A stretch of 64,000 nucleotides of DNA from Thermococcus sp. JdFR-02. Its GTDB lineage: Archaea; Methanobacteriota_B; Thermococci; Thermococcales; Thermococcaceae. Shown one piece after another: positions 1 to 64,000 of this stretch. The notes under the pieces are model-generated. The model made no database searches, was not told where the DNA came from, and saw only the letters and a program-made list of their open reading frames with translations. The stretch spans positions 1 through 64,000 of the forward strand of contig MTLP01000012.1 in NCBI GenBank assembly GCA_002009975.1. The letters are read 5' to 3'. The translations under genes were made by a program, and so were the position numbers. Within the stretch, counting starts at the first letter, position 1, and the number at the start of each line of letters is the position of its first letter.

Positions 1-114
1 TCGTTACAAAACAAAATTGACTCCATAACACAAAATTGCTTTTAGACAACAAAAACACAACAAAAAGAGCCAAAACAGAAAAATAAAAAACAATTACTCA
101 AGCCCAAAAATCGT

Positions 115-534
115 TTACTCCCCTCCCACCATTTTTGAAAAGATGTAGAGCATTATTATAATTAGCATCGCCAGAGCAGTGACTTCAAATCTTGGCAAAA
201 CTGGGGCTAAGCTTCTTATCAGCAAATACGTGGGTAAGGACATCAGTACTGTTACTGTTAGGATTAGATAGTGTTCCCTTGAAGCCTTTGCCCTATCTAA
301 ATAAGCGCTTTCAATGAAAAGCAAGGCTAAAGCAACTAACAAAATCCCAACTAATCCACCAATTTTGAAATAGATTAGAGCGCTCATGAGCAATGTTAAA
401 AACACAATGCCCAAGAAGTAAGAGACGAACCCGAATAACCCCAAAGCTAAAAGAGGCAAAAGCTTGGGATATCCTAAAAGCAAGGATAAAAGAACAATAA
501 AGGGAAAGATCGAATACCTAATTCTAAGCTTCAT
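115..534 (-). CDS. hypothetical integral membrane protein (last gene of MoxR/DUF58 operon)
   Basis: 139-aa very hydrophobic ORF; start overlaps stop of the DUF58 gene. Confidence 0.8.
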   Translation of the reverse strand: MKLRIRYSIFPFIVLLSLLLGYPKLLPLLALGLFGFVSYFLGIVFLTLLMSALIYFKIGGLVGILLVALALLFIESAYLDRAKASREHYLILTVTVLMSLPTYLLIRSLAPVLPRFEVTALAMLIIIMLYIFSKMVGGE

Positions 535-1790
535 ATCTTGACCACCTCTGCTATTGAACTCTTTAGGGGCTTTTTAATGTCCCAATCAATTATTATTCCA
601 TAGGCAGCCAATCTTCTAAGCTGAGCTTTTCTTTTAAGATTCAATAGCTTCAATGCAAGCTCCTCTTCCTCGCTTTTAGGTTCAAAGACTGAATAGGGGT
701 TCGGAGAGATAACAACAACTTTGTAACCATAGTGATAGAGAAGTTTAAGCGCTTCCATACCCTCTTCAGTTATTAGAGGTGAAAAGTATAGGATCTGTGC
801 TCTCGCTGGAAATTTAGTCTTTAGGAGGTGTTCCACTTGATAGGCAATCATGTTGTTCTTATCTGGCTTTGCCATGCTCAAAAAGTCAACACACTTGAAA
901 AAGTGCCTCTTTCCATAGTCAACTCTAATCCATAGAGGAACTTCTTCGGCTAATAAAAGTCCAAAGCTGGTTCCATTATTCAAACAATCAAGCATGAATG
1001 AGGCAGTAGCTCTAATCAGGTAATCAAAAACATCTTTTCCTCTATACGTTGCATCAACTATTAAAACGACATCAACCTTTCTTTCACTTTCATATTCATT
1101 GCTCATTATTTCGCCAGTTTTTGCAGTGGCTTTCCAGTTTATAATCTTTAGAGGGTCACCTGGTTGATATTCTCTAATCGCATGGAACTCAACACCCTCA
1201 CCAACTCTTGGTGAAGGCAGTGTTCCTATGGTTACTTTTGTTCCCTTTGTTGAATAAGGCGTTACAACATCCTCAAGCTTTGGAACCCCAACTATTTCAT
1301 CGTAAAGCTCAACAATTTTCTCTTTCTTGAAAAATCCAAAGGGGTCTTGATATTCAACCTTTACATAATTGAATTCATATATCCCCCTTCTAATCCTGAC
1401 TTTATATGAAAGCTCCCTAACCTCTCCCTTCTTTATAGAAATTAGAAACTCCTTGTCACCTTCAACAAGTTCCAAGCCTTTGGGCAAATCTTCGACGATT
1501 CTCAAGCTTGGAATCCTCTCATTAGATTTGATCTTAAGCTTTATCTCAACGATTTCACCTTCAAGTATTCTGTCGTGAGGAATCAACCTTTTAACCTCTA
1601 CATCCAACTTCGGTTTGAAAAATGCTAAAGCAACGAAAAAGAGCCAAAGAATTGGCAGGGTTAAATAGACCATATCCCATCTAAGGAAAAAGAAAGCTAT
1701 CAAAGTTGATAACCATAGGGCAAGCAAGAGCTGTATGGTTTTTCCTCTTGTTTGGTATTTATCTTCCTTAAATTCCTTCATATCCATCAC
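531..1790 (-). CDS. DUF58 domain protein (vWA-like, MoxR-associated)
   Basis: N-terminal TM helices; motif GVEFHAIREYQPGDPLKIINWKATAK typical of DUF58; adjacent to MoxR. Confidence 0.9.
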   Translation of the reverse strand: MMDMKEFKEDKYQTRGKTIQLLLALWLSTLIAFFFLRWDMVYLTLPILWLFFVALAFFKPKLDVEVKRLIPHDRILEGEIVEIKLKIKSNERIPSLRIVEDLPKGLELVEGDKEFLISIKKGEVRELSYKVRIRRGIYEFNYVKVEYQDPFGFFKKEKIVELYDEIVGVPKLEDVVTPYSTKGTKVTIGTLPSPRVGEGVEFHAIREYQPGDPLKIINWKATAKTGEIMSNEYESERKVDVVLIVDATYRGKDVFDYLIRATASFMLDCLNNGTSFGLLLAEEVPLWIRVDYGKRHFFKCVDFLSMAKPDKNNMIAYQVEHLLKTKFPARAQILYFSPLITEEGMEALKLLYHYGYKVVVISPNPYSVFEPKSEEEELALKLLNLKRKAQLRRLAAYGIIIDWDIKKPLKSSIAEVVKI

Positions 1791-2740
1791 TCAAACTTTG
1801 GAACTGGAACTTTTTCCAAAATCCTCTCCATTATTGCCTCTTGGCTAACACGCATGTACCATAGTTCTCTCTTTAAAATTAATCTATGGCTTAAAGCAGG
1901 TATTGCTACCGCTTTTACATCATCTGGAATAACGTAATCTCTACCATTTAAAGCAGCATAGGCTCTTGAAAGTTTTAATAATGCTAAACTTCCTCTTGGA
2001 GATGAGCCAACCTCAATCTCTTTCTTATCTTCCCTCGTAGCGTTGATGATATTAACAATATACTCAAGAACAGCGTCGCTAACGTAAACTTCCTCAATTG
2101 CTCTTTGCATTTCTACAAGCTGACTTGGTGTCATAACAGGTCTTATATCAACATCTTCCTTTTTCCTTTCAATCCTGCGCTTTAAAATCTCTATTTCATG
2201 CCCTTTACTTGGATACCCAATTCTAAGTCTAACTAAAAATCTATCCAGTTGAGCTTCTGGTAAAGGATACGTTCCTTCCTGCTCAATTGGATTTTGGGTT
2301 GCAATAACTATGAAGGGCTTCTCAAGGAGGTAAGTTTTTCCTTCAATTGTAACCTGCTTTTCTTGCATAGCCTCTAATAGGGCGGATTGAGTCTTTGGTG
2401 GTGCCCTATTAATTTCATCCGCTAAGAGAATGTTTGTAAATACTGGACCTTTCTTAAACTCAAACTCTAATGTCTTTTGATTGAAAACGCTAACTCCTAA
2501 AATATCTGAAGGCAATAAATCAGGTGTAAATTGAACTCTTTTGAATTTGACTCCCAGTGCAGCTGCAAAACTTTTAGCCATTAAAGTTTTAGCCAAACCT
2601 GGCAAATCCTCGATTAAAATGTGTCCATCAGCCAAGATCGTTGTCAGAACTAATCTAAGCACCTCTTCCTTTCCAACTATTGCTTTCTTAACTTCCTCTA
2701 ATATCTTGTTCCCATATTCATGAACTTCCTCTATTTTCAT
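1787..2740 (-). CDS. moxR: MoxR-family AAA+ ATPase
   Basis: HILIEDLPGLAKT Walker A variant, RVQFTPDLLPSD, LADEINRAPPKTQSALLEAM, ATQNPIEQEGTYPLPEAQLDRF. Confidence 0.95.
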   Translation of the reverse strand: MKIEEVHEYGNKILEEVKKAIVGKEEVLRLVLTTILADGHILIEDLPGLAKTLMAKSFAAALGVKFKRVQFTPDLLPSDILGVSVFNQKTLEFEFKKGPVFTNILLADEINRAPPKTQSALLEAMQEKQVTIEGKTYLLEKPFIVIATQNPIEQEGTYPLPEAQLDRFLVRLRIGYPSKGHEIEILKRRIERKKEDVDIRPVMTPSQLVEMQRAIEEVYVSDAVLEYIVNIINATREDKKEIEVGSSPRGSLALLKLSRAYAALNGRDYVIPDDVKAVAIPALSHRLILKRELWYMRVSQEAIMERILEKVPVPKFE

Positions 2741-3170
2741 TTAAATCAACCTCCACAATCTCCAAAGCCTTTCTTAGATTTTTCAAAAAATCTCCTTCAG
2801 ATTTTAAAACTCTTAATGCCCTATTCGGGTTGTTTTGAAGCTTATAGAATTCTTGCGTGTAATCTTCACTTATTAAAGCATAAATCTCTTTGATTTCATC
2901 AGATATGATTTCTCTCGCAACTTTTCCCTTTTTGGATTTTTCTATCAGCGCAACCATTCTTTCAAAATCAGACCTGACTTTGGGTTTAGGTTTTCTTTTT
3001 GCCCTTAATCTATATTCCTCTTCAAGCTCTAGGAAAAAGAGGATGACCATTAAAATTATCCCTCCCAAAATAACACCGAACCATCTAGCAAAATATGAAC
3101 CAGCCACGAATGCTATTATCACAAAAGGTATTGCTAAAACTACAGCTTTATTTATCCTCATTTTCATCAC
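2718..3170 (-). CDS. hypothetical membrane-anchored protein
   Basis: Two N-terminal TM segments; overlaps both neighbours in the operon. Confidence 0.75.
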   Translation of the reverse strand: MMKMRINKAVVLAIPFVIIAFVAGSYFARWFGVILGGIILMVILFFLELEEEYRLRAKRKPKPKVRSDFERMVALIEKSKKGKVAREIISDEIKEIYALISEDYTQEFYKLQNNPNRALRVLKSEGDFLKNLRKALEIVEVDLNENRGSS

Positions 3171-4002
3171 CCTTTATCCTTAAATAAAGCTCATAAGCCC
3201 TTTTAGCATCTTCCATGGTGACTTTCTCGGGTGCATACTTTGCCTTTTCAAAGAGCCTCGCTAATTCAACATAGGCATCGTGTTTGTATTTTACATGCTG
3301 GGCATGCTCCCAGTGAGTCCAGCTTTCCTTATACGGAATTCCCAAAACCTCAAGCCACAGAATAGCATTTTTATAAAGTTTGACCACTATATCCCTTGGA
3401 TCTCCAATAAATTTAATCCCTTCTTCTTGAAGCTTCCTATCAAAGGCTTCAAGCTTTTCTTTTAGTTTCTTCTTTTTCCTTGAAGTCTTAAAGCCAAGGT
3501 AAAATTTCATACTAAAGTAAACAAATAGAACCGTTAGAATCCCAAAGAAAGCATAGAGATAAATGCCTGGGTTTAAACTTCTAGGATTTCCGGGTTCTCC
3601 CATTGATTGATTATAGTAGGTAACATGGTACGTTTGATTAATCCATGTTCTGTTAAACACGGTAGTCATGTTAAGTTCAGGAAGAGGAGCATTTAAAATG
3701 TATTTGATGAGAGGAATGGAAAGTATAAAAACTCCAAGGAGCATTATAAGAATTCCTCTAAGGTCTACTCCCTGACGATTCTTTCTTTTTCTAGCTAAAA
3801 AATCCTCTCCTTGGATCAAAACTATTTGTATTAGCAAAAGACCTGCAACAATAACAAGAATTCCAAAGAAAAAACCGATCCAATGATACTGTTGAGAACC
3901 CTTGGGAGAACTGAGTATTTTTGCTTGAGAATTACTTATGAGCGAAATCAAAAATATTAACGCCATGAACGGAAATATCCATCGTCGCTTCATTTTAATC
4001 AA
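3148..4002 (-). CDS. DUF4129 domain membrane protein
   Basis: Several TM segments; C-terminal SWTHWEH...LARLFEKAKY motif of DUF4129; typical MoxR operon member. Confidence 0.8.
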   Translation of the reverse strand: MIKMKRRWIFPFMALIFLISLISNSQAKILSSPKGSQQYHWIGFFFGILVIVAGLLLIQIVLIQGEDFLARKRKNRQGVDLRGILIMLLGVFILSIPLIKYILNAPLPELNMTTVFNRTWINQTYHVTYYNQSMGEPGNPRSLNPGIYLYAFFGILTVLFVYFSMKFYLGFKTSRKKKKLKEKLEAFDRKLQEEGIKFIGDPRDIVVKLYKNAILWLEVLGIPYKESWTHWEHAQHVKYKHDAYVELARLFEKAKYAPEKVTMEDAKRAYELYLRIKGDENEDK

Positions 4003-4092
4003 TGATGGTATTGTTAGTTATCTTTAAAAGTTTTACTTCACTGTAAACCCTCAGGGAAGTTTATAAGTTAGGAGATTAACCAAAATAGGGGG

Positions 4093-4596
4093 ATGAAGAT
4101 GGAGAGAATACCTCGATTGTATGTTGAAGCGGATTATGAAGAGTGCTTTGATAAAAATGGAATTGCAAAAAAGGAATGCATTGTAATTCAAGATAATGTT
4201 GAAGTTAGATTAGGAAAGGGAGAAAAATTGCCAGATTTTATAGATAGAAAAAGAGCAAAATTCTTAGTAAAGGAGGTTTATGACAGATTCCACTTCTATG
4301 TTGATAAATATGAGAACAAAGTTAAGTGCGATATGATAATTGTTTTACCAGATAGGAGAACAGAGATAAGGCTTTACAAAGGGGACGAGCTAATGCTCCT
4401 ACCAGTAGAAGGATTTGTCTCTACGTTAATAGCTAAAGTTGGAAATAGAGTAAGAAAAAGCGATGCTTTTGCCGCAATAACAACTAAAAAGGGAGAAGTC
4501 CATTATCTAAAACCGCCAAAGAATGGTGTAGTTGTCTATATAGATGAGTTCACAAACAGACCTCATTACATATACTACATCCTTCCGGAGGATTAA
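4093..4596 (+). CDS. DUF2118-like conserved archaeal protein
   Basis: 167-aa ORF with GGGGG RBS; C-terminal barrel-sandwich-hybrid-like segment (KVGNRVRKSDAFAAITTKKGEVHYLKPPKNGVVVYI). Confidence 0.7.
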   Translation: MKMERIPRLYVEADYEECFDKNGIAKKECIVIQDNVEVRLGKGEKLPDFIDRKRAKFLVKEVYDRFHFYVDKYENKVKCDMIIVLPDRRTEIRLYKGDELMLLPVEGFVSTLIAKVGNRVRKSDAFAAITTKKGEVHYLKPPKNGVVVYIDEFTNRPHYIYYILPED

Positions 4597-4892
4597 TCTT
4601 CCTTTTTAATCCCTTGAACTATTGCTTTTATGTTTTCTCTAATTCTTAGCTTTAATGTGTTCATGTTGTCTCTCCCTTGTATTGTTCTTGTGTTGTTAGC
4701 ACTTGTCAATATCACGGACCATAAGTACAAACCGTGTTTTTTCTCCTCACTCTGAAACATTGCAAGAAACTTCTCTCCATCTACATCAACTTCCAAAATC
4801 TCTATATCTCTCTTACCGAGCCTTGTAGAGTATATTTCCCTTACATTCATCTCTTTAAACTCTTCTTTAAGTATGTCGGCAAAATATCCCAT
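4593..4892 (-). CDS. conserved hypothetical protein
   Basis: 99-aa ORF with GAGGGTG RBS and typical Thermococcales composition. Confidence 0.7.
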   Translation of the reverse strand: MGYFADILKEEFKEMNVREIYSTRLGKRDIEILEVDVDGEKFLAMFQSEEKKHGLYLWSVILTSANNTRTIQGRDNMNTLKLRIRENIKAIVQGIKKED

Positions 4893-5023
4893 AATACACC
4901 CTCCAGTGTTAATAACCCCATCCTCCTATATATGCCTTTCCCAGATTTGTGCAATATTGACCAAAAGCGTTATAAACGTATAGTCACGAGTAGCTTTGAA
5001 TACTATCAAATGTGGTGGAAGAA

Positions 5024-5500
5024 ATGAAAATTGAAAAAGGAGATTTCGTGGTTTTTAACTACATAGGAAAATTTGAGAATGGAGAGGTTTTTGACACAAG
5101 TTATGAGGATATTGCCAAAGAAGCTGGCATTTATCTTGAAGACAGAACTTATGGTCCTATTGGTGCTAATGTTGGGGTTGGGGAACTAATTCCCGGTTTA
5201 GATGAAGCCCTGGTGGGTATGGAGATTGGGGAAAAGAAAACGATAACGGTTCCCCCAGAATTAGGTTATGGATTGCCAAGAGACGACTTAATAGTAGACG
5301 TTCCATTAAAAGATTTTGAAAGCATTGGTCTAACTCCCGAAATTGGAATGTACGTTATGACTGATAGCGGAATAGCAAAAATAAAGGAAATCAAAGAAGA
5401 TCTCGTTTCATTGGATTTTAACCATCCATTAGCTGGAAAGACTCTTATATTCGAAGTTGAGATTGTTGATGTTCAAAAGGGTGAAGAAGCTGAGGAATGA
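5024..5500 (+). CDS. slyD: FKBP-type peptidyl-prolyl isomerase (SlyD-like)
   Basis: GEVFDTS, GELIPGLDEAL, DFNHPLAGKTLIFEVEI motifs; ATG at 5024 preferred over GTG 5012. Confidence 0.95.
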   Translation: MKIEKGDFVVFNYIGKFENGEVFDTSYEDIAKEAGIYLEDRTYGPIGANVGVGELIPGLDEALVGMEIGEKKTITVPPELGYGLPRDDLIVDVPLKDFESIGLTPEIGMYVMTDSGIAKIKEIKEDLVSLDFNHPLAGKTLIFEVEIVDVQKGEEAEE

Positions 5501-5509
5501 ACTTTCTTT

Positions 5510-6439
5510 TTAAATTCCTATCTGCATATTTTTTGCGATATTGTAAATAAAAGCAGCCATTATTGCAAGCATTATACTATACTTAAGCCCAGTTGAAAAT
5601 TTTCCTTCTCTGATTACTCCAATGCCAACTCCAGAAACAACGGCTTGCACAATAACAAACGCACGCAAAATTCTATCTAAATCTTCAACTGGAAGTGTTA
5701 ACCCAGTTCCCGCTGTGGTTAATGCTCCTATTATTTGGAACACTATCCCTAAAATTAGAGGTCCTATAAATCCACTTGATGCCGTAAAGAACATAGTCTG
5801 CATTCCAGTAGAAGATTTTCTTTCCCTCTTGATTCTTAATATCTCACGCACGTCATTTCCTACGTTAACTAAAACCTCGGCCATTGGAGCTCCTCTATCT
5901 AATGCTTCGATGAGTATCATCATTGATCTATATATTACCGGAGACTTTTTATTACGAAATGCAAAGGCTCTTAGAGCTTCAATTGTAGGTCTACCCTTTT
6001 TTATTTCTGATACAGTTTTTTTGAACTCTTCACTTAACGCTCCAAATTTTGCCATTGTCACCTCTTCAAGAGCTTCTGTAAAAGCAATACCTGCTCTAAG
6101 TGAGCTGGCTAGATAAAAGAAGGCATCCGGCAAATTCCTTTCCATATCCTCTATTCTCTTGGAAATTTTCCAGTAGGGGTATATTCCCCCTATCGCAACT
6201 AGAGATGCCAAGAAACCGATAGGACCATAAATTGGCTTTAAAATTGCAAAAGCTATACCTATCATCCCAGATATAATCGTTATCAAAACAAGGAACTCTG
6301 TGGCAAGGAACTCTATCCCAGCAGTGTAGAGAAAGGCATCATACTTTTTTATCCATTTCTGAGGAATTATTTTTCTCATTAATTTTTCAAAGCGAGAGGG
6401 AACTTTTATTCTCCTAGGCATATTATCACCTTGGTTCAT
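5510..6439 (-). CDS. type II secretion/type IV pilus platform protein, T2SSF family (TadC-like)
   Basis: LPDAFFYLASSLRAG T2SSF motif, multiple TMs, downstream of assembly ATPase. Confidence 0.9.
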   Translation of the reverse strand: MNQGDNMPRRIKVPSRFEKLMRKIIPQKWIKKYDAFLYTAGIEFLATEFLVLITIISGMIGIAFAILKPIYGPIGFLASLVAIGGIYPYWKISKRIEDMERNLPDAFFYLASSLRAGIAFTEALEEVTMAKFGALSEEFKKTVSEIKKGRPTIEALRAFAFRNKKSPVIYRSMMILIEALDRGAPMAEVLVNVGNDVREILRIKRERKSSTGMQTMFFTASSGFIGPLILGIVFQIIGALTTAGTGLTLPVEDLDRILRAFVIVQAVVSGVGIGVIREGKFSTGLKYSIMLAIMAAFIYNIAKNMQIGI

Positions 6440-7481
6440 TACGTTTAATTATGATTATCATAAGCAGAGACATCAGGGGAAAGCCAAATAGAAGAATTAT
6501 GGCTAATCCTTGAACTGGTATTACAAGCCTCTTTGTCATAGCCGATGCCGCTAGAATTGCAACTATAAGCATAGTCGGCAATACAACGCTTATAAACATG
6601 TAAACAAAAGCCAAACCATTGACCTTTTGAACATAATCCACAAGTTTCATCCTGTATTCAAAGGAATAATCATCTGCTAACTTATAAAGAATCTCAACTA
6701 AGTTACCACCAAATTTTACAGCTCTCAATATCTGCTTTATAACTCTACTCACGTTTTCAGACTTCATCTTTTCTTCAAACCTTGTTAAAGCTTCCTCAAA
6801 AGATGCTCCAGAATGCATATCCCTAATGAGCAATTTAAATTCCTCTGAAATCACTCCATACTCGGAATTTGCCACCGAAAGAAGAGTTTCTGCAATACCT
6901 ACGCCAGAGCCAAGTAGAGATGCCATATGCCTTAAGACGAATGGCAAAGCCCTCTCAACTTCGGTAACTCTTGCATGATACACCATCTTTGGGTAGTTTC
7001 TCATGTATAAGAAGCCAAATATGAACCCAAGAACACTCACCATTAATGAGATGTCTGGAGGAAAAGCGAGTAGTAGGGCAAATAAAAACGCGAATATTGC
7101 CATAATTATTGAAACACCTAGCATTAAAGCGACGAATTTTTCTTTGCTCATCATTATATTTGCTCTATATAAATCATACTCAAGCCCCTTTATTGATTGG
7201 GTCATTGACTTTATTGGTCCCTTAAAGTACCTTAAGGTTGCATCTGTAACCCTATCCAAAAAGAACTTTTGTATCTCTTTGCTTCTCCATTCTGTCAATA
7301 TCTCTATCTCTTCCTCTTCAGGCTTTTCTTTTGCAACTTCTTCTTGAAGCTTCTTTAATAGTTCAAGTCTTTCTTGTATGGTCTTTTCTGGAGATACACG
7401 TCTAATTGGCTTCTCACTTACTTCGATTGTTACTTCTCCAAGTTTCTCTAAGAAGCTTATGAACTTATCTACAATCCCCAA
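6426..7481 (-). CDS. type II secretion/type IV pilus platform protein, T2SSF family (TadB-like)
   Basis: LPFVLRHMASLLGSGVG T2SSF motif; TMs; operon context. Confidence 0.9.
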   Translation of the reverse strand: MGIVDKFISFLEKLGEVTIEVSEKPIRRVSPEKTIQERLELLKKLQEEVAKEKPEEEEIEILTEWRSKEIQKFFLDRVTDATLRYFKGPIKSMTQSIKGLEYDLYRANIMMSKEKFVALMLGVSIIMAIFAFLFALLLAFPPDISLMVSVLGFIFGFLYMRNYPKMVYHARVTEVERALPFVLRHMASLLGSGVGIAETLLSVANSEYGVISEEFKLLIRDMHSGASFEEALTRFEEKMKSENVSRVIKQILRAVKFGGNLVEILYKLADDYSFEYRMKLVDYVQKVNGLAFVYMFISVVLPTMLIVAILAASAMTKRLVIPVQGLAIILLFGFPLMSLLMIIIIKRNEPR

Positions 7482-7491
7482 TACTCGTCAC

Positions 7492-10400
7492 CTAAATAAA
7501 GCTCTTAGCTTTCTTAGACAATTCAATCGTGCTCTCCTTTTCAATTCTCTTTAGCAGCTCTTCTGGGTCTATATAGAATTGCCTTATGTATTCTCCAACC
7601 TCATGCACACTTCTAACTCCCTTCTCTACCATCCATTCCAGCACTATTTTTCTCTTTTCTTTTTCTATTTCTAATTCGGAAAGAGTTAAACCCGTGTGTT
7701 GGGATAGAATATTCATGAACCTGCTTGGAACTCCAGTTGGCACAAGCTCATCCTTTGCTGGATCATACTTGTATAGCTTATTTAGTTGCACGCTCTCGGC
7801 TTCAATTCCAGAGACCTCTGCAATCTCAGTTATCCTCCTTATGGTTCCCTTCTTTCTACTGTGGTATCTAACTTGCATTATAATAATATCCAGAGCTGGA
7901 ATCATGATTCTTGGAACGCTCATTGGAGGACTCTCCAATCTTATAATGGTTTCTCTGGCTGAGTTAGAGTGAATTGTTCCCATACAATTTGAGACTATTA
8001 TCCCTCCAAATTTACCAGCTATGTACGTATGGTTGTCAGCTACAGTCAGATCGTACACATAATCATTCACTTCGATTTCTTCTATTGCCACTATTTTGTC
8101 CCAATAAACATTGGCATCAGCTAATAACTTAAGTTCTTCTGAATCCAATATCTCAGATATTTGGTTTAGTTTCCCTCTTGAAATTGCCCTTTTTCCTATT
8201 TCATATGCTTCAATTGTGCTTCTTGTTGAAACTCCCATTAAAAATGCCAATTGTTCTTGGGTTAAACCCTTCTCTTTTCTAATTTCTTTTAAGAGCTTTC
8301 CAATATTGGGGACAGAATCAATCGAAGTTCCTGCTTTTTTAAGGATTTCCACTAGTTTCTCGGCTTTTATAGTATGAGTGAACCCAATCCTTTTAGCAAA
8401 TTTCATTAAGTTCTCTTTTCCACTTATGCAAATCTTATAGTAAGGTCCAATGTTGCCTTTTCCATCCTTTTCTTGAGCTGAAACATGGGAAATAATCCCA
8501 AATCTAAGCAATAGATAAGGCAATATTATCGCTAAGTTTCTATTTGCTGTTACAAATTCAATTGTATTCGTTCTTTCATTTACATGGGCATCTGAATCAA
8601 AGAGTCCTTGTATGAACTCTGCTAAATCTTTGTTATTTGATTTCATTATTTTCTCTGGAACTCTAAATGTTCTCGTTTTATTACCAACTGGGATATTCTT
8701 TGAGAGTTTCCTAACAACCTCTTTATTATATGCTCTAACTCTCTTATATTCTCCATAATCCAAAACCTTAACGTCAACAAACTTAGAGAGTTTACTTGCA
8801 AATTTTTCTATTACCTTCTCATCAGAATTCACAAAATCTATATAATCCGTTCCTAAATGCCCATTTCCAAGTAGTGCACCAATTAAGTACGCATCTGGTG
8901 GATCCTCACCATCTATGCTTATCTTTCTTGGTAAAGCTATGTAATCTCCAATTTTTGCCCTCTCCGCATTAATTTCCACAATTCCATTCTCAATTTTGTA
9001 AATCGGATGATCGGGAGTTAAGGTTATCTCTTTTCCACTCTTTGTTTTGATTTTGAGCATCTTTCCTTTGTATTTTCTTCTCCAAATTCTTGTAACTAAC
9101 TTATCCTCAATTTTGAAAGTTTCTTTGTTAAAGCTCTTTATGTAAACATTTTCACTAGATACATCAATCCACTCGAATTCTCCCTCTTTTTGGGAGGCAT
9201 GTTTTCTAAAGAACCGTTCAGCAAATTTTCCAATTTCAATGACTTGCCCATCGGCTAAGAGTATTAGTTCATCTTTAAGTAAAGCACCATCATGTCCCGT
9301 ATTCATTGCCGTGAACATCGTCCTAGCTTCTGGACCTCTAACCTCACCGACTATAATCCTATCTGGACGCATTCTTAATGTGTTTTTGACCAAATCGTCC
9401 ATCGTAATTTCTCCCTTACCTTCAACGTTTGGGGGTCTTGTTTCCAATCTTATCCAATGCTCAATTGGTAACTGTAACTCAGCAGTGTCTTCTATACTAA
9501 TAACACGCTCACTTGGTGGGATAAACATCGCCAAAGAGTTTAAGGTGGTTGTTTTACCCGAACCAGTTCCACCTGCGATTAATATGTTAGCTGGCTTGAT
9601 CCTTAATCCATCAACGTATATCCAAAACAGTGCTGCAACGTCTAAGTTCATCGTACCATACTTTATAAGGTCTACAATCGTTAATGGGTCCTTTTTGAAC
9701 TTTCTGATAGTTAAGGTAGGACCTTCAATAGAAATTGGGGCTATTGTAGCATTTACTCTACTTCCATCTGGTAAACGAGCATCTAAAAGAGGGCTTTGTT
9801 GGTCTATTCTTCTCCCGACCTCTCTCGCAATACGTTCGATAATGTTTAATATCTCCCTATCTTCGTCAAAAATAATGTTTGTTTTACACATGTTGAAACG
9901 TCTATGCCACACATAAACGGGCTTTCTTGTTCCAATAACCATTATTTCTTCTAAGTTATCATCTCTGACCAAAGGATCTAATTTTCCATAACCAATCATG
10001 TTTTGAACTATTAACTCTGAAAGAACCTCTATTCTACCTTCCGAAAGAGTTGGAGCCATCTCTCTTACCATATTTCTAACGGCTTTCAAAAACACCCTAC
10101 GCCTCTCTTCTAAGTTTGGTATGCTCTCAGGATCTATTTGAATTTCAACAACAGCCCTGTCTCTAACCATCTTTAGAAGCTTTTCTTCCTCTTTGCTAAG
10201 CTCAGGAAGTTTAAGTTCATATATCGGGATTGGCTCGCCTTTAACTTTTAATATACGAACATTCCCGTAAACATCCAATACTTTAACATCTTTACCATAA
10301 ACGGGAACTGCAGGCTTTTTCATTGTTGTTTCAAGTATCTCCTGCAAGCTAAGTGGCTTTATACCTACTTCTTCACTTTCAGTTGTTGGTGGAGAAACCG

Positions 10401-10614
10401 AAGATTTTGATTGAAGCTTGAGTATCTCCTCTAACCCTCTAACCTTAGGCTCCAAAGGAAGTTCTGTAGGTTCTTCCTTTTTTGAAACTGGTTCTGTTTC
10501 TTTACCAAGCTCCTCAAATACACTTTCAAGGGGGGCAACATCTTCACTTAATACTTCTTCTATCCAAGATAATCTGGATTTTCTTTTTTTCTTCTCCTCC
10601 ACCATATCTCTCAC
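7492..10614 (-). CDS. klbA: VirB11/TadA/CpaF-family pilus assembly ATPase (KlbA), intein-containing precursor
   Basis: Walker A GGTGSGKTT, ISIEDTAEL, LRMRPDRIIVGEVRG, His-box MNTGHDG[intein]CMGTIHSNS. Confidence 0.95.
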   Translation of the reverse strand: MRDMVEEKKKRKSRLSWIEEVLSEDVAPLESVFEELGKETEPVSKKEEPTELPLEPKVRGLEEILKLQSKSSVSPPTTESEEVGIKPLSLQEILETTMKKPAVPVYGKDVKVLDVYGNVRILKVKGEPIPIYELKLPELSKEEEKLLKMVRDRAVVEIQIDPESIPNLEERRRVFLKAVRNMVREMAPTLSEGRIEVLSELIVQNMIGYGKLDPLVRDDNLEEIMVIGTRKPVYVWHRRFNMCKTNIIFDEDREILNIIERIAREVGRRIDQQSPLLDARLPDGSRVNATIAPISIEGPTLTIRKFKKDPLTIVDLIKYGTMNLDVAALFWIYVDGLRIKPANILIAGGTGSGKTTTLNSLAMFIPPSERVISIEDTAELQLPIEHWIRLETRPPNVEGKGEITMDDLVKNTLRMRPDRIIVGEVRGPEARTMFTAMNTGHDGALLKDELILLADGQVIEIGKFAERFFRKHASQKEGEFEWIDVSSENVYIKSFNKETFKIEDKLVTRIWRRKYKGKMLKIKTKSGKEITLTPDHPIYKIENGIVEINAERAKIGDYIALPRKISIDGEDPPDAYLIGALLGNGHLGTDYIDFVNSDEKVIEKFASKLSKFVDVKVLDYGEYKRVRAYNKEVVRKLSKNIPVGNKTRTFRVPEKIMKSNNKDLAEFIQGLFDSDAHVNERTNTIEFVTANRNLAIILPYLLLRFGIISHVSAQEKDGKGNIGPYYKICISGKENLMKFAKRIGFTHTIKAEKLVEILKKAGTSIDSVPNIGKLLKEIRKEKGLTQEQLAFLMGVSTRSTIEAYEIGKRAISRGKLNQISEILDSEELKLLADANVYWDKIVAIEEIEVNDYVYDLTVADNHTYIAGKFGGIIVSNCMGTIHSNSARETIIRLESPPMSVPRIMIPALDIIIMQVRYHSRKKGTIRRITEIAEVSGIEAESVQLNKLYKYDPAKDELVPTGVPSRFMNILSQHTGLTLSELEIEKEKRKIVLEWMVEKGVRSVHEVGEYIRQFYIDPEELLKRIEKESTIELSKKAKSFI
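7987..9285 (-). mobile_element. KlbA intein (433 aa, Ala1 class 2) with LAGLIDADG endonuclease and XRE-type HTH
   Basis: Starts ALLKDELILLADG after GHDG; block B LTPDHP; ends VYDLTV..NHTY..IIVSN before Cys+1; motifs LIGALLGNGH and FIQGLFDSDA. Confidence 0.93.
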
Positions 10615-11578
10615 TTCTCAAGCTATTTGTCCAATAAACTTTATATTTAATCTCCAAATCTTGACTTCCCAACCAAACAACCCATACAGGGAAATCATAT
10701 TCTGGGAGTTTTTTAAGGGGAGTAAATTCCTTTACAATCTTCCTTCCCGATATTAAATTATTCGAGAGCCTATAAATATTAAACGTTTTCTCAGGTTGTG
10801 TCTCGATTTTACCCTTTTTCTGGATTCCTGTGTATTCGGGTAAAATCTTCCTTACATATTCATTAAAAGTTGTAGAATATTCTGGCTCAAAGTCATAACA
10901 TTCCGCACCCTCAAATATTACTGGCATTCCTACTACAAAAACTGTGTTAAATTTTCCATCTTTATTCGGTATATTCTTCAATACTAAGTTTACACTTCCC
11001 TCATATTTAATTATTTTTATAAACTCATCTTTCCCCAAAAATGTGCTTTGAATGTTGAAATAATATTGAGGCATTAGTATAACTTGAGGTACTATAGTTT
11101 CGTAGAAAAAGTTTGTTTTGTCATCAATTGTTCCTATGATATATTTTGTAGTACCATTTTCATAAACAACTTTAACTGAGGTTGGGAAGTATGTTTCATA
11201 GTCTTCGGGAGTTATTATTATAGAACCGTTCTTTTTCACGTTTATTCTTACTTTAAGGACCTCATAGGGATTAATCCAGAAACCAGGGAGATAATTAAAG
11301 GTATTTAAATAGGGATTAATGTAAGTTTCATTATCAATCTCACCCAAGATTTCTCCATTCTCTCTATAAATAGTGTAATTATAGAAGGGATTCACAACAA
11401 TAAACTTTTGTATTGGGGCAGTATTTATGAGAGTAACGTTTATTTCCATCTTTAGCTCAGCCTTCACTCCAATGTTATTATAGTCAGTTCCAGGTAAGGG
11501 ATACTCCTCCCCAGCGACACTTAAAGAAAAAATCATTATCATGAAAACAAACAAAAGATAAAATGAGGGCTTTTTCAT
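10544..11578 (-). CDS. secreted/membrane-anchored hypothetical protein of the pilus locus
   Basis: Signal-peptide-like N-terminus MKKPSFYLLFVFMIMIFSLSVAG after GAGGTG RBS; beta-rich with many N-x-S/T sequons. Confidence 0.75.
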   Translation of the reverse strand: MKKPSFYLLFVFMIMIFSLSVAGEEYPLPGTDYNNIGVKAELKMEINVTLINTAPIQKFIVVNPFYNYTIYRENGEILGEIDNETYINPYLNTFNYLPGFWINPYEVLKVRINVKKNGSIIITPEDYETYFPTSVKVVYENGTTKYIIGTIDDKTNFFYETIVPQVILMPQYYFNIQSTFLGKDEFIKIIKYEGSVNLVLKNIPNKDGKFNTVFVVGMPVIFEGAECYDFEPEYSTTFNEYVRKILPEYTGIQKKGKIETQPEKTFNIYRLSNNLISGRKIVKEFTPLKKLPEYDFPVWVVWLGSQDLEIKYKVYWTNSLRSERYGGGEEKKKIQIILDRRSIK

Positions 11579-11588
11579 ATCTCCCACC

Positions 11589-13046
11589 TCATCCTGTAAC
11601 TTTTGCAATGTATAGCATGTCCTTGTAGTTTAGTATATCCGTGACAAACTCTGCAGGGACTTCCACTATCACTAAAAACCTTACAGTTGGATCTAACACT
11701 AACATTCCAGAATCCTTTTCCAAATCTATAACCTTCCACCCATACTTTTCAAGTTGTGCTTTAACTTCTTCAGGCGAAGCTATTTTGTTTGCCGCTATTG
11801 CTTTCAAAACTTCAGCTAAGTTCACGTTATAGCTATAGAAAGCGTTAGAGCTTTCACTGCTTGACTGGCTTGTTGTGTATTGCTCACTTGATGATTGAGA
11901 ACTTGTGATTGATGTCTGCCCCGGAGCATATGATGTTGATTGAGATTCACTATACGTTGTTGATGCTGAGGAGGTAACAGTAGTGCCTTCACTTTGAGAT
12001 TCACTCAACGAGATTTGACCAACAGTTGTTGGCAATAATATCATGTCAACAAAACCTTCATCTGCTATTTTTATATACTCCCCTTTTGTACCGTTTTTCG
12101 CATATATCTTAATCTTATCTCCCGGAGATATAAATGCACCAACAATGCTATCTCTACTCAAAACTAACGCTATCTTTACCATTTCAACCTTCTCTATAGA
12201 GTACTGCAATAACTCATTATAATCCGTTATTCTGCTTATGATGTACTTAGCCTCAACTTTTGTATAAATCCTCTTCTCTTCTCCTCTCTTCAGTATTACT
12301 TTTTGTGAAGGCAATGAATCAATAAGATATTGGTAATATTTCTGCCATAGATTAAGCAAATATGGATTTGGATCTATAGCGAGGACTTCTTCCTTAGTTT
12401 GAGCTTTGTTAATTTTTTCTTTTAACATGTTTAAGGTTTGCACAGTTTCTTTCTTTAGATCTTCTGGTAAAGGCTGAATAAGCAAGTGCTCAAATGATTG
12501 CTCGATTATTAATGTTTGATTCATTTTTATCATATTCAGCTCTTCCAGTGCTTTTCTCTCTGCTTCCCGCCTCTTTTGTTCTTCAATTTCTGCTAATGCC
12601 TTCTCATATTCAGCTTTTATATCAATCTGATTAAGTTCTTCGATACTTTGAGCTTTCTTTATTTTATCAATCAACTCAAACTTTCTTGTGTTATTTTCAA
12701 GCTCTCCAGTAAAGTATTGATTAACAATTGCTAATTTTTCTTGTCTCGCCTTTTCTAATTCTCTAGCGGCTCTACTCTGCATGTAAGTGTAGACTGCAAA
12801 ACTTATTATCAAGATTATTATCAAGAGAACAGAAGCGCCTATAATAATCCTCCTCTTTTTTTCTCTTTCTCTTAAAGCTCCAATTTTAGAAACTTTTTCT
12901 GGAGGTACTTTTGGAGGAGGGACTTGGGAAGGGGGCTTTTGCTCGCCCGCCATTTTACCCAATTCCCTCAATCTTCTAATTTTCTCCTCAATACTTTCAG
13001 ACACACCAGTCACCACCATGAGAGTTATCGTTAAAATCAAATACAC
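11589..13046 (-). CDS. DUF515-like coiled-coil membrane protein of archaeal type IV pilus locus
   Basis: Single TM after KKRR, long coiled coil, GAFISPGDKIKIY motif, Ser/Thr/Gln-rich tract; first gene of Tad-like cluster; true start probably a few codons downstream. Confidence 0.75.
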   Translation of the reverse strand: MYLILTITLMVVTGVSESIEEKIRRLRELGKMAGEQKPPSQVPPPKVPPEKVSKIGALREREKKRRIIIGASVLLIIILIISFAVYTYMQSRAARELEKARQEKLAIVNQYFTGELENNTRKFELIDKIKKAQSIEELNQIDIKAEYEKALAEIEEQKRREAERKALEELNMIKMNQTLIIEQSFEHLLIQPLPEDLKKETVQTLNMLKEKINKAQTKEEVLAIDPNPYLLNLWQKYYQYLIDSLPSQKVILKRGEEKRIYTKVEAKYIISRITDYNELLQYSIEKVEMVKIALVLSRDSIVGAFISPGDKIKIYAKNGTKGEYIKIADEGFVDMILLPTTVGQISLSESQSEGTTVTSSASTTYSESQSTSYAPGQTSITSSQSSSEQYTTSQSSSESSNAFYSYNVNLAEVLKAIAANKIASPEEVKAQLEKYGWKVIDLEKDSGMLVLDPTVRFLVIVEVPAEFVTDILNYKDMLYIAKVTG

Positions 13047-13090
13047 CTATATTCGAATTAGTTTTTTGAATATTAAACCTTATTTAGATT

Positions 13091-13444
13091 TTGGTGGTGA
13101 TTATGGAAAAGTTAGTAATTAAAGTAGCAAAAATTAAGGGAAACTGTCCTGTATTTAAAGTAGGAGATAAGATAGTTATTGAAGGACCATCTGTAAATCT
13201 TAAAGAGACAGATGCTATATGTACACATGCATTTGCATCACTTTTACCATATATCGTTGCTCTCCGCAAAGGTGTTAAACCAAGCGAAATAGGTCTTGGA
13301 AAAGGCGAGAAAGCTTATATACAATGCTTAGACCCAGGACCACCCTATACAGAAGGTGGAACAGCTATTTTTGAAGTAACTCTTGAGAGAGGTGAAAAAG
13401 ATGAAACAAAGAAAAGCATGGGCAATAGTGAAAGAGGTGATTGA
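13091..13444 (+). CDS. TIGR04076-family small Cys-containing protein
   Basis: GNCPVFKVGD, ICTHA and QCLDPG motifs. Confidence 0.8.
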   Translation: MVVIMEKLVIKVAKIKGNCPVFKVGDKIVIEGPSVNLKETDAICTHAFASLLPYIVALRKGVKPSEIGLGKGEKAYIQCLDPGPPYTEGGTAIFEVTLERGEKDETKKSMGNSERGD

Positions 13445-14474
13445 CGAAGCTGACATTGTCATTGAGGTAGTTGATGCCAGAGATCCGTTAGGAACAAGGA
13501 ATGAGAAGGTTGAACGCTTAGTTAGGGAGAGCGGAAAAAAATTGTTAATAGTTATGAACAAAGCCGATTTAGTCCCTAAGAAGTGGGCTGAGGAATATAA
13601 GCGGAAAAATAGAGATGTTCCAATCATCTTTGTAAGTGCGAGAGAACATTTGGGAACGGGAATCTTAAGGAGAGAGATTAAAAAATTGGCAAAAGAAATA
13701 CAAAAAGAAGAAAATGAAAGGATAAAAGTAGCATTGGTTGGTTATCCAAATGTTGGAAAAAGTACAATAATAAATGTGCTAAAAGGAAAGCATGCCGTTG
13801 CCGTTGCCCCAATCCCGGGGTACACAAAAGGAAAGCAGTTGATAAGACTAACGAAAAGAATTTATCTCCTTGATTCCCCTGGAGTTGTTCCAATCGATGA
13901 TTTTGATGAGTTGGTTATTAGAGGTAGCTTTCCAGCAGATAAAATTGAAGAGCCCGTAAAACCAGCTTTAAAACTCATTAGAAGAATTTTAGAAACAAGA
14001 AAGGAAGCTTTAATTGAAAAATATGACATCCAAGAATTTGAAGATGAGGAGCAGATTTTAGAGGCGATTGGAAGAAGGAAGGGAATAATAAGAAAAGGCG
14101 GAGAAGTTGACTTAGAGGAAACTGCACGCTACTTTTTAAGGGAATGGCAAACAGGGAAATTCACACTCTTTGGTAAGGAGGAGAAAAAGAAAAGTAAAAT
14201 TATATTTGACTTTGAAGACATTTTAGATGAAATTGAAGAAGAAAAGCTTTTAGATCCAAGAAGGATAATTTGGAAGTTTAAAGAAGATATTAAGCCAAGT
14301 AGCATTAAAAAAGTCGGATTTAGAGAGATTGACGAGTTTGTTGTTGGAATTGCAACCGGATTTAAGAAGTGTGATGGTGGACTTAAGATCTTAGAGGAGC
14401 TAACAGGTAAAAAGACTATAGCAAGCGAGTGTTTTGGTAGAAAGTGGAAGGGGGTAGTTGCTATTTTAGGATGA
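13383..14474 (+). CDS. circularly permuted YlqF/RbgA-family GTPase
   Basis: DARDP, NKADL, GYPNVGKS, DSPG in permuted order; likely start ATG 13401. Confidence 0.93.
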   Translation: MREVKKMKQRKAWAIVKEVIDEADIVIEVVDARDPLGTRNEKVERLVRESGKKLLIVMNKADLVPKKWAEEYKRKNRDVPIIFVSAREHLGTGILRREIKKLAKEIQKEENERIKVALVGYPNVGKSTIINVLKGKHAVAVAPIPGYTKGKQLIRLTKRIYLLDSPGVVPIDDFDELVIRGSFPADKIEEPVKPALKLIRRILETRKEALIEKYDIQEFEDEEQILEAIGRRKGIIRKGGEVDLEETARYFLREWQTGKFTLFGKEEKKKSKIIFDFEDILDEIEEEKLLDPRRIIWKFKEDIKPSSIKKVGFREIDEFVVGIATGFKKCDGGLKILEELTGKKTIASECFGRKWKGVVAILG

Positions 14475-14550
14475 CATTGTTAAATAAAAACGTTTACATT
14501 TATACAAAATGTTTATAAATTCTTTTTCCTATTTAGTGGGGGGAAGCACT

Positions 14551-15576
14551 ATGAATAAGAGAATTGCAGTTTTTGTCATTCTTTTGATTGTAAGTATAGC
14601 CTTTGGATGCATTGGAAACTCTCAGCAAGAGACTGCTACTCCAGAAAAGCCCAAAGCTTTAACAATATCAACGACAACGAGCCTATATGACACTGGAATT
14701 TTGGAAGAGGTTGTTGCACCAGCGTTTAAAGAAAAGTATAATATAGAGTTGCGTTTTATTCCCAAAGGGACGGGTGGAGCAATAATGGATGCAAAGAATG
14801 GTGCAAGTGATGCTATTTTAGTTCACGCACTTTCCAAGGAGCAAGTTTTCATGGAAGAAGGTTATGGAGTAAACAGAAAGGTGTTTGCATATAATTTCTT
14901 CGTGATTGTAGGACCAAAGGATGATCCAGCAGGAATTAGAGGTTTAAATGTCATAGATGCCCTTAAGAAGATAGTCGAATATGGAAGGGCTCATCCAGAC
15001 CAGCTCATCTGGATTTCAAGGGATGATGGCTCTGGAACCAATACCAAGGAAATAGCTTTGTGGAAGGCAGCTGGCTTTGAGTTTGAGAACCTCAAGAATG
15101 AGAAGTGGTTTGGAACAACAGGTTCAGGAATGGGAAATACACTTCTCTACACCAGCGAGAGAAAGGCTTATACCCTCTCCGATATCGGAACCTATCTCAA
15201 ATACCAAAAAGAGGGTAAAATTGATTTAGATATGCTCGTTGACAAAGGAGAGCAGCTCATAAATGTATACGCTATAATCATCATAAACCCCAAGAAGATT
15301 GAAGATAAGGACTTTGATGGGGCAATGCTCTTGGCTAAGTGGCTTACCTCCGAAGAGGGACAAAAAGCAATAGCCGAATATGGAAAAGATGAATTCGGCA
15401 GACCACTATTCTATCCAGCGATTCCGGTTTTGGAGAAGGAAGAAGGGAACGTCTTTGAGTGGATACTTAAGTATGGATTTATAAAAGATGGTGACATTTA
15501 TACTGAGTGTCCCAAAAAATACAGATACAATCCGGGGGACATGAAATTTTATGAATTTAAGATCGATTTAAGTTAA
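14551..15576 (+). CDS. tupA: tungstate ABC transporter substrate-binding lipoprotein (TupA family)
   Basis: Lipoprotein signal ..AFGC; TTTSLYDTG signature; SRDDGSGT; YTLSDIGT. Confidence 0.88.
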   Translation: MNKRIAVFVILLIVSIAFGCIGNSQQETATPEKPKALTISTTTSLYDTGILEEVVAPAFKEKYNIELRFIPKGTGGAIMDAKNGASDAILVHALSKEQVFMEEGYGVNRKVFAYNFFVIVGPKDDPAGIRGLNVIDALKKIVEYGRAHPDQLIWISRDDGSGTNTKEIALWKAAGFEFENLKNEKWFGTTGSGMGNTLLYTSERKAYTLSDIGTYLKYQKEGKIDLDMLVDKGEQLINVYAIIIINPKKIEDKDFDGAMLLAKWLTSEEGQKAIAEYGKDEFGRPLFYPAIPVLEKEEGNVFEWILKYGFIKDGDIYTECPKKYRYNPGDMKFYEFKIDLS

Positions 15577-15586
15577 AGGTGAGCTA

Positions 15587-16294
15587 ATGGCTTGGGACTA
15601 TATAATTCAGGGATTTAAAGAAGCCCTTGGACTGATCACACAGGATTATGTCATAGAAATTGCACTTAGGTCGATAAAAGTCTCTGGGTTAGCTACATTA
15701 ATAGCCGTTGCTTGGTCTCTGCCCCTTTCTATTTTTATAGGCTTAACGAACTTCCGTGGAAAATGGGCTGTAAAGGGTTTAATTAACGGCTTAATGGGAG
15801 TTCCTACAGTAATTTGGGGACTTATCCTATATCTATTTTTAGTTCCCAAGGGTCCATTTGGAGCCTTAGGACTTCTTTATACTGAAATGGGAATAAGCAT
15901 TGGTCAAGCTTTGTTAATAACCCCCATTATCATAAGCATAGTTGTAAATTCTCTTGAAGCTATTGAAGTTGAAATTAGGGAGTTAGCTCTAACTTTAGGA
16001 GCAGATGAAATCAGGGCTTCCTTTCAAGTAGTTACAGAAAGTTTTGGAGGGATAATCCTAGCTATAATAGCTGGATTTAACAGAGCGATTGCCGAGCTTG
16101 GAATAGCTCTGATGATTGGTGGGAATATCTACGTTAAAGGTGGGTATTACAACACGCGAGTGCTGACTACGGCAATTCAAATGTATACTGTTAGAGCTGA
16201 GGTTAGCATTGCTATAGCCCTTGGGATAATACTGATGAGTATCGTTTTGGGAATAAACCTCTTATCAAATCTAATCAGGAAGTGGTTGTCATGA
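15587..16294 (+). CDS. tupB: tungstate ABC transporter permease
   Basis: TM protein with ELALTLGA (EAA loop), GFNRAIAELG..MIGGNI, TRVLTTAI. Confidence 0.88.
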   Translation: MAWDYIIQGFKEALGLITQDYVIEIALRSIKVSGLATLIAVAWSLPLSIFIGLTNFRGKWAVKGLINGLMGVPTVIWGLILYLFLVPKGPFGALGLLYTEMGISIGQALLITPIIISIVVNSLEAIEVEIRELALTLGADEIRASFQVVTESFGGIILAIIAGFNRAIAELGIALMIGGNIYVKGGYYNTRVLTTAIQMYTVRAEVSIAIALGIILMSIVLGINLLSNLIRKWLS

Positions 16295-17007
16295 GCTTCA
16301 TTAAGGTCATTGGCTTGACAAAAAGTTATAGCGACACAAAAGCCCTCGACAATGTAAGCTTGGAGATTGAAAAAGGAGAAATATTCTGTATAATGGGACA
16401 CAGCGGTGCAGGGAAGACAACACTATTAAGAATTCTAGCTCTTTTAGAAAAACCCGACTCAGGGGAATACTATTTTGATGGGACTAAAGTTGATTGGAAC
16501 GATAATTTGAGAAAAAGCATCACAATGATCTTTCAAATTCCCGTAATGTTTAACACAACTGTCTTTAAGAACGTTGCCTATGGATTAAAAATTAGAAACT
16601 ATCCCAAAAATGAGATAAGAAAAAAAGTTAAAGAAGTTTTAGAGCTGGTTGGGCTTCAAGGTTATGAAAATAGAAAGGCAAAATCTCTTTCTGGAGGAGA
16701 AAAGCAGAGAGTAGCAATTGCTAGAGCCATAGTTCTTGAGCCCAAGCTTTTACTCATGGATGAGCCAACCGCAAACTTAGACCCAACAAATTCCGCAATA
16801 ATCGAAGAGATAGTTAGAGAAATCGTGAGAGAGAAGGAAACAACTATAGTCTTTTCAACCCACAACTTGTTCCAAGCAAAGCGTTTAGCCCATAGAGTTG
16901 CCCATATATACAAAGGAAAGATAGTTGAGGTTGGGGATACAAAAGAAGTCTTTGAAAATCCGAAAAATGAGCTGACAAAGAAGTTTATTAATGGTGAACT
17001 CTTCTGA
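16291..17007 (+). CDS. tupC: ABC transporter ATP-binding subunit (TupC)
   Basis: GHSGAGKT, LSGGEKQR, LLMDEPT; ATGA overlap with permease stop. Confidence 0.88.
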   Translation: MSFIKVIGLTKSYSDTKALDNVSLEIEKGEIFCIMGHSGAGKTTLLRILALLEKPDSGEYYFDGTKVDWNDNLRKSITMIFQIPVMFNTTVFKNVAYGLKIRNYPKNEIRKKVKEVLELVGLQGYENRKAKSLSGGEKQRVAIARAIVLEPKLLLMDEPTANLDPTNSAIIEEIVREIVREKETTIVFSTHNLFQAKRLAHRVAHIYKGKIVEVGDTKEVFENPKNELTKKFINGELF

Positions 17008-17041
17008 GCTAAAGCTTATAATGGAGAATTAGATATTTTGA

Positions 17042-18756
<1,715 letters not shown>

Positions 18757-18827
18757 GATATCACCAAATAGAATAGGAAAAAGAGAATAAATGAGTTACT
18801 CTCTTGAAAAATGGTAAAAACATCATC

Positions 18828-20525
18828 TCACCATTGCATATAGAACCCTTGCTCGTGGTATGTTTGTCCTTTAATGATATAGCTTGGAGATCCTCCAACT
18901 CTCTTGACAACTCTTCGCGTCCCATATCTTGTTGCACCTGCCACAACAATTATGAAACTTTCTTCATTCCATGGATTTCTAATTGTCTCAACAACACCCA
19001 ATGTTTCATCTTTTGGGAATCCTGAATTTAGCGAAAGCTCTCTTACCTCACTATCATCAACAAAGAGAAAAGCATTAAAGTTTTTGACAACATTTGGACT
19101 CCTTTCCAAACTCCAACTTCCATTGAAGATGAACTTTATTGGTAACTTTTCATTAAGTTCTTTTGTAATTTTATTTGCTACTGGACCTCCAATGAGAATT
19201 AGATTCTCTCTCAAATCGTCCTCGGTCAAGTTCGCATCACTTTTGATAATAATCTCTGGGTAAGAGCCATAAAACTGTTCAAAAGTTTCTTTTAAATGCT
19301 CTGTTAATTGAATTGTACTTTCTCTGTCATGTTCCAAACCTTTCTTATCAGGATTTTGAGTCCCATAAACGATAATTATCTTGTCATGAGCATGAGATTT
19401 TTCTAAAGCCCAAAATCCTGTAACTGGCACTCTCTGCTTGAAATAAAGACTCACATTTTCTGGAGTGGACCACCTTTGCATATGCTTAACCAAAATAGGC
19501 AAGTAATCAGCAAAAGTCTCATTAGTCTTTTTGATTTTATCAAAATTCTCAAATTCTTGAATGAAATCCTCTAAAAGGTAAAAACCAATAGATGAATCGA
19601 ATATTTTGTGATAATTTATGAGTTCAGAAAGATTTGTTGCAAATTGCTCTGCAAGATATTTAGCAAACGCTTCTGTTAGGAGTTCTCGATAATATGTGTG
19701 AAAGCTGAAATGGTAAGGGTCAATAGAAGAAAGCGCTGGGAATTCTCTCTTCACCTCTTCCAAATAATAGCTAACGTTCTCAAAAACTGTTGGATTAGCG
19801 TCAAGCAGTGGGTCTATAAAAGGATGGGTAAACTCGTGAAGTGCTATTAAAGCTCTGAACTTGCTCGCCAGTTTATTTTTAGGAACGGTTCCAACACATG
19901 TTACTGAATTTACTCCATACTTACTGTTGAAATGAATTGCTAAGGAGTAAGAGAGCTCTATCTTATATTCCTTATGAGTGTAGCCAAAGAATTCAACGAA
20001 TTTTTGTGGAAAGTTTTTGGGCAGGGCTTCCTTTAATGGCTCTATAGCTTTTTCATATTCCTCTTTATGAGCGTTGTAGAACTCGATGAAGTTAGTGTCC
20101 TTTGCAAATCTTACTAATTCTCTGTAAAGTCCTGTTAAAAGAGGATCATCTTCGCTTTCGTTTCCCAAATAAGGCATTCCAACCAGATCCCCTGCCCAAC
20201 GAGCTATTGCCATATCTCTAACATAATATGGAGCATCCTTTGGAAATATCTCTTTAGCTAATTGGATTGCTGGATGATCTTTATAATCACTAAAGTAAGT
20301 TAAAACATTGTTGACATAACTTTGAGGAGCAACTATAAATTCATCACTGCCATTAAAAGCTAAAATGTAAACCACAGCAAAAAGCTCAAGATTGGGATTC
20401 ACCTCAACGACAACTTTAGATTCCTGAGTCCCTGCCCTGACAGTAGGAAAAATTGAGAGCATTAAAAGGAGAGCTAAAATTAATGAAGCCTTCTTCACAT
20501 TACCACCCAATAGAAGAATGAACAT
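18828..20525 (-). CDS. secreted DUF4932-like protein, putative HEXXH metallopeptidase with C-terminal S-layer-like domain
   Basis: Signal peptide (likely start ~20498), VNPNLELFAVV, HEFTH followed by ELLTE, C-terminal NLILIGGPVAN motif. Confidence 0.7.
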   Translation of the reverse strand: MFILLLGGNVKKASLILALLLMLSIFPTVRAGTQESKVVVEVNPNLELFAVVYILAFNGSDEFIVAPQSYVNNVLTYFSDYKDHPAIQLAKEIFPKDAPYYVRDMAIARWAGDLVGMPYLGNESEDDPLLTGLYRELVRFAKDTNFIEFYNAHKEEYEKAIEPLKEALPKNFPQKFVEFFGYTHKEYKIELSYSLAIHFNSKYGVNSVTCVGTVPKNKLASKFRALIALHEFTHPFIDPLLDANPTVFENVSYYLEEVKREFPALSSIDPYHFSFHTYYRELLTEAFAKYLAEQFATNLSELINYHKIFDSSIGFYLLEDFIQEFENFDKIKKTNETFADYLPILVKHMQRWSTPENVSLYFKQRVPVTGFWALEKSHAHDKIIIVYGTQNPDKKGLEHDRESTIQLTEHLKETFEQFYGSYPEIIIKSDANLTEDDLRENLILIGGPVANKITKELNEKLPIKFIFNGSWSLERSPNVVKNFNAFLFVDDSEVRELSLNSGFPKDETLGVVETIRNPWNEESFIIVVAGATRYGTRRVVKRVGGSPSYIIKGQTYHEQGFYMQW

Positions 20526-20569
20526 CTACAGCTAAAAAGTTTTCTTCAAACAAAAGATAGAGGAAAAGC

Positions 20570-21721
20570 TCACTTCCTCAAAGGCTCTGGAATTGCTTTA
20601 TCCCACTGCTCTTTAGCCAATTTTCCAGTGTATTTGAACTTTTCAATTGTTTCTTTTGCTTCCTCTCTTCTTCTTTGATGCTCCTTTAGGAAAGCTTGAA
20701 CTTTTTCTATCAGATAGCGCTTACATTCACCACAAAGCAACTCTCCACTCTTACACTTGGTGTAACGTTCAAGTAATGCCTTATCGTCTGGTTCAAAGAA
20801 TATTTCAAGCCATTTAAAGACCACACACTTCTCTGGATTTCCACCTTTTTCTCTTTGCTCTTTTACAGTGGGCTGACCTCCAGTAACTGCATACTTCCAA
20901 ATCTTTTGCCTAATTTCTTCAGGAGAATCAGTTAGATAAATAGCTGTTTCAGGCTTTGAAGCACTCATTTTTCCCTCTAATCCAGTAAGGGGTGGAACAA
21001 ATTTGCTATGAATTGCCGCTGTCTTGTAGTAACCTAAGCTTTCAGCAAAATCTCTCTGGATTCTCCAATATGGATCTTGATCAATTGCCGCTGGTATTAA
21101 GCTTCTTCTTTCTTCAAAAAATGTTGGAGCAGCTTGAATTGCTGGATAAAAAATCATTCCAATTTTGCTTTGTTCAGTGAATCCAAACACTGCTTTTGCC
21201 ATTGAATAAGTAACTTTCTTTGCTATGGGAATTGCCATTTCATAAATCTTTGTAAATTCGCTGTCCTGAAATATGAAAGTCTTATCTGGATCGAAGCCTA
21301 CGGCTATGATATCCAGTATATTCTCATAAGCCCACTTTTTTGTGTCTTCAAAGGTTAGATTTGGCTTAAACAAAAATTTCTCATCATCTGTTATTTGAAC
21401 ATATAAATTAACTCCAAACTTTTCTTGGAACCATCTTGTAGCGTAGAAAGGAATTATGTGTCCAATGTGCATTGGTCCTGAAGGTCCTCTTCCAGTGTAA
21501 AGGAAGAAACCTTTCCCTTCCTCGTAGTCTTTAAGCACTAAATCGTAGTCTCTGTGAGAGAAAAAGAACTTTCTTTTTAAGTAAAATGGTAGTTCGCTTT
21601 TAGTCAGCTCCTTAGTCTTTTCCAAAAGCTCTTCTGTAAGTGGAGAAGTTCCAAATTCCTTTATTAGCTTGTCATAGTCCACTAAACCTTCAACGTCCCA
21701 TGGAGTAACCTTAAATTCCAC
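20570..21721 (-). CDS. trpS: tryptophan--tRNA ligase
   Basis: VTPW N-terminus, YTGRGPSGPMHIGH (HIGH), KMSAS; GTG at 21721 follows a GGGGTG RBS. Confidence 0.97.
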   Translation of the reverse strand: MEFKVTPWDVEGLVDYDKLIKEFGTSPLTEELLEKTKELTKSELPFYLKRKFFFSHRDYDLVLKDYEEGKGFFLYTGRGPSGPMHIGHIIPFYATRWFQEKFGVNLYVQITDDEKFLFKPNLTFEDTKKWAYENILDIIAVGFDPDKTFIFQDSEFTKIYEMAIPIAKKVTYSMAKAVFGFTEQSKIGMIFYPAIQAAPTFFEERRSLIPAAIDQDPYWRIQRDFAESLGYYKTAAIHSKFVPPLTGLEGKMSASKPETAIYLTDSPEEIRQKIWKYAVTGGQPTVKEQREKGGNPEKCVVFKWLEIFFEPDDKALLERYTKCKSGELLCGECKRYLIEKVQAFLKEHQRRREEAKETIEKFKYTGKLAKEQWDKAIPEPLRK

Positions 21722-21768
21722 CCAAAACACCCCCAGTAAAAGCTAACCCAATCAAAAGAGCACTAATT

Positions 21769-21804
21769 TCACCAAAGCCAAAAACAATCACCAAGTTTCA
21801 TCAT
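21769..21804 (-). CDS. candidate leader peptide (uORF) MMKLGDCFWLW upstream of trpS
   Basis: ATG ATG AAA CTT GGT GAT TGT TTT TGG CTT TGG TGA, about 25 nt downstream of BRE/TATA (AAAAGTTTAAAT, 21828-21839). Confidence 0.55.
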   Translation of the reverse strand: MMKLGDCFWLW

Positions 21805-21896
21805 GGGTTTAAAATGGGGAGCTCTAAATTTAAACTTTTCTATCATAATTAGAAATCAAACAATAACCAAAGCATTTCGTATAAGGTAGCATCTTC

Positions 21897-22687
21897 TTAA
21901 ATTGCAAACTCTTCAAATTCTACTCTTAAGATGTGATATTGTTTTTTATCTAAAGCATTTTTCTTAATGGGAACTAGGATCATTGTATTATACAGCTTTG
22001 CATAGTCTTTTAAACTTGTCAGAAACTTAAACACAGCATTAAAACCATTCTCAAGAATCAAATACTCTAAACCATCGAGGAGAATAAATTTTTCATCATT
22101 GGTTCTTTTCATGAATCTGATAAGTTCTTCAATTAAGAATTCCAGCCTGCGTGGATGGATACTATCAGGAGTTTCAACTTTACTTAACCATAATGAGGAG
22201 CACTCACACTCAAAAGAATGCCAGTACTCTTTTTTCGTCGGCTTATTATAATACATAAACGCCCTTTAGCCAAACTACATGCTAACTCAAGTATTTTTGG
22301 TGAGCATTCAATTAAAAAGACACCTTTCCATATTTCTCTTTCTTTTATCTCCAACATCCTCTTTTTAAAAAGTTCAGCTTTAAAGATAAACGATCGTCTT
22401 TTAATGTTATAGAGAGCAAGAAGAAGGATTCCTCCAAGGATAATAAGGTAATGCCCAAATGCTTCAATATTTAAAACGTAGCTTTTTATCACATCAAAAT
22501 CACTCAAGAAAATTAAAAGCAATCCTAAGAAAAATAGAGATATGCCTAACATGATTAAGTAGACAGTTATATGATTAAGTGCATAAAGAACTTTTCTATG
22601 CTTGTACGTTTCATATATTCCAAATGCAACAAATAAGAATAAAATGAAATCACTAACAATAACATGTGTTGGAACCATAAGCATCAC
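21897..22687 (-). pseudogene. DUF835-family membrane protein split by a -1 frameshift (pseudogene, sequencing error or programmed frameshift)
   Basis: ORF 22184-22687 (TMs + ..LCIIISRRKK) continues in the -1 frame as ..KKEYWH..LWLSKV..ILLDGLEYLILENGF (DUF835); shift at A6 run 22230-22235. Confidence 0.75.
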
Positions 22688-22773
22688 TATATACAGTACT
22701 GCAATATTTCCTTATAATGATTTTAATTAGATATTTGTCATTCTGATAATTGTATAAACATTAAAACAAATCG

Positions 22774-23511
22774 CTATAGTCTTGCCAGATAATTTCTCAA
22801 TTCTTGAGCTTTAACTGTAATTGTTTTCTCATATTCTGTAAAAATTATTGATTTAACAACTTTAAACACTATTGCTCCTTCGCTTAGCTTAATATCAAAG
22901 ACTCTGGTTGAGATCTCTCTCAATTCTTGAACTGTCTCTTCCTTGAGAAGGGAGGTATTCAAAAACATAAATGCTATCTCTTTTTTATTCCCAATATCTG
23001 GACGAATTGCTACTCCGAAAAATGTTTCTAATTGTAGTGAGTCTTTTTCATTTATCTTAAGGGCTTTTTCAAGCCCTATGATTATTCTCAAAGTAAAATC
23101 CGCTTGGATTTCTCTAATTATCTTATCGTACTGCTTCTTCCAAATTGGAATATCCTGAAGCAAGTCAATTTTGCCAATTACATTACCAACATTTATGATG
23201 CCTCCAAGCTTTATCACTTGAACGTTGTCAATTATCTCCGTATCTATTCCTATTAACTCAAGATGCGTTTTGAAGATGTGAAGCTGATCCAAAGTATCCA
23301 CTATTATTGTAGGAATGTTATTTTGCTTTGCATACCTTAAAAGTAGATAGAATATTAAATGTATAGGTTCGTCAGGAGTATATTCAATGAGAATACTTTC
23401 TCCATTACAAATCGTTTCAAAATAATCAAACAGGGAAGTCTCAAATTTTTTGCTCATCCTATATCCCCCATTTTCTGTAAAAATGATAAATTTAAGAATT
23501 TGTTGGTACAT
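22774..23511 (-). CDS. DUF257-family protein (RecA/KaiC-like fold, Thermococcales)
   Basis: GESILIEYT, IIVDTLDQLH, VQVIKLGG..VGNVI, LREISTRV; likely start ~23457. Confidence 0.8.
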   Translation of the reverse strand: MYQQILKFIIFTENGGYRMSKKFETSLFDYFETICNGESILIEYTPDEPIHLIFYLLLRYAKQNNIPTIIVDTLDQLHIFKTHLELIGIDTEIIDNVQVIKLGGIINVGNVIGKIDLLQDIPIWKKQYDKIIREIQADFTLRIIIGLEKALKINEKDSLQLETFFGVAIRPDIGNKKEIAFMFLNTSLLKEETVQELREISTRVFDIKLSEGAIVFKVVKSIIFTEYEKTITVKAQELRNYLARL

Positions 23512-23578
23512 CTTTGAAAGTCACAGCAGGTGCAAATTTCAAAAAGATTTTTAACCTAAAACGATATGTTAAATTAAG

Positions 23579-24043
23579 GTGTTTAAAATGAAGAGCTTTC
23601 TTACAGAGCAGCAAATTAGGATTTTACAGCTCAGAGCAAAGGGATTAAAGCAGAGTGAAATCGCAGAAATTTTGGGGACTAGTCGGGCAAATATAAGCAT
23701 TTTAGAGCATAGAGCTTTAGAAAAAATCGAAAAAGCCAAGAATACACTTTTAATCTGGGAACAGATAAACTCAAAGATTAGTGTTGAGGTTAAAAAAGGA
23801 GAGGATCTTTTTAATGTTCCTGAAAAGCTCTTTAAAAAAGCTGATGAGATTGGAATTAAAGTACCATACAGCACAGCGGAAATAATAGCTTTTTTAGTTG
23901 AAAATGCTCCAGTAGAAGATAGAATTATAAAAAGAGAGTTCACACTGTTTCTTGATAAACATGATCGCTTGAGAGTCAGCGAATGCTTAATTGAGAAGTT
24001 TAATGAGAAAGGGCAAGATAAGGGAAGTGAAAATACCATTTAA
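23579..24043 (+). CDS. tfx: Tfx-family DNA-binding protein
   Basis: SFLTEQQIRILQLRAKGLKQSEIAEILGTSRANISILEHRALEKIEKAKNTL. Confidence 0.88.
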   Translation: MFKMKSFLTEQQIRILQLRAKGLKQSEIAEILGTSRANISILEHRALEKIEKAKNTLLIWEQINSKISVEVKKGEDLFNVPEKLFKKADEIGIKVPYSTAEIIAFLVENAPVEDRIIKREFTLFLDKHDRLRVSECLIEKFNEKGQDKGSENTI

Positions 24044-24661
24044 AGCCATTGCTAGCCCACTAACTGCTCCACTTAGCTCATCATCCAAAATTATTCTTGC
24101 AGTGCCTAATCCATGAGAAGTTACTCCCATAGCCAATCCCCTTGCAACTCTATCTTTCACCTTTGCTAAATTTAAAATCTCAACCCCGATTGCATTACCA
24201 AAGATTCCAGTCAAAATTACTAAAACAGCGGTTAATGCTGGAATTCCGCCAATTTTTTCGCTAACTCCAATTGCTATAGCCGTTGTAATGCTTTTTGGTG
24301 CTATGCTTAGCAAAACCTCTTTGCTACCGCCTAAAGCTTTTACAATGTAAAAAGCGCTTAAAATAGCCATTAAACCTCCAACTGTTATTCCAACCAAGAT
24401 TTGCCTTGAATAGGCTTCAATTATCTTTCTTTGCTTATAAAGGGGAATAGCCAAGCTCACAACAGCAGGACCCAAGAGAAAGCTTAAAATCCTCGCACTT
24501 TCCATGTATGCATCATAACTAATTTTAAATCCTTTTAAGATGAGTGAAATTGTGATTATTGAAAGCAGGACAGGATTTAAGTAAAAAACCCTTCTCTTCT
24601 CATAAAGTTTCATAAAAATGTAATAAACAAAAAGCGTTGCAAAGATGCCAAAACTTTTCAT
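23987..24661 (-). CDS. CidB/LrgB family membrane protein
   Basis: LLGPAVVSLAIPLY, APKSITTAIA, GLAMGVTSHGLGT. Confidence 0.92.
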   Translation of the reverse strand: MKSFGIFATLFVYYIFMKLYEKRRVFYLNPVLLSIITISLILKGFKISYDAYMESARILSFLLGPAVVSLAIPLYKQRKIIEAYSRQILVGITVGGLMAILSAFYIVKALGGSKEVLLSIAPKSITTAIAIGVSEKIGGIPALTAVLVILTGIFGNAIGVEILNLAKVKDRVARGLAMGVTSHGLGTARIILDDELSGAVSGLAMALNGIFTSLILPFLIKLLN

Positions 24662-24987
24662 TTCAGCACCTCCACTAATTTAGCTGTTAATATTATCGTC
24701 ACAAAGAAACTTATTATCAATGCACCAAAAATAGGTAAAGCTTGTGCTTTAATCAGCCCCCAATAGAGAACTATGCCAACGCCTGGGGGGATAAACATTA
24801 TGCTCATGTTTTTAACTAGGAGCTCTGCCTCTCTCTCAACTTCTTCTAATCTCACAACTTTGAAAATAAGGGCAAAAGTTAGCAAAATCATCCCAACGAC
24901 ATTTCCCGGAATTGGAAGGTTAAATAGCTCAACAAGGACTTCCCCTAAAAATAGGAAACCAAAGATTATAACTAGCCCTTTATACAT
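24658..24987 (-). CDS. CidA/LrgA family holin-like protein
   Basis: PIPGNVVGMILL, FIPPGVG; coupled to LrgB. Confidence 0.92.
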   Translation of the reverse strand: MYKGLVIIFGFLFLGEVLVELFNLPIPGNVVGMILLTFALIFKVVRLEEVEREAELLVKNMSIMFIPPGVGIVLYWGLIKAQALPIFGALIISFFVTIILTAKLVEVLK

Positions 24988-25028
24988 GGCACCCCCAATA
25001 AGGAAATTAAAAAAAGAGGTATAAAAAG

Positions 25029-25322
25029 CTAAGCTTCACTCTCAGGTAATTCTCTGTAGTTCACACTCATCTGAACTAGCTCTTCAAGAGTTAACGGTTC
25101 TTCTCGAATTACTTCAACGCCATAAGGTTCAAGCATCTTCAATAGCTCTTCTTTTGGCAGCTTTTGTTCATCAAAAACCACAAAGCCTCTTTTTGCATAG
25201 CCGTTAATGAAAACCCTGTAAATTGCTATATTCAAGCTCAGCTCATACTGTAAATTCATTGCGTCAACTGGATTAATTCCATTGAGCTTAAAGGTTAGCT
25301 TCAGCATTTTTACCCACCTCAT
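25029..25322 (-). CDS. DUF3213-like small protein
   Basis: QYELS..IYRVFINGYAKRG motif; overlaps tes stop. Confidence 0.7.
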   Translation of the reverse strand: MRWVKMLKLTFKLNGINPVDAMNLQYELSLNIAIYRVFINGYAKRGFVVFDEQKLPKEELLKMLEPYGVEVIREEPLTLEELVQMSVNYRELPESEA

Positions 25323-28300
25323 TCAAAGTAGTTTTTGATATCAATGTAAGTCTTCCTGTAAAGTTCACTCTTTTTCATCCACTCAACAAATTCCCTCGTT
25401 CTAACGTATTTATCCTTCTTGTAATCCCATTCTGGATGCAAAGCTTTCCACTCTTCCCATGAGTAGCTAAATTGTGCCTGCACTTTATCCCTGTAAAGCT
25501 CTGGAATTACGTTAAACGTACAGAATGGCACTATCCTTCCGTCAGGCAGTGCATAATGGATAACACAGCGTTCTACTCTTTCAATATCATAGTTGTACTC
25601 ATCCATAAAGTGCATCATTCCAAGGAATAACGTCTTTGTGTGGAATTCGCCCAAAGCATCGTAAGTACCATGAGCAAATGCATGCTTCATAACCTCTAAT
25701 ACATCAAAGCTCTTTGGAGCGTATTTTTCATCATAAAAGCTCTTGAATTTGAGGAAAATCTCTGCACCTATCTTTGCCTTAGCTAATCTACTTAAATGTT
25801 TCCAATTCTCTAACTCTTCTGCTTTTTCTCCCAAGAACTCTACAAATCCCTCTACATCCAAAAATCTTGATATTGGAATTACTCTATCTCCATCTAAAAA
25901 GACGTAGGTCGCTGCACCACAGCTAAAGTGGGATGTCATATAATACCTCTTTTCGGTGAACATCTCAAAGAATTTCGCTATATGCCCAGCAATTGGAATT
26001 GGATACCAATCTTCCTTAGCTATTGCACCATTAGTTTGCTCCTCAATTTTCTTTATAGCTCCAGGGACTGTAATTCTAAACCTCTGTCTCTCCTTCTTTG
26101 GAACTCTCCCAACCAAAGATATAGGCTGAAAGTTCACTCCCCTCACAATATCGAGATGGTTTAATCCAAAGTTTATCATTGCTCCAAGTTCGTGGTCATT
26201 TACGTTTCTAATCGTTGTTGGGACCAAAACTATCCCTGGACCACCTGCTTTTCTAATGTTCTCAAAGATTAAGGGAATTTCCCAATGGTTTTTCCAATTG
26301 GTTTGGGGCGTCATTCCATCAAAGCTTAAGTAAAAAGTATTTACTCCTGCTTTTTTGAGTTCTTTAACGAACTCCGGCTCAAAGGCTAGCCTAATTCCGT
26401 CTGTGTTTAATTGTATGTGGTCATATCCCTCTTCCCTAGCCACCTTAATTATCTCAATTAGATCATCTCTTAAAGTTGGTTCTCCACCAGTAAACTGCAC
26501 CGCGTTAGCTCCTATCTCCTTCTCATGCTTTGCGTTTCTTAACATCATCCTAATTTGCTCTAAGGTTGGTTCATATATGGGCTGTCCCTCTTTAGCGTAA
26601 AAGAAGCAATTGCTCACCAAAATTCCATCTGCAACAATGAACGAATGGCTTTCATCTTCAACTTCAATATCGTATACATATCCCCTGTATTCTTCCTTTT
26701 CTATGTGCTCAATTACGTCAATGTAGAAACTCCCAACTTTTTCGATTTTTGAATCTTTCCTGTTTCCAATATCTCCTAACTTATTTTTATGTCCCTCTCT
26801 GAGATCGAGCATTTCAATAAGCTTGACCATGTCATTCCCAGCTATGTAAAGCTTATACAAGTCATGGTTTGCTCCCTTCATCTTTTCTTTTTTTACCGTG
26901 TAAACTCTTGCGAATATTCCAAGAGATGCCAACAGATACAAAATTTCTCTTATCAATCCCTTTGAAACACTTGCATAACCAATGTTCAAATGCCTCTCTC
27001 CTTTAACAACATACCCATCACCATTGAAAAGTCCGCTGAGAAGGGCTACTTTAGCTTCCAGTGGAAAGTCCAAGAAATTCCTTGGGAGTCTCTTATTTTT
27101 AGCTTTCTCTGGGATCTGGAAGACATATTTAAACACGAGTCTCATTAATCTGCTTCCAATAACTATCTGTTTCGTTTTTCCCTCCCATTTAAGGAAACTA
27201 TACGGAATGCCAAGATTCTCAAGAATATTTACAATCTCTTTTTCAACATCTTCGTGCGAAACCGTAATCCTCAAATCTTTCGTTGTATAGTGTCCATCTG
27301 CTATGAAATAACCGATAAGTTTTGCTAGTTCTGGAGTTATCTTGAGCTTTGAGGGCAACGTATGCTTGGTAGCATCTCTTCCAAGTTCAAAATTACCCCC
27401 AGCATTGAGCTCATAAAAAGCTTTTAGAGGCATGGAGTCTTGATACTTCCAATGATATACCTTCTCCCCATACTTATCCTTGAGCTGTGATAGATCAAGA
27501 TCTTTTATACCCCTCACATAGATTTTTTCCTTTTCTTCCTCTGGAAGGTGTTTAAATGCTTCTAGAAGGTCTATTTCATCTAAAACATTCTCGTGTGTAA
27601 AATTCCAAAGCAGAATAAGCTCATCACCCTCTTTAAGCTCATCAGCAGGCTTCTTAATTATCCCTTCTTCTGTGTAAATGAAAACCTTGTGTTCTGGTGT
27701 GGTTCTAAGTTCTCTCCCTGTTTTGGTCCTAATTTTAATGATTTCTCCTCTATGAATTCTTCTTAAGAACTTTGTAACTTTAGTCCATTTTGCGGTTCCG
27801 TTTTTGAATGTTAGAACATATAAATTCTGGGGAAACGAGTATTCTCCGTTAAAGCCATCAATTTTGACTTTGTGCTCAAAATTAAATAACCTTGCTACTT
27901 CCTCGAACTTAGCAAGCTTAGTTTTATCTCCAAACTTAAAGAGTGCCTCTTCATCCTTGGGGAAGCAATACCAACAGCTTAAATTACACCTATTCGTTAA
28001 AACAATGTTCAAGAGGCTTGTATGGGATAGATGCCTTGCACACAATCCACAATCAAATGGACAGTTTAAACCACTATTCTCCACATTAAAACTAAGCAAC
28101 TTCTTCTCTGTAAATCTCCACTTTTTGAAGTGCTTATACATTTCAACATCTTCGTAATACAAATCTGTAATTATGCTCTCAGGGCACTTTTTGCTTATCC
28201 ACACTTTTCCATCTTTCTCCCAAATAACAGCTGGGACGACCTTTCTCGTCTCTGGGCATAAAGAGTACGTTCTGTGTGGTAACGAAGTCCCATAACCTCT

Positions 28301-28441
28301 GTTTGAATTTTTAAGCAACTCATGGAACTCTTCTTCACTAATTTCAGGAAATTCAATGATATCACGAACCTTACGAGTTAACTGCTCAAACTCCTTCTCG
28401 CCACTTGGAACCTCTCCCACCGTCTCTGCCATCACTACCAC
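25319..28441 (-). CDS. tes: radical SAM tetraether (GDGT) lipid synthase Tes, intein-containing precursor
   Basis: TYSLCP, CPFDCGLC..H, TNRCNLSCWY[intein]CFF, QFTGGEPT, FQPISLVGR, RCVIHY..DGRIVPFC as in MJ0619/Tes. Confidence 0.88.
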   Translation of the reverse strand: MVVMAETVGEVPSGEKEFEQLTRKVRDIIEFPEISEEEFHELLKNSNRGYGTSLPHRTYSLCPETRKVVPAVIWEKDGKVWISKKCPESIITDLYYEDVEMYKHFKKWRFTEKKLLSFNVENSGLNCPFDCGLCARHLSHTSLLNIVLTNRCNLSCWYCFPKDEEALFKFGDKTKLAKFEEVARLFNFEHKVKIDGFNGEYSFPQNLYVLTFKNGTAKWTKVTKFLRRIHRGEIIKIRTKTGRELRTTPEHKVFIYTEEGIIKKPADELKEGDELILLWNFTHENVLDEIDLLEAFKHLPEEEKEKIYVRGIKDLDLSQLKDKYGEKVYHWKYQDSMPLKAFYELNAGGNFELGRDATKHTLPSKLKITPELAKLIGYFIADGHYTTKDLRITVSHEDVEKEIVNILENLGIPYSFLKWEGKTKQIVIGSRLMRLVFKYVFQIPEKAKNKRLPRNFLDFPLEAKVALLSGLFNGDGYVVKGERHLNIGYASVSKGLIREILYLLASLGIFARVYTVKKEKMKGANHDLYKLYIAGNDMVKLIEMLDLREGHKNKLGDIGNRKDSKIEKVGSFYIDVIEHIEKEEYRGYVYDIEVEDESHSFIVADGILVSNCFFYAKEGQPIYEPTLEQIRMMLRNAKHEKEIGANAVQFTGGEPTLRDDLIEIIKVAREEGYDHIQLNTDGIRLAFEPEFVKELKKAGVNTFYLSFDGMTPQTNWKNHWEIPLIFENIRKAGGPGIVLVPTTIRNVNDHELGAMINFGLNHLDIVRGVNFQPISLVGRVPKKERQRFRITVPGAIKKIEEQTNGAIAKEDWYPIPIAGHIAKFFEMFTEKRYYMTSHFSCGAATYVFLDGDRVIPISRFLDVEGFVEFLGEKAEELENWKHLSRLAKAKIGAEIFLKFKSFYDEKYAPKSFDVLEVMKHAFAHGTYDALGEFHTKTLFLGMMHFMDEYNYDIERVERCVIHYALPDGRIVPFCTFNVIPELYRDKVQAQFSYSWEEWKALHPEWDYKKDKYVRTREFVEWMKKSELYRKTYIDIKNYFE
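26609..27967 (-). mobile_element. intein (453 aa, 'MoaA'-type site) with LAGLIDADG homing endonuclease
   Basis: Cys1 CFPKDE, block B TTPEH, LIGYFIADG and LSGLFNGDG, ends VYDIEV..SHSF..ILVSN before Cys+1. Confidence 0.93.
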
Positions 28442-28562
28442 CTCTGTCTATTGAATTACCCGAAAAGGTATAAAAACTTTTGCGTAAATATGAAAGTTTA
28501 TCTTCATAGTGCTAAAGTTAGTGTTAAATACACAAAGCATGTTAAAGCTATGGGGTGGTAGC

Positions 28563-28952
28563 ATGCCAGCGAGAGAAATGAGAATGGAAATGTTTCTTAG
28601 AGCTTTAATGAGAAGAGATTTTGACAAAGCTCGCGTTCATTTGGAAAAGCTAAATAAGATTGTTGGTAAAGATGAATGGGGGAGGGGTTACAGCAAGGCT
28701 ATAGCTGGTTTTATCAGTGCTTTAAATGATAATGAAACAGATTCCCTAATTGTTAAACTAATTACTGAGTTCAATAGAGAGAAAGCAAAGGAATTGTTAG
28801 AGCATTTTGAAAATGTCTTAGCCCATGAATTTAGGGACGAGTATGAAAAAGGTTATTATACAGCTTGGAAAGAGTTGCTAACTGCATATCTCGCTCAAAA
28901 AACGTTAGAGGGTGTAAGAGGTGGGCAAAGAAGAACAATTAAGAAAGCTTGA
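28563..28952 (+). CDS. conserved hypothetical helical protein
   Basis: ATG 28563 after GGGGTGG RBS; two internal DEW/DEY..GY repeats; overlaps udg. Confidence 0.75.
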   Translation: MPAREMRMEMFLRALMRRDFDKARVHLEKLNKIVGKDEWGRGYSKAIAGFISALNDNETDSLIVKLITEFNREKAKELLEHFENVLAHEFRDEYEKGYYTAWKELLTAYLAQKTLEGVRGGQRRTIKKA

Positions 28953-29508
28953 AGAAAAAATTAAAAAATGTCAAAAATGCTCTTTAGGAAAACTAAGAAC
29001 CAATGCTGTTCCTGGAAGTGGTAGTTACAACTCTAAAATCATGTTCGTTGGAGAAGCTCCGGGGTATTGGGAAGATCAAAAAGGATTACCATTTGTAGGT
29101 AGGGCTGGGAAGATTCTAGATGAAATGCTGAAAGGAATTGGATTAAAGAGGGAAGAGGTTTATATAACAAACATTGTTAAGTGCCGTCCCCCAGAAAATA
29201 GAGACCCTTATGAAGAGGAAATAAAAGCCTGCAGCTCTTATTTGGATTTACAGATAGATTTAATCAGACCTAAGATAATCATTCCCTTAGGAAGACATTC
29301 CATGAGATACATTCTGGAGAAGTTTGGATTTAATGTAGAGCCAATAAGCAGAGTACATGGGAAAACATTTGAAGCAAGAACCCTATTTGGAAAAATATAC
29401 ATAATGCCCATGTATCATCCAGCTGTGGTGTTATATAGACCCCAGTTAAAGGAAGAAGTTCAGGAAGATTTTAAAAAGCTCAAGAAGCTTTTAGACGAGC
29501 TTAGTTAA
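28921..29508 (+). CDS. udg: family 4 uracil-DNA glycosylase (Fe-S)
   Basis: CQKC, GEAPG, FVGRAG, NIVKCRPPENRDP, YHPA. Confidence 0.95.
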   Translation: MGKEEQLRKLEEKIKKCQKCSLGKLRTNAVPGSGSYNSKIMFVGEAPGYWEDQKGLPFVGRAGKILDEMLKGIGLKREEVYITNIVKCRPPENRDPYEEEIKACSSYLDLQIDLIRPKIIIPLGRHSMRYILEKFGFNVEPISRVHGKTFEARTLFGKIYIMPMYHPAVVLYRPQLKEEVQEDFKKLKKLLDELS

Positions 29509-29936
29509 ACTATTTTGTTTACTCTTTTGTCAGTTTTTGATATTGATTTTTGTAATATTTTCATGTTTTCGCCAGTTTATTGGATCATTATTCTTAATAT
29601 TAGTACTATTTTGAAAAATGTTTCATCGAACTGAATACTCTTTTGGATTGAATTTCTTTTCTCTAAGTTTTTTCGACTTTCGCCGACTTTTATGTAGCTT
29701 TTTAGAGAAAGGTTTTTATGGTTTGAGGGCATTAGTGTTCTTGATAGTTCATCACAACACAACCGAGTTCAAAGGCACATGTCAGAGACCAAAAGAAAGC
29801 TCGACATAAATTTTGATTTAGTAATTAAACTTCGAAAATAAACAAAATGACAGAAAAATTTCCGAAAGAGTTATATATTAATTGAACTCCCCAAAACTGC
29901 TGGATATCGAAGATGTTGGTTTGGAGGTGTTGAATA

Positions 29937-31532
29937 ATGGGTGATTTCGGTGTGTTATCTTTGCTGCCCCCATTAGTAGCTATTATATTGGCTATTTGGA
30001 CAAAAAGAGTATTATTGGCCTTGTTTGCTGGTGTTTGGATTGGTGGAGTAATGGTTGCAGGAGGAAACCCAATTACAGGGACTACACAAACTTTGGACTG
30101 GATAGTTGGAAATGCAATTGACGACTGGAATGCAAAGATTCTACTGTTCGACTTCTTAATCGGTGCAGGAGTAGGATTGATTTATAAGTCTGGTGGAGCT
30201 ATGGCAATTGCAAGAGCCCTAACTAAAACAGTAAGAACGAGCAAAGCAGCATCACTTATGGGTTGGCTCTTGGGTGTTTTGATCTTCTTTGATGACTATA
30301 CAAACACAATTATTGTAGGTAACACAATGAGACCAATTACAGACAAAACCAGGGTTTCAAGAGAAATGTTAGCCTATATTGACGATTCTACCGCTGCTCC
30401 TGTTGCAGGTTTAGCACTAGTTTCAACATGGATTGGTTTTGAGGTAGGTTTAATCGGTGAGTCATTCCAAGATCTTGGAGTTACTTTAGGTCCTTATGCT
30501 GCTTGGGTTTCAAGTGTCCCATACAGATTCTACTCAATATTTGCAATTATCTTGGTGTTCCTAGTTGCCTTTACACACAGACACTACGGTCCAATGCTTC
30601 ATGCTGAATATAGGGCAAGAACAGAAGGAAAAGTTCTAAGAGATGGAGCTAAACCAATGATGACTACTGAAATTGACCTTGGATTACCAAAAGAGGGAGG
30701 AAACGTCTGGACATTCATACTACCAATTCTTACATTAGTATTTGTAACTCTCTATGGAATGTGGGTTACTGGAGGAGGAGGCGAAGTTTACGCCACAGAT
30801 GGACTGATGGGAGTTCTTTCAAACTCTGATCCAGCTTTAGCTTTGCTTTGGGGTTCATTTACAATGGTCGTCGTTGCATTCTTCTTGGTCTTGCTATTCA
30901 AACAAATGAGCCTTGAGGAAGCTGAAACAGCCATAATTCAAGGTATGAAGCAAATGATTATTGCAAACTCCATATTGCTCTTAGCATGGAGCATTAAGAG
31001 TGCAACTGACGCTGTCGGAACTGCCCCATACGTGGTTGATTTAGCCCAAAGAGCTGGTGTGAGTGCAGGAATAGTGCCATTAATAATCTTCTTAGTTGCA
31101 ATGTTTATCTCATTCACAACTGGAACATCTTGGGGAACATTCTCAATAATGATGCCAATAGCAATTCCATTAGCTTATCACGTGAGCGGTGAAGTTGGAC
31201 CAGTATTATTTGCAAGCATCGGTGCGGTCTTTGCAGGTGGTATCTTTGGTGACCACTGTTCACCAATTAGTGATACAACAATTATGAGTTCAATGTTCTC
31301 TGGAAGCGACCACATAGATCACGTTACAACCCAAATACCTTATGCCGTAACAGCTGCAGGTGCTGGAATAATACTATACCTGCTCTTTGCAGTTGGACTT
31401 AGAGCTTGGCTAATCCTACTACCAATTGGACTAATTATTCTAGTTGGCGCACACTACCTCTTAAGCGAATGGTACGGCAAGAAATATGGAATTCCACATG
31501 GAAAAGTCCCAATATATGTAGTTGAAGAATGA
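29937..31532 (+). CDS. NhaC-family (Na+/H+ antiporter-like) transporter, probably amino acid transport
   Basis: IFFDDYTN, SREMLAYIDDSTAAP, FTTGTSWGT, GDHCSPISDTT, HIDHVTTQIPYA. Confidence 0.9.
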   Translation: MGDFGVLSLLPPLVAIILAIWTKRVLLALFAGVWIGGVMVAGGNPITGTTQTLDWIVGNAIDDWNAKILLFDFLIGAGVGLIYKSGGAMAIARALTKTVRTSKAASLMGWLLGVLIFFDDYTNTIIVGNTMRPITDKTRVSREMLAYIDDSTAAPVAGLALVSTWIGFEVGLIGESFQDLGVTLGPYAAWVSSVPYRFYSIFAIILVFLVAFTHRHYGPMLHAEYRARTEGKVLRDGAKPMMTTEIDLGLPKEGGNVWTFILPILTLVFVTLYGMWVTGGGGEVYATDGLMGVLSNSDPALALLWGSFTMVVVAFFLVLLFKQMSLEEAETAIIQGMKQMIIANSILLLAWSIKSATDAVGTAPYVVDLAQRAGVSAGIVPLIIFLVAMFISFTTGTSWGTFSIMMPIAIPLAYHVSGEVGPVLFASIGAVFAGGIFGDHCSPISDTTIMSSMFSGSDHIDHVTTQIPYAVTAAGAGIILYLLFAVGLRAWLILLPIGLIILVGAHYLLSEWYGKKYGIPHGKVPIYVVEE

Positions 31533-31602
31533 ACTCCTTTTATATTTTATTTTTCACTAACTTTTAAAACTTCTTTTGAGAGTTTTCTTTGGAGGTGTAA
31601 AA

Positions 31603-32508
31603 GTGCTGATTAGAGCATTTATCCCAGCACATATCACAGCATTCTTTGTTCCAAAGTTCAATGATGATCCCCTATTAGCAGGTTCTTTGGGGGCGGGAGT
31701 CAACATTAACAAAGGAGTTAACATTTTTGTGAATATTGAAAATAGTTTAGAAAGGCATGTACATGTCGCATTTAATGGTGAACCTGTTAAAAAAAGAAAT
31801 GCCATAATTAGTTACTCAGTTGCTGAAGAATTAGTTCCAAAAGACTTTCTTGGAGAAGTTGGGATTTGGCAATACTTTGATTTTCCAAATGGATATGGTT
31901 TTGGCAATAGTGCTGGTGGAGCCTTGGGAACGGCTTTATCTTTAGCTTTTGCCTTTAAAAACATGACATTTCTTCAAGCCGCTCAAATTGCCCATAAATA
32001 TGAAGTTTTAAACAAAGGTGGTTTGGGTGATGTTATTGCTCAAATTCATGGAGGGATAGAGATCAGAGTAAAACCCGGCGCACCCGGGATTGGAGTTGTT
32101 GATAATATCTTTTCTGAAAATTATAGAGTTTTAACAGTTCCCTTTGGAAGATTAAGCACAAGGAAAGTTCTGGATAGTGATGTTGTAAAGCTAATTGAGA
32201 TTGAAGGGAAAAAAGCATTGGAAAAGCTTCTGGAAAAGCCAAACATTGAAAACCTAATGAAGTTAGCAAGAAGTTTTGCAGAGAGAACTGGACTTTTGAG
32301 TGGAGATCTCCTAGAGATTGCAAGAGAGCTCGACAAAAGTTTAAAGCTTCCAGCTTCTATGATTATGCTTGGCAAAAGCCTCTTTGCATTTTTGAAAGAT
32401 GAGGAGGTAGAAATGGTTCAGAAAACACTAGAAGAGCTTTCAATTCAAAACTATCAAATTTGTGGAATTTGGGAGGAAAAACCAAAAGTTGAAAGATGGA
32501 TTGGATAA
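31603..32508 (+). CDS. poK: pantoate kinase (GHMP family)
   Basis: FIPAHITAFF, GSLGAG, PNGYGFGNSAG, GLGDV; GTG 31603 after GGAGGTG. Confidence 0.9.
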   Translation: MLIRAFIPAHITAFFVPKFNDDPLLAGSLGAGVNINKGVNIFVNIENSLERHVHVAFNGEPVKKRNAIISYSVAEELVPKDFLGEVGIWQYFDFPNGYGFGNSAGGALGTALSLAFAFKNMTFLQAAQIAHKYEVLNKGGLGDVIAQIHGGIEIRVKPGAPGIGVVDNIFSENYRVLTVPFGRLSTRKVLDSDVVKLIEIEGKKALEKLLEKPNIENLMKLARSFAERTGLLSGDLLEIARELDKSLKLPASMIMLGKSLFAFLKDEEVEMVQKTLEELSIQNYQICGIWEEKPKVERWIG

Positions 32509-32593
32509 TTGTCTATAAGATAAAGATTAATAGAAAAAGTTTATATCACATAACGTTTAAACACAAATTGGAACGTTAAAATTAGGTGAGGGA

Positions 32594-33173
32594 AATGACC
32601 AAAAAAGTTAGGGTGATTACAGATCCCAAGGTTATAAAACTTATGCTTGAAGACACGAGGAGACAGATACTTCAACTTTTAAGAAATAAGGAGATGACAA
32701 TCTCCCAACTTTCCGAAATCCTTGGAAAAACGCCACAAACAATCTACCATCACATTGAAAAGCTCAAAGAAGCTGGACTTGTTGAGGTAAAGAGAACAGA
32801 GATGAAGGGGAATTTAGTTGAAAAATACTATGGGAGAACTGCAGACGCCTTTTATATTAACATGTATCTTGGAGATGAAGAGTTAAGATACTTTGCGAGA
32901 TCAAGGTTAAAGACAAAGTTGGATATATTTAAAGCTCTTGGATACTCTTTCAACGATGAGGAGCTTTTGGACATAATGGACAAACTTCTCGCAAAGGAGC
33001 ACGAGTATAAAATGGAGATTTCGAAGGAGATAGAAGCAAAGGAAGAATTACTAAAGGACTTCTCAAATGAGGACATAATCCATGCAATAGAATGGTTCTC
33101 AATGGCAAAGTTGGGAAGAGATGACGAAGCTTTAGAGTTATTGAAAAAACTGGGAGAAATACTTAAAAAGTAG
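32594..33173 (+). CDS. ArsR-like winged-HTH transcriptional regulator
   Basis: TRRQILQLL..MTISQLSEILGKTPQTIYHHIEKLKEAGLV. Confidence 0.88.
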
Positions 33174-33201
33174 GTTTCCTATGGGCTAAGGGGAAGTAAA
33201 G

Positions 33202-33507
33202 ATGGCAAAAGGTATTAGGTTGTTAGTGTTGGATGTCCTTAAGCCTCATCAACCTATGGTAACCGAACTTGCTTTAGGTTTGAGCGAGTTGAAAGGTGTA
33301 GATGGAGTTAACATAACTTTAGTTGAGATTGATAAAGAGACTGAGAACGTAAAAATAACGATTGTCGGAGATAACTTGGACTATGAGGAAATTGTGAGAA
33401 CGATTGAAGAGTTTGGTGGGGTAGTGCACAGCATAGACATGGTAGCCGCTGGAAAGAAGATCATTGAAGAAAGTGAGACCCCGCAAGACAAATTAGAAGA
33501 GTTTTAG
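33202..33507 (+). CDS. DUF211 family protein
   Basis: RLLVLDVLKPH, GGVVHSID motifs. Confidence 0.88.
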   Translation: MAKGIRLLVLDVLKPHQPMVTELALGLSELKGVDGVNITLVEIDKETENVKITIVGDNLDYEEIVRTIEEFGGVVHSIDMVAAGKKIIEESETPQDKLEEF

Positions 33508-33516
33508 TGAGCGATT

Positions 33517-34074
33517 ATGAAAGAGGTTATAATAGTAACAGATCCCAAAAAAGTTAGGGCACTTGCTGATCCTACCCGTTTTAAAATTTTAGAACTTTTA
33601 AGAATGCATCCGATGAGCATAAACGAACTTAGTCAGCTCTTAAATAAAGATAGATCCACAGTTTACAGACATGTGAAAACTTTAGAAAACTCTGGCTTCA
33701 TAGAAGAAATTGCCCAAGAGGGGAATGAAAAGATATATGGAAGAAAAGCGAGAATATTTTTACTTAAGTTTGAAGCTGATGAGACACTAAAAGAATTCAA
33801 GCAGAGATACATGAAAGTTGAAGCCAAAAGGATTTATGAGATCCTTACAAACTCTAAAATAAATGTAAAAGACAAAGAAACCTTCCTGAGGCTTGTTGAA
33901 GAGATTCTGAGAGATATAGAAGAATTCTCAAGACCAATCTTTAAGAAGATTTCAGAGTCAAACGTTGACATTAAAGAAGTTGAACTTTTGCACCTGCTTA
34001 ATCTACTTGTTCTTCTAAATTCTAATGAGCTGTGTGAAAAAGCCAAAGAATTAAGAGAAATCCTAGAATTCTAG
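33517..34074 (+). CDS. ArsR-like winged-HTH regulator (paralog of 32594-33173)
   Basis: ALADPTRFKILELL..STVYRHVKTLENSG. Confidence 0.85.
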   Translation: MKEVIIVTDPKKVRALADPTRFKILELLRMHPMSINELSQLLNKDRSTVYRHVKTLENSGFIEEIAQEGNEKIYGRKARIFLLKFEADETLKEFKQRYMKVEAKRIYEILTNSKINVKDKETFLRLVEEILRDIEEFSRPIFKKISESNVDIKEVELLHLLNLLVLLNSNELCEKAKELREILEF

Positions 34075-35505
34075 GACATGCTTAACGACATATGGTATCT
34101 TTTTTGCAACTTCCAAAGCTGTGAAATTTTCTCCCTTCTCTTCTTTAACCATATCGCCAGCGAGTCCATTTAAGAAAGCACCAACACTTGCGGCTCTTAA
34201 GGGACTGTTTCCTAAGGCTAAGAGAGAAACAATTACTCCAGCTAAAACATCACCAGTTCCCCCTGTGGTCATTCCTCTGTTGCCCGTTTTGTTGTACTTC
34301 CACTCTTCTCCATCGCTTATTATATCATAAGCTCCTTTGAGCAAGATTGTGCCGTTGATTTCTCTCGCCTTCTTGGTGACGAGCTTTGCTTTTTCCTCCA
34401 AGCTCCCCTCAGGCTTTTCACCAAAAAGTATTTTAAATTCCCCAGCATGTGGAGTCAAAACAAAAGTTTTACCCCTTAAAACGCTCAAGTCCTCAGCTAC
34501 GGCTTTTAATCCGTCAGCATCAATGACCATTGGCTTCTTGCAGTGCTTAACGAATTCTCTTACAAATTCTTTGGTCTCCCCACTCAATCCAATTCCCATT
34601 CCAATTGCTACGGCATCAGCCTTTTCTGCTAAAGCCAAGACTTCCTCTAGGAGCTCTTTTGAGAAGTTCTTACCCCTAACGGGTCTCAAAATTAAGTCTG
34701 GGTCGTTTATTCTCCTCGCACTTTCTTCAGGCATTGCTAGATAAACAAGATCAACTAAATAGGAAGCAGCTTTTGAAGCTAAATAAGGTGCCCCAAAGTA
34801 GTTCTCGCTTCCTCCGATTATCAAAACTTTGCCATTTTGACCCTTATGCTCTCCCTTTTTCCTTAAAGCAAACTTTGCATCCCCCGGACCGACTAAGTAA
34901 TAGAGCTCCTTTGGATAGCCAATCTTTGCTATTATCCTTTCAAAACCTTCGTATTCCTCTTTGTCCCATTGGAAAGTTACTGCAAAATCGCAATTTACCC
35001 TAACGCTCGAGGGATAGCCGCTCGGCAGATCAACACTAACTATCTTAGCTTTTCCGGCATATTCATTGATTTTCTTAACAGCGCTCCTTATTGGCTCTCT
35101 CGGCTCTCCCTTAGTTCCCGCGCCGAGTAAAGCATCAACTATAACATCAAAACCTTTCAAATCCAGAGCTTTTATTTGACTTGAGTCTTTAAGAACTTTA
35201 ATCTTTACAAAATCGAGCTTCTTGAGAATTTCCCAGTTATGCTTTGCCTCCTCACTTCTGATTTTCACCTCATCGCCGACTAAAAAGAGGGTCACATCGT
35301 TTTCAAAGCTCAAGTGCCTCGCTATTACAAAGCCGTCTCCGCCGTTGTTGCCTGTTCCGCAGAAAATCACCACTTTTAAGTTTTTTCCAAACTTCTCCTC
35401 AATTATCCTCGCCACACCCGCACCGGCATTTTCCATCAATTGAAAAGGTGAAATACTAAGCCACTTAGCGTTTATATCCCAAATGTAAACATCCTCAATT
35501 TTCAT
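34063..35505 (-). CDS. nnr: bifunctional NAD(P)H-hydrate epimerase/dehydratase
   Basis: LMENAG, GNNGGDG, VDALLGAG, HKGQNG, DADGL, LTPHAGEF, GGTGDVL; ATG 35505 after GGTGGTG. Confidence 0.95.
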   Translation of the reverse strand: MKIEDVYIWDINAKWLSISPFQLMENAGAGVARIIEEKFGKNLKVVIFCGTGNNGGDGFVIARHLSFENDVTLFLVGDEVKIRSEEAKHNWEILKKLDFVKIKVLKDSSQIKALDLKGFDVIVDALLGAGTKGEPREPIRSAVKKINEYAGKAKIVSVDLPSGYPSSVRVNCDFAVTFQWDKEEYEGFERIIAKIGYPKELYYLVGPGDAKFALRKKGEHKGQNGKVLIIGGSENYFGAPYLASKAASYLVDLVYLAMPEESARRINDPDLILRPVRGKNFSKELLEEVLALAEKADAVAIGMGIGLSGETKEFVREFVKHCKKPMVIDADGLKAVAEDLSVLRGKTFVLTPHAGEFKILFGEKPEGSLEEKAKLVTKKAREINGTILLKGAYDIISDGEEWKYNKTGNRGMTTGGTGDVLAGVIVSLLALGNSPLRAASVGAFLNGLAGDMVKEEKGENFTALEVAKKIPYVVKHVLEF

Positions 35506-35562
35506 GAACACCACCGTTAAAAATTTAAAAAAGAAAAGGTTAAAAGATTTAGCCAATGGAAC

Positions 35563-35860
35563 TTAAAGAACAATTCTCTTAAATGATCTGTAGTCCAAAA
35601 ACTTCCCAATAAGTATGAACGCAGAACCCAAGAGAATCATCAGACCAAGCAGGCATAAATTCTTTCGCTTTTTGGAATTATAATTTCGAAAAGTTGCTAC
35701 TGCTGTTAGAAAGCTCAACATTGCTCCAATTCGAAAGTATGCGAATTATATAGTTATTTCGTCTCTGTAGAGAAAGTACACCGCCCTAAATAATGTAGCT
35801 CCTAGACAATAACCCAAGTTCTCCTTTCCTATAATCGAGGCTATTACTATTCCAAAGAAG
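35563..35860 (-). pseudogene. decayed small membrane protein gene
   Basis: Hydrophobic frame FFGIVIASIIG...DEITI*FAYFRIGAMLSFL...LMILLGSAFILIG..RIVL* with an in-frame TAA at 35746-35748; no clear start. Confidence 0.45.
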
Positions 35861-36039
35861 GTGTTTTAAATATCACCACTTTTTGTCTTTCAGGTCCTTA
35901 GAAAGACCGAGTTCAAGGCAAAGTTATCAACAGTCCCGTCAATATAATATAGTTGAGAACTTTTAAGTTAATGATAAAGTTAGCTAGTCCAAATTACAAG
36001 AAGGAAGAGAAAGTATAGGAAGGCCTTTTTCATGTTTCA

Positions 36040-36939
36040 TCACCTAATTAAAGTTAGATTTTGGAAGATTAAAGTATAATTCATGTTTTCCGAAATTATG
36101 GAAAATCTAACGGGTAGTAAGTCTTCTTTCCTTATGAGAAGCATAATAGTAGAGTTGCTTTCAATTGTAGATAATCTATAAAAATCATGATATTCCTCAA
36201 GAGTCAAGTTTACATTCTTGAAATATGAGAAAATGTTTTGGAGATTAATGTCTTCTATGTGCTCACATGACATGATGTTCGTATGGATATCTTTTTTGTC
36301 ACTATTACTCCCATTGTATAGGATAACTGATGTTCCATTACAAGTCAAAATTTCTCCAGAGGGGATATCCTGAATTTTAAAAAGATTTGGCTTCTTAAAA
36401 AGATATAGATAAACACTAGACTCAGTATTGTTTAGAATGGATGTTGTTTCATGTATTATGGCCTTATATCCCTGAGCTTTTTCAAATTTTACAGTCATTT
36501 GAGTAAGGAGTGTTTTGGAGTTTAAACTTGTTTCATGGATAGATATAACTACTACAATAGCCAGCAAAATAACCCCCATAGCATATATTGCAAGAATCTT
36601 TTTAGGCATCTTGATATGCTTAGAGGATGCGTAATAAAGAAACATTACTCCGTTAAAAATTAAAAGCTTTAAAGAGATATCCTTTAGAGGAAAGCCCAAA
36701 TAGTAGTTACGGGTTAACAAGAGAAAAGAGACTAAAATCAGATATAAAGAAAAATTTTCAGGCTTTTGTTTGATCTCACTAAGGGAATTAAAAAACAGAT
36801 GAAGTAACAATAACGCCGTGATTATTCCAAGAGTTAATGAAAACATGAGGTTGAACTTTTCGATTTTCCTAAAATAAGCGTCAATGGAAAAGAGCAAAAA
36901 ACCAAGAATAACCAGAAAACCTCTAACTTCTTTTTTCAT
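36040..36939 (-). CDS. membrane protein (about 5 TM) fused to an extracellular LolA-like beta domain
   Basis: Hydrophobic N-terminal half; C-terminal YLFKKPNLFKI..ILTCNGTSVILYN..LIRKEDLLPVRF resembles LolA/DUF2092 fold. Confidence 0.65.
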   Translation of the reverse strand: MKKEVRGFLVILGFLLFSIDAYFRKIEKFNLMFSLTLGIITALLLLHLFFNSLSEIKQKPENFSLYLILVSFLLLTRNYYLGFPLKDISLKLLIFNGVMFLYYASSKHIKMPKKILAIYAMGVILLAIVVVISIHETSLNSKTLLTQMTVKFEKAQGYKAIIHETTSILNNTESSVYLYLFKKPNLFKIQDIPSGEILTCNGTSVILYNGSNSDKKDIHTNIMSCEHIEDINLQNIFSYFKNVNLTLEEYHDFYRLSTIESNSTIMLLIRKEDLLPVRFSIISENMNYTLIFQNLTLIR

Positions 36940-37129
36940 TTAACCATCTCCTAAACCATACTCGCGGAGGGATTGTTAGGATAGTGATAACAAGTGTTAT
37001 AACAAAAACCATGTAAGCTGGGACATTTAATCTCCCAGATTTCCATAAGTTACCCACTACAATAAAAATAATAAAATAAAGAGGTATTGAACGCCCAATT
37101 TCTTGTTTAACAATTATATCCATACCCAT
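36923..37129 (-). CDS. small 2-TM protein (candidate immunity factor)
   Basis: 68 aa, GGAGGT RBS immediately after precursor stop, two hydrophobic segments, basic C-terminus. Confidence 0.6.
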   Translation of the reverse strand: MGMDIIVKQEIGRSIPLYFIIFIVVGNLWKSGRLNVPAYMVFVITLVITILTIPPRVWFRRWLNEKRS

Positions 37130-37136
37130 ACCTCCA

Positions 37137-37826
37137 TTAAGAGAAATAACACTGCCCCATACAGTATCCTAAATCAGCCCCTAGACATATTGCACACGCT
37201 AAACATCCAACTCCAGTTGCAATACAAGTGGGACAGATATACACTAAGCAATCTAAACAATATCCTGTTGTACATTCCTGAAGCATACACCCTACAACAC
37301 ATTCCCAAAAGCCATCATCACTAGTTACATGAATTTGGCCATTTTCGGCAGTTGCTATTAACTCAATGTTTCCATTCTTATCAAGAGAATAGAACTCTAT
37401 TTTGCCAACACTATCCCCAGATAATGTCATCGTATACTTAACGGGCTTAATTTTGTTTGAAAGATAAACTACTACTGAAGACACTCTTACTCCTTCTTTG
37501 CTTTTCTCATATCCTATGGGAAATACTGCAAATGTTGCACTCTTTCCAGAAGAGGTTGAAATTTTGTAAACTTTTGCATTTTTTATTAACAGCGAAGGAA
37601 GCAAATTTGTATTTGCAATTAGTTTTTTAAGTTCATGTGAGTTAACTGCACTAGAGAGAAGCACATACTTTTGAATTCCAGTGATTTCTTCTAACCTCAG
37701 CTTTTCTTTAGTATATACACAGGTTTTTGGTTTTGCAATTTGCTGTTCTGCTAGTACTGGAGCTGCAATCATCCCCAAAATCAAGACTAAAACAAATAAC
37801 GAACCTAACATCATTTTTCGATTCAT
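37137..37826 (-). CDS. secreted precursor with C-terminal 12-Cys halocin-C8-like domain
   Basis: Signal peptide MNRKMMLGSLFVLVLILGMIAAPVLA; basic pro-region; C-terminus FWECVVGCMLQECTTGYCLDCLVYICPTCIATGVGCLACAICLGADLGYCMGQCYFS. Confidence 0.7.
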   Translation of the reverse strand: MNRKMMLGSLFVLVLILGMIAAPVLAEQQIAKPKTCVYTKEKLRLEEITGIQKYVLLSSAVNSHELKKLIANTNLLPSLLIKNAKVYKISTSSGKSATFAVFPIGYEKSKEGVRVSSVVVYLSNKIKPVKYTMTLSGDSVGKIEFYSLDKNGNIELIATAENGQIHVTSDDGFWECVVGCMLQECTTGYCLDCLVYICPTCIATGVGCLACAICLGADLGYCMGQCYFS

Positions 37827-38672
37827 AGGTAGGTCACTCGATAAACAATAAACAAAAAACAAATAAATATTTTTCGTAAACCAAAAGTTAAAGAAATCAA
37901 TAAGAGTTTGAGTAAATTTTTAATTCAAAGCAATTATTTTTATGTCTTTGAAATACTCAACATCACAATCGATTAAATAACATGTGTTACTGCCCTTAAT
38001 TTGACTTTTATTAGTGCTATTTTTAATTATAATCAATATCAAAAAGCTTGATATTACCTTACCACCCGTATTTTACTGTGATGAAAAGAAGGGGAAAATC
38101 TTAGTCCTGCTTTTTATTTTTGTTATTCTCGTCATAAGCCTTGATTTTAATGATAAAAACCACCAATTCATGTTGGAACTCGAAAAACAGACTCCTCAAA
38201 AATTTGTGCGTTCAACCAAAGTCACCCTTAAAAGAAGCTAAAAGAATTCATATCAAACAATACAATCTTCACAAACCCTCACCTCTTAGAGCAATTTCCA
38301 AGTTCTCAATGCAATGATGATAAATAACAGCATTGAAATTAATAGGAAAAGATACGAGTATGCTGTGCTCACCTTGGGAAATAAAATATAGCAGTTCTAT
38401 TGTCTTTAAGAGGAGGATGCTGGATAGACATTAAAATTTACAAAGATGGGGAATCACTTGTGAATTATGAACAGTTCTATGTGCTGTTTCAGATAAGCTC
38501 TACCTGCATGAGCATAGAATCCAAAGATGTGAAGTTTTTGGATGAAAATAAAACACCTTTAGTTTACTATGCATTGTTCTTAACCCAAGAACATCTCAGA
38601 GTTAAACATTTTCGGTAGCACTTCTGGACAAGTGTGTAATTTAATAAACTTTTTTACTCCCTCAATCAACAA

Positions 38673-39245
38673 TTACTCTAAAACTTTCAAAGCCCTCTCA
38701 TAATCCGCCCTTGAATAAAGCACAAGATAAACTTCTTTAACACTCTCAGCTTCCCTTGAAAACTCTTCCACAACTTCAATAAAAGTTTTAACAACCTCTT
38801 CCAGTGGACATCCATAGATGCCGGCACTTATGGCTGGAAATGCAATTGAAGAAATGTTTAGCTCTTCAGCTTTTCTTAATGGCCCGATTAACGCTTTTCT
38901 AAGCTTCTCCTTTAAGCTCCCATTCCATTTTCCACCACAATAAGGCCCAACCGTGTGGATAACGTATTTTATTCCAGAGCGCTCCATGTTTAAAGCGGGT
39001 GTAACAACGACTTCACCGTGCTCAATGTAATTTCTCCCAATCTGCTCTCTCATAGCCTCTTTGCTGATTTTGATGTATTCGTAAGGGTCTCCAGCTGCAG
39101 CTTTAGCAATGGCTAAAGCTACTCCTCCACCGTGCTCCAAATATTTGTTTGCCGCATTAACTATCGCCTCCGCTGGAAACCTAGTTATGTCTCCTTGGGC
39201 GAGCTTAAAAGTTAAATTTCTAAAGGTAAGTTCTTTTAAAATCAT
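38673..39245 (-). CDS. macro-domain ADP-ribose-binding/hydrolase
   Basis: GDIT, AIVNAAN..HGGGVA, VIHTVGP, IAFPAISAGIYG; ATG 39245 after GAGGTGA. Confidence 0.93.
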   Translation of the reverse strand: MILKELTFRNLTFKLAQGDITRFPAEAIVNAANKYLEHGGGVALAIAKAAAGDPYEYIKISKEAMREQIGRNYIEHGEVVVTPALNMERSGIKYVIHTVGPYCGGKWNGSLKEKLRKALIGPLRKAEELNISSIAFPAISAGIYGCPLEEVVKTFIEVVEEFSREAESVKEVYLVLYSRADYERALKVLE

Positions 39246-39249
39246 ACTC

Positions 39250-40530
39250 TCACCTCGACAACAAATCTTCTGCAACCTCTTGAGCTTTATCCAAAACCCG
39301 CTCCTCATCAAAGCTCAAAACTTCTCTATCAAGCATCAAAATCTTCCCATCGACTATTGTGGTCTCGACATCGCTTCCATTTGCAGAATAAACGATGTGG
39401 CTTATAACATTGTGAATCGGTCTTAGGTGAGGTTTGTTGAAGTCAATTATAATCAAATCTGCTAAAGCACCTTCTCTTATTACTCCAGCATTCAGCTTTA
39501 GTGCTTTTGCCCCATTTTGAGTTGCCATCTTAAAAACAGTTGAAGCATCGGCTATTGTTGGATCAAGGATGTGCACTTTGTGTAAGAGTGCCGCTAGTTT
39601 CATCTCTTCAAGCATGTCCAAGTTGTTGTTGCTTGCAGTTCCATCAGTTGCTAAAGAAACGTTCGCCCCTTCTTTTAAAAGCTCCCTAAGGGGCATTACT
39701 CCACTCGCAAGCTTCATGTTCGAGGCTGGATTGTGTGCTATTGTTGCACCACTTTTTGCAATGATTTCAATATCCCTTTCGTTCAACCAGACGCCATGTG
39801 CAATAATAACATCATCTTTCAAAAACCCAATCTCATCTAAAAGCTCAACTGGACTTTTTCCATATTGGGCTTTTATGTTCTCCACTTCAGTTTTAGTTTC
39901 ACTAACGTGGATTGTTATCATTTTCTTGTACTTATCTGCTAACTCTCTAACCCTTTTCAAAAACTCTGGAGAGCAAGTGTACGGAGCGTGAGGTCCAAAG
40001 AGGAAGTTAATCCTCTCCAAACCAAGCTTTTCGACAAATTCCATAACTCTAAAGGCTTCCATAATCTCTTTTTCCCCTTTTTCTTTATCTCCGAGTTCGA
40101 TCATCCCGTGACTTAGATAAGCCCTTAAGCCACTCTCTTTTACTGCTTTAGCAGTTTCATCCATGAAGAAGTACATGTCAACAAAAGTTGTTGTTCCAGT
40201 CTTTATCATTTCTAAAGCACCTAAAAGAGAACCCCAATAAACATCACTTGCTTTGAGTTTTGCTTCTCTTGGCCAAATATGCTTTTGAAGCCATTCCATA
40301 AGTTCCAAATCATCTGCAACGCCCCTAAAAAGTGTCATGGCTAAATGGGTGTGTGTATTTATAAAACCAGGAGAAACTATTTTTCCGTTAGCATCAATAA
40401 CAACATCAGCACTCTCCTTCAAACCTTTTCCAATTTTTGTTATTTTGTTTTCTTCAATAAAAAGGTCGGCTTTTATAATTTCCAGATTTTCGCCATAGAT
40501 GAGGGTTCCGTTTTTTATTAAGATGCTCAT
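39250..40530 (-). CDS. mtaD: 5'-deoxyadenosine/methylthioadenosine/SAH deaminase (amidohydrolase)
   Basis: PGFINTHTH, PHAPYTCS, IHVSET, HNPASNMKLASG, TDGTASNN. Confidence 0.85.
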   Translation of the reverse strand: MSILIKNGTLIYGENLEIIKADLFIEENKITKIGKGLKESADVVIDANGKIVSPGFINTHTHLAMTLFRGVADDLELMEWLQKHIWPREAKLKASDVYWGSLLGALEMIKTGTTTFVDMYFFMDETAKAVKESGLRAYLSHGMIELGDKEKGEKEIMEAFRVMEFVEKLGLERINFLFGPHAPYTCSPEFLKRVRELADKYKKMITIHVSETKTEVENIKAQYGKSPVELLDEIGFLKDDVIIAHGVWLNERDIEIIAKSGATIAHNPASNMKLASGVMPLRELLKEGANVSLATDGTASNNNLDMLEEMKLAALLHKVHILDPTIADASTVFKMATQNGAKALKLNAGVIREGALADLIIIDFNKPHLRPIHNVISHIVYSANGSDVETTIVDGKILMLDREVLSFDEERVLDKAQEVAEDLLSR

Positions 40531-40585
40531 CTTTCACCACCAAAGCTAATAAGTTTTTAAGCCTAAATAAAGTTTAGGTGATACT

Positions 40586-41308
40586 ATGGAGAAGCCCATT
40601 ACATTGAACTTGCCAAAAATTGAAAACCCAATCTTTATAGAGGGCTATCCAGGAATTGGACTTGTTGGACATATAGCAGCTAATTTTCTTGCAAAAGAAC
40701 TCAAAATGGAAATGATAGGGCACATTGAGAGCTCATTCATTCCACCAATAACCTTAATTTTAGAAGGAAAACCAAATCCCCCAATAAGATTTTACGCAAA
40801 GGATAACGTGATAATAGCCATCGCCGACATTTATATAACCCCAACGCTTGTAAATGAGATAGCTAAGGAAGTCGTTAGCTATCTAAAGGAAACCAACGCT
40901 CAAAAAGTAATCTCAATGGGCGGCATGGGCATTGGATTTTTCAAAGAAAAAATGGAAGTTTATGGAGTTGGAGGAAGCGAAGAGGAAAATAAAGAGCTGG
41001 AGGATATTGGGGTAAAGATACTCAAATTCGGCTCAATAATGGGGATGAGCGGTAGGCTACTTTGGGAAGCCTCAAAGGAAAAACTAAAGAGCTACGTCCT
41101 CTTGGGCGAAACTTTTGGAGATAGACCAGATCCAAGGGCAGCTGCAAATGTAATAGAGTACCTCAAAAAGCTCATTCCATTAGAGGTTTCAACCGAACCA
41201 CTAATCAAAGAAGCGGAAATGATTGAAGAACAATTAAGGAGAATGCATGAACAGATGGAAATTGCAAGAAGAAAAGCCGAGAAAGAATACGAGAGCGTTT
41301 ATGTATGA
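40586..41308 (+). CDS. proteasome assembly chaperone (PAC2) family protein
   Basis: EGYPGIGLVG, PDPRAA, C-terminal YV (HbYX-like). Confidence 0.88.
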   Translation: MEKPITLNLPKIENPIFIEGYPGIGLVGHIAANFLAKELKMEMIGHIESSFIPPITLILEGKPNPPIRFYAKDNVIIAIADIYITPTLVNEIAKEVVSYLKETNAQKVISMGGMGIGFFKEKMEVYGVGGSEEENKELEDIGVKILKFGSIMGMSGRLLWEASKEKLKSYVLLGETFGDRPDPRAAANVIEYLKKLIPLEVSTEPLIKEAEMIEEQLRRMHEQMEIARRKAEKEYESVYV

Positions 41309-41312
41309 GGTG

Positions 41313-41705
41313 ATGCTAATGCTTGAAGAAATTTTAGTTTTAACCGGAATATCAAGGAGAACCTTGGATTCTTTACTTAAAAGCCCATACAAAACAATTG
41401 AAATTAGAAACGCTAGAAATGTTCTCGCCTTAAGCAGAATTAAAGCTGGAGAAAAGATATTCCTAACTTATGAAACCTTCCATGATATTGTAAAAGGAAC
41501 TGAAGGCATAGTTGCTGAAATTTTAAGAGTTGAGAGCATGGAGCAGAGGGTTTTATGGGAAGAAAGTGATGAAAGGGAGCAGATGATTTGCAGAGTTCAG
41601 TTAAAACTTTTGGGTCTTGGAAAAGTTTTGGAAATCGTTGAAAGAAATAGTGCAATAAGGGTAAAGATCAGAGAGATGCTCCCACATGAGATGAGGATGG
41701 GTTAA
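41313..41705 (+). CDS. DUF473 family protein
   Basis: LTGIS, KTIEIRNARN, IFLT..D..GTEG, EESDERE. Confidence 0.8.
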   Translation: MLMLEEILVLTGISRRTLDSLLKSPYKTIEIRNARNVLALSRIKAGEKIFLTYETFHDIVKGTEGIVAEILRVESMEQRVLWEESDEREQMICRVQLKLLGLGKVLEIVERNSAIRVKIREMLPHEMRMG

Positions 41706-41737
41706 AATATTTAAGAGTTTCCGTTTTGGACTGAGAA

Positions 41738-42493
41738 TTAGAAAATATCAAGTGTCTTTTGCTTCCCTCTTTTGATTTTCCCTCGTTTAGGAGGTTTTAG
41801 TTTCCTAAATTCAAGCCCTTCTTTTTCTAAAAGCTTTCTTGCACCTTCTGTCAGAGATGGAGCAACCAAAATGCCCCTGACTTTCCCATATTCTTCTTTT
41901 AAGGCATCAACATAACGTTTCAACTGGCTTACCGCGTGTAGATCTGCCCTTCTGCGCTTTAACTCCAAAACAACAATGTTGCCTTCTTTATCCTTACCCA
42001 AAACATCAACTATACCATGTTTTATGGGTTTTTCCTTGGATAGTGGCTTAAAACCTTCTTCAATAAGTTCTGGATTCTCAAAAATTAGGTCTGCCATTTC
42101 TTTTTCGCTTCCTGTTAGGGCTAATTCTTCATAATCCTCTGCTGAGAAATAGCTTGCGAGGTAAACATTAATTAGCTCAACTTCTAAAATCTCCCTCGGC
42201 TTTTTCCTTACGCTTTTTAGAATAATATTTTCATCTTTTACTTCAAAGCTGGCAATACTTCCAGGCGGTTGCCAATTCACAGGTTCTCTTTTGTTCTTTT
42301 GATGGATTAAAAAAGAGCCATCTGGTTTGATCATAATAACCCGATCCCCAGGACCGAGTTCACTCTTAGCCCTTCCATCATAAGATACCTTGCATAGGGC
42401 AAAAATGGTGAGTATAGCTTCATTTCTAAGCCCTTCACTAACCAGTTCAATTAATTCATCTTTCGTTGGATTAACTTTAGATTTAACTTTCAT
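41738..42493 (-). CDS. nucS: mismatch-specific endonuclease NucS/EndoMS
   Basis: YDGRA, KPDGSFLIH, PVNWQP, VVLELKR, QLKRY, C-terminal PIP box QKTLDIF. Confidence 0.96.
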   Translation of the reverse strand: MKVKSKVNPTKDELIELVSEGLRNEAILTIFALCKVSYDGRAKSELGPGDRVIMIKPDGSFLIHQKNKREPVNWQPPGSIASFEVKDENIILKSVRKKPREILEVELINVYLASYFSAEDYEELALTGSEKEMADLIFENPELIEEGFKPLSKEKPIKHGIVDVLGKDKEGNIVVLELKRRRADLHAVSQLKRYVDALKEEYGKVRGILVAPSLTEGARKLLEKEGLEFRKLKPPKRGKIKRGKQKTLDIF

Positions 42494-42568
42494 CTCCTTT
42501 TCCCAACCATGGGTTTGGAACTTAACATCTTATAAAGTTTTCAAACTTAATTCTCTCGGGGGATGTGA

Positions 42569-42982
42569 ATGCATGAATGGGCGTTAGCTGATGCTATAGT
42601 TAGGACAGCTTTAAATGTTGCTCAGGAAAATGAAGCAAATAAAGTTCTTGAAATTAGAGTTGTTTTAGGCGAATTGCAGGATGTTGATACGGAATTGATT
42701 GAATTTGCAGTTAAAGAGCTTATAAAAGGGACAATAGCAGAAAATGCAAAGATAACCTTCATTGAAGAAGAAGCACTTTTCAAATGCAGGAACTGTAGTT
42801 TTGAGTGGAAATTAAAAGACATCAAGGAAAGCTTAGATGAAAGAATTAAAGAGGATATTCACTTCATTCCAGAGGTTGCTCACGCATTCATGAAATGCCC
42901 AAAATGTAAAAGCCCAGATTTTGATGTAGTTAAAGGAAGAGGCGTTTATATAGAGGGAATAAAAGTGGCAAAGGAGGAGTAG
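42569..42982 (+). CDS. hypA: hydrogenase nickel incorporation protein HypA
   Basis: MHEWALA, CRNC, CPKC. Confidence 0.95.
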   Translation: MHEWALADAIVRTALNVAQENEANKVLEIRVVLGELQDVDTELIEFAVKELIKGTIAENAKITFIEEEALFKCRNCSFEWKLKDIKESLDERIKEDIHFIPEVAHAFMKCPKCKSPDFDVVKGRGVYIEGIKVAKEE

Positions 42983-42984
42983 CG

Positions 42985-43710
42985 ATGCTCGATCCAAGAA
43001 TTAACGTCATAGATGAGCGTTTGAAAGGTATTAAGAGAGTAATCCCGGTAGTGAGTGGAAAAGGAGGCGTTGGAAAATCGATAGTCTCTACAACCCTTGC
43101 TCTAATTTTAGCTAAAAAAGGATTTAAAGTTGGGCTTTTGGACTTAGACTTTCATGGAGCAAGTGATCATGTAATCTTAGGGGTCAAAGATATATTTCCA
43201 GAAGAGGAGAAAGGTGTTATACCCCCTGAGATTTATGGGATTAAATTCATGAGCATAGCATTTTATTCAGAAGATAAACCAACCCCATTAAGGGGAAAAG
43301 AAATTACAGATGCGTTACTTGAACTTTTAGCAATAACAAGATGGGAAGACCTAGATTTCCTAGTCATTGATATGCCCCCAGGATTAGGAGAACAGTTCCT
43401 TGATCTTTTAAGGTTCATAAAGAGAGGAGAATTTCTGATTGTTGCTACACCTTCAAAACTGGCAATAAATGTTGTTAAAAAAGTGGTGGAACTTTTGAAA
43501 GAACTAAACCTCAAAACATTAGGGATAGTGGAGAACATGAAGCTAGACGATGAAAAAGAAATCAAAGAACTTGCAGAAGAATTTGAGATACCTTATTTGG
43601 TAGATATTCCTCTGTACAGAGATTTGGATGAAAAGATTGGGAATATTGAAGCGTTACTAAGTTCAGAGTTTGCAGAAAAAATTGAAAAAGTTGCAGAAAA
43701 GATTCTTTAA
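42985..43710 (+). CDS. hypB: Mrp/MinD-family ATPase (Thermococcales ATP-type HypB)
   Basis: [20 protein letters not shown]; coupled to hypA; lacks the CxxC of Nbp35. Confidence 0.8.
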
Positions 43711-44777
43711 TCTTCTATTCCTTTTTCAGTAATTTTGAATGCTGCCTCTCCTTCAGGCAGGTGAGGCGAATCCACTAATCTTGCGATTCTCTTTCCACCT
43801 TTTCCTTTTCTTAGATAAAGCCTAACTGTTGCTGAGTGAGCCAATATATGACCACCAATTGGTCTCGTTGGATCTCCAAAGAAAGCATCAGGTCTTGCTT
43901 GAACTTGGTTTGTAACAAAAATTGCAACATCATGTAAGTTAGCTAGGCGGTGCAAATCAGATAAATGTTTCCCAAGCTTTTGTTGTCTCTCTGCTAATGC
44001 TCCTCTCCCAATATATTCAGCTCTGAAGTGAGAGGTTAGAGAATCCACGACAACTAGCTTAATATTGTTGTTCTTTATGAGTTCTTCAGCTTTTTCTACT
44101 AGAAGCATTTGGTGGTTTGAATTGTAAGCCCTTGCAACATATATGTTCTTCAGGACTTCCTCAGGATCCAAACCCCTATTTTCTGCAATTTGCCTAATTC
44201 TCTCTGGTCTAAATGTGTTCTCGGTGTCGATATAAATAGCACCTGCTTCTAATCCACCTTCATCTCTCCCAAGTTGAACGGTCACACAAAGGGTGTGAGC
44301 TATTTGGGTCTTTCCACTTCCAAACTCACCGAAAACTTCTGTAATTGCTTGGGTTTCAACTCCTCCACCTAAAAGCTTATCCAAAGCCTTGCTTCCAGTA
44401 GTAATTTTCCCAATTATTTGTCTTCTCTGTAAATATTCATCCGCCCTTATGAAGGTGCCAATATTTGCAGCCTCTCTTGCTGCCTGGATTATCTTTAATG
44501 CCGCACCCTCACTTATTCCAGCTATTTCTTTAAGCTCAAGCGGAGATGCAACAGCTATTGCTTCTAACGTATCAAAACCAGCTTCTCTAAGTTTTTCAGC
44601 TGTTGCTGGACCTACCCCCGGTAAGTCCTCAAGTGTGCTTACCTCTTTTTTCTTCTTTTTCTTGACAGATTCAACAACACTTTCTACAATAGTTTCTTCA
44701 AGTTCATTTTCAACAGGCAATTCTTCAAACTCATCCAATTCTTTAATTTCCTCTGCAGATTTCTTTTTTCTCGCCAT
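43707..44777 (-). CDS. radA: DNA repair and recombination protein RadA (no intein)
   Basis: LPGVG Hh[38 protein letters not shown]. Confidence 0.97.
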
Positions 44778-44992
44778 GTTTACCACCTATTAGCATGACA
44801 GTCGCTAACTTTAAGGCATCGAAGGATTATATATTTTTCTCTTTTATTAAATGAGCAAATGGCATGTTAAAATCAAAAATACGTTGTGAGTAACCCCCAA
44901 TTGTTAAAATAAAGCCAAGCAAGAGATATATTTCCAGTGGAGACATGGCTCACATATTTAGTACAATGATATGGAAATTTTTTCATATATAT

Positions 44993-45019
44993 CCCAGGGA
45001 GTTTTATTTCCACTGGAAC
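44993..45019 (-). promoter_or_regulatory. origin recognition box (ORB)
   Basis: Reverse complement GTTCCAGTGGAAATAAAACTCCCTGGG. Confidence 0.92.
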
Positions 45020-45268
45020 CAAGTTTTGACATATTCAACAGATCAGGTAGTGTGAAATAGAGAAACAAGGTTTATAAATGCTTTTTAACTTTGTAAATAG
45101 TCAAATGTTCAGTCTAGTTATATACTAATGCATGTTTTGTTTCAGTTTTTACATTTTTATGTATTAATTTTTGAACAATGTTCATAGATAAGTTTATATA
45201 TTGTGAGGAGTATAAGAGATGGGAGTGTTTATCACCAAAACAACAAAATTTTTCTGTGTCTGTCCGCA

Positions 45269-45297
45269 GTTCCAGTGGAAATAAAACTCCCTGGGGG
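45269..45297 (+). promoter_or_regulatory. origin recognition box (ORB) with G-string
   Basis: GTTCCAGTGGAAATAAAACTCCCTGGGGG. Confidence 0.93.
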
Positions 45298-45538
45298 TTA
45301 ATATTTATTTAATAGATTTGGAATTGTTAAATAATATTGTTTTTCTAAAGTGTTCTGAAATGTGCACCAATGATCTAATTTTTCATGATAATTGTTAGGA
45401 GTGTTATCCAAAGGAAATTATCAGTTGTGTTCAAAGAGACGTTTACATTGTTAAATTCTTGATGAACTCACTTGTGCATTAAACACCTTTATTTCCTTTG
45501 GAACAGTGGACTTTTAAGAGATAAAGGCAAAATAACTT

Positions 45539-46162
45539 TTGGTGATTCCAGTGGAAGAACAAGTCCTTAAATGGTTAAAGGAAGGTAGGGATGATGCTGA
45601 AGATATTGTTGATTTTCCATGGAATGTTAAAAAACAGTCTGAACATGTTTATTTGGCAGAGTATCCAAAAATACCCTTTGTGCTTAATGTCGTGTTTACA
45701 GAAGGTTTTGTTCATTTGATAGTTCCTTTTGGCTTGGAGACGGTCTCACTTGAACCATCTGAAAGACTTAAACTTTATCATACGTTGCTCCTATTGAATG
45801 ATAAAATAAATCTCCTTAAGTTCACCCTGAGTGGATTTAATGAGGAAATTGTTCTTAGGGTTGATTTGGATAGAAAATCCCTTGGAAAGGAGGAATTCAA
45901 CGATGCTTTAACTTCATTGCTGATTGGTGTTAATGAACTAGTGAAAGCTCTTGGTTTGGAAAAAGACTTTGCGAGATCTATATTTGAACGGGTAGCACTT
46001 ATGATAATTGAAAGATTGCAAAGGGGTGCAACTAAGAAAGATTTAGTTAAATTTTTAGTAGTCAAAGTGGGGATGAAAAGAGAAGAAGCTGAAGCATTTA
46101 TAGATGAAATCATTAAAGCCCAGAAGGAGGAAGAACGAAAAAGCAGCATTGGCTATGTTTGA
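45539..46162 (+). CDS. conserved origin-linked hypothetical protein (YbjN/CesT-like fold possible)
   Basis: 207-aa ORF between oriC and cdc6 with normal codon usage; LYHTLLLLNDKINLLKFTL. Confidence 0.75.
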   Translation: MVIPVEEQVLKWLKEGRDDAEDIVDFPWNVKKQSEHVYLAEYPKIPFVLNVVFTEGFVHLIVPFGLETVSLEPSERLKLYHTLLLLNDKINLLKFTLSGFNEEIVLRVDLDRKSLGKEEFNDALTSLLIGVNELVKALGLEKDFARSIFERVALMIIERLQRGATKKDLVKFLVVKVGMKREEAEAFIDEIIKAQKEEERKSSIGYV

Positions 46163-46474
46163 TTTTTAATTGTTTTCTTTTTTAGTTGACATATTCCTAG
46201 GCTGATAAAATTTGTATTTCTCAAGATGTCTTAACTGAAATTTACATGAACTTGCTCAATAAAGCATATATACCCCTCAAGCTATTATCTTATTTGCATT
46301 TCCTATGCTTCCTGTGTTTCCTTTGGAGCCAAAATATTGTGGTATTTAAACAAATAACAAATGTTACAATTGTAACATTAAGACATTTAATCAATAACAT
46401 ATTGAATTATACGAACAGTAAAATTAAATGCTGTCTTTAAAAGCAAGAGTTCCATTTCCAGTGGAGGTTCGAGG

Positions 46475-47731
46475 ATGAGAGAGAATGAACAAACTTATTT
46501 GGACTCAATTTTTGAAAAGTATTTGAATGCAAGGAAGATATTCAAAAATAAGGAAGTTCTTAGACATAGCTATACTCCAAAAGAATTGCCTCATAGAAGG
46601 GAACAAATAGAATCTCTGGCTCACATCCTTGTTCCAGTACTTAGGGGTGAAACACCTTCCAATATTTTCGTTTATGGAAAAACTGGAACTGGAAAAACTG
46701 TAACTGTAAAGTTTGTAACTGAAGAGCTTAAGAGGATTTCAATGAAGTACAACATCCCTGTTGAGGTTATTTATCTCAATTGTGAAATTGTTGACACTCA
46801 ATATAGAGTTTTAGCCAATATTGTCAACCATTTTAAGCATGAAAGTGGGTTTGAAGTTCCTTTGGTTGGATGGCCCACAGATGAGGTTTATTCCAAACTT
46901 AAGCAGATCATAGATTCAAAAGATAGATTTGTTATCATAGTCCTTGACGAAATCGATAAGCTAGTCAAAAAGAGTGGTGATGATATTCTCTATAATCTAA
47001 CACGTGTAAATACAGAGCTGAGTAAAGCAAAAGTCAGCATTATTGGAATTTCCAACGATTTAAAATTCAAGGATTATTTGGATCCAAGAGTTTTAAGCTC
47101 TTTAAGTGAAGAGGAAGTGGTGTTTCCACCCTATGATGCTAACCAGCTTAGAGATATCCTCCAACAAAGGGCTGATGTTGCTTTTTATGAAGATGTTTTG
47201 GATGAAGCCGTTGTGCCGTTATGTGCCGCTTTAGCAGCAAGAGAGCATGGGGATGCAAGAAGAGCTTTGGATTTGCTTAGAGTTAGTGGAGAAATCGCTG
47301 AAAGGGAAGGAGCTCCAAGAGTCACCGAGAGGCACGTTTGGAAAGCCCAGGAAAAAATCGAACAAGATACGATGGAGGAGGTTATAAAAACCCTCCCCTT
47401 GCACTCAAAGTTTGTTCTCTATTCGATAGTCCTTTTAGATGAAAATGGCGAGTTGCCGGCAAATACTGGAGATGTTTATGCGGTTTATAAGGAGATTTGT
47501 GAATACATGGATGTTGAACCTTTAACTCAAAGAAGGGTAAGCGATTTAATTAGTGAGCTTGACATGTTGGGGATAATAAATGCTAAGGTTGTCAGCAAGG
47601 GGAGGTATGGAAGGACAAAGGAGATTAGATTGAACGTTACACCCTATAAAGTCAAAAATATATATAGAACAGAGTACCATCTTCAACCGCTCTTAACATT
47701 GAGCATGGTTAAGCAGAGGAGGTTGTTTTGA
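46475..47731 (+). CDS. cdc6: Orc1/Cdc6 replication initiator
   Basis: LPHRREQI, GKTGTGKT, IVLDEID, GDARRALDLL, wHTH GRYGRT. Confidence 0.97.
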   Translation: MRENEQTYLDSIFEKYLNARKIFKNKEVLRHSYTPKELPHRREQIESLAHILVPVLRGETPSNIFVYGKTGTGKTVTVKFVTEELKRISMKYNIPVEVIYLNCEIVDTQYRVLANIVNHFKHESGFEVPLVGWPTDEVYSKLKQIIDSKDRFVIIVLDEIDKLVKKSGDDILYNLTRVNTELSKAKVSIIGISNDLKFKDYLDPRVLSSLSEEEVVFPPYDANQLRDILQQRADVAFYEDVLDEAVVPLCAALAAREHGDARRALDLLRVSGEIAEREGAPRVTERHVWKAQEKIEQDTMEEVIKTLPLHSKFVLYSIVLLDENGELPANTGDVYAVYKEICEYMDVEPLTQRRVSDLISELDMLGIINAKVVSKGRYGRTKEIRLNVTPYKVKNIYRTEYHLQPLLTLSMVKQRRLF

Positions 47732-49731
47732 TGGATGAGCTTATTAAGGACTTGCTTGCCAACAAATACTTAATAACTCCTCCAGCTTATTTTGTTTTGT
47801 CAGAGCATTATAAAAAAGAATTTGCACTTGCAGAGCTAATAAAATTCACAAAGCAGAAATTTAACACATTTATTATTGATGATAATGTTGCTAAAGCGTT
47901 TTTAGAATATAAAGGTCTTTTAAGGGTTGGTGTTGAGAAGTACGTGCAAACTTCTACTGAAACCATGAAGGAAAAATTTCCAAAGGAAATTGGAACCGCT
48001 GAAACCCATGAAAAAGAATCCTTTTTCCTCGCTCAAACTATCGAAAAACCAACTTTGAAGGAGTATTCTGGTAAATCGCGTGAGGATATTGGTCATATTG
48101 TGGAATCAAGAGGTGAGGGGGAAGTTTATACTGAAGAAATTGGAACCTCTATTTCCACTGGAAACACCGAAATTTTGGAGTCGTTAGAAGGCTTTGATAA
48201 TGAATTAAAGGGAGAATATGTGGGAAATTTGGGGGGTACCAGTTCTATTTCCACTGGAACAGTTGAGGAAGGAGTGGAGTATAATGGAGAGGAGGTTGAA
48301 GTTAAGAGACAAGTGGTGGAAGAGTATGGTGCTTTAGTGCCTCTTGAAGAAGAGGAAATTCCAGAGGAAATTAAAGAGAAGAAGTATTCTGTTTATAGAG
48401 ATTTCAAAGTAACGCTCAAAGAAGATTTTGAACCTATTGCAAAGGAAATAAAACCCGAGTTTGAGATTAAATTCGATGTAAGAAAAGTGAAAATGAAGAG
48501 ACCCAAAGCAAAGAATGCAAATGGAAAGGAAGGTGAAATCATAATTAGAAGTTATGAAAATCTCTTTAGGAGCAGATTAAGGAAGCTTAGGAAGATATTG
48601 AGAGAGAACCCGGAGATAAGGGGTGTCGTTGATATTGGAAAATTGGGTTATATAAACTCTGATGGAGAAATCACAATTATTGGTCTTGTAAATTCAAAAA
48701 GGGAAACGGCAAAAGGATTCATTTTTGAAGTTGAAGACACTACTGGTGTTACCAAGGTATTCATCGGAAAGGACAGTGAAGATTACAAAAAAGCGTATGA
48801 TGTTTTATTGGACAGTGTTGTTGCTTTTAAAGGTTATTATTCAAAGAGAGGTATTCTATTTGCGAATCACCTTTATCTTCCTGACGTTCCATTGTATAAG
48901 AGGGAAAAGCCACCATTGGAAGAGAAAGTTTATGCTGTCTTAATCAGTGATATCCATGTGGGCAGTACAGAATTTTGTGAAAAAGCCTTCATGAAGTTCA
49001 TAGAATGGCTAAATGGTAACGTTGGAAGTAAGGAAGAGGAAGAAATTGTAAGTAGGATAAAGTATATGATAATAGCAGGTGATGTGGTTGATGGAATTGG
49101 TATCTATCCGGGGCAATATAACGAATTGAACATTCCAGATATTTTTGATCAATATGAAGCTTTAGCAAATCTCTTATCCAATGTTCCCGAACATATACAA
49201 ATGTTTATTGGTCCTGGAAACCACGACGCTGCAAGAACAGCATTACCTCAACCAGAATTTTACAAAGAGTATGCTAAACCACTCTATGATTTGAAGAATG
49301 CTATAATAATTAGCAATCCAGCATTAATTAATTTACATGGGAGAGACTTTTTAATTGTGCATGGAAGGGGAATTGAAGACGTCGTTGGGAACGTTCCAGG
49401 TGTAACTCACCACAAACCAGCAATGCCCATGGTGGAATTACTAAAGTTAAGGCATTTGGCACCAACTTTTGGAGGAAAGGTCCCAATAGCACCAGATCCA
49501 GAAGATTTGCTGGTGATTGAGGAAGTTCCAGATTTAGTTCAAATGGGGCATGTTCACGTTTTGGATTATCAAGTCTACCGCGGTGTCTTTTTAATAAACT
49601 CAGCAACTTGGCAAGCTCAAACAGAGTTTCAAAAGATGGTTAACATAGTTCCAACTCCAGCGAGAGTTCCTATAATAGATATTGAGACTGCAAGATTGAA
49701 AACGATTGTTGATTTTACCAAATGGTGTTAG
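47731..49731 (+). CDS. polB: DNA polymerase D small (proofreading) subunit DP1
   Basis: OB fold, ISDIHVGS, AGDVVDG, PGNHDA, HGRG, MGHVH. Confidence 0.96.
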   Translation: MDELIKDLLANKYLITPPAYFVLSEHYKKEFALAELIKFTKQKFNTFIIDDNVAKAFLEYKGLLRVGVEKYVQTSTETMKEKFPKEIGTAETHEKESFFLAQTIEKPTLKEYSGKSREDIGHIVESRGEGEVYTEEIGTSISTGNTEILESLEGFDNELKGEYVGNLGGTSSISTGTVEEGVEYNGEEVEVKRQVVEEYGALVPLEEEEIPEEIKEKKYSVYRDFKVTLKEDFEPIAKEIKPEFEIKFDVRKVKMKRPKAKNANGKEGEIIIRSYENLFRSRLRKLRKILRENPEIRGVVDIGKLGYINSDGEITIIGLVNSKRETAKGFIFEVEDTTGVTKVFIGKDSEDYKKAYDVLLDSVVAFKGYYSKRGILFANHLYLPDVPLYKREKPPLEEKVYAVLISDIHVGSTEFCEKAFMKFIEWLNGNVGSKEEEEIVSRIKYMIIAGDVVDGIGIYPGQYNELNIPDIFDQYEALANLLSNVPEHIQMFIGPGNHDAARTALPQPEFYKEYAKPLYDLKNAIIISNPALINLHGRDFLIVHGRGIEDVVGNVPGVTHHKPAMPMVELLKLRHLAPTFGGKVPIAPDPEDLLVIEEVPDLVQMGHVHVLDYQVYRGVFLINSATWQAQTEFQKMVNIVPTPARVPIIDIETARLKTIVDFTKWC

Positions 49732-49744
49732 CGGGTGAATTCTA

Positions 49745-52700
49745 ATGGAAGAATTTAGTGATGAAATGAAAGCTTACTTTGAAAGGCTTCAAAGGGAGAT
49801 TGATAAAGTTTATGAAATAGCTAAAAAAGCGAGAATTCAAGGGAAAGACCCTGTTAGGGATATTGAAGTTCCACAAGCAACTGATATGGCTGGTAGAGTT
49901 GAGAGCTTAGTTGGACCCAAGGGAGTTGCTCAAAGAATTAGAGAGTTAGCACAAGAGTATGGTAAAGAGTTAGCAGCACTAAAAGTTGTTGATGAAATAA
50001 TTGAAGGAAAGTTTGGCGAGATGAGCTTAGAAGAAAAAGCTGAACAAGCCGTGAGAACTGCTTTAGCTATTCTTACAGAAGGTATTGTTTCTGCCCCTAT
50101 TGAAGGTATCGCTTACGTTAAGATAAAACAAAATTCTGATGGGAGTAAATATCTAGCATTATACTATGCAGGCCCCATTAGGAGTAGCGGTGGAACTGCC
50201 CAAGCCTTGAGTGTTCTAGTTGGTGATTATGTTAGAAGAAAACTTGGATTGGATAGATATAAGCCAACAAATGATGAAATAGAGCGTTATGTTGAGGAAA
50301 TAGACCTTTATCACAGAGCAGTTACAAGATTGCAATATTATCCAAGTGCCGATGAGGTTAGATTAGCAATTCAAAACATCCCCGTTGAGATAACGGGAGA
50401 AGCTACAGATGATGTTGAGGTTAGTGGTTATAGGAATTTGCCAAGAGTCGAGACCAATCAGCTTAGAGGTGGTGCATTATTGGTCTTGGCAGAGGGTGTT
50501 CTTCAAAAGGCTAAAAAATTGGTCAAATACATAGACAAGATGGGAATTGATGGGTGGGAGTGGCTTAAGGAATTTGTAAAGAGTAAAGAAATGGGAAAGG
50601 GCGAGGAAAGCAAAAGCGAGGTTGCAAATGAGGAAACAACATCTCAACTAACAATCGAGGAAAGGAAAGGTTTCTATTATGAGCTTTATGAAAGACTTAA
50701 CAAAGAGATTGCTCCGAATAAAAAATACACAAAAGAGATCATAGGTGGCAGACCTCTATTTGCAGAACCCTCAGCAAATGGTGGATTTAGACTTAGGTAT
50801 GGTCGCTCAAGAACGAGTGGTTTTGCCACATGGGCTGTTAATCCAGCAACAATGATTTTAGTTGATGAGTTTTTAGCTGTAGGAACTCAAATGAAGACTG
50901 AAAGACCCGGAAAAGGTTGTATTGTAACACCAAACACAACTATCGAAGGACCAATAGTTAAGCTAAAAGATGGAAGCGTTGTTAGGGCTGATGATTATGA
51001 AATCGCTCTTAAAATAAGAAATGATGTTGTTGAAGTCCTTTATTTAGGAGATGCGTTAGTTAATTTTGGTGATTTTCTTGAAAACAATCAAACCCTTTTA
51101 CCAGCCAATTATGTTGAAGAATGGTGGATACAAGAGCTGATAAAAGCGGTAAATGACATTTACGAAGTTGAGCTTAAACCCTTTGAAGAAAATCCAAGAG
51201 AGAACGTTGAAGAAGCGGCAGATTATCTTGATTTGGATGTTGATTTTTTGGCTAAGCTTTTGTACGACCCCATTAGGGTTAAGCCAAAAGTTGAAGAAGC
51301 AATTCATCTTTCAAGAATCCTTGGAATTCCCCTACATCCTTATTACACACTCTTTTGGAATACATTGACTGTTGAAGAACTTATTCAACTTCAAAATGCC
51401 TTAATAAATGCCCAAATTGAATGGGGTAGCTATCTGGGTAATAAATATGCTAAGAAAATAATCCTTAGTTTGGAGAGTATAAAAAGAACGAAAGTTAAGA
51501 GAAGCTTAGAGCTTTTAGGTTTGCCCCATAAAGTTGAGGATGGCTTTGTGGTCATTGAATATCCATGGAGTGCCGCACTTTTAACTCCATTGGCTAATCT
51601 GGAGAAAAGAATTGAAGTTAAACAATTCTATACACCAATTGATTTAATCAATGAAATAAGCCCAATAAAGCTTAGGGATAAGGGAATCAGTTGGATTGGC
51701 GCAAGAATGGGCAGACCAGAAAAAGCTAAGGAAAGAAAAATGAAACCACCAGTTCATGTCCTTTTCCCAATAGGCTTAGCTGGGGGAAATTCGAGAGATA
51801 TTTACAAAGCGGCAGAAGAGGGAAAAGTGGCGGATGTGGAGATTGCTCAATTTAAGTGTACGAACTGTGGTCATGTGGACATTTTCCCAACCTGTCCCGA
51901 GTGTGGGGGAGAGACTAAAATACTCTTCACATGCCCAAGGTGTAAACATCAGTCAACAGAGGAGAAAGTTTGTCCAAGATGTAACGTTGAGATGAGAGCA
52001 TATGTGAGAAGGAAGATTAACCCAAGGGAACTTTTGAGTAAAGCCATGGAGAACGTTAGGATCAATACTTTGGATAAGCTAAAAGGCGTTATGGGTATGA
52101 CCTCTGCTTACAAAGTTCCAGAGCCCTTGGAAAAGGGTGTTTTAAGAGCTAAGAATGACGTTTACGTCTTTAAGGATGGTACTATTAGATTTGATGCAAC
52201 AGATGCCCCAATTACTCATTTTAGACCAAGAGAAATAGGTGTTTCAGTTGAAAGACTTAGGGAACTTGGCTATACCCATGATTTTGAAGGAAAGCCGTTG
52301 GTTAGTGATGATCAAATTTTGGAGCTTAAAGTTCAAGACGTTATTCTTTCAAAAGAAGCTGGTAAATACTTGGTTAGGGTTGCAAAGTTTATAGATGACT
52401 TGCTTGAGAGATTTTATGGATTGCCGAGGTTTTACAATGTAGAGAAGATGGAGGATTTAGTAGGACATTTAGTTATTGGCTTAGCACCACACACTTCAGC
52501 TGGTATAGTGGGGAGGATAATAGGCTTTGTTGATGCCTTGGTTGGTTATGCACATCCATATTATCATGCAGCGAAGAGGAGGAACTGTTTCCCCAGTAAT
52601 ACGGAAATTTTGGTGAACATTGAAGGAGAACCCAAGAGAGTTACTCTTGAAGAACTCTATGGGGATCTTTATGAAGATGAAACCTATGAAAACATGGTTT

Positions 52701-54973
52701 ATGTTAAGAGAAAGCCGAAGAAGGGGATTAAGGTTTACTCATTTGATACAAAGAGCGGAAAAGTTGTTTTAACGGAAATTGAAAATGTTATAAAAGCTCC
52801 AGCAACTGATCATTTAATTAAGATAGCCCTTGAAACTGGGAGAAGCTTTGAAACTACCGTTGATCATCCTGTTATAGTTTATGAAAATGGGGAATTCAAG
52901 GAGAAGAGAGCTTTTGAAGTTAAAGAAGGAGATTTAATTTTGCTGCCAAAGATTGAATTTGAAGTGGAAGACATTGAAGAGATTGATTTGCTCAAAGAAT
53001 TTGCTAAGGATGAATTTAAAGAACTGTGGAACGTTATTATGGTTCGTGGAATTGCTGAGTGGCTTAAGAAAGTTCTATCCTCTGCGGAAATTTCTGGATA
53101 TCATGAATATCTAAAAAGGAACTCTATTCCGCTTTCTGTTATTTTAAAACTACTGGAAGAGAAAGGTCTTACTTTAGATGACATTCCTAAGGAGTTATAT
53201 CTCGGAATTAAGCGGGATAAGGTTAAGATAAAACGCACTGTGAAGATTGAACCATTACTCAAGTTAATTGGCTACTATCTTGCTGAAGGTTATGCGAGGG
53301 AAAGCAACAGCGTTTATCAGATAAGCTTCTCAAATGGTGATAAAGAGATTAGAGAGGACATCAAACGTGCCCTTAGGGAAGCCTTTGGAGATGGCTTTGG
53401 AATGTACGAACGTGGAGAAAAAATAACTGTGGGCTCAAGGATCATTTACCTACTGTTCACTAAGGTTTTGAAAGCTGGAAGTGGAGCTAGAGATAAAAGA
53501 GTTCCATCCTTTGTCTTTAAACTCCCGAGAGAAAAGGTCAAGCACTTGCTTCAAGCCTATTTTGAAGGGGATGGAAGTGCCATAAAAACAGCTGCTCGTG
53601 TAGTTGTTTATAGTGTCAACAAACCTCTCCTTGAAGATATTGAGACACTACTCTTGTCCAAGTTTGGTATCAGGGGATATTACACCCTAGATAAGAATGC
53701 CAACAGAGGGAACGCCCGTGGAAGACTCTATCATATTGAGCGCGGAAACGAGCCGCCAATATCTAAAGTGTATGCTCTCAACATAGCTGGTGAATACTAT
53801 GACCAGTTCTTTGGGGAGATTGGCTTCACTAGTGAGCGTAAGAACTCTGTTTATGACTTACACAAGAACAGAAATCGCATTAGGGATAAGTACTTTACTG
53901 AAAATGGATGGCTCCTTAAGGTCAAGCGTGTTGAATACATTAAACCAGAAGAAGAATTTGTGTTCTCTTTAAATGCAAAGCAATATCATAATGTTATAAT
54001 TAATGAAAATATTGTAACACATCAATGTGATGGAGATGAGGATGCTGTTATGCTCCTTCTCGATGCTCTATTGAATTTCAGCAAATACTATCTCCCAGAA
54101 AAGCGTGGAGGAAAAATGGATGCACCTTTGGTTATTACTACAAGATTAGACCCAAAAGAGGTTGATAGCGAAGTTCATAACATGGATGTTGTCCGCTATT
54201 ACCCACTTGAATTTTACCAAGCAACCTATGAATTTAGATCTCCAAAGGAAATAAAGCTCATTGAGAGAGTTGAAGATCGTTTAGGAAAACCTGAGCAATA
54301 TGAAGGTTTAAAATTCACTCATGATACAGATGATATAGCTTTGGGTCCAAAGATGAGCAGATACAAGCTATTGGGTGATATGGAAGAAAAAGTTAAACAG
54401 CAGTTAGTGCTCGCTGAAAAAATTAGGGCTGTTAATGAGCATCATGTTGCTGAGACGATTATAAACTCTCATTTAATTCCAGATTTGAGGGGTAATTTGA
54501 GAAGCTTCACAAGACAGGAGTTTAGATGTGTTAAATGTAACACAAAATACAGGAGACCACCATTAAACGGAAAATGTCCAAAATGTGGTGGAAAAATCGT
54601 TTTGACAGTTTCAAAAGGTGCAATTGAAAAGTATTTGCCGGCAGCAAAAACTTTGGTCACTGAATATGATGTGCTTGATTATACAAGGCAGAGGATATGT
54701 TTAACTGAAAAAGACATAAAATCTCTATTTGCAACGGTTTTTCCAGAAACGCAGAAAATCTTAATGACATCTAAAACAATTGACATCTGTGAAAAAATGG
54801 TGATCGATAGATTCGGTGGAAGGAGAAAAAATGGATATCTGGAGGAGTTAAAAGCAAATGGCATGTTAAAGAAGAAGGAAAAACCGAAAGAAGAGAAAAA
54901 ACTTGAGTTTAAAAAGAAGCCTAAGAAGAAAAAGAAAGTTGTTAGTTTGGAAGAGTTCTTCAGTGGAAAATAG
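49745..54973 (+). CDS. polC: DNA polymerase D large subunit DP2, intein-containing precursor
   Basis: AGPIRSSGGT, GFRLRYGR, zinc fingers, HAAKRRN[intein]CDGDED, C-terminal PIP-like SLEEFF. Confidence 0.97.
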   Translation: MEEFSDEMKAYFERLQREIDKVYEIAKKARIQGKDPVRDIEVPQATDMAGRVESLVGPKGVAQRIRELAQEYGKELAALKVVDEIIEGKFGEMSLEEKAEQAVRTALAILTEGIVSAPIEGIAYVKIKQNSDGSKYLALYYAGPIRSSGGTAQALSVLVGDYVRRKLGLDRYKPTNDEIERYVEEIDLYHRAVTRLQYYPSADEVRLAIQNIPVEITGEATDDVEVSGYRNLPRVETNQLRGGALLVLAEGVLQKAKKLVKYIDKMGIDGWEWLKEFVKSKEMGKGEESKSEVANEETTSQLTIEERKGFYYELYERLNKEIAPNKKYTKEIIGGRPLFAEPSANGGFRLRYGRSRTSGFATWAVNPATMILVDEFLAVGTQMKTERPGKGCIVTPNTTIEGPIVKLKDGSVVRADDYEIALKIRNDVVEVLYLGDALVNFGDFLENNQTLLPANYVEEWWIQELIKAVNDIYEVELKPFEENPRENVEEAADYLDLDVDFLAKLLYDPIRVKPKVEEAIHLSRILGIPLHPYYTLFWNTLTVEELIQLQNALINAQIEWGSYLGNKYAKKIILSLESIKRTKVKRSLELLGLPHKVEDGFVVIEYPWSAALLTPLANLEKRIEVKQFYTPIDLINEISPIKLRDKGISWIGARMGRPEKAKERKMKPPVHVLFPIGLAGGNSRDIYKAAEEGKVADVEIAQFKCTNCGHVDIFPTCPECGGETKILFTCPRCKHQSTEEKVCPRCNVEMRAYVRRKINPRELLSKAMENVRINTLDKLKGVMGMTSAYKVPEPLEKGVLRAKNDVYVFKDGTIRFDATDAPITHFRPREIGVSVERLRELGYTHDFEGKPLVSDDQILELKVQDVILSKEAGKYLVRVAKFIDDLLERFYGLPRFYNVEKMEDLVGHLVIGLAPHTSAGIVGRIIGFVDALVGYAHPYYHAAKRRNCFPSNTEILVNIEGEPKRVTLEELYGDLYEDETYENMVYVKRKPKKGIKVYSFDTKSGKVVLTEIENVIKAPATDHLIKIALETGRSFETTVDHPVIVYENGEFKEKRAFEVKEGDLILLPKIEFEVEDIEEIDLLKEFAKDEFKELWNVIMVRGIAEWLKKVLSSAEISGYHEYLKRNSIPLSVILKLLEEKGLTLDDIPKELYLGIKRDKVKIKRTVKIEPLLKLIGYYLAEGYARESNSVYQISFSNGDKEIREDIKRALREAFGDGFGMYERGEKITVGSRIIYLLFTKVLKAGSGARDKRVPSFVFKLPREKVKHLLQAYFEGDGSAIKTAARVVVYSVNKPLLEDIETLLLSKFGIRGYYTLDKNANRGNARGRLYHIERGNEPPISKVYALNIAGEYYDQFFGEIGFTSERKNSVYDLHKNRNRIRDKYFTENGWLLKVKRVEYIKPEEEFVFSLNAKQYHNVIINENIVTHQCDGDEDAVMLLLDALLNFSKYYLPEKRGGKMDAPLVITTRLDPKEVDSEVHNMDVVRYYPLEFYQATYEFRSPKEIKLIERVEDRLGKPEQYEGLKFTHDTDDIALGPKMSRYKLLGDMEEKVKQQLVLAEKIRAVNEHHVAETIINSHLIPDLRGNLRSFTRQEFRCVKCNTKYRRPPLNGKCPKCGGKIVLTVSKGAIEKYLPAAKTLVTEYDVLDYTRQRICLTEKDIKSLFATVFPETQKILMTSKTIDICEKMVIDRFGGRRKNGYLEELKANGMLKKKEKPKEEKKLEFKKKPKKKKKVVSLEEFFSGK
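52586..54025 (+). mobile_element. DP2 (PolII) intein, 480 aa, Gln-terminal, with LAGLIDADG endonuclease
   Basis: Cys1 CFPSNT, block B TTVDHP, LIGYYLAEG and LQAYFEGDG, ends IVTHQ before Cys+1 of CDGDED. Confidence 0.94.
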
Positions 54974-55022
54974 TTGCGAAAATCGTATAAACCTTTAGTC
55001 ACTAATTTTATTTTTGAGAGCC

Positions 55023-55709
55023 ATGAAAATAGTGCCGAGTATAGCTTATCTACGCATTTACAAACAAGCCTTTGTTGGATATTCAATGGCATTAGCTGGA
55101 TGGATCGGAGAGCATCTGCTTAATGAAAATTCTCTTCCAAAGCCAATATTCTTTTTTAAAGCTCTCAGAAAGCTTAATTTTAAATTCATTGGTGAAGATA
55201 AGGAAGATGATAGCTTAACTCAGTTTTTCTCTGGAAAAAATGTTGGTGTAACTGTTTCATTTGAGCCCTTTAGTGATTCTCTTTTCTTACAAATCTATCC
55301 CCTGAAAAAGAGGATTAGTCCCTCAATGACAATTAGGGCACAGTATATAGAATTTTATGATCAGTTCGTAGTTTCTGTTGAACCAGCTCAAAGGTTGCCC
55401 CATGGGATTAAAAGCGTGGGGATAAATGCTTTAATTATTGAGGACAGTTATCCAATTTCCCTTCCTTACTGGGGAATGGTTCATGAGGATTGGGAAAATG
55501 ATCTCAAGCTTTTAGTCATGTTAAACAATATCTATGATGATTTGGAGGGAAGAGAATATAGATGTCCAATCTGCTTTTCTACATTAAGAAGAGAGGGAGA
55601 AGCATTAAAATGTGATAGCTGTGGCTTTGTATTCACAAGTGAAGAAAACTTCGACAAAGTGTTGTCAGAGTTCTCTTTAGAAGTAGGAGAAGAGATATTC
55701 AAGGTTTGA
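55023..55709 (+). CDS. conserved hypothetical protein with C-terminal zinc ribbon
   Basis: CPIC..CDSC; ATG 55023. Confidence 0.75.
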   Translation: MKIVPSIAYLRIYKQAFVGYSMALAGWIGEHLLNENSLPKPIFFFKALRKLNFKFIGEDKEDDSLTQFFSGKNVGVTVSFEPFSDSLFLQIYPLKKRISPSMTIRAQYIEFYDQFVVSVEPAQRLPHGIKSVGINALIIEDSYPISLPYWGMVHEDWENDLKLLVMLNNIYDDLEGREYRCPICFSTLRREGEALKCDSCGFVFTSEENFDKVLSEFSLEVGEEIFKV

Positions 55710-55764
55710 TTGCTTAGCGATGGTAAAATTTATAAAGCAATTCTAACACCTATGAAATGGGCAT

Positions 55765-55840
55765 AGCCCCGTGGTGTAGCGGCCAAGCATGCGGGACTTT
55801 GGATCCCGCGACCGGGGTTCGAATCCCCGCGGGGCTACCA
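55765..55840 (+). tRNA. tRNA-Gln (UUG)
   Basis: AGCCCCG/CGGGGCT acceptor stem, anticodon loop CT-TTG-GA, GTTCGAAT T-loop, encoded CCA; upstream TTTATAAA. Confidence 0.97.
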
Positions 55841-55914
55841 TCAAAGCGGGCTCCAGACCTTCGAACCCCCAAAAATTCTTCTAATTTTCTAAGAATTAAA
55901 ACAAAAAGAAGAGT

Positions 55915-58558
<2,644 letters not shown>

Positions 58559-58574
58559 CCTTCCACCCCCAGTA

Positions 58575-58591
58575 TATCACTCTTAGTGTTG
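58575..58591 (-). promoter_or_regulatory. Thermococcales glycolytic motif (TGM; Tgr/TrmBL1 site) downstream of gor TATA
   Basis: TATCAC-N5-GTGTTG versus consensus TATCAC-N5-GTGATA. Confidence 0.75.
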
Positions 58592-58682
58592 GATGAGTTA
58601 ATAAACATATTTAAAACTTATGTCTCGTATGCTCTAAATTAGAAAAGAAATTGTCAATTAGAAATAAAGAAAAGAGAAAACT

Positions 58683-59807
58683 TCAAATTTGTTCAAATCT
58701 GTCTTTAAGTTTATCCAATACATGGGGTAGGGTTGTGTATTCCATGTCTTCAAGTGGTAATCTATGTGGCTCAAATGGTCCATGCCTTCTCATGTAATCT
58801 GCGATCTCTAAAGCTTTTCTTCTTGCATCGTCAAAGGAAACATCATCAAATAAATCAACCGGACCTATTAACTTTCCATCTTTATTTATCTGCCATCCTA
58901 AAGCCATTACTCTTGGAGGTCCATCAAATCTTGCTGGAGTTGCGTATTTAAGTGGGACGGGCATTATTGGACCGTTGTGACTTCCACGCATCCAACCACT
59001 AACCAAATGTGGGAATGCAAATGGTTCTAAGACTTCTCCTAAAGCAGGCAATCCACTTTGAGCTCTCACAATAGCAACGGGATCATCTTTTCCTACATAT
59101 TCCCCAGCAATTTGATAAAGTTTCTCTGTGCTAATAACAGCAACTGGCTCGTCCTTTGGTAGTTTATGGCCCTCTTTTGGGAAAACCCTCTTAATAACAT
59201 ATCTTGATTTTGCCCCAATCAGGGCTAGAATATCATAAAGTTCCTCTGGGGATTTCATTATAACCCTTTTATGCTCCATAATATCCCAAATCTCGAATCT
59301 AAAGCCCATATGCATGTTTGGATCGATTACCAATCCTGCTGTATTGAAAGGATCAGCAAACATTCTAAAGATTGGCAAGTTAAATGCTCCTGGCTCTGTT
59401 TTGTCCATGTGGAAAGTTACTATCGGCTCGCTTTTTCTTAGTGTTATCTCCATCTCTGCTACTCCAGGTCCCATACCTTTAATGTTTCCGCTAAATGCGT
59501 CTTTTAATAAATCTTGACCAGCTCCATATAACCCAAGTTCTTTAGCAACTTCAGTTGCTTCTTTAAACACATTCCATGCCAGTCCATGGATTTCTTCACT
59601 ATCTACGCCTTTTTTATGTGTCATTATTAACTGTACATCGTCTCCACAGTAAGTTGCATGGTAGTCAATGATTGTACCTTCTTCTTTGGCTTTACTCAAC
59701 ATCTCATTTGCCTTCTCTATGAGAGCTGGGTGAACCTTGTGATGTCCTGGCCAGCCGCCTATGTCCGCTTTTATAACGCTAATTGTTATTTTTTCTCCTA
59801 CTGCCAT
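58683..59807 (-). CDS. fbp: bifunctional fructose-1,6-bisphosphate aldolase/phosphatase (class V)
   Basis: IKADIGG, GLYGAGQDLL, DKTEPGAFN, YVGKDDP, GWMRGSH. Confidence 0.97.
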   Translation of the reverse strand: MAVGEKITISVIKADIGGWPGHHKVHPALIEKANEMLSKAKEEGTIIDYHATYCGDDVQLIMTHKKGVDSEEIHGLAWNVFKEATEVAKELGLYGAGQDLLKDAFSGNIKGMGPGVAEMEITLRKSEPIVTFHMDKTEPGAFNLPIFRMFADPFNTAGLVIDPNMHMGFRFEIWDIMEHKRVIMKSPEELYDILALIGAKSRYVIKRVFPKEGHKLPKDEPVAVISTEKLYQIAGEYVGKDDPVAIVRAQSGLPALGEVLEPFAFPHLVSGWMRGSHNGPIMPVPLKYATPARFDGPPRVMALGWQINKDGKLIGPVDLFDDVSFDDARRKALEIADYMRRHGPFEPHRLPLEDMEYTTLPHVLDKLKDRFEQI

Positions 59808-59867
59808 TGATATCACCATTTAGAAAATTGTGACTCATCTCTTATAAGATTTTACTATTTTCAAATA

Positions 59868-59884
59868 TATCACCTGAGATGATA
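59868..59884 (-). promoter_or_regulatory. TGM (Tgr/TrmBL1 site) upstream of fbp BRE/TATA
   Basis: TATCAC-N5-ATGATA about 20 bp upstream of TATA CTTATAAG (59841-59848). Confidence 0.8.
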
Positions 59885-59930
59885 CATTAATAGAAAAGAT
59901 ATGGATGATATGACGTTGAAAATGTTAAAG

Positions 59931-60185
59931 TTAGGCTTGACAAATATCTTCCCAGCCGAACTCCTCCTTAACGATTCTAATTAATTCTTTGAGTTCTTCT
60001 TTTTTGATGTTAACACTGCTTGTAGCCCCAACCATTGCTATGATTCCATGGATTTCCTCCTGAAGCTGGATGACATCGTCATTGATCTTTGTTACTTTTA
60101 GCTCTCTTCGAGCTATTTCTTCTTCACTTATCCTGAATTTGTCTTCTCCAATCTTAACGTGCTTTATTTCCTTCATAGATGTCAC
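59931..60185 (-). CDS. conserved hypothetical protein
   Basis: 84-aa ORF with typical codon usage. Confidence 0.7.
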   Translation of the reverse strand: MTSMKEIKHVKIGEDKFRISEEEIARRELKVTKINDDVIQLQEEIHGIIAMVGATSSVNIKKEELKELIRIVKEEFGWEDICQA

Positions 60186-60262
60186 CGCAATATTTTTGTT
60201 AATTATTGTTAATAAAATTTTTCGATAAAATGATTAAATACTAAGAAGCGGAATTCTGTATC

Positions 60263-60760
60263 ATGGAATACGTTCACTTAATATATAGAAGGCTTCCAAA
60301 TAGGGTTCTTGAGAGATGGGATAAGTTGATTGATGATTTGGGGAATATTATAGTGGCAGAATCTGAATTTTATGGGATGCTAACTCCTCTATATGTTAAC
60401 GGAGTAAAAGTGATTGATAATGGATATAAGATGATTTATTTTGCATTTATTGGAGAAAATTATGACATTTTGAAGGTTTATGATGATAATGGAGATTTTA
60501 GGGGATTTTATGTTGATATTTTGGGTTATACCAAACGTCAAGGGAATATTGTAGAAATGCTAGATTTATTTTTAGATATCTTTATATTCCCAAATGGTGA
60601 TTTCTTTTTACTCGATGAAGATGAGCTTGAGATGGCTCTTAATTATGGAATAATAGATAAAGAAACATTTGATTTTGCCTTTAGTGTTGCTAACAACATT
60701 ATAAAACGCCTTTTGGAAGGCAAGTTTCCTCCAGAAGTTGTTCATAAATATGACATTTGA
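60263..60760 (+). CDS. DUF402 family protein
   Basis: GFYVDI, DLFLDI, LLDEDEL motifs. Confidence 0.88.
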   Translation: MEYVHLIYRRLPNRVLERWDKLIDDLGNIIVAESEFYGMLTPLYVNGVKVIDNGYKMIYFAFIGENYDILKVYDDNGDFRGFYVDILGYTKRQGNIVEMLDLFLDIFIFPNGDFFLLDEDELEMALNYGIIDKETFDFAFSVANNIIKRLLEGKFPPEVVHKYDI

Positions 60761-60848
60761 GTGTCATAATGACAGAAAACCCTTCAAAAATCTTAAATAT
60801 CCCTTGAAATTTCAGTGCAATACTAACTAATTCTTGGATGTGATAAGT

Positions 60849-61673
60849 ATGAAGAGAATTACGGTTGCAATCATTGGTGCTGGAACTATTGGGAGTGCTG
60901 TTGCAAAAGCTTTGATTAATCAGGATTTTATAAGACGAGTAATTGCAACAAGGAGAAGTTTAAGTAAGCTGGAGAGATTAAAAAACCACGGGATAGAGAT
61001 AACGTCAGATAATAAGAAAGCAGCTAAGGAGAGTGATGTGATAATTCTTTCCATCAAGCCAAAGGATGTCAAAGAGGTTCTTTTAGAGATTTGTCCAGAA
61101 ATAGAGAAGAAACTTGTTATATCATTAGCTGCAGCTCTTTCACTTGAGTTTCTTCAAGAAATATGTCCAAACGCTAAGTTCATAAGAGCAATGCCAAATG
61201 TAGCCCTTTTGGTTAGGGAATCATTTACTGCATATGCTGTTGGGAAAAATGTTAATGAGGAAGAATTAGAAATAGCTGAAAGGATTTTCAATGCTTTTGG
61301 GAAGTTTGTTAGGGTTGAGGAAAAGTATTTGGATGCGATAACTGGTTTAAGCGGTTCAGGACCAGCCTATGCTTCAATACTTCTTGAGGCTTTAATGTAT
61401 GGTGGTCTTTATGTTGGTCTTCCAAGAGATCTCTCTTTAATAGCTGCTGCTCAAACTATTTTGGGAACTGCAAGGTTAGTCATTGACCTTAACATGCATC
61501 CTGCTGAAATTAGGGATATGGTTATTACTCCTGGAGGGACTACAATAGAGGGAATCTATGAAATTGAGGATAGCAATATTAGGACTGCAATTATAAGGGC
61601 GGTGGATACTGCAACAAAAAAGTCCAAAATTCTTTCTTTTGAAATCCTCTCAAACCAAAAGAAAGAACTTTAG
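60849..61673 (+). CDS. proC: pyrroline-5-carboxylate reductase
   Basis: IIGAGTIG, SIKP, RAMPN, GLSGSGPAY, VITPGGTT. Confidence 0.95.
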   Translation: MKRITVAIIGAGTIGSAVAKALINQDFIRRVIATRRSLSKLERLKNHGIEITSDNKKAAKESDVIILSIKPKDVKEVLLEICPEIEKKLVISLAAALSLEFLQEICPNAKFIRAMPNVALLVRESFTAYAVGKNVNEEELEIAERIFNAFGKFVRVEEKYLDAITGLSGSGPAYASILLEALMYGGLYVGLPRDLSLIAAAQTILGTARLVIDLNMHPAEIRDMVITPGGTTIEGIYEIEDSNIRTAIIRAVDTATKKSKILSFEILSNQKKEL

Positions 61674-61726
61674 TTTTTACCTTCCGCAAAGCTTATAAAT
61701 TCTCGATAATTTAAAGGGTAGTGGAT

Positions 61727-61871
61727 GGGGGCGTGGTGTAGCCTGGTCTATCATCGCGGGCTCCAGAAGCTATGAGGAAAAGCGGGTTTGCTGACTCGGG
61801 GATGAACTTCTGGAGCCCCGAGCAGCTGGAGAAACCCGCGGACCGGGGTTCAAATCCCCGCGCCCCCACCA
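61727..61871 (+). tRNA. tRNA-Trp (CCA) with 67-nt intron at 37/38
   Basis: GGGGGCG/CGCCCCC stem, anticodon CCA 61763-61765, BHB motif (CTCC/GGAG helix with AGA and AAA bulges), intron 61767-61833, encoded CCA. Confidence 0.96.
61767..61833 (+). ncRNA. intron-encoded box C/D guide RNA of pre-tRNA-Trp
   Basis: C ATGAGGA, D' CTGA, C' GATGAA, D CCGA; guides GCGGGTTT and CTTCTGGAGCC are complementary to the tRNA's own positions around 39 and 34. Confidence 0.9.
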
Positions 61872-61944
61872 ATTACCGCTTCTAGAATTTTAAGAAATAA
61901 TTCAAAAATTTGACTTTTTATAAAGAAAATTTAAAAAGTTTGAA

Positions 61945-62000
61945 GGCTCATTTCGACTCTTCTTCATCACGTCTCAGGAAGGAGAACGCTAATCATCGCC
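61945..62000 (-). ncRNA. box C/D sRNA
   Basis: Minus strand ggcgATGATTAgcgttctccttcCTGAgacGTGATGAagaagagtcgaaATGAgcc: C, D', C', D boxes with 12-nt guides and GGC/GCC terminal stem. Confidence 0.8.
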
Positions 62001-62008
62001 TAATTAAA

Positions 62009-62461
62009 TCAAAGTTCTTCTTTAACAGTTACAAAAGATACCATTGTAACGGTTTGACTAATCCCTTCTATCTCTCTTAATTTATCGATAACAATCTTCC
62101 CTATCTCTTCTGCTGAAGATGCTCTAACTTTTATCAATAAATCCCATTCACCGGCTATTATATGGACCTCATGGACACCATCAATTTGGGCAACTTTTTC
62201 AGCAACTTCCCTTTGCGTTAATCCTGGAGAGGGGTCATATCGAGCTAAGATAAATGCCGTTGTTCCTAAATTTAACTTCTTGTAATTTGGTTTTATTGTG
62301 AATTTTTCTATGATTTTTTCATCCACAAGCTTTTTTATTCTGTAATGGACAGTTGTCCGTGGGATTCCTAATTTCTTACTCAGAGTTGCGATATTTTCTC
62401 TTGAGTTGTCTTTGAGTTCTTCGAGCAATTTTAAATCTATCTTATCCAATCCTTCCGCCAT
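62009..62461 (-). CDS. Lrp/AsnC family transcriptional regulator
   Basis: LDKIDLKLLEEL..RTTVHYRIKKL HTH; RAM domain IAGEWDLLIKV. Confidence 0.95.
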   Translation of the reverse strand: MAEGLDKIDLKLLEELKDNSRENIATLSKKLGIPRTTVHYRIKKLVDEKIIEKFTIKPNYKKLNLGTTAFILARYDPSPGLTQREVAEKVAQIDGVHEVHIIAGEWDLLIKVRASSAEEIGKIVIDKLREIEGISQTVTMVSFVTVKEEL

Positions 62462-62527
62462 ATCCTTTCCCCTCTAGTCGTTTGTCATTTTTTCAAATAT
62501 ATATGTTTTATGTTTGTCGTTTACCCA

Positions 62528-63082
62528 TTATATAAGGTTTTCTTTTAACCATTTTGAAAACATCCTCAATGCTTTCCCTCTATGGGATATTCTGTTCTTT
62601 TCTTCGGTTGTCATTTCTGCAAATGTTTTCTTAAAACCATTCGGGACAAATATTGGGTCAAAACCAAACCCCATAGTCCCTCTTTTTTCAAAAATTATCT
62701 CTCCTTTTACAACTCCAGTGAAAATATGTACTTTTCCGTCATAGTATCCAATGACACTTTTAAAGTAGGCTCTCCTATCTTCAATTTCATCCATTAATTT
62801 CAAAATTCCATCATTTCCAAGGGTTTTGTAAACGTAAGCAGAATAAACTCCGGGAAATCCATTTAATGCTTCTATAAACAGTCCAGAATCATCTATAAAA
62901 AAAGGTTTGTCAATTTTGTTTTTAAGCCAGTTCAATGCAAATTCAACAACTTTTTCCAATTCATTTGCTTGGATTTCTGGATATTCAAATTTCTTCTGAA
63001 CGACTCTGACGCCTAAATTTCCCAGATATTTCTGAGCTTCTTCAACTTTTCCCTTATTTGACGTTATAAACACAATTTCCAC
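62528..63082 (-). CDS. rdgB: XTP/dITP diphosphatase (HAM1/RdgB)
   Basis: [29 protein letters not shown]. Confidence 0.95.
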
Positions 63083-63164
63083 TTTAGCTCACCTGTAAAA
63101 TAGTGTTGGGCATTAAAAATAAACTTTTGGCTAGTTTAGAAAAAAGTTAAGATGGGAATTTAGC

Positions 63165-63665
63165 TCAGTCTATTACGTACCCAATTTTCTCCACTAATGC
63201 TCTTCTCTCTTTTTTCTGCTCTTCAGTCTCTATCTTGTTTGCGGCTTTTCCATCAACGATACCTAAGATTGCTCTTCCCAACTCAGTTTCAGCAATAATT
63301 ACTTGTATTGGGTTTTCACTAGCACCATAAACCATTGCAACTGCAGGATGATTTTTTATGGTATTTAAAACGTTTATTGGGAATGCATTTTTCATAAGTA
63401 CTACAAACGCATGTCCGGCTCCGATTTTCACCGCATTTTTAGCTGCTAATTCCTCTAATTCTTTGTCATTTCCAGTGTATCTTGTTAACTGAGGTTTTGC
63501 TTCATTCATAGCAATTCCAAATTTAATTCCCGGGACAGTCGTTAGCAGAGCTTTAGCCAAATCATCGACAGTAAATATTGAAAAGTTACCTTGTCCTATA
63601 ATGCATTCTACCCCATCTGGTTTTTCAATATCAATCACCTCAATTTTCACCATAGCAACCACCAA
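63165..63665 (-). CDS. adenosine-specific kinase family (DUF355) protein
   Basis: IIGQGNFS, FGIAMNEA, GHAF, FPINVLN, GIVDG. Confidence 0.85.
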   Translation of the reverse strand: MVVAMVKIEVIDIEKPDGVECIIGQGNFSIFTVDDLAKALLTTVPGIKFGIAMNEAKPQLTRYTGNDKELEELAAKNAVKIGAGHAFVVLMKNAFPINVLNTIKNHPAVAMVYGASENPIQVIIAETELGRAILGIVDGKAANKIETEEQKKERRALVEKIGYVID

Positions 63666-63714
63666 AAATAATATATTAGGATATTTGATAAAACTTTTTC
63701 TTAAGGGAGAGATA

Positions 63715-64000
63715 ATGGATGATGATGTGAAAATCGAAGAAATTGAATTTCTAGTTGAGATACTGAATAAACATCCAAAAGAAAGTTTGCGTAAAATAGC
63801 GAGTATTGAAGGTATTGATTATTATAGATTGAAGCGTCTCTACGATAAATACTATGGAGTAGGCAAACATGTCCAGGTTAATGCTATCTATGATATTGCC
63901 AGAGTAGGTCTTAGAAGTTATGTTGCATTTTTGAGCATGTCCAAAGAGGATATTCCACATGTGGCTTTGAAAATGGCTAATAATCCATTTATAGCTTATA
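63715..64000 (+). CDS. partial ORF, Lrp/AsnC-like HTH regulator (runs off window end)
   Basis: ATG 63715 after GGGAG; MDDDVKIEEIEFLVEILNKHPKESLRKIASIEGIDYYRLKRLYDKY..YDIARVGL, open to the end. Confidence 0.65.
   Translation, partial: MDDDVKIEEIEFLVEILNKHPKESLRKIASIEGIDYYRLKRLYDKYYGVGKHVQVNAIYDIARVGLRSYVAFLSMSKEDIPHVALKMANNPFIAY

Follow-up and report, generated by a model that had tools for sequence, protein, structure and literature searches.

A leaderless mini-ORF with tryptophan codons ahead of archaeal trpS: a candidate Trp-sensing +1 frameshift site

In the mRNA of RF2 (prfB), the Shine-Dalgarno (SD) sequence lies 3 nt from the shift site. The shift site itself is CUU_U, or UUU_U in a minority of species, and is stimulated by the SD on its 5' side; a short 0-frame ORF leads to it, the speed of decoding in the A site reports the gene's own product, and the functional product is encoded in the +1 frame, according to the account of RF2 in PMC5009743. 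The same source describes the site CUU_AGG_C of Ty1, ABP140 and EST3, at which the P-site Leu-tRNA slips as the next codon is slow and the +1 codon GGC is read by an abundant Gly-tRNA. It also treats the ketolide-induced ermC leader and the proposed case of pheL, where frame-shifted ribosomes enter the spacer and switch on the downstream gene (PMC5009743). Attenuators, such as that of the trp operon, carry a leader ORF with Trp codons before a Trp-related gene, and leader-peptide attenuators have been predicted upstream of trpS in some Streptomyces, as given in PMC1262725. For Archaea, a 2021 review, in its coverage of this domain, presents a single proven example of -1 frameshifting and none of +1 frameshifting in a cellular gene (PMC8211752). 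Unexplained long 5'UTRs on aminoacyl-tRNA synthetase genes, trpS included, are mentioned in a P. abyssi study (PMC3849170). A literature search found no report of an archaeal trpS uORF or frameshift, and no paper on Ribo-seq in Thermococcales. We know of no demonstrated case of amino-acid-responsive leader control in Archaea.

The window, a stretch of 64,000 nt from Thermococcus sp. JdFR-02 (contig MTLP01000012.1), carried on its minus strand a trpS gene whose product was 80-90% identical to those of Thermococcaceae relatives. A preliminary description of this DNA had placed a Trp-rich uORF ahead of trpS, and every element that it named was present (Table 1). The ATG at 21804 was located 30 nt after the TATA start at 21834. 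The gap between the mini-ORF stop and the trpS GTG was 47 nt (21768-21722) and contained two T4 runs (21757-21754 and 21741-21738). The ORF caller put the trpS start further out, at GTG 21730; judged from the sequence, the start at 21721 is favoured, because of the relatives, in which GGAGGTG is followed by 6 nt and then the start codon, and because of the SD spacing.

Table 1. Coordinates of the trpS leader and its features in the window
Feature	Position	Strand	Remark
BRE/TATA AAAAGTTTAAAT	21828..21839	-	TTTAAA start = 21834
Leaderless 0-frame mini-ORF MMKLGDCFWLW (then stop)	21769..21804	-	translated; predicted TSS = A at 21804
SD-like GGTGAT within mini-ORF	21787..21792	-	3 nt 5' of slippery codon
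Proposed +1 shift site, TTT (P site) + TGG (A site)	21778..21783	-	
Second CTT TGG + 0-frame stop TGA	21769..21777	-	
+1 reading frame	21711..21779	-	22 sense codons, then TAA 8 nt inside trpS
TTAGC (YTTAGY) conserved motif	21742..21746	-	from alignments; provides third-frame TAG stop
trpS Shine-Dalgarno GGGGGTG	21728..21734	-	read from sequence
trpS (tryptophanyl-tRNA synthetase)	20570..21721, stop included	-	Pfam PF00579, E 2e-28; start GTG 21721

A family-wide search revealed trpS in 92 of 97 Thermococcaceae genomes, with three matches cut at the N-terminus, and the 89 loci for which upstream sequence was available, among them that of the window, were compared; all are related to one another. 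The mini-ORF was present at all 89, and its conservation is well beyond chance. Its length was 9 codons in 83 loci, 8 in three, 10 in two and 11 in the window only, where a 6-nt in-frame insertion provided the two additional codons. This insertion was the sole source of the ATGATGA string, and the other 88 loci read ATGNNNGGTG at that place. The check for conserved Trp codons that the preliminary description had named came out in its favour, the first TGG being invariant (89/89); a second TGG existed in 68 loci, preceded by CTT in 28, CCT in 21 and CCC in 16. The mini-ORF was closed by TGA in 76 loci, TAA in 10 and TAG in 3, and this 0-frame stop came 1-3 codons past the TGG across the family. 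The result is a short leader ORF in which one or two codons cognate to the downstream enzyme are held within 8-11 codons.

The transcript is supported to start at the AUG of the mini-ORF, as the preliminary description had proposed, and two lines of evidence agree on this. The distance from the start of TTTAWA to the mini-ORF ATG was 29 nt in 28 loci and 30 nt in the other 61, so that the promoter geometry was kept in 89/89. In addition, published dRNA-seq gave trpS 5'UTRs of 94 nt in T. kodakarensis (TK1874), 95 nt in T. onnurineus (TON_1666) and 86 nt in P. furiosus (PF0241), and these lengths equal the distances measured from the uORF AUG to trpS, which were 95 nt in 43 loci, 94 nt in 8 and 86 nt in 4. 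Published TSS data also show a second start of P. furiosus trpS, 21 nt further upstream. In four public metatranscriptome runs of one sample, contigs of a strain 95-99% identical spanned the leader and reached past the promoter on its upstream side, as far as 21883 and further; these contigs carry no TSS, end or strand information.

Around the invariant TGG, a compact arrangement was conserved. An SD-like box, GGTGAT in 39 loci and GGTGGT in 50, was located exactly 3 nt upstream of the putative slip codon in 89/89. GGTGAT is complementary to AUCACC in the 16S 3' end (...GAUCACCUCCU), which was found in four of four family genera compared; the window genome has no assembled 16S. The slip codon was TTT in 87 loci, CTT in 2 and TTC in none, and could be re-paired in the +1 frame (TTT_T/CTT_T). 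UGG, the codon served by the product of trpS itself, occupied the A-site position in 89/89, and the +1 codon after a slip would be GGC in 82/89. Free synonymous drift had been expected around the Trp codons, and the opposite was observed, as GGT, GRT and TTT were frozen at the nucleotide level. GGT was invariant in the leader, yet only 18 of 145 Gly codons in GC-rich relatives are GGT, and trpS of six such relatives used TTC 165 times against 22 for TTT. Going by these alignments, selection on the peptide cannot explain the freezing of TTT and GGT, and the anatomy appears to match a +1 frameshift site of RF2/Ty1 type. By construction, GGTGRY also holds a GTG in the +1 frame.

The +1 frame ran across the leader without an internal stop in 89/89 loci. 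Summed over the 89 loci from shift site to trpS start, 10 stops were counted in the +1 frame, compared with 169 and 165 in the -1 and 0 frames respectively, and all 10 of the +1-frame stops were a TGA abutting the trpS ATG. In shuffles the mean probability of an open frame was 0.34 per locus, these probabilities being not independent as the loci are related. The first +1-frame stop fell between -3 and +14 nt from the trpS start in 87/89. No 3-nt periodicity of leader variability was found in the +1 frame, so only its openness is conserved and not a peptide. In the -1 frame, the first stop was at the YTTAGY motif in most family loci. An ORF in the -1 frame, starting at the UUG within UUUUGG, was considered and rejected, since its length ranged over 2-14 codons and outgroups did not keep it. 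Third-position freezing together with the open +1 frame points to frameshifting and translational coupling rather than classical attenuation.

The element recurred in 26 further genomes, two of a sister family and 24 of other lineages, giving a total of 115 archaeal genomes with the 89 Thermococcaceae. In the two sister-family genomes, whose leaders could not be aligned, the +1 frame was open over 41 and 37 codons (P 0.03 and 0.04) and ended at +5 or as a TGATG overlap with the trpS start. In the 24 genomes of other lineages (16 relatives of G116, 5 Conexivisphaera-like, plus L153, L154 and L159), the +1 frame was fused in frame to trpS, with the 0-frame stop usually 1-5 codons past TGG. The P-site sequence was CTT_T or TTT_T in sets of 10 fused and 16 loci; the exceptions were L182, L191 and L192 with GTT_T, a P-site codon that re-pairs poorly and counts against a slip. 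Distant lineages, with a TrpRS only about 61% identical, also carried GGTGR-N4-YTTTGG in an unchanged relation to the frames. At L190 and L194, both among these fused genomes (separate assemblies with TrpRS 88% identical), no ATG, GTG or TTG was present in the trpS frame from the in-frame stop upstream as far as the conserved FEVTPW, and the only start was the leaderless 0-frame ATG; non-canonical starts are possible at both, which are MAG contigs, and this counts against a frameshift reading. Within the same class, no mini-ORF was found in families f4 and f5 (11 loci), and family f3 (3 loci) had a mini-ORF of another kind, leaderless and starting with GTG, which contained a single Trp codon and lacked a slippery site. 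L156 (ATT_TGG, +1 frame open over 115 nt) was counted as chance, as it is probably in the end of an upstream gene.

Conservation, promoter and TSS geometry, frame architecture and 16S complementarity, all observed directly, are accommodated by a model in which the trpS leader would be a Trp-sensing programmed +1 frameshift site; we regard this reading as evenly poised between right and wrong. The trpS mRNA would begin at the AUG of a mini-ORF of 9-11 codons, which would serve as the sensor of charged tRNA-Trp. A ribosome would initiate on the 5'-terminal AUG, and five codons on, its anti-SD would pair with GGUGRU at the moment when YUU is occupied by peptidyl-tRNA(Phe or Leu) and UGG stands in the A site. 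With plentiful Trp-tRNA(Trp), UGG would be decoded and the ribosome would stop 1-3 codons later. With scarce Trp-tRNA(Trp), the P-site tRNA would slip +1 onto UUU, GGC would be read next, and translation would continue in the +1 frame. In Thermococcaceae such a ribosome would cross the whole leader and end at or just inside the trpS start; it would then reinitiate there after termination, or its passage would keep the leader covered, or both. Several other archaeal lineages have trpS itself in the +1 frame. TrpRS output would then rise as its product Trp-tRNA falls, by the same logic as in RF2. The slip, its dependence on Trp-tRNA, and the way in which a +1-frame ribosome would raise trpS expression in Thermococcaceae are what we infer here. 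Because trpS of Thermococcaceae is already preceded by a strong SD, it is not obvious what a +1-frame ribosome would add, and in the window the +1 frame ends inside trpS, so the link to the product would be indirect. In its wider form, the proposal is that many archaea set their TrpRS level by a +1 frameshift at a hungry UGG in a leaderless mini-ORF and that some lineages depend on the shift for any TrpRS at all, for which we would likewise put the chances for and against about level.

Compared with RF2, the trpS leader shares the short 0-frame ORF, a YUU_U shift site, the SD-like stimulator on the 5' side, an A-site decoding speed that could report the gene's own product and, in the 24 fused genomes, a functional product in the +1 frame (RF2 side as given in PMC5009743). 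It differs in that the slow codon is a sense UGG read by tRNA-Trp instead of a stop codon recognised by a protein factor, the mini-ORF is leaderless with its 0-frame stop 1-3 codons further on, the +1 frame in Thermococcaceae is unfused and ends at the start codon of the enzyme, and the element is archaeal. The site YUU_UGG_C with GGC as +1 codon resembles that of Ty1, where, in contrast, slowness is constitutive through a rare tRNA and neither enzyme feedback nor an SD-like element is involved. The arrangement in the window would be that of ermC and pheL, a shift in the uORF followed by translation of the spacer, whereas ermC responds to an antibiotic by unfolding of a hairpin; the trpS trigger would be tRNA charging, and no conserved hairpin was found in the leader. 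Unlike the attenuators of the trp operon and those predicted for Streptomyces trpS, the leader has no terminator/antiterminator hairpins and no conserved U-tract, and it works with an archaeal transcription machinery. The T-box upstream of bacterial trpS serves the same aim, more TrpRS when tRNA-Trp is uncharged, and the archaeal leader differs from it in being about 80-95 nt, unstructured and without an Rfam match.

RNA structure was sought in several ways. With RNAalifold, the value for all 87 unique leaders was -1.5 kcal/mol. Of the 43 loci with a 95-nt UTR, 36 supplied a GC-rich subset of 35 unique sequences, for which it was -9.75 at 37 C and fell to 0 at 85 C; a set of 26 leaders chosen from the 89 gave no consensus pairs. 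Single leader sequences were unfolded at 85 C, and pairings of the mini-ORF with the region around CTTAG, judged by eye, had no covariation. A hairpin switch and mutually exclusive terminator/antiterminator structures were rejected for this reason, as none was conserved and nothing was stable at 85 C. Past the mini-ORF, some AT-rich genera had T-runs of T6-T7 and the window had T4; none occurred in the GC-rich genus, the largest one, which carries CTCTTCTGC in their place. Of the Trp-sensing leader in the preliminary description, the sensing idea gained support, and the route through U-tracts and termination was not supported, with neither RNA structure nor T-tract conserved. Against Rfam, the leader gave nothing at the gathering threshold and only two chance-level matches at E<=10; a T-box or other riboswitch was rejected, as there was no Rfam family match and no consensus structure. 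As a separate observation, a UUUCC-ACU-GGAAA hairpin stands beside the SD in the GC-rich genus; its core is invariant, so covariation is uninformative.

Several other explanations have to be weighed against frameshifting. Ribosomes stalled at UGG could alter the fate of the transcript without any change of frame, through U-tract/FttA termination, shielding from 5'-3' exonucleases or reinitiation; in broad outline this is the idea of the preliminary description. Stalled ribosomes on erm leaders are known to shield the 5' end from 5'-3' exonucleases. The conserved short leader ORF, its invariant UGG and the nearby stop would all fit stalling, as would the T6-T7 runs of the AT-rich genera and the attenuators predicted for Streptomyces trpS. 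This explanation is doubtful, though still a serious one: 26 leaders gave 0 consensus pairs and nothing stable at 85 C, the largest genus has no T-runs, and a stall would uncouple RNAP and give more termination, the wrong direction for trpS. The frozen TTT and GGT, the SD-like box at 3 nt and the stop-free +1 frame, fused to trpS elsewhere, would also be left unexplained. Direct initiation at the GTG in GGTGRY, in turn, could fill the +1 frame without a slip. In that case there would be two overlapping starts and no Trp sensing, the GUG opening a +1 ORF (a coupled upstream ORF in Thermococcaceae, TrpRS itself elsewhere) and the AUG mini-ORF acting as a decoy that sets the ribosome supply to it. 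Such a GTG is in the +1 frame of every GGTGRY locus, substitutions 5' of the site look conservative in the +1 frame (I/V, next codon A/V), and at L232/L233 the SD spacing suits the +1-frame GTG better than the ATG. The Thermococcaceae transcript, however, begins at the AUG and leaves the GUG a 7-nt leader with no SD; TTT to TTC and A or G as the preceding base would be allowed, and neither occurred in 89 loci; the 0 frame is in every case closed by a T-R-R stop a few codons on; and the Conexivisphaera-like loci are without the GTG (GGTCGAT/GGTAGAT instead), two of them having no trpS-frame start of any kind. Two starts of this kind are thus unlikely to account for the element.

An operator bound by a protein over +7 to +21, either a repressor at the TSS or TrpRS on its own leader, would make the ORFs incidental. 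Nucleotide-level conservation that includes synonymous sites would agree with this, and so would the location just past TATA/TSS, since archaeal repressor sites are typically just downstream of these. The strict motif occurred once in the genome and the relaxed motif 6 times against about 2.7 expected, no palindrome or repeat was seen in it, and the ATG, the 0-frame stop and the open +1 frame would have no explanation. Recurrence of motif and frame relations in distant lineages is also easier to reconcile with the ribosome/tRNA machinery, which is universal, than with a factor confined to one lineage, and an operator is considered quite improbable. The least credible alternative, to which we attach almost no weight, is a C/D box sRNA overlapping the trpS leader with ATGATGA (21804-21798) as its C box, which the preliminary description had named as a finding that would speak against its proposal. 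Complementary ends AACCC and GGGTT around about 55 nt could be pointed to in its favour, as could a true C/D sRNA elsewhere in the window, sR40 (54.4 bits). At the trpS locus, the best Rfam score was 17 bits for snoR114 against a gathering threshold of 45 (E 1.5), no CUGA D box was found at a proper distance from ATGATGA, and the string itself is unique to the window (1/89 loci); the C/D reading was rejected on these grounds.

The trpS 5'UTR can now be given a precise anatomy that is conserved in 115 genomes, and the proposed mechanism is open to point-mutation tests in the genetically tractable T. kodakarensis and P. furiosus. If frameshifting is real, it would be the first case of +1 recoding in a cellular gene of Archaea, and the first of an aminoacyl-tRNA synthetase that controls its own level by recoding. 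The circuit would resemble that of RF2, with a sense codon and tRNA charging as signal, and its conservation would reach from Thermococcales to the Conexivisphaera-like lineages and others represented by MAGs. The range of autoregulatory recoding would thereby grow to include a sense codon and an aminoacyl-tRNA synthetase, and anti-SD pairing by elongating archaeal ribosomes could steer the reading frame. It would also be a warning for annotation, as some archaeal trpS genes would have no conventional start. Should stalling alone be at work, the leader would still stand as a strong candidate for a leader-peptide sensor, the first in Archaea.

The site was also sought beyond trpS, and a rule covering aminoacyl-tRNA synthetase genes at large was rejected. 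The leaders of the likely leuS, proS and tyrS, of which the first two were named from their N-termini and tyrS was located via a weak PF00579-type match, had no such site. A genome scan for a TATA followed after 29-31 nt by an ATG short ORF and then by an SD-led long ORF returned 20 candidates, and trpS was the only one among them with cognate-codon logic.

The trpS gene of the window encodes a class I Trp/Tyr tRNA synthetase (Pfam PF00579, E 2e-28) with 80-90% identity to the trpS of relatives in the family Thermococcaceae, and it is flanked by a DUF835 protein upstream and a DUF4932/S-layer-like protein downstream. Its start was put at 21730 by the mechanical ORF list, whereas 21721 agrees better with the relatives and the SD spacing. 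A short ORF (mini-ORF) is predicted to open the transcript, with its ATG 30 nt past the start of TTTAAA and 47 nt between its end and the trpS start.

Features of the trpS leader in the window
Feature	Position	Strand	Basis or remark
BRE/TATA AAAAGTTTAAAT	21839-21828, TTTAAA from 21834	minus	sequence reading
Mini-ORF ATGATGAAACTTGGTGATTGTTTTTGGCTTTGGTGA	21804-21769, ATG at 21804	minus	translates to MMKLGDCFWLW*
+1 frame	21779-21711	minus	22 codons, then TAA 8 nt inside trpS
trpS SD GGGGGTG	21734-21728, six nt before GTG	minus	sequence reading
trpS start GTG	21721	minus	encodes VEFKVTPWDV...; relatives and SD spacing

A search for trpS in 97 family genomes found it in 92, with 3 matches cut at the N-terminus; the five genomes giving no match were 73-85% complete in four cases and 98% in one. 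Upstream regions of 89 family loci, including the window, were compared. The mini-ORF was present in all 89; the Trp-codon mini-ORF noticed in the preliminary description was confirmed and is strongly conserved, and its first TGG codon was likewise retained in every locus (89/89), with two TGG codons in 68. The start of TTTAWA preceded its ATG by 29 nt in 28 loci and by 30 nt in 61. Nine codons were found in 83 loci, eight in 3 and ten in 2, while 11 occurred only in the window, where a 6-nt in-frame insertion after the ATG is the source of an ATGATGA string. The consensus was M-x-G-(D/G)-x-(F/L)-W-x-(W/x)-stop, the stop being TGA (76), TAA (10) or TAG (3). Metatranscriptome contigs of a related strain (95-99% identical) had, among the differences listed, none in leader plus mini-ORF (window 21651-21823) and several in the coding sequence on the flanks and in the region upstream of the promoter. 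These contigs, from public RNA runs, yielded neither a transcript start nor an end.

Published dRNA-seq data were compared by distance, as 5'UTR length against the measured span from the mini-ORF ATG (its A) to the trpS start, which was 95 nt in 43 loci, 94 in 8, 86 in 4 and 75-92 in the others. The 5'UTR is 94 nt in T. kodakarensis (TK1874, CDS end 1686163, primary TSS 1686257; PMC4247193 supplement), 95 nt in T. onnurineus (TON_1666, start 1530586, TSS 1530491; PMC5316973 supplement) and 86 or 107 nt in P. furiosus (PFDSM3638_01145, CDS end 236700, TSSs 236786 and 236807; PMC6640164 supplement). The lengths of 94, 95 and 86 nt equal spans measured among the family loci, in agreement with the earlier claim that the mini-ORF is leaderless. 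From the second P. furiosus TSS, 21 nt upstream of the one at the mini-ORF AUG, the AUG would not be leaderless (PMC6640164).

Free synonymous drift had been expected around the Trp codons, and the opposite was seen. Codon 3 was GGT in 89/89 loci, codon 4 was GAT or GGT, and the codon preceding TGG was TTT in 87 loci, CTT in 2 and never TTC, while trpS of six GC-rich relatives used TTC 165 times against 22 for TTT, and 18 of its 145 glycine codons were GGT. Because synonymous sites are frozen against codon preference, the constraint acts on the nucleotides (GGTGRT, three nt, YTT, TGG). The 16S 3' end ...GAUCACCUCCU, as read in four family genera, contains AUCACC, to which GGUGAU is exactly complementary; the 16S rRNA gene was absent from the window's own assembly (44 contigs, completeness 99.99%). 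After a slip at YTT_TGG, the +1 codon would be GGC in 82/89 loci.

As read from the sequence, the layout is that of an RF2 frameshift site, with an SD-like box followed after a short spacer by a re-pairable P-site codon (UUU_U, CUU_U) and then by an A-site codon whose decoding relies on the gene's own product. The RF2 spacer between SD stimulator and shift site is three nucleotides. The RF2 shift site is CUU_U, or UUU_U in a minority of species, and the 5' SD stimulator is described as a major feature of it (Atkins 2016, PMC5009743). The leader also matches the Ty1 frameshift site except for the SD-like box; at Ty1 CUU_AGG_C, slow decoding of AGG drives the shift, and an abundant tRNA decodes the +1 codon GGC (PMC5009743).

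Between shift site and trpS start, the 89 loci together had 10 stops in the +1 frame, 169 in the -1 frame and 165 in the 0 frame, and all 10 of the +1 stops were TGA directly against the trpS ATG. In 87 of the 89 loci the first +1 stop fell between -3 and +14 nt relative to the trpS start; in the two exceptional loci it lay at +32 or beyond the extracted sequence. Leaders of different genera were largely unalignable. In dinucleotide shuffles of each leader the frame was open with a mean probability of 0.34 (range 0.14-0.64), values that are not simply multipliable because the loci are kin. Two genomes of a sister family had GGTGGT-CGA-TTT-TGG about 150 nt upstream of trpS, with mini-ORFs of 14-15 codons and +1 frames that stayed open across unrelated sequence for 41 and 37 codons (probability of an open frame in shuffles 0.03 and 0.04), ending 5 nt inside trpS or as a TGATG overlap.

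A wider survey covered 80 named MAG loci with TrpRS relatives. Ten of them (L109, L114, L119, L122, L123, L124, L126, L153, L154, L159) were of a fused type, ATG-x(0-2)-GGTGR-N4-YTT-TGG, in which the 0-frame stop came 1-6 codons past TGG and the +1 frame, free of stops, was the trpS frame itself; 13 others were of Thermococcaceae type and 3 of the sister-family type. Among 28 loci from relatives of one fused genome, 16 were fused with length differences in multiples of three, 1 was of Thermococcaceae type, 7 were without the element and 4 without a recognisable N-terminus. By manual count, several fused lineages had a TATA about 30 nt upstream of the ATG. In five Conexivisphaera-like genomes the mini-ORF began M(V/SKV)DR(L/V)W, trpS was in the +1 frame, and the GTG found elsewhere within the SD-like box was missing. 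In L190 and L194, from separate assemblies (G113, G121) with TrpRS 88% identical to each other, the trpS frame had no ATG, GTG or TTG from the upstream in-frame stop to the conserved FEVTPW (123 and 48 nt); such a trpS is without a canonical start, and gene callers would truncate or mis-start it. The element was found in 115 genomes in total (89 + 2 + 16 + 5 + 3) and was absent from 11 loci of f4 and f5, two other families of the same class.

A third family of the class, f3 (L028, L029, L030), had another kind of trpS leader, a leaderless 10-codon mini-ORF with a GTG start (M-I-x-L-G-W-x-x-R-x-stop) and one Trp codon, which starts within GGTGAT 30 nt past a TATA and lacks a slippery site. MAGs labelled Thermoproteota or Nitrososphaerota (L109-L126, L218-L234) carried the same leader with TrpRS 75-82% identical to that of the window, which suggests that trpS was transferred together with its leader or that the taxonomic labels are loose.

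The best-supported reading is a +1 frameshift circuit, which we judge to have about an even chance of being right and in which slip, dependence on tRNA charging and coupling to trpS are all inferred. A ribosome would initiate at the 5'-terminal AUG, and with YUU in its P site the anti-SD would pair with GGUGRU three nucleotides behind. If Trp-tRNA arrives, UGG would be read and termination would follow within a few codons; if not, the peptidyl-tRNA would slip onto UUU and reading would go on in the +1 frame. In fused lineages TrpRS would be the direct product of the slipped ribosome. In the Thermococcaceae, the window included, that ribosome would cross the leader and terminate on the trpS start. 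This would allow reinitiation, and the nascent leader would stay covered until translation of trpS gets going. Of the cases described, the one nearest to this indirect form is the frameshift in the ermC leader ORF, together with an older pheL proposal (PMC5009743).

The preliminary description proposed that stalling at the Trp codons could control termination, with U-tracts as the signal, or reinitiation; its sensing idea is supported by the invariant TGG, and its termination mechanism is not. T-runs varied by genus, with T4 in the window, T6-T7 in some AT-rich genera and CTCTTCTGC in their place in a GC-rich genus. No Rfam family scored above threshold at the leader, the consensus fold over 87 unique leaders reached -1.5 kcal/mol with no conserved secondary structure, 26 leaders picked from the 89 gave 0 consensus pairs, and leaders were unfolded at 85 C. 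Since no structure is conserved and T-runs are not shared, an attenuator by hairpin or U-tract is not a conserved property. Stalling without a slip retains the sensor, but it accounts neither for the frozen TTT and GGT nor for the SD-like box or a +1 frame that is open or fused, and given ribosome-RNAP coupling it predicts the wrong direction for termination; we hold it to be rather unlikely.

Two overlapping starts, ATG in the 0 frame and GTG in the +1 frame, are the main technical alternative because GGTGRY always holds a +1-frame GTG. Several observations count against this improbable reading: the TSS is leaderless, Y and TTT are constrained, a 0-frame stop is present throughout, and the five Conexivisphaera-like genomes have no such GTG. 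A protein operator fits neither the spread over distant lineages nor the frame rules and is very unlikely. A C/D box sRNA at the leader was suggested by the C-box-like ATGATGA; this string is unique to the window, no Rfam match reached threshold, and the reading, lacking its defining features, can practically be dismissed.

No literature on a trpS mini-ORF or trpS frameshift in Archaea was found. In the P. abyssi transcriptome paper the genes with long 5'UTRs include those of the trp-, leu- and val-tRNA synthetases, and its authors propose leaders that regulate in cis (PMC3849170); the T. kodakarensis transcriptome paper gives long 5'UTRs for 11 aminoacyl-tRNA biosynthesis genes and describes attenuators or riboswitches as without direct support in Archaea. 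A 2021 review of archaeal recoding has one proven -1 case (fucA1) and a +1 event merely suggested for a halovirus (PMC8211752). According to abstracts, human cells short of Trp undergo frameshifting at Trp codons, which demonstrates no more than that a hungry UGG codon can cause a shift.

Most loci of the GC-rich genus (L012, L018 and L021 among them) had a near-invariant GTTTCGTTTCCACTGGAAATGGAGGTG about 30 nt upstream of the trpS ATG. There a UUUCC-ACU-GGAAA hairpin adjoins and partly overlaps the trpS SD, and UUUCC could instead pair with GGAGG; the stem was kept with a longer loop in L058, and L075, L086 and L087 were without GGAAA, with UUCC directly facing the SD. This may be a genus-specific additional control layer. 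A YTTAGY motif (window 21742-21746, minus strand) was conserved at the same place in most family loci, where it gives the stop of the -1 frame. In the window's own genome, short TATA-proximal ORFs, showing no cognate-codon or slip pattern, preceded two other synthetase-like genes named from their N-termini: MPMRGDRVLND* (contig C3, plus strand, about 119583) 144 nt before a 954-aa LeuRS-like protein, and MNF* (contig C1, plus strand, about 97429) 26 nt before a 480-aa ProRS-like protein. Elsewhere in the window, on the plus strand, there were a tRNA at 55765-55837 and the C/D box sRNA sR40 (RF01297) at 61768-61823, which scored 54.4 bits (gathering score 50).

Follow-up and report, generated by a model that had tools for sequence, protein, structure and literature searches.

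A putative polymorphic archaeocin cassette with a cysteine-rich C-terminal module in Thermococcus sp. JdFR-02

Results

Gene content of an AT-rich islet

The window analysed here is the whole stretch of 64,000 nucleotides at the start of contig MTLP01000012.1 of Thermococcus sp. JdFR-02. The preliminary description had placed three tightly coupled minus-strand genes within an AT-rich islet at positions 36040-37826, and they lie there as described. The features of the islet and its flanks are:

34063-35556, minus strand, nnr, flanking the islet
35557..38672, no strand, inserted AT-rich islet of about 3.1 kb between nnr and the macro-domain gene
36040-36939, minus strand, gene 3 (P0003), 299 aa
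36040..36534, minus strand, putative LolA-like extracytoplasmic domain of gene 3, residues 136-299 (ESM Atlas), stop codon at 36040-36042
36535..36939, minus strand, membrane part of gene 3, residues 1-135, about five hydrophobic segments as read from the sequence
36923..37129, minus strand, gene 2 (P0002), 68 aa, two-TM; probable start at codon 3, position 37123
37137-37862, minus strand, ORF of gene 1 (P0001, precursor); likely ATG start at 37826, giving 229 aa
37140..37310, minus strand, W-type ("W") tail of gene 1, residues 173-229, stop codon at 37137-37139
37311..37322, minus strand, acidic junction S-D-D-G of gene 1, residues 169-172, candidate processing site (TSDDG, then FWEC)
37323..37748, minus strand, N-terminal carrier/pro-domain of gene 1, residues 27-168 (142 aa), alpha/beta, Lys-rich
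37749..37826, minus strand, signal peptide of gene 1, residues 1-26, from the sequence, cleavage predicted after VLA
37861..37876, minus strand, A/T-rich box (cgAAAAATATTTATTT), 35-50 nt upstream of the gene 1 ATG
38673-39311, minus strand, macro-domain gene, flanking the islet

GC content is 0.30-0.37 over 35900-38450, with a minimum of 0.25 at 37850-38149; the flanking genes have values of 0.41-0.45 (nnr) and 0.42-0.46 (macro-domain gene). The islet (35557-38672) is an insertion, because the macro-domain gene and nnr are only 22 bp apart in G002, the nearest relative searched. Both genes were also present in the loci of 5 of 10 other relatives, spaced by 59 bp to 1.2 kb; four of these five gaps hold small membrane ORFs, and none of the five has a Cys-rich precursor. 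No insertion scars were seen around the islet, the repeat search yielding only short, imperfect, chance-like pairs, and its non-coding flanks, compared as six-frame pieces with 64 loci, gave no match. The islet contains neither a sensor kinase or regulator nor dedicated ABC exporter or ABC transporter genes, and the defence-system search with PADLOC found no match. The spacing of genes 1 and 2 is 7 nt and becomes 13 nt with the third codon as the start of gene 2, as in all four homologs (4/4); gene 3 overlaps gene 2 by 17 nt. The A/T-rich box upstream of gene 1 is a possible archaeal BRE/TATA element.

The gene 1 precursor

The N-terminus of gene 1 reads MNRKMMLGSLFVLVLILGMIAAPVLA followed by EQQ; it is hydrophobic and of Sec type, without a twin arginine, and includes a helix at residues 7-21 in the AF2 model. 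Signal cleavage after VLA is suggested by the A-x-A-like pattern. The following domain (residues 27-168) has 18 Lys, a pI of 9.5 and a single Cys (C36), and leads into the SDDG junction, so that the three N-terminal elements claimed beforehand (a signal without twin-Arg, a Lys-rich region and an acidic junction) are all present in the gene 1 sequence. The motif D-G-(F/Y)-W stands at the start of 5 of 6 aligned Thermococcaceae W tails, and in an N-terminal scaffold of relatives termed B a conserved EYNQxKAxG stretch precedes the junction. By analogy with ProC8, the precursor of halocin C8, cleavage would take place near SDDG.

Residues 27-168 are homologous to N-domains from Methanoculleus, Methanosarcina and metagenome proteins. 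At full length the precursor is linked by hhalign to a large Thermococcales "C-type" family (95%, E 3.5e-8); with N-domains alone, the window scaffold (A) gave 75% against a scaffold termed D and 1% against C. The AF2 model of the precursor has a pLDDT of 86.9 and a pTM of 0.79, with residues 41-229 mostly above 90, and was built from an input alignment that mixes distant rows because the A-C link shows only over the full length. Comparing this model with the PDB by Foldseek returned nothing at E<=0.001, and the best Z in a wide VIA-align search was 5.7, below the noise mark of the tool. Rows of the START/Bet v1 helix-grip type (Z 4-5.2, residues 38-196), likewise below that mark, give only hints of an N-domain sheet cradling the first tail helices. 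A PDB sequence search with A4 found nothing below E 0.5. Two apparent relationships were discarded: a PepSY identity, taken from the UniRef name of the Methanoculleus homolog, had no Pfam support at E<=0.1, and the long phmmer matches to residues 132-161 were Ig-like repeat proteins that contain a common beta-hairpin motif and are not relatives.

The W tail

The preliminary description of a hydrophobic tail of about 57 aa with 12 Cys, in a window where Cys is otherwise rare, was borne out. The tail has 57 aa, 12 Cys (with CxxC and CxxxC among the spacings), no Lys or Arg, a pI of 4.05, a mass of 6.08 kDa and a GRAVY of 1.13, whereas Cys accounts for 0.64% of the residues in the 37 window ORFs of at least 200 aa; against this background, the binomial tail probability of finding 12 Cys among 57 residues is about 2e-15. 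Helices are predicted (AF2) at 173-187, 189-204 and 208-228. The tail searched alone in the Atlas gave no lead (best score 0.84, unnamed clusters). An even number of Cys is found in 9 of 10 W tails (L005, with 7 Cys, is the odd one), in 25/25 C-type tails and in 11/11 halocin C8 tails, and the N parts mostly have 1 or 3 Cys. We infer that the 12 Cys of the window tail form six disulfides.

Relationship to halocin C8 and exchange of modules

The locus had been called halocin-C8-like, which as a statement of homology is not supported. PF22862 and TIGR04449, the Pfam and NCBIfam halocin families, had no match in P0001, in 14 family members, or at E<=10 in the whole genome; TIGR04449 was searched there in six frames, with a Haloferax volcanii control that scored over the cut-off, and the control for PF22862 was positive too. 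Ten W tails aligned with 11 Thermococcus halocin C8 tails by hhalign gave a probability of 0.2%, and with the HMM nulls this rules out identity of the W tail with the halocin C8 domain by sequence. Since homology is not detectable, function can be transferred from halocin C8 to the W tail by position and context only.

The halocin C8 domain itself does occur in the group. Six of 133 Thermococci genomes have a TIGR04449 (halocin_C8_dom) score above the curated threshold (loci in G017, G041, G050, G060, G072 and G074, with a weaker match in G018); PF22862 (Hac8_like_N) is absent from these Thermococcus proteins as well. A single N-terminal scaffold, B, bears either the halocin C8 domain or a W tail after the same junction. 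The B scaffolds with W tails are those of G055, G064, G059, G061 and G048, and the window tail is 29-42% identical to theirs although the scaffold is unrelated, i.e., the W tail is found on two unrelated scaffolds. In 12 pairs of B-scaffold proteins, the N part and the last 40 residues were each 73% identical, the tail 19%; the reverse pattern was seen for P0001 against L003/L004 (N part 15-16%, tail 29-31%). The 22 tabulated modules fall into seven tail clusters, and a long-tail class was seen outside this table; at least seven unrelated tail classes share a single N-terminal scaffold. The N parts of 25 C-type proteins share 65% identity and their tails 41%, or 28% once Cys-Cys columns are left out; in 294 of 300 pairs, conservation is lower in the tail than in the N part. 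The suggested check for a patchy distribution and a hypervariable Cys tail thus came out positive, with a W-tail match in 9 of 97 Thermococcaceae genomes and C-type tails varying more than their N parts.

The 68-aa two-TM gene follows the tail

Homologs of P0002 are 33-43% identical to it, with 13 invariant columns. Of the nine genomes with a W-tail match, eight have such a homolog directly downstream of the match; the nine comprise six complete tails and three fragments, two of the eight P0002-linked cases being orphan fragments. Each of the six complete W tails has a P0002 homolog behind it (five by ORF call, L049 by tblastn). Across the 97 genomes the P0002 family was found in 15, together with a W tail in 8, and was adjacent to it in 8/8 of these; related genomes in these counts are not independent samples. 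A P0002-family match is present in seven genomes that lack a W tail, and G071 has a W-tail fragment without a P0002 homolog. None of the 11 halocin C8-tail loci examined has a P0002 homolog. No cluster of first-downstream TM proteins was common to different tail classes (22 tabulated modules), and within the halocin C8 class the clusters track tail subtypes; for tail class 5, an automated call gave two loci with different first downstream ORFs.

The two-TM gene therefore goes with the tail type, not with the scaffold, and its product is a candidate cognate immunity protein of the W tail. The preliminary description had cited the immunity conferred by the N-terminal part of the halocin C8 precursor. 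For the present family, this part as the specific immunity factor is not supported, since one scaffold serves at least seven tail classes and it is the downstream two-TM gene that tracks the tail. The predicted complex of W tail residues 165-229 with the 68-aa protein scored 0.20, against a mark of 0.32.

Gene 3

Residues 4-110 of P0003 resemble the multi-TM gene of 88-128 aa that, at other W loci, comes after the two-TM gene (phmmer E 6.6e-7, 5.4e-6, 2.4e-5, 4.6e-3 and 1.1e-2). The C-terminal part, residues 136-299, contains seven N-x-S/T sequons. ESM Atlas linked gene 3 to LolA/UCP033729/MucB_RseB clusters with a feature score of 0.92, and ten structural rows (nine with LolA-type names, one unnamed) had TM-scores of 0.69-0.83 over 149-161 residues, a match that uses the Atlas's own P0003 model (whole-protein pLDDT 0.65). 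As a lead, residues 136-299 may adopt a LolA-like fold, i.e., an unclosed beta-barrel with an internal helix plug as in LolA/LolB/RseB. The earlier assignment of a multi-TM plus LolA-like protein stands on the Atlas clusters, with the correction that there are about five hydrophobic segments. Pfam and NCBIfam gave no LolA-clan or other match to P0003 at E<=1, and no intact P0003 homolog was found in 5.8 billion proteins.

A 169-aa accessory protein of halocin C8-type loci has the LolA fold (AF2 pLDDT 82.7; Foldseek E 1.8e-7, TM-score 0.66). It is present in 4/4 such loci and is once, in G060, fused to five TM segments, as in P0003; hhalign of the P0003 C-domain with this accessory gave 0.2%.

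Orphan modules and remnants

The broader family has homologs in 60 of the 97 Thermococcaceae genomes, and a single genome can hold several different cassettes and orphan modules. In G060 (L048) and G038 a precursor of a different tail class is followed by a W-tail fragment with a P0002 homolog; L028 has an orphan tail module; in G035 an intact P0002 homolog lies beside a P0003 pseudogene, the precursor being absent; and G083 and G078 hold decayed cassettes. Orphan module-immunity arrays occur in relatives and not in the window.

Discussion

Comparison with known systems

Like halocin C8/ProC8 of Natrinema, gene 1 encodes a secreted precursor with an N-terminal domain of about 150-200 aa and a hydrophobic, Cys-rich C-terminus (57-90 residues) with an even Cys number, and accessory membrane genes are near. 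The window differs in its Cys pattern, in a Sec-type rather than a Tat signal, and in that specific immunity more likely resides in the downstream two-TM gene than in the N-domain. The islet also lacks the ABC transporter genes and regulator of the ProC8 neighbourhood as the preprint describes it. The Thermococcus halocin C8-domain loci have the same order of precursor, small TM gene and further TM gene; in those of the 261-264-aa type, a membrane-anchored LolA-fold protein is also present and the N-domain is weakly related to that of the window (hhalign 75%, E 2.6e-5). They differ from the window in the tail family and in the small TM family, and the TM and LolA-like parts, fused in the window, are fused among them in G060 only.

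In Gram-positive class II bacteriocin operons the gene for a small membrane-active peptide is followed by one for a small multi-TM immunity protein. The window precursor differs from such bacteriocins by its long pro-domain and Sec signal, in place of a double-glycine leader, and by its many putative disulfides; the islet also lacks a dedicated ABC exporter.

Polymorphic toxin systems have a conserved N part, variable C-terminal modules, an adjacent immunity gene and orphan arrays (Zhang et al. 2012 and Makarova et al. 2019, cited in PMC8416519). As read from the sequences, the family described here appears organised in this way: unrelated C-terminal modules follow a conserved N part after a conserved junction, and the co-varying immunity candidate immediately downstream fits as well. 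In contrast to polymorphic toxins, small hydrophobic peptides rich in Cys serve as the modules, in place of nucleases or deaminases; the scaffold is short, at 150-250 aa, and without known delivery repeats; and delivery is probably by release, not by contact.

The favoured explanation

The cassette is, in our judgement, probably a polymorphic archaeocin locus that combines a toxin module rich in Cys with a candidate for cognate immunity and a handling protein, and its toxin module is provisionally regarded as a new type, distinct from halocin C8. The gene 1 product would leave the cell through Sec as a 229-aa precursor, and its 57-aa tail would fold outside the cell into a three-helix, six-disulfide hydrophobic module resting on the beta-sheet of the Lys-rich N-domain. 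A probable cut near SDDG would give an anionic peptide of about 6 kDa, which may attack the envelope or membrane of competing archaea. The 68-aa two-TM protein would protect the producer against its own tail type, and gene 3 may display a LolA-like domain for hydrophobic cargo on the external side of the membrane and handle or sequester the peptide. The preliminary description had arrived at a secreted, disulfide-rich peptide system with immunity and handling genes; comparative evidence upholds this core (module swapping, tail-linked TM genes, orphan remnants, even Cys numbers, and a LolA-fold accessory that halocin C8-type loci have too), and it is the homology to halocin C8 and the N-terminal immunity that find no support.

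Other explanations

The hydrophobic tail could serve as a membrane anchor instead. The precursor would then stay cell-bound through the Cys-rich tail, its polymorphism would serve self/non-self recognition or adhesion, and the small TM proteins would be membrane partners rather than immunity proteins. The tail does score as TM-like in a hydropathy scan, B-scaffold N-domains have many N-glycosylation sequons, as do surface glycoproteins, and hypervariability with partner co-variation suits recognition systems also; the same alternatives are raised for another Thermococcales module in the VARTIG paper (PMC8416519). We nevertheless consider this unlikely, as the variable part would be buried in the membrane and not displayed, and a tail with four acidic and no flanking basic residues would make an unusual anchor. 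The same position is occupied in other precursors by a domain whose type member, halocin C8, is a released peptide with experimental activity, cut from ProC8 (according to the preprint). The retention of partner genes with orphan tail fragments, and after loss of the precursor, is a better fit to toxin and immunity.

Secretion of the peptide as a pheromone, with the TM and LolA-like proteins acting in export or sensing, would match the anatomy too (a secreted precursor and a small stable peptide), and strain-specific pheromone variants are known in bacteria. It seems improbable, given that the islet has no sensor kinase or regulator and that several different cassettes and orphan modules per genome suit weapons better than signals; to our knowledge, a hydrophobic six-disulfide module of about 6 kDa is unlike known pheromones. 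Ligation of a metal or Fe-S centre by the 12 Cys in a housekeeping envelope protein is very improbable: the CxxC and CxxxC spacings do look like metal sites, but the Sec-type signal implies export in the unfolded state, several Cys columns vary among W tails and Cys numbers range from 7 to 16, even in 9/10, no metal-binding family matched (Pfam, NCBIfam), and the gene is inserted, absent from the nearest relative and represented by a W-tail match in only 9/97 genomes.

Significance

According to the preprint, only three halocin families have a detailed molecular description. A full-text literature search found no characterised archaeocin of Thermococcales, in agreement with the earlier remark that no characterised equivalent was known there, although halocin C8-domain genes exist in the 6/133 genomes noted above.

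Beyond the polymorphic archaeocin locus favoured for this cassette, a wider reading to which we would give not quite an even chance is that of a combinatorial archaeocin system in Thermococcales and in relatives from Methanosarcina, Methanoculleus and Archaeoglobus, in which swappable hydrophobic peptide modules, locked by disulfides, are borne on a few secreted scaffolds. There would be at least seven module classes, halocin C8 being just one, each matched by a small membrane immunity protein of its own and frequently by a LolA-fold handler; the W module would be a new archaeocin family and a first candidate peptide weapon of hyperthermophiles, and the A-type scaffold a new carrier. If true, hyperthermophilic archaea would own diverse, swappable peptide toxins with matched immunity genes; the system would be open to direct test in genetically tractable Thermococcus/Pyrococcus strains and would supply disulfide-rich peptides of extreme heat stability; and the design of the halocin C8 precursor would represent a general scaffold-plus-module architecture, not one family.

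Organization of the cassette and its islet

Three closely packed ORFs occupy the minus strand of an AT-rich region at 36040–37862, and two putative ORFs lie in the flanks of the islet:

Start ATG 37826, minus strand: gene 1 (P0001), precursor of 229 aa
Next, minus strand: gene 2 (P0002), 68 aa, two hydrophobic segments
Next, minus strand: gene 3 (P0003), 299 aa, about five hydrophobic segments
35563–35721, minus strand: putative flank ORF, 52 aa, with hydrophobic segments
38014–38241, plus strand: putative flank ORF, 75 aa, with hydrophobic segments

The 52-aa and 75-aa ORFs had no relatives among 64 fetched loci. The gene 1 stop and gene 2 start are 7 nt apart (13 nt if codon 3 of P0002, the start position in 4/4 homologs, is the start), genes 2 and 3 overlap by 17 nt, and we infer that genes 1–3 are co-transcribed. 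The macro-domain gene and nnr are only 22 bp apart in the nearest relative searched (G002); both are present in five of ten other relatives' loci, separated by 59 bp to 1.2 kb, and the space between them holds small membrane ORFs in 4/5 cases and a Cys-rich gene in 0/5. Because the macro-nnr gap is short or differently filled in relatives, 35557–38672 is an insertion at a variable spot.

The precursor and its tail

P0001 begins with a hydrophobic signal peptide that lacks a twin arginine, followed by a 142-residue domain (residues 27–168; 18 Lys, pI 9.5), the junction TSDDG, and a tail of 57 residues (6.08 kDa, pI 4.05) with 12 Cys and neither Lys nor Arg. Since Cys makes up 0.64% of the window's 37 long ORFs, 12 Cys in 57 residues is far beyond chance (~2e-15). 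The elements listed in the preliminary description, i.e., three coupled minus-strand ORFs, signal, Lys-rich domain, 12-Cys tail and AT-rich insert, are all present. A lone Cys close to the mature N-terminus (C36, window 37719–37721) is invariant in a 37-sequence alignment and gives the precursor an odd total Cys count. The Cys count was even in 45 of 46 tails (25/25 of the C-type, a large Thermococcales precursor family; 9/10 window-type or W tails; 11/11 halocin C8 tails), and most N parts contain 1 or 3 Cys; the even counts fit an autonomous tail module with all of its cysteines in predicted disulfides. The AF2 model of P0001 on alignment A2 (pLDDT 86.9, pTM 0.79) has an alpha/beta domain and then three tail helices (173–187, 189–204, 208–228), with no clear fold match in PDB searches.

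Distribution of the family

Pfam, NCBIfam and PADLOC gave no match for P0001, P0002 or P0003. Among 5.8 billion proteins P0001 had one close relative (P0004, 80% identical), and P0003, apart from a truncated copy of the same protein, had none. Six proteins of like design to P0001 came out of a complete HMMER search of 1.8 billion representatives; by exact-match look-ups, their clusters are from Methanoculleus, Methanosarcina mazei and an Archaeoglobus MAG. Each was named "hypothetical" bar one with a UniRef "PepSY" label, which Pfam did not confirm. Window-type relatives with W-like tails were seen in Methanoculleus (P0068), M. mazei (P0072–P0074) and the Archaeoglobus sp. MAG (P0021), so that the module extends beyond Thermococcales.

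Searching with P0001 gave tail-only matches (33–41% identity) in ~300-aa proteins of G055, G064 and G059, and weak full-length matches to ~235-aa proteins of other genera. Profile A1, built from these matches, retrieved 45 proteins, none of the 45 with a Pfam domain; those that bear a name are annotated as hypothetical proteins from Thermococcus or Pyrococcus. The broader profile A2 matched 60 of 97 Thermococcaceae genomes at E<=1e-6, many with several copies or fragments. For the C-type (n=25) identity was 65% in the N part and 41% in the tail (28% without Cys-Cys columns), and the tail was less conserved in 294 of 300 pairs, bearing out the hypervariability that the preliminary description had singled out for checking. 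Window type and C-type are related over their full length (hhalign 95%, E 3.5e-8); their N-domains alone gave no alignment (hhalign 1%).

A second cassette of like design lies in the same genome on contig C35 (L047:1612–2508, minus strand). Its secreted 298-aa precursor is similar to P0001 in the N-terminal region and has a different Cys-rich hydrophobic tail; downstream are two 3-TM genes (L047:1262–1630 and L047:924–1256; 122 and 110 aa).

Relation to the halocin C8 domain

The preliminary description had called the precursor halocin-C8-like. Halocin C8 models found no match in the JdFR-02 genome at E<=10 (control positive) and none in 14 family members, and comparison of the profiles of 10 W tails and 11 halocin C8 tails gave a probability of 0.2%; because of these results the W tail has no detectable homology to halocin C8, and the label is not supported as a statement of descent. 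Across 133 Thermococci genomes, TIGR04449 (the halocin C8 domain profile) matched in 12, over the curated cut-off in 6, and true halocin C8 domains are therefore present in Thermococcus. These proteins have an N part (scaffold B) in common with the W-tail proteins of G055, G064 and G059, and both tail types start after one conserved stretch, ...EYNQxKAxG....|D. Twelve pairings of a W with a halocin C8 protein gave an identity of 73% for the N part, 73% for the last 40 residues and 19% for the tail; the pattern was reversed for P0001 compared with L003/L004 (N 15–16%, tail 29–31%). Judged by sequence, the W tail is an alternative module in the slot of the halocin C8 domain.

Scaffold B itself is ~245 aa, with abundant N-glycosylation sequons, and carries many unrelated Cys-rich tails. 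Additional tail classes on it were found in 21 further Thermococcaceae loci (L043, L048–L067), and a long class (~120 aa, at least 12 Cys) was seen at 11 loci.

Linkage of the 2-TM gene to the tail

We compared 22 modules picked by junction pattern, which missed, and so left out, 11 long-tail genes and L053. They formed seven tail clusters and twelve clusters of first downstream TM ORFs, with no TM cluster common to different tail clusters; the four TM clusters of the halocin C8 tail cluster track tail subtypes, and the first downstream ORFs, as called, differ between the two class-5 loci. P0002 homologs (33–43% identical to P0002, 13 invariant columns) follow 6/6 complete W tails, on the window's scaffold or scaffold B alike, and 0/11 halocin C8-tail loci have one. 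The class-4 locus L048 is an apparent exception, in which an orphan C-terminal W-tail fragment precedes the homolog; G038 is arranged in the same way. Across 97 genomes profiles matched a W tail in 9, P0002 in 15 and both in 8, adjacent in 8/8 (Fisher's p = 3.7e-7, overstated because the genomes are related). Counter to this linkage, no P0002 homolog accompanies a short W fragment in G071, and the P0002 family is matched in seven genomes (G035, G083 and G078 included) that lack a W tail.

Remnants, orphan tails and a possible deletion

L045:1722–1925 (G035), minus strand: intact P0002 homolog, 43% identical, no precursor gene upstream
L010:546–1494 (G083) and L012:1501–2449 (G078): decayed window-type cassettes of another genus
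L028:513–1007, L048:3318–3640 and G038:C110:1131164–1131472: orphan C-terminal tail modules or fragments

The P0003 homolog adjoining the G035 gene is a pseudogene interrupted by TAA stops, and the locus looks like an orphan remnant of a putative immunity gene. The G083/G078 cassettes keep an N-terminal precursor remnant (first ~54 residues, 39% identical) and, ~620 nt past it, a P0002 homolog that is the closest of all those detected (62% identical over residues 1–52). Each orphan tail comes with its own small TM gene and follows a complete precursor whose tail belongs to another class, the array layout known from polymorphic toxin loci. In metagenome run X5, a contig from a relative at 90–95% identity links 37176 and 37654 through 3 different letters, skipping 477 nt of the precursor gene (474 nt net loss, in frame) and keeping the 2-TM gene; being a single contig (depth 56), it is weak evidence.

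Gene 3 and a LolA-like accessory

The C-domain of P0003 (164 residues, seven N-x-S/T sequons; residues 136–299) grouped with LolA-type clusters in Atlas (features 0.92, structure TM 0.69–0.83), and its membrane part resembles the multi-TM gene that other W loci carry after the 2-TM gene (best E 6.6e-7). Halocin C8-type loci with 261–264-aa precursors (G018, G072, G074, G060) have an anchored protein of 169–175 aa, fused in G060 to five TM segments; its AF2 model (pLDDT 82.7) matched LolA (Foldseek E 1.8e-7, TM 0.66). Its sequence gave no match to the C-domain of P0003 (hhalign 0.2%), and the two are therefore alike in fold and position, with homology not shown.

Discussion

The VARTIG paper (PMC8416519) deals with another, Ig-domain module. 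Full-text searches for halocin C8 or archaeocins in Thermococcales, which did not cover Makarova et al. 2019, found no such system described, nor any cysteine-rich archaeocin of Thermococcales. That work is reported to have enlarged the halocin C8 family and to have proposed additional families resembling archaeocins, and with respect to it the novelty of the cassette is provisional. The cassette fails the sequence tests of membership in the halocin C8 family. It differs also from the HalI model, in which the N-domain confers immunity, as the preliminary description states for halocin C8: here a single scaffold carries many different tails, and its N-domain thus cannot provide immunity specific to any one of them. 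Of the archaeocin interpretation, the type of system is supported, with module swapping and a tail-linked 2-TM gene; the halocin C8 homology is not.

By analogy with ProC8/halocin C8, as described in the preprint 10.64898/2026.07.27.741052, the same working is proposed. The gene 1 product would be a precursor exported via Sec, whose tail, once cleaved, may act as a disulfide-locked hydrophobic toxin module; P0002 would be a small membrane immunity protein specific to the W tail, and P0003 a LolA-like protein that handles or sequesters. Anatomy and context together agree with a polymorphic archaeocin locus plus immunity, a reading to which we give moderate confidence.
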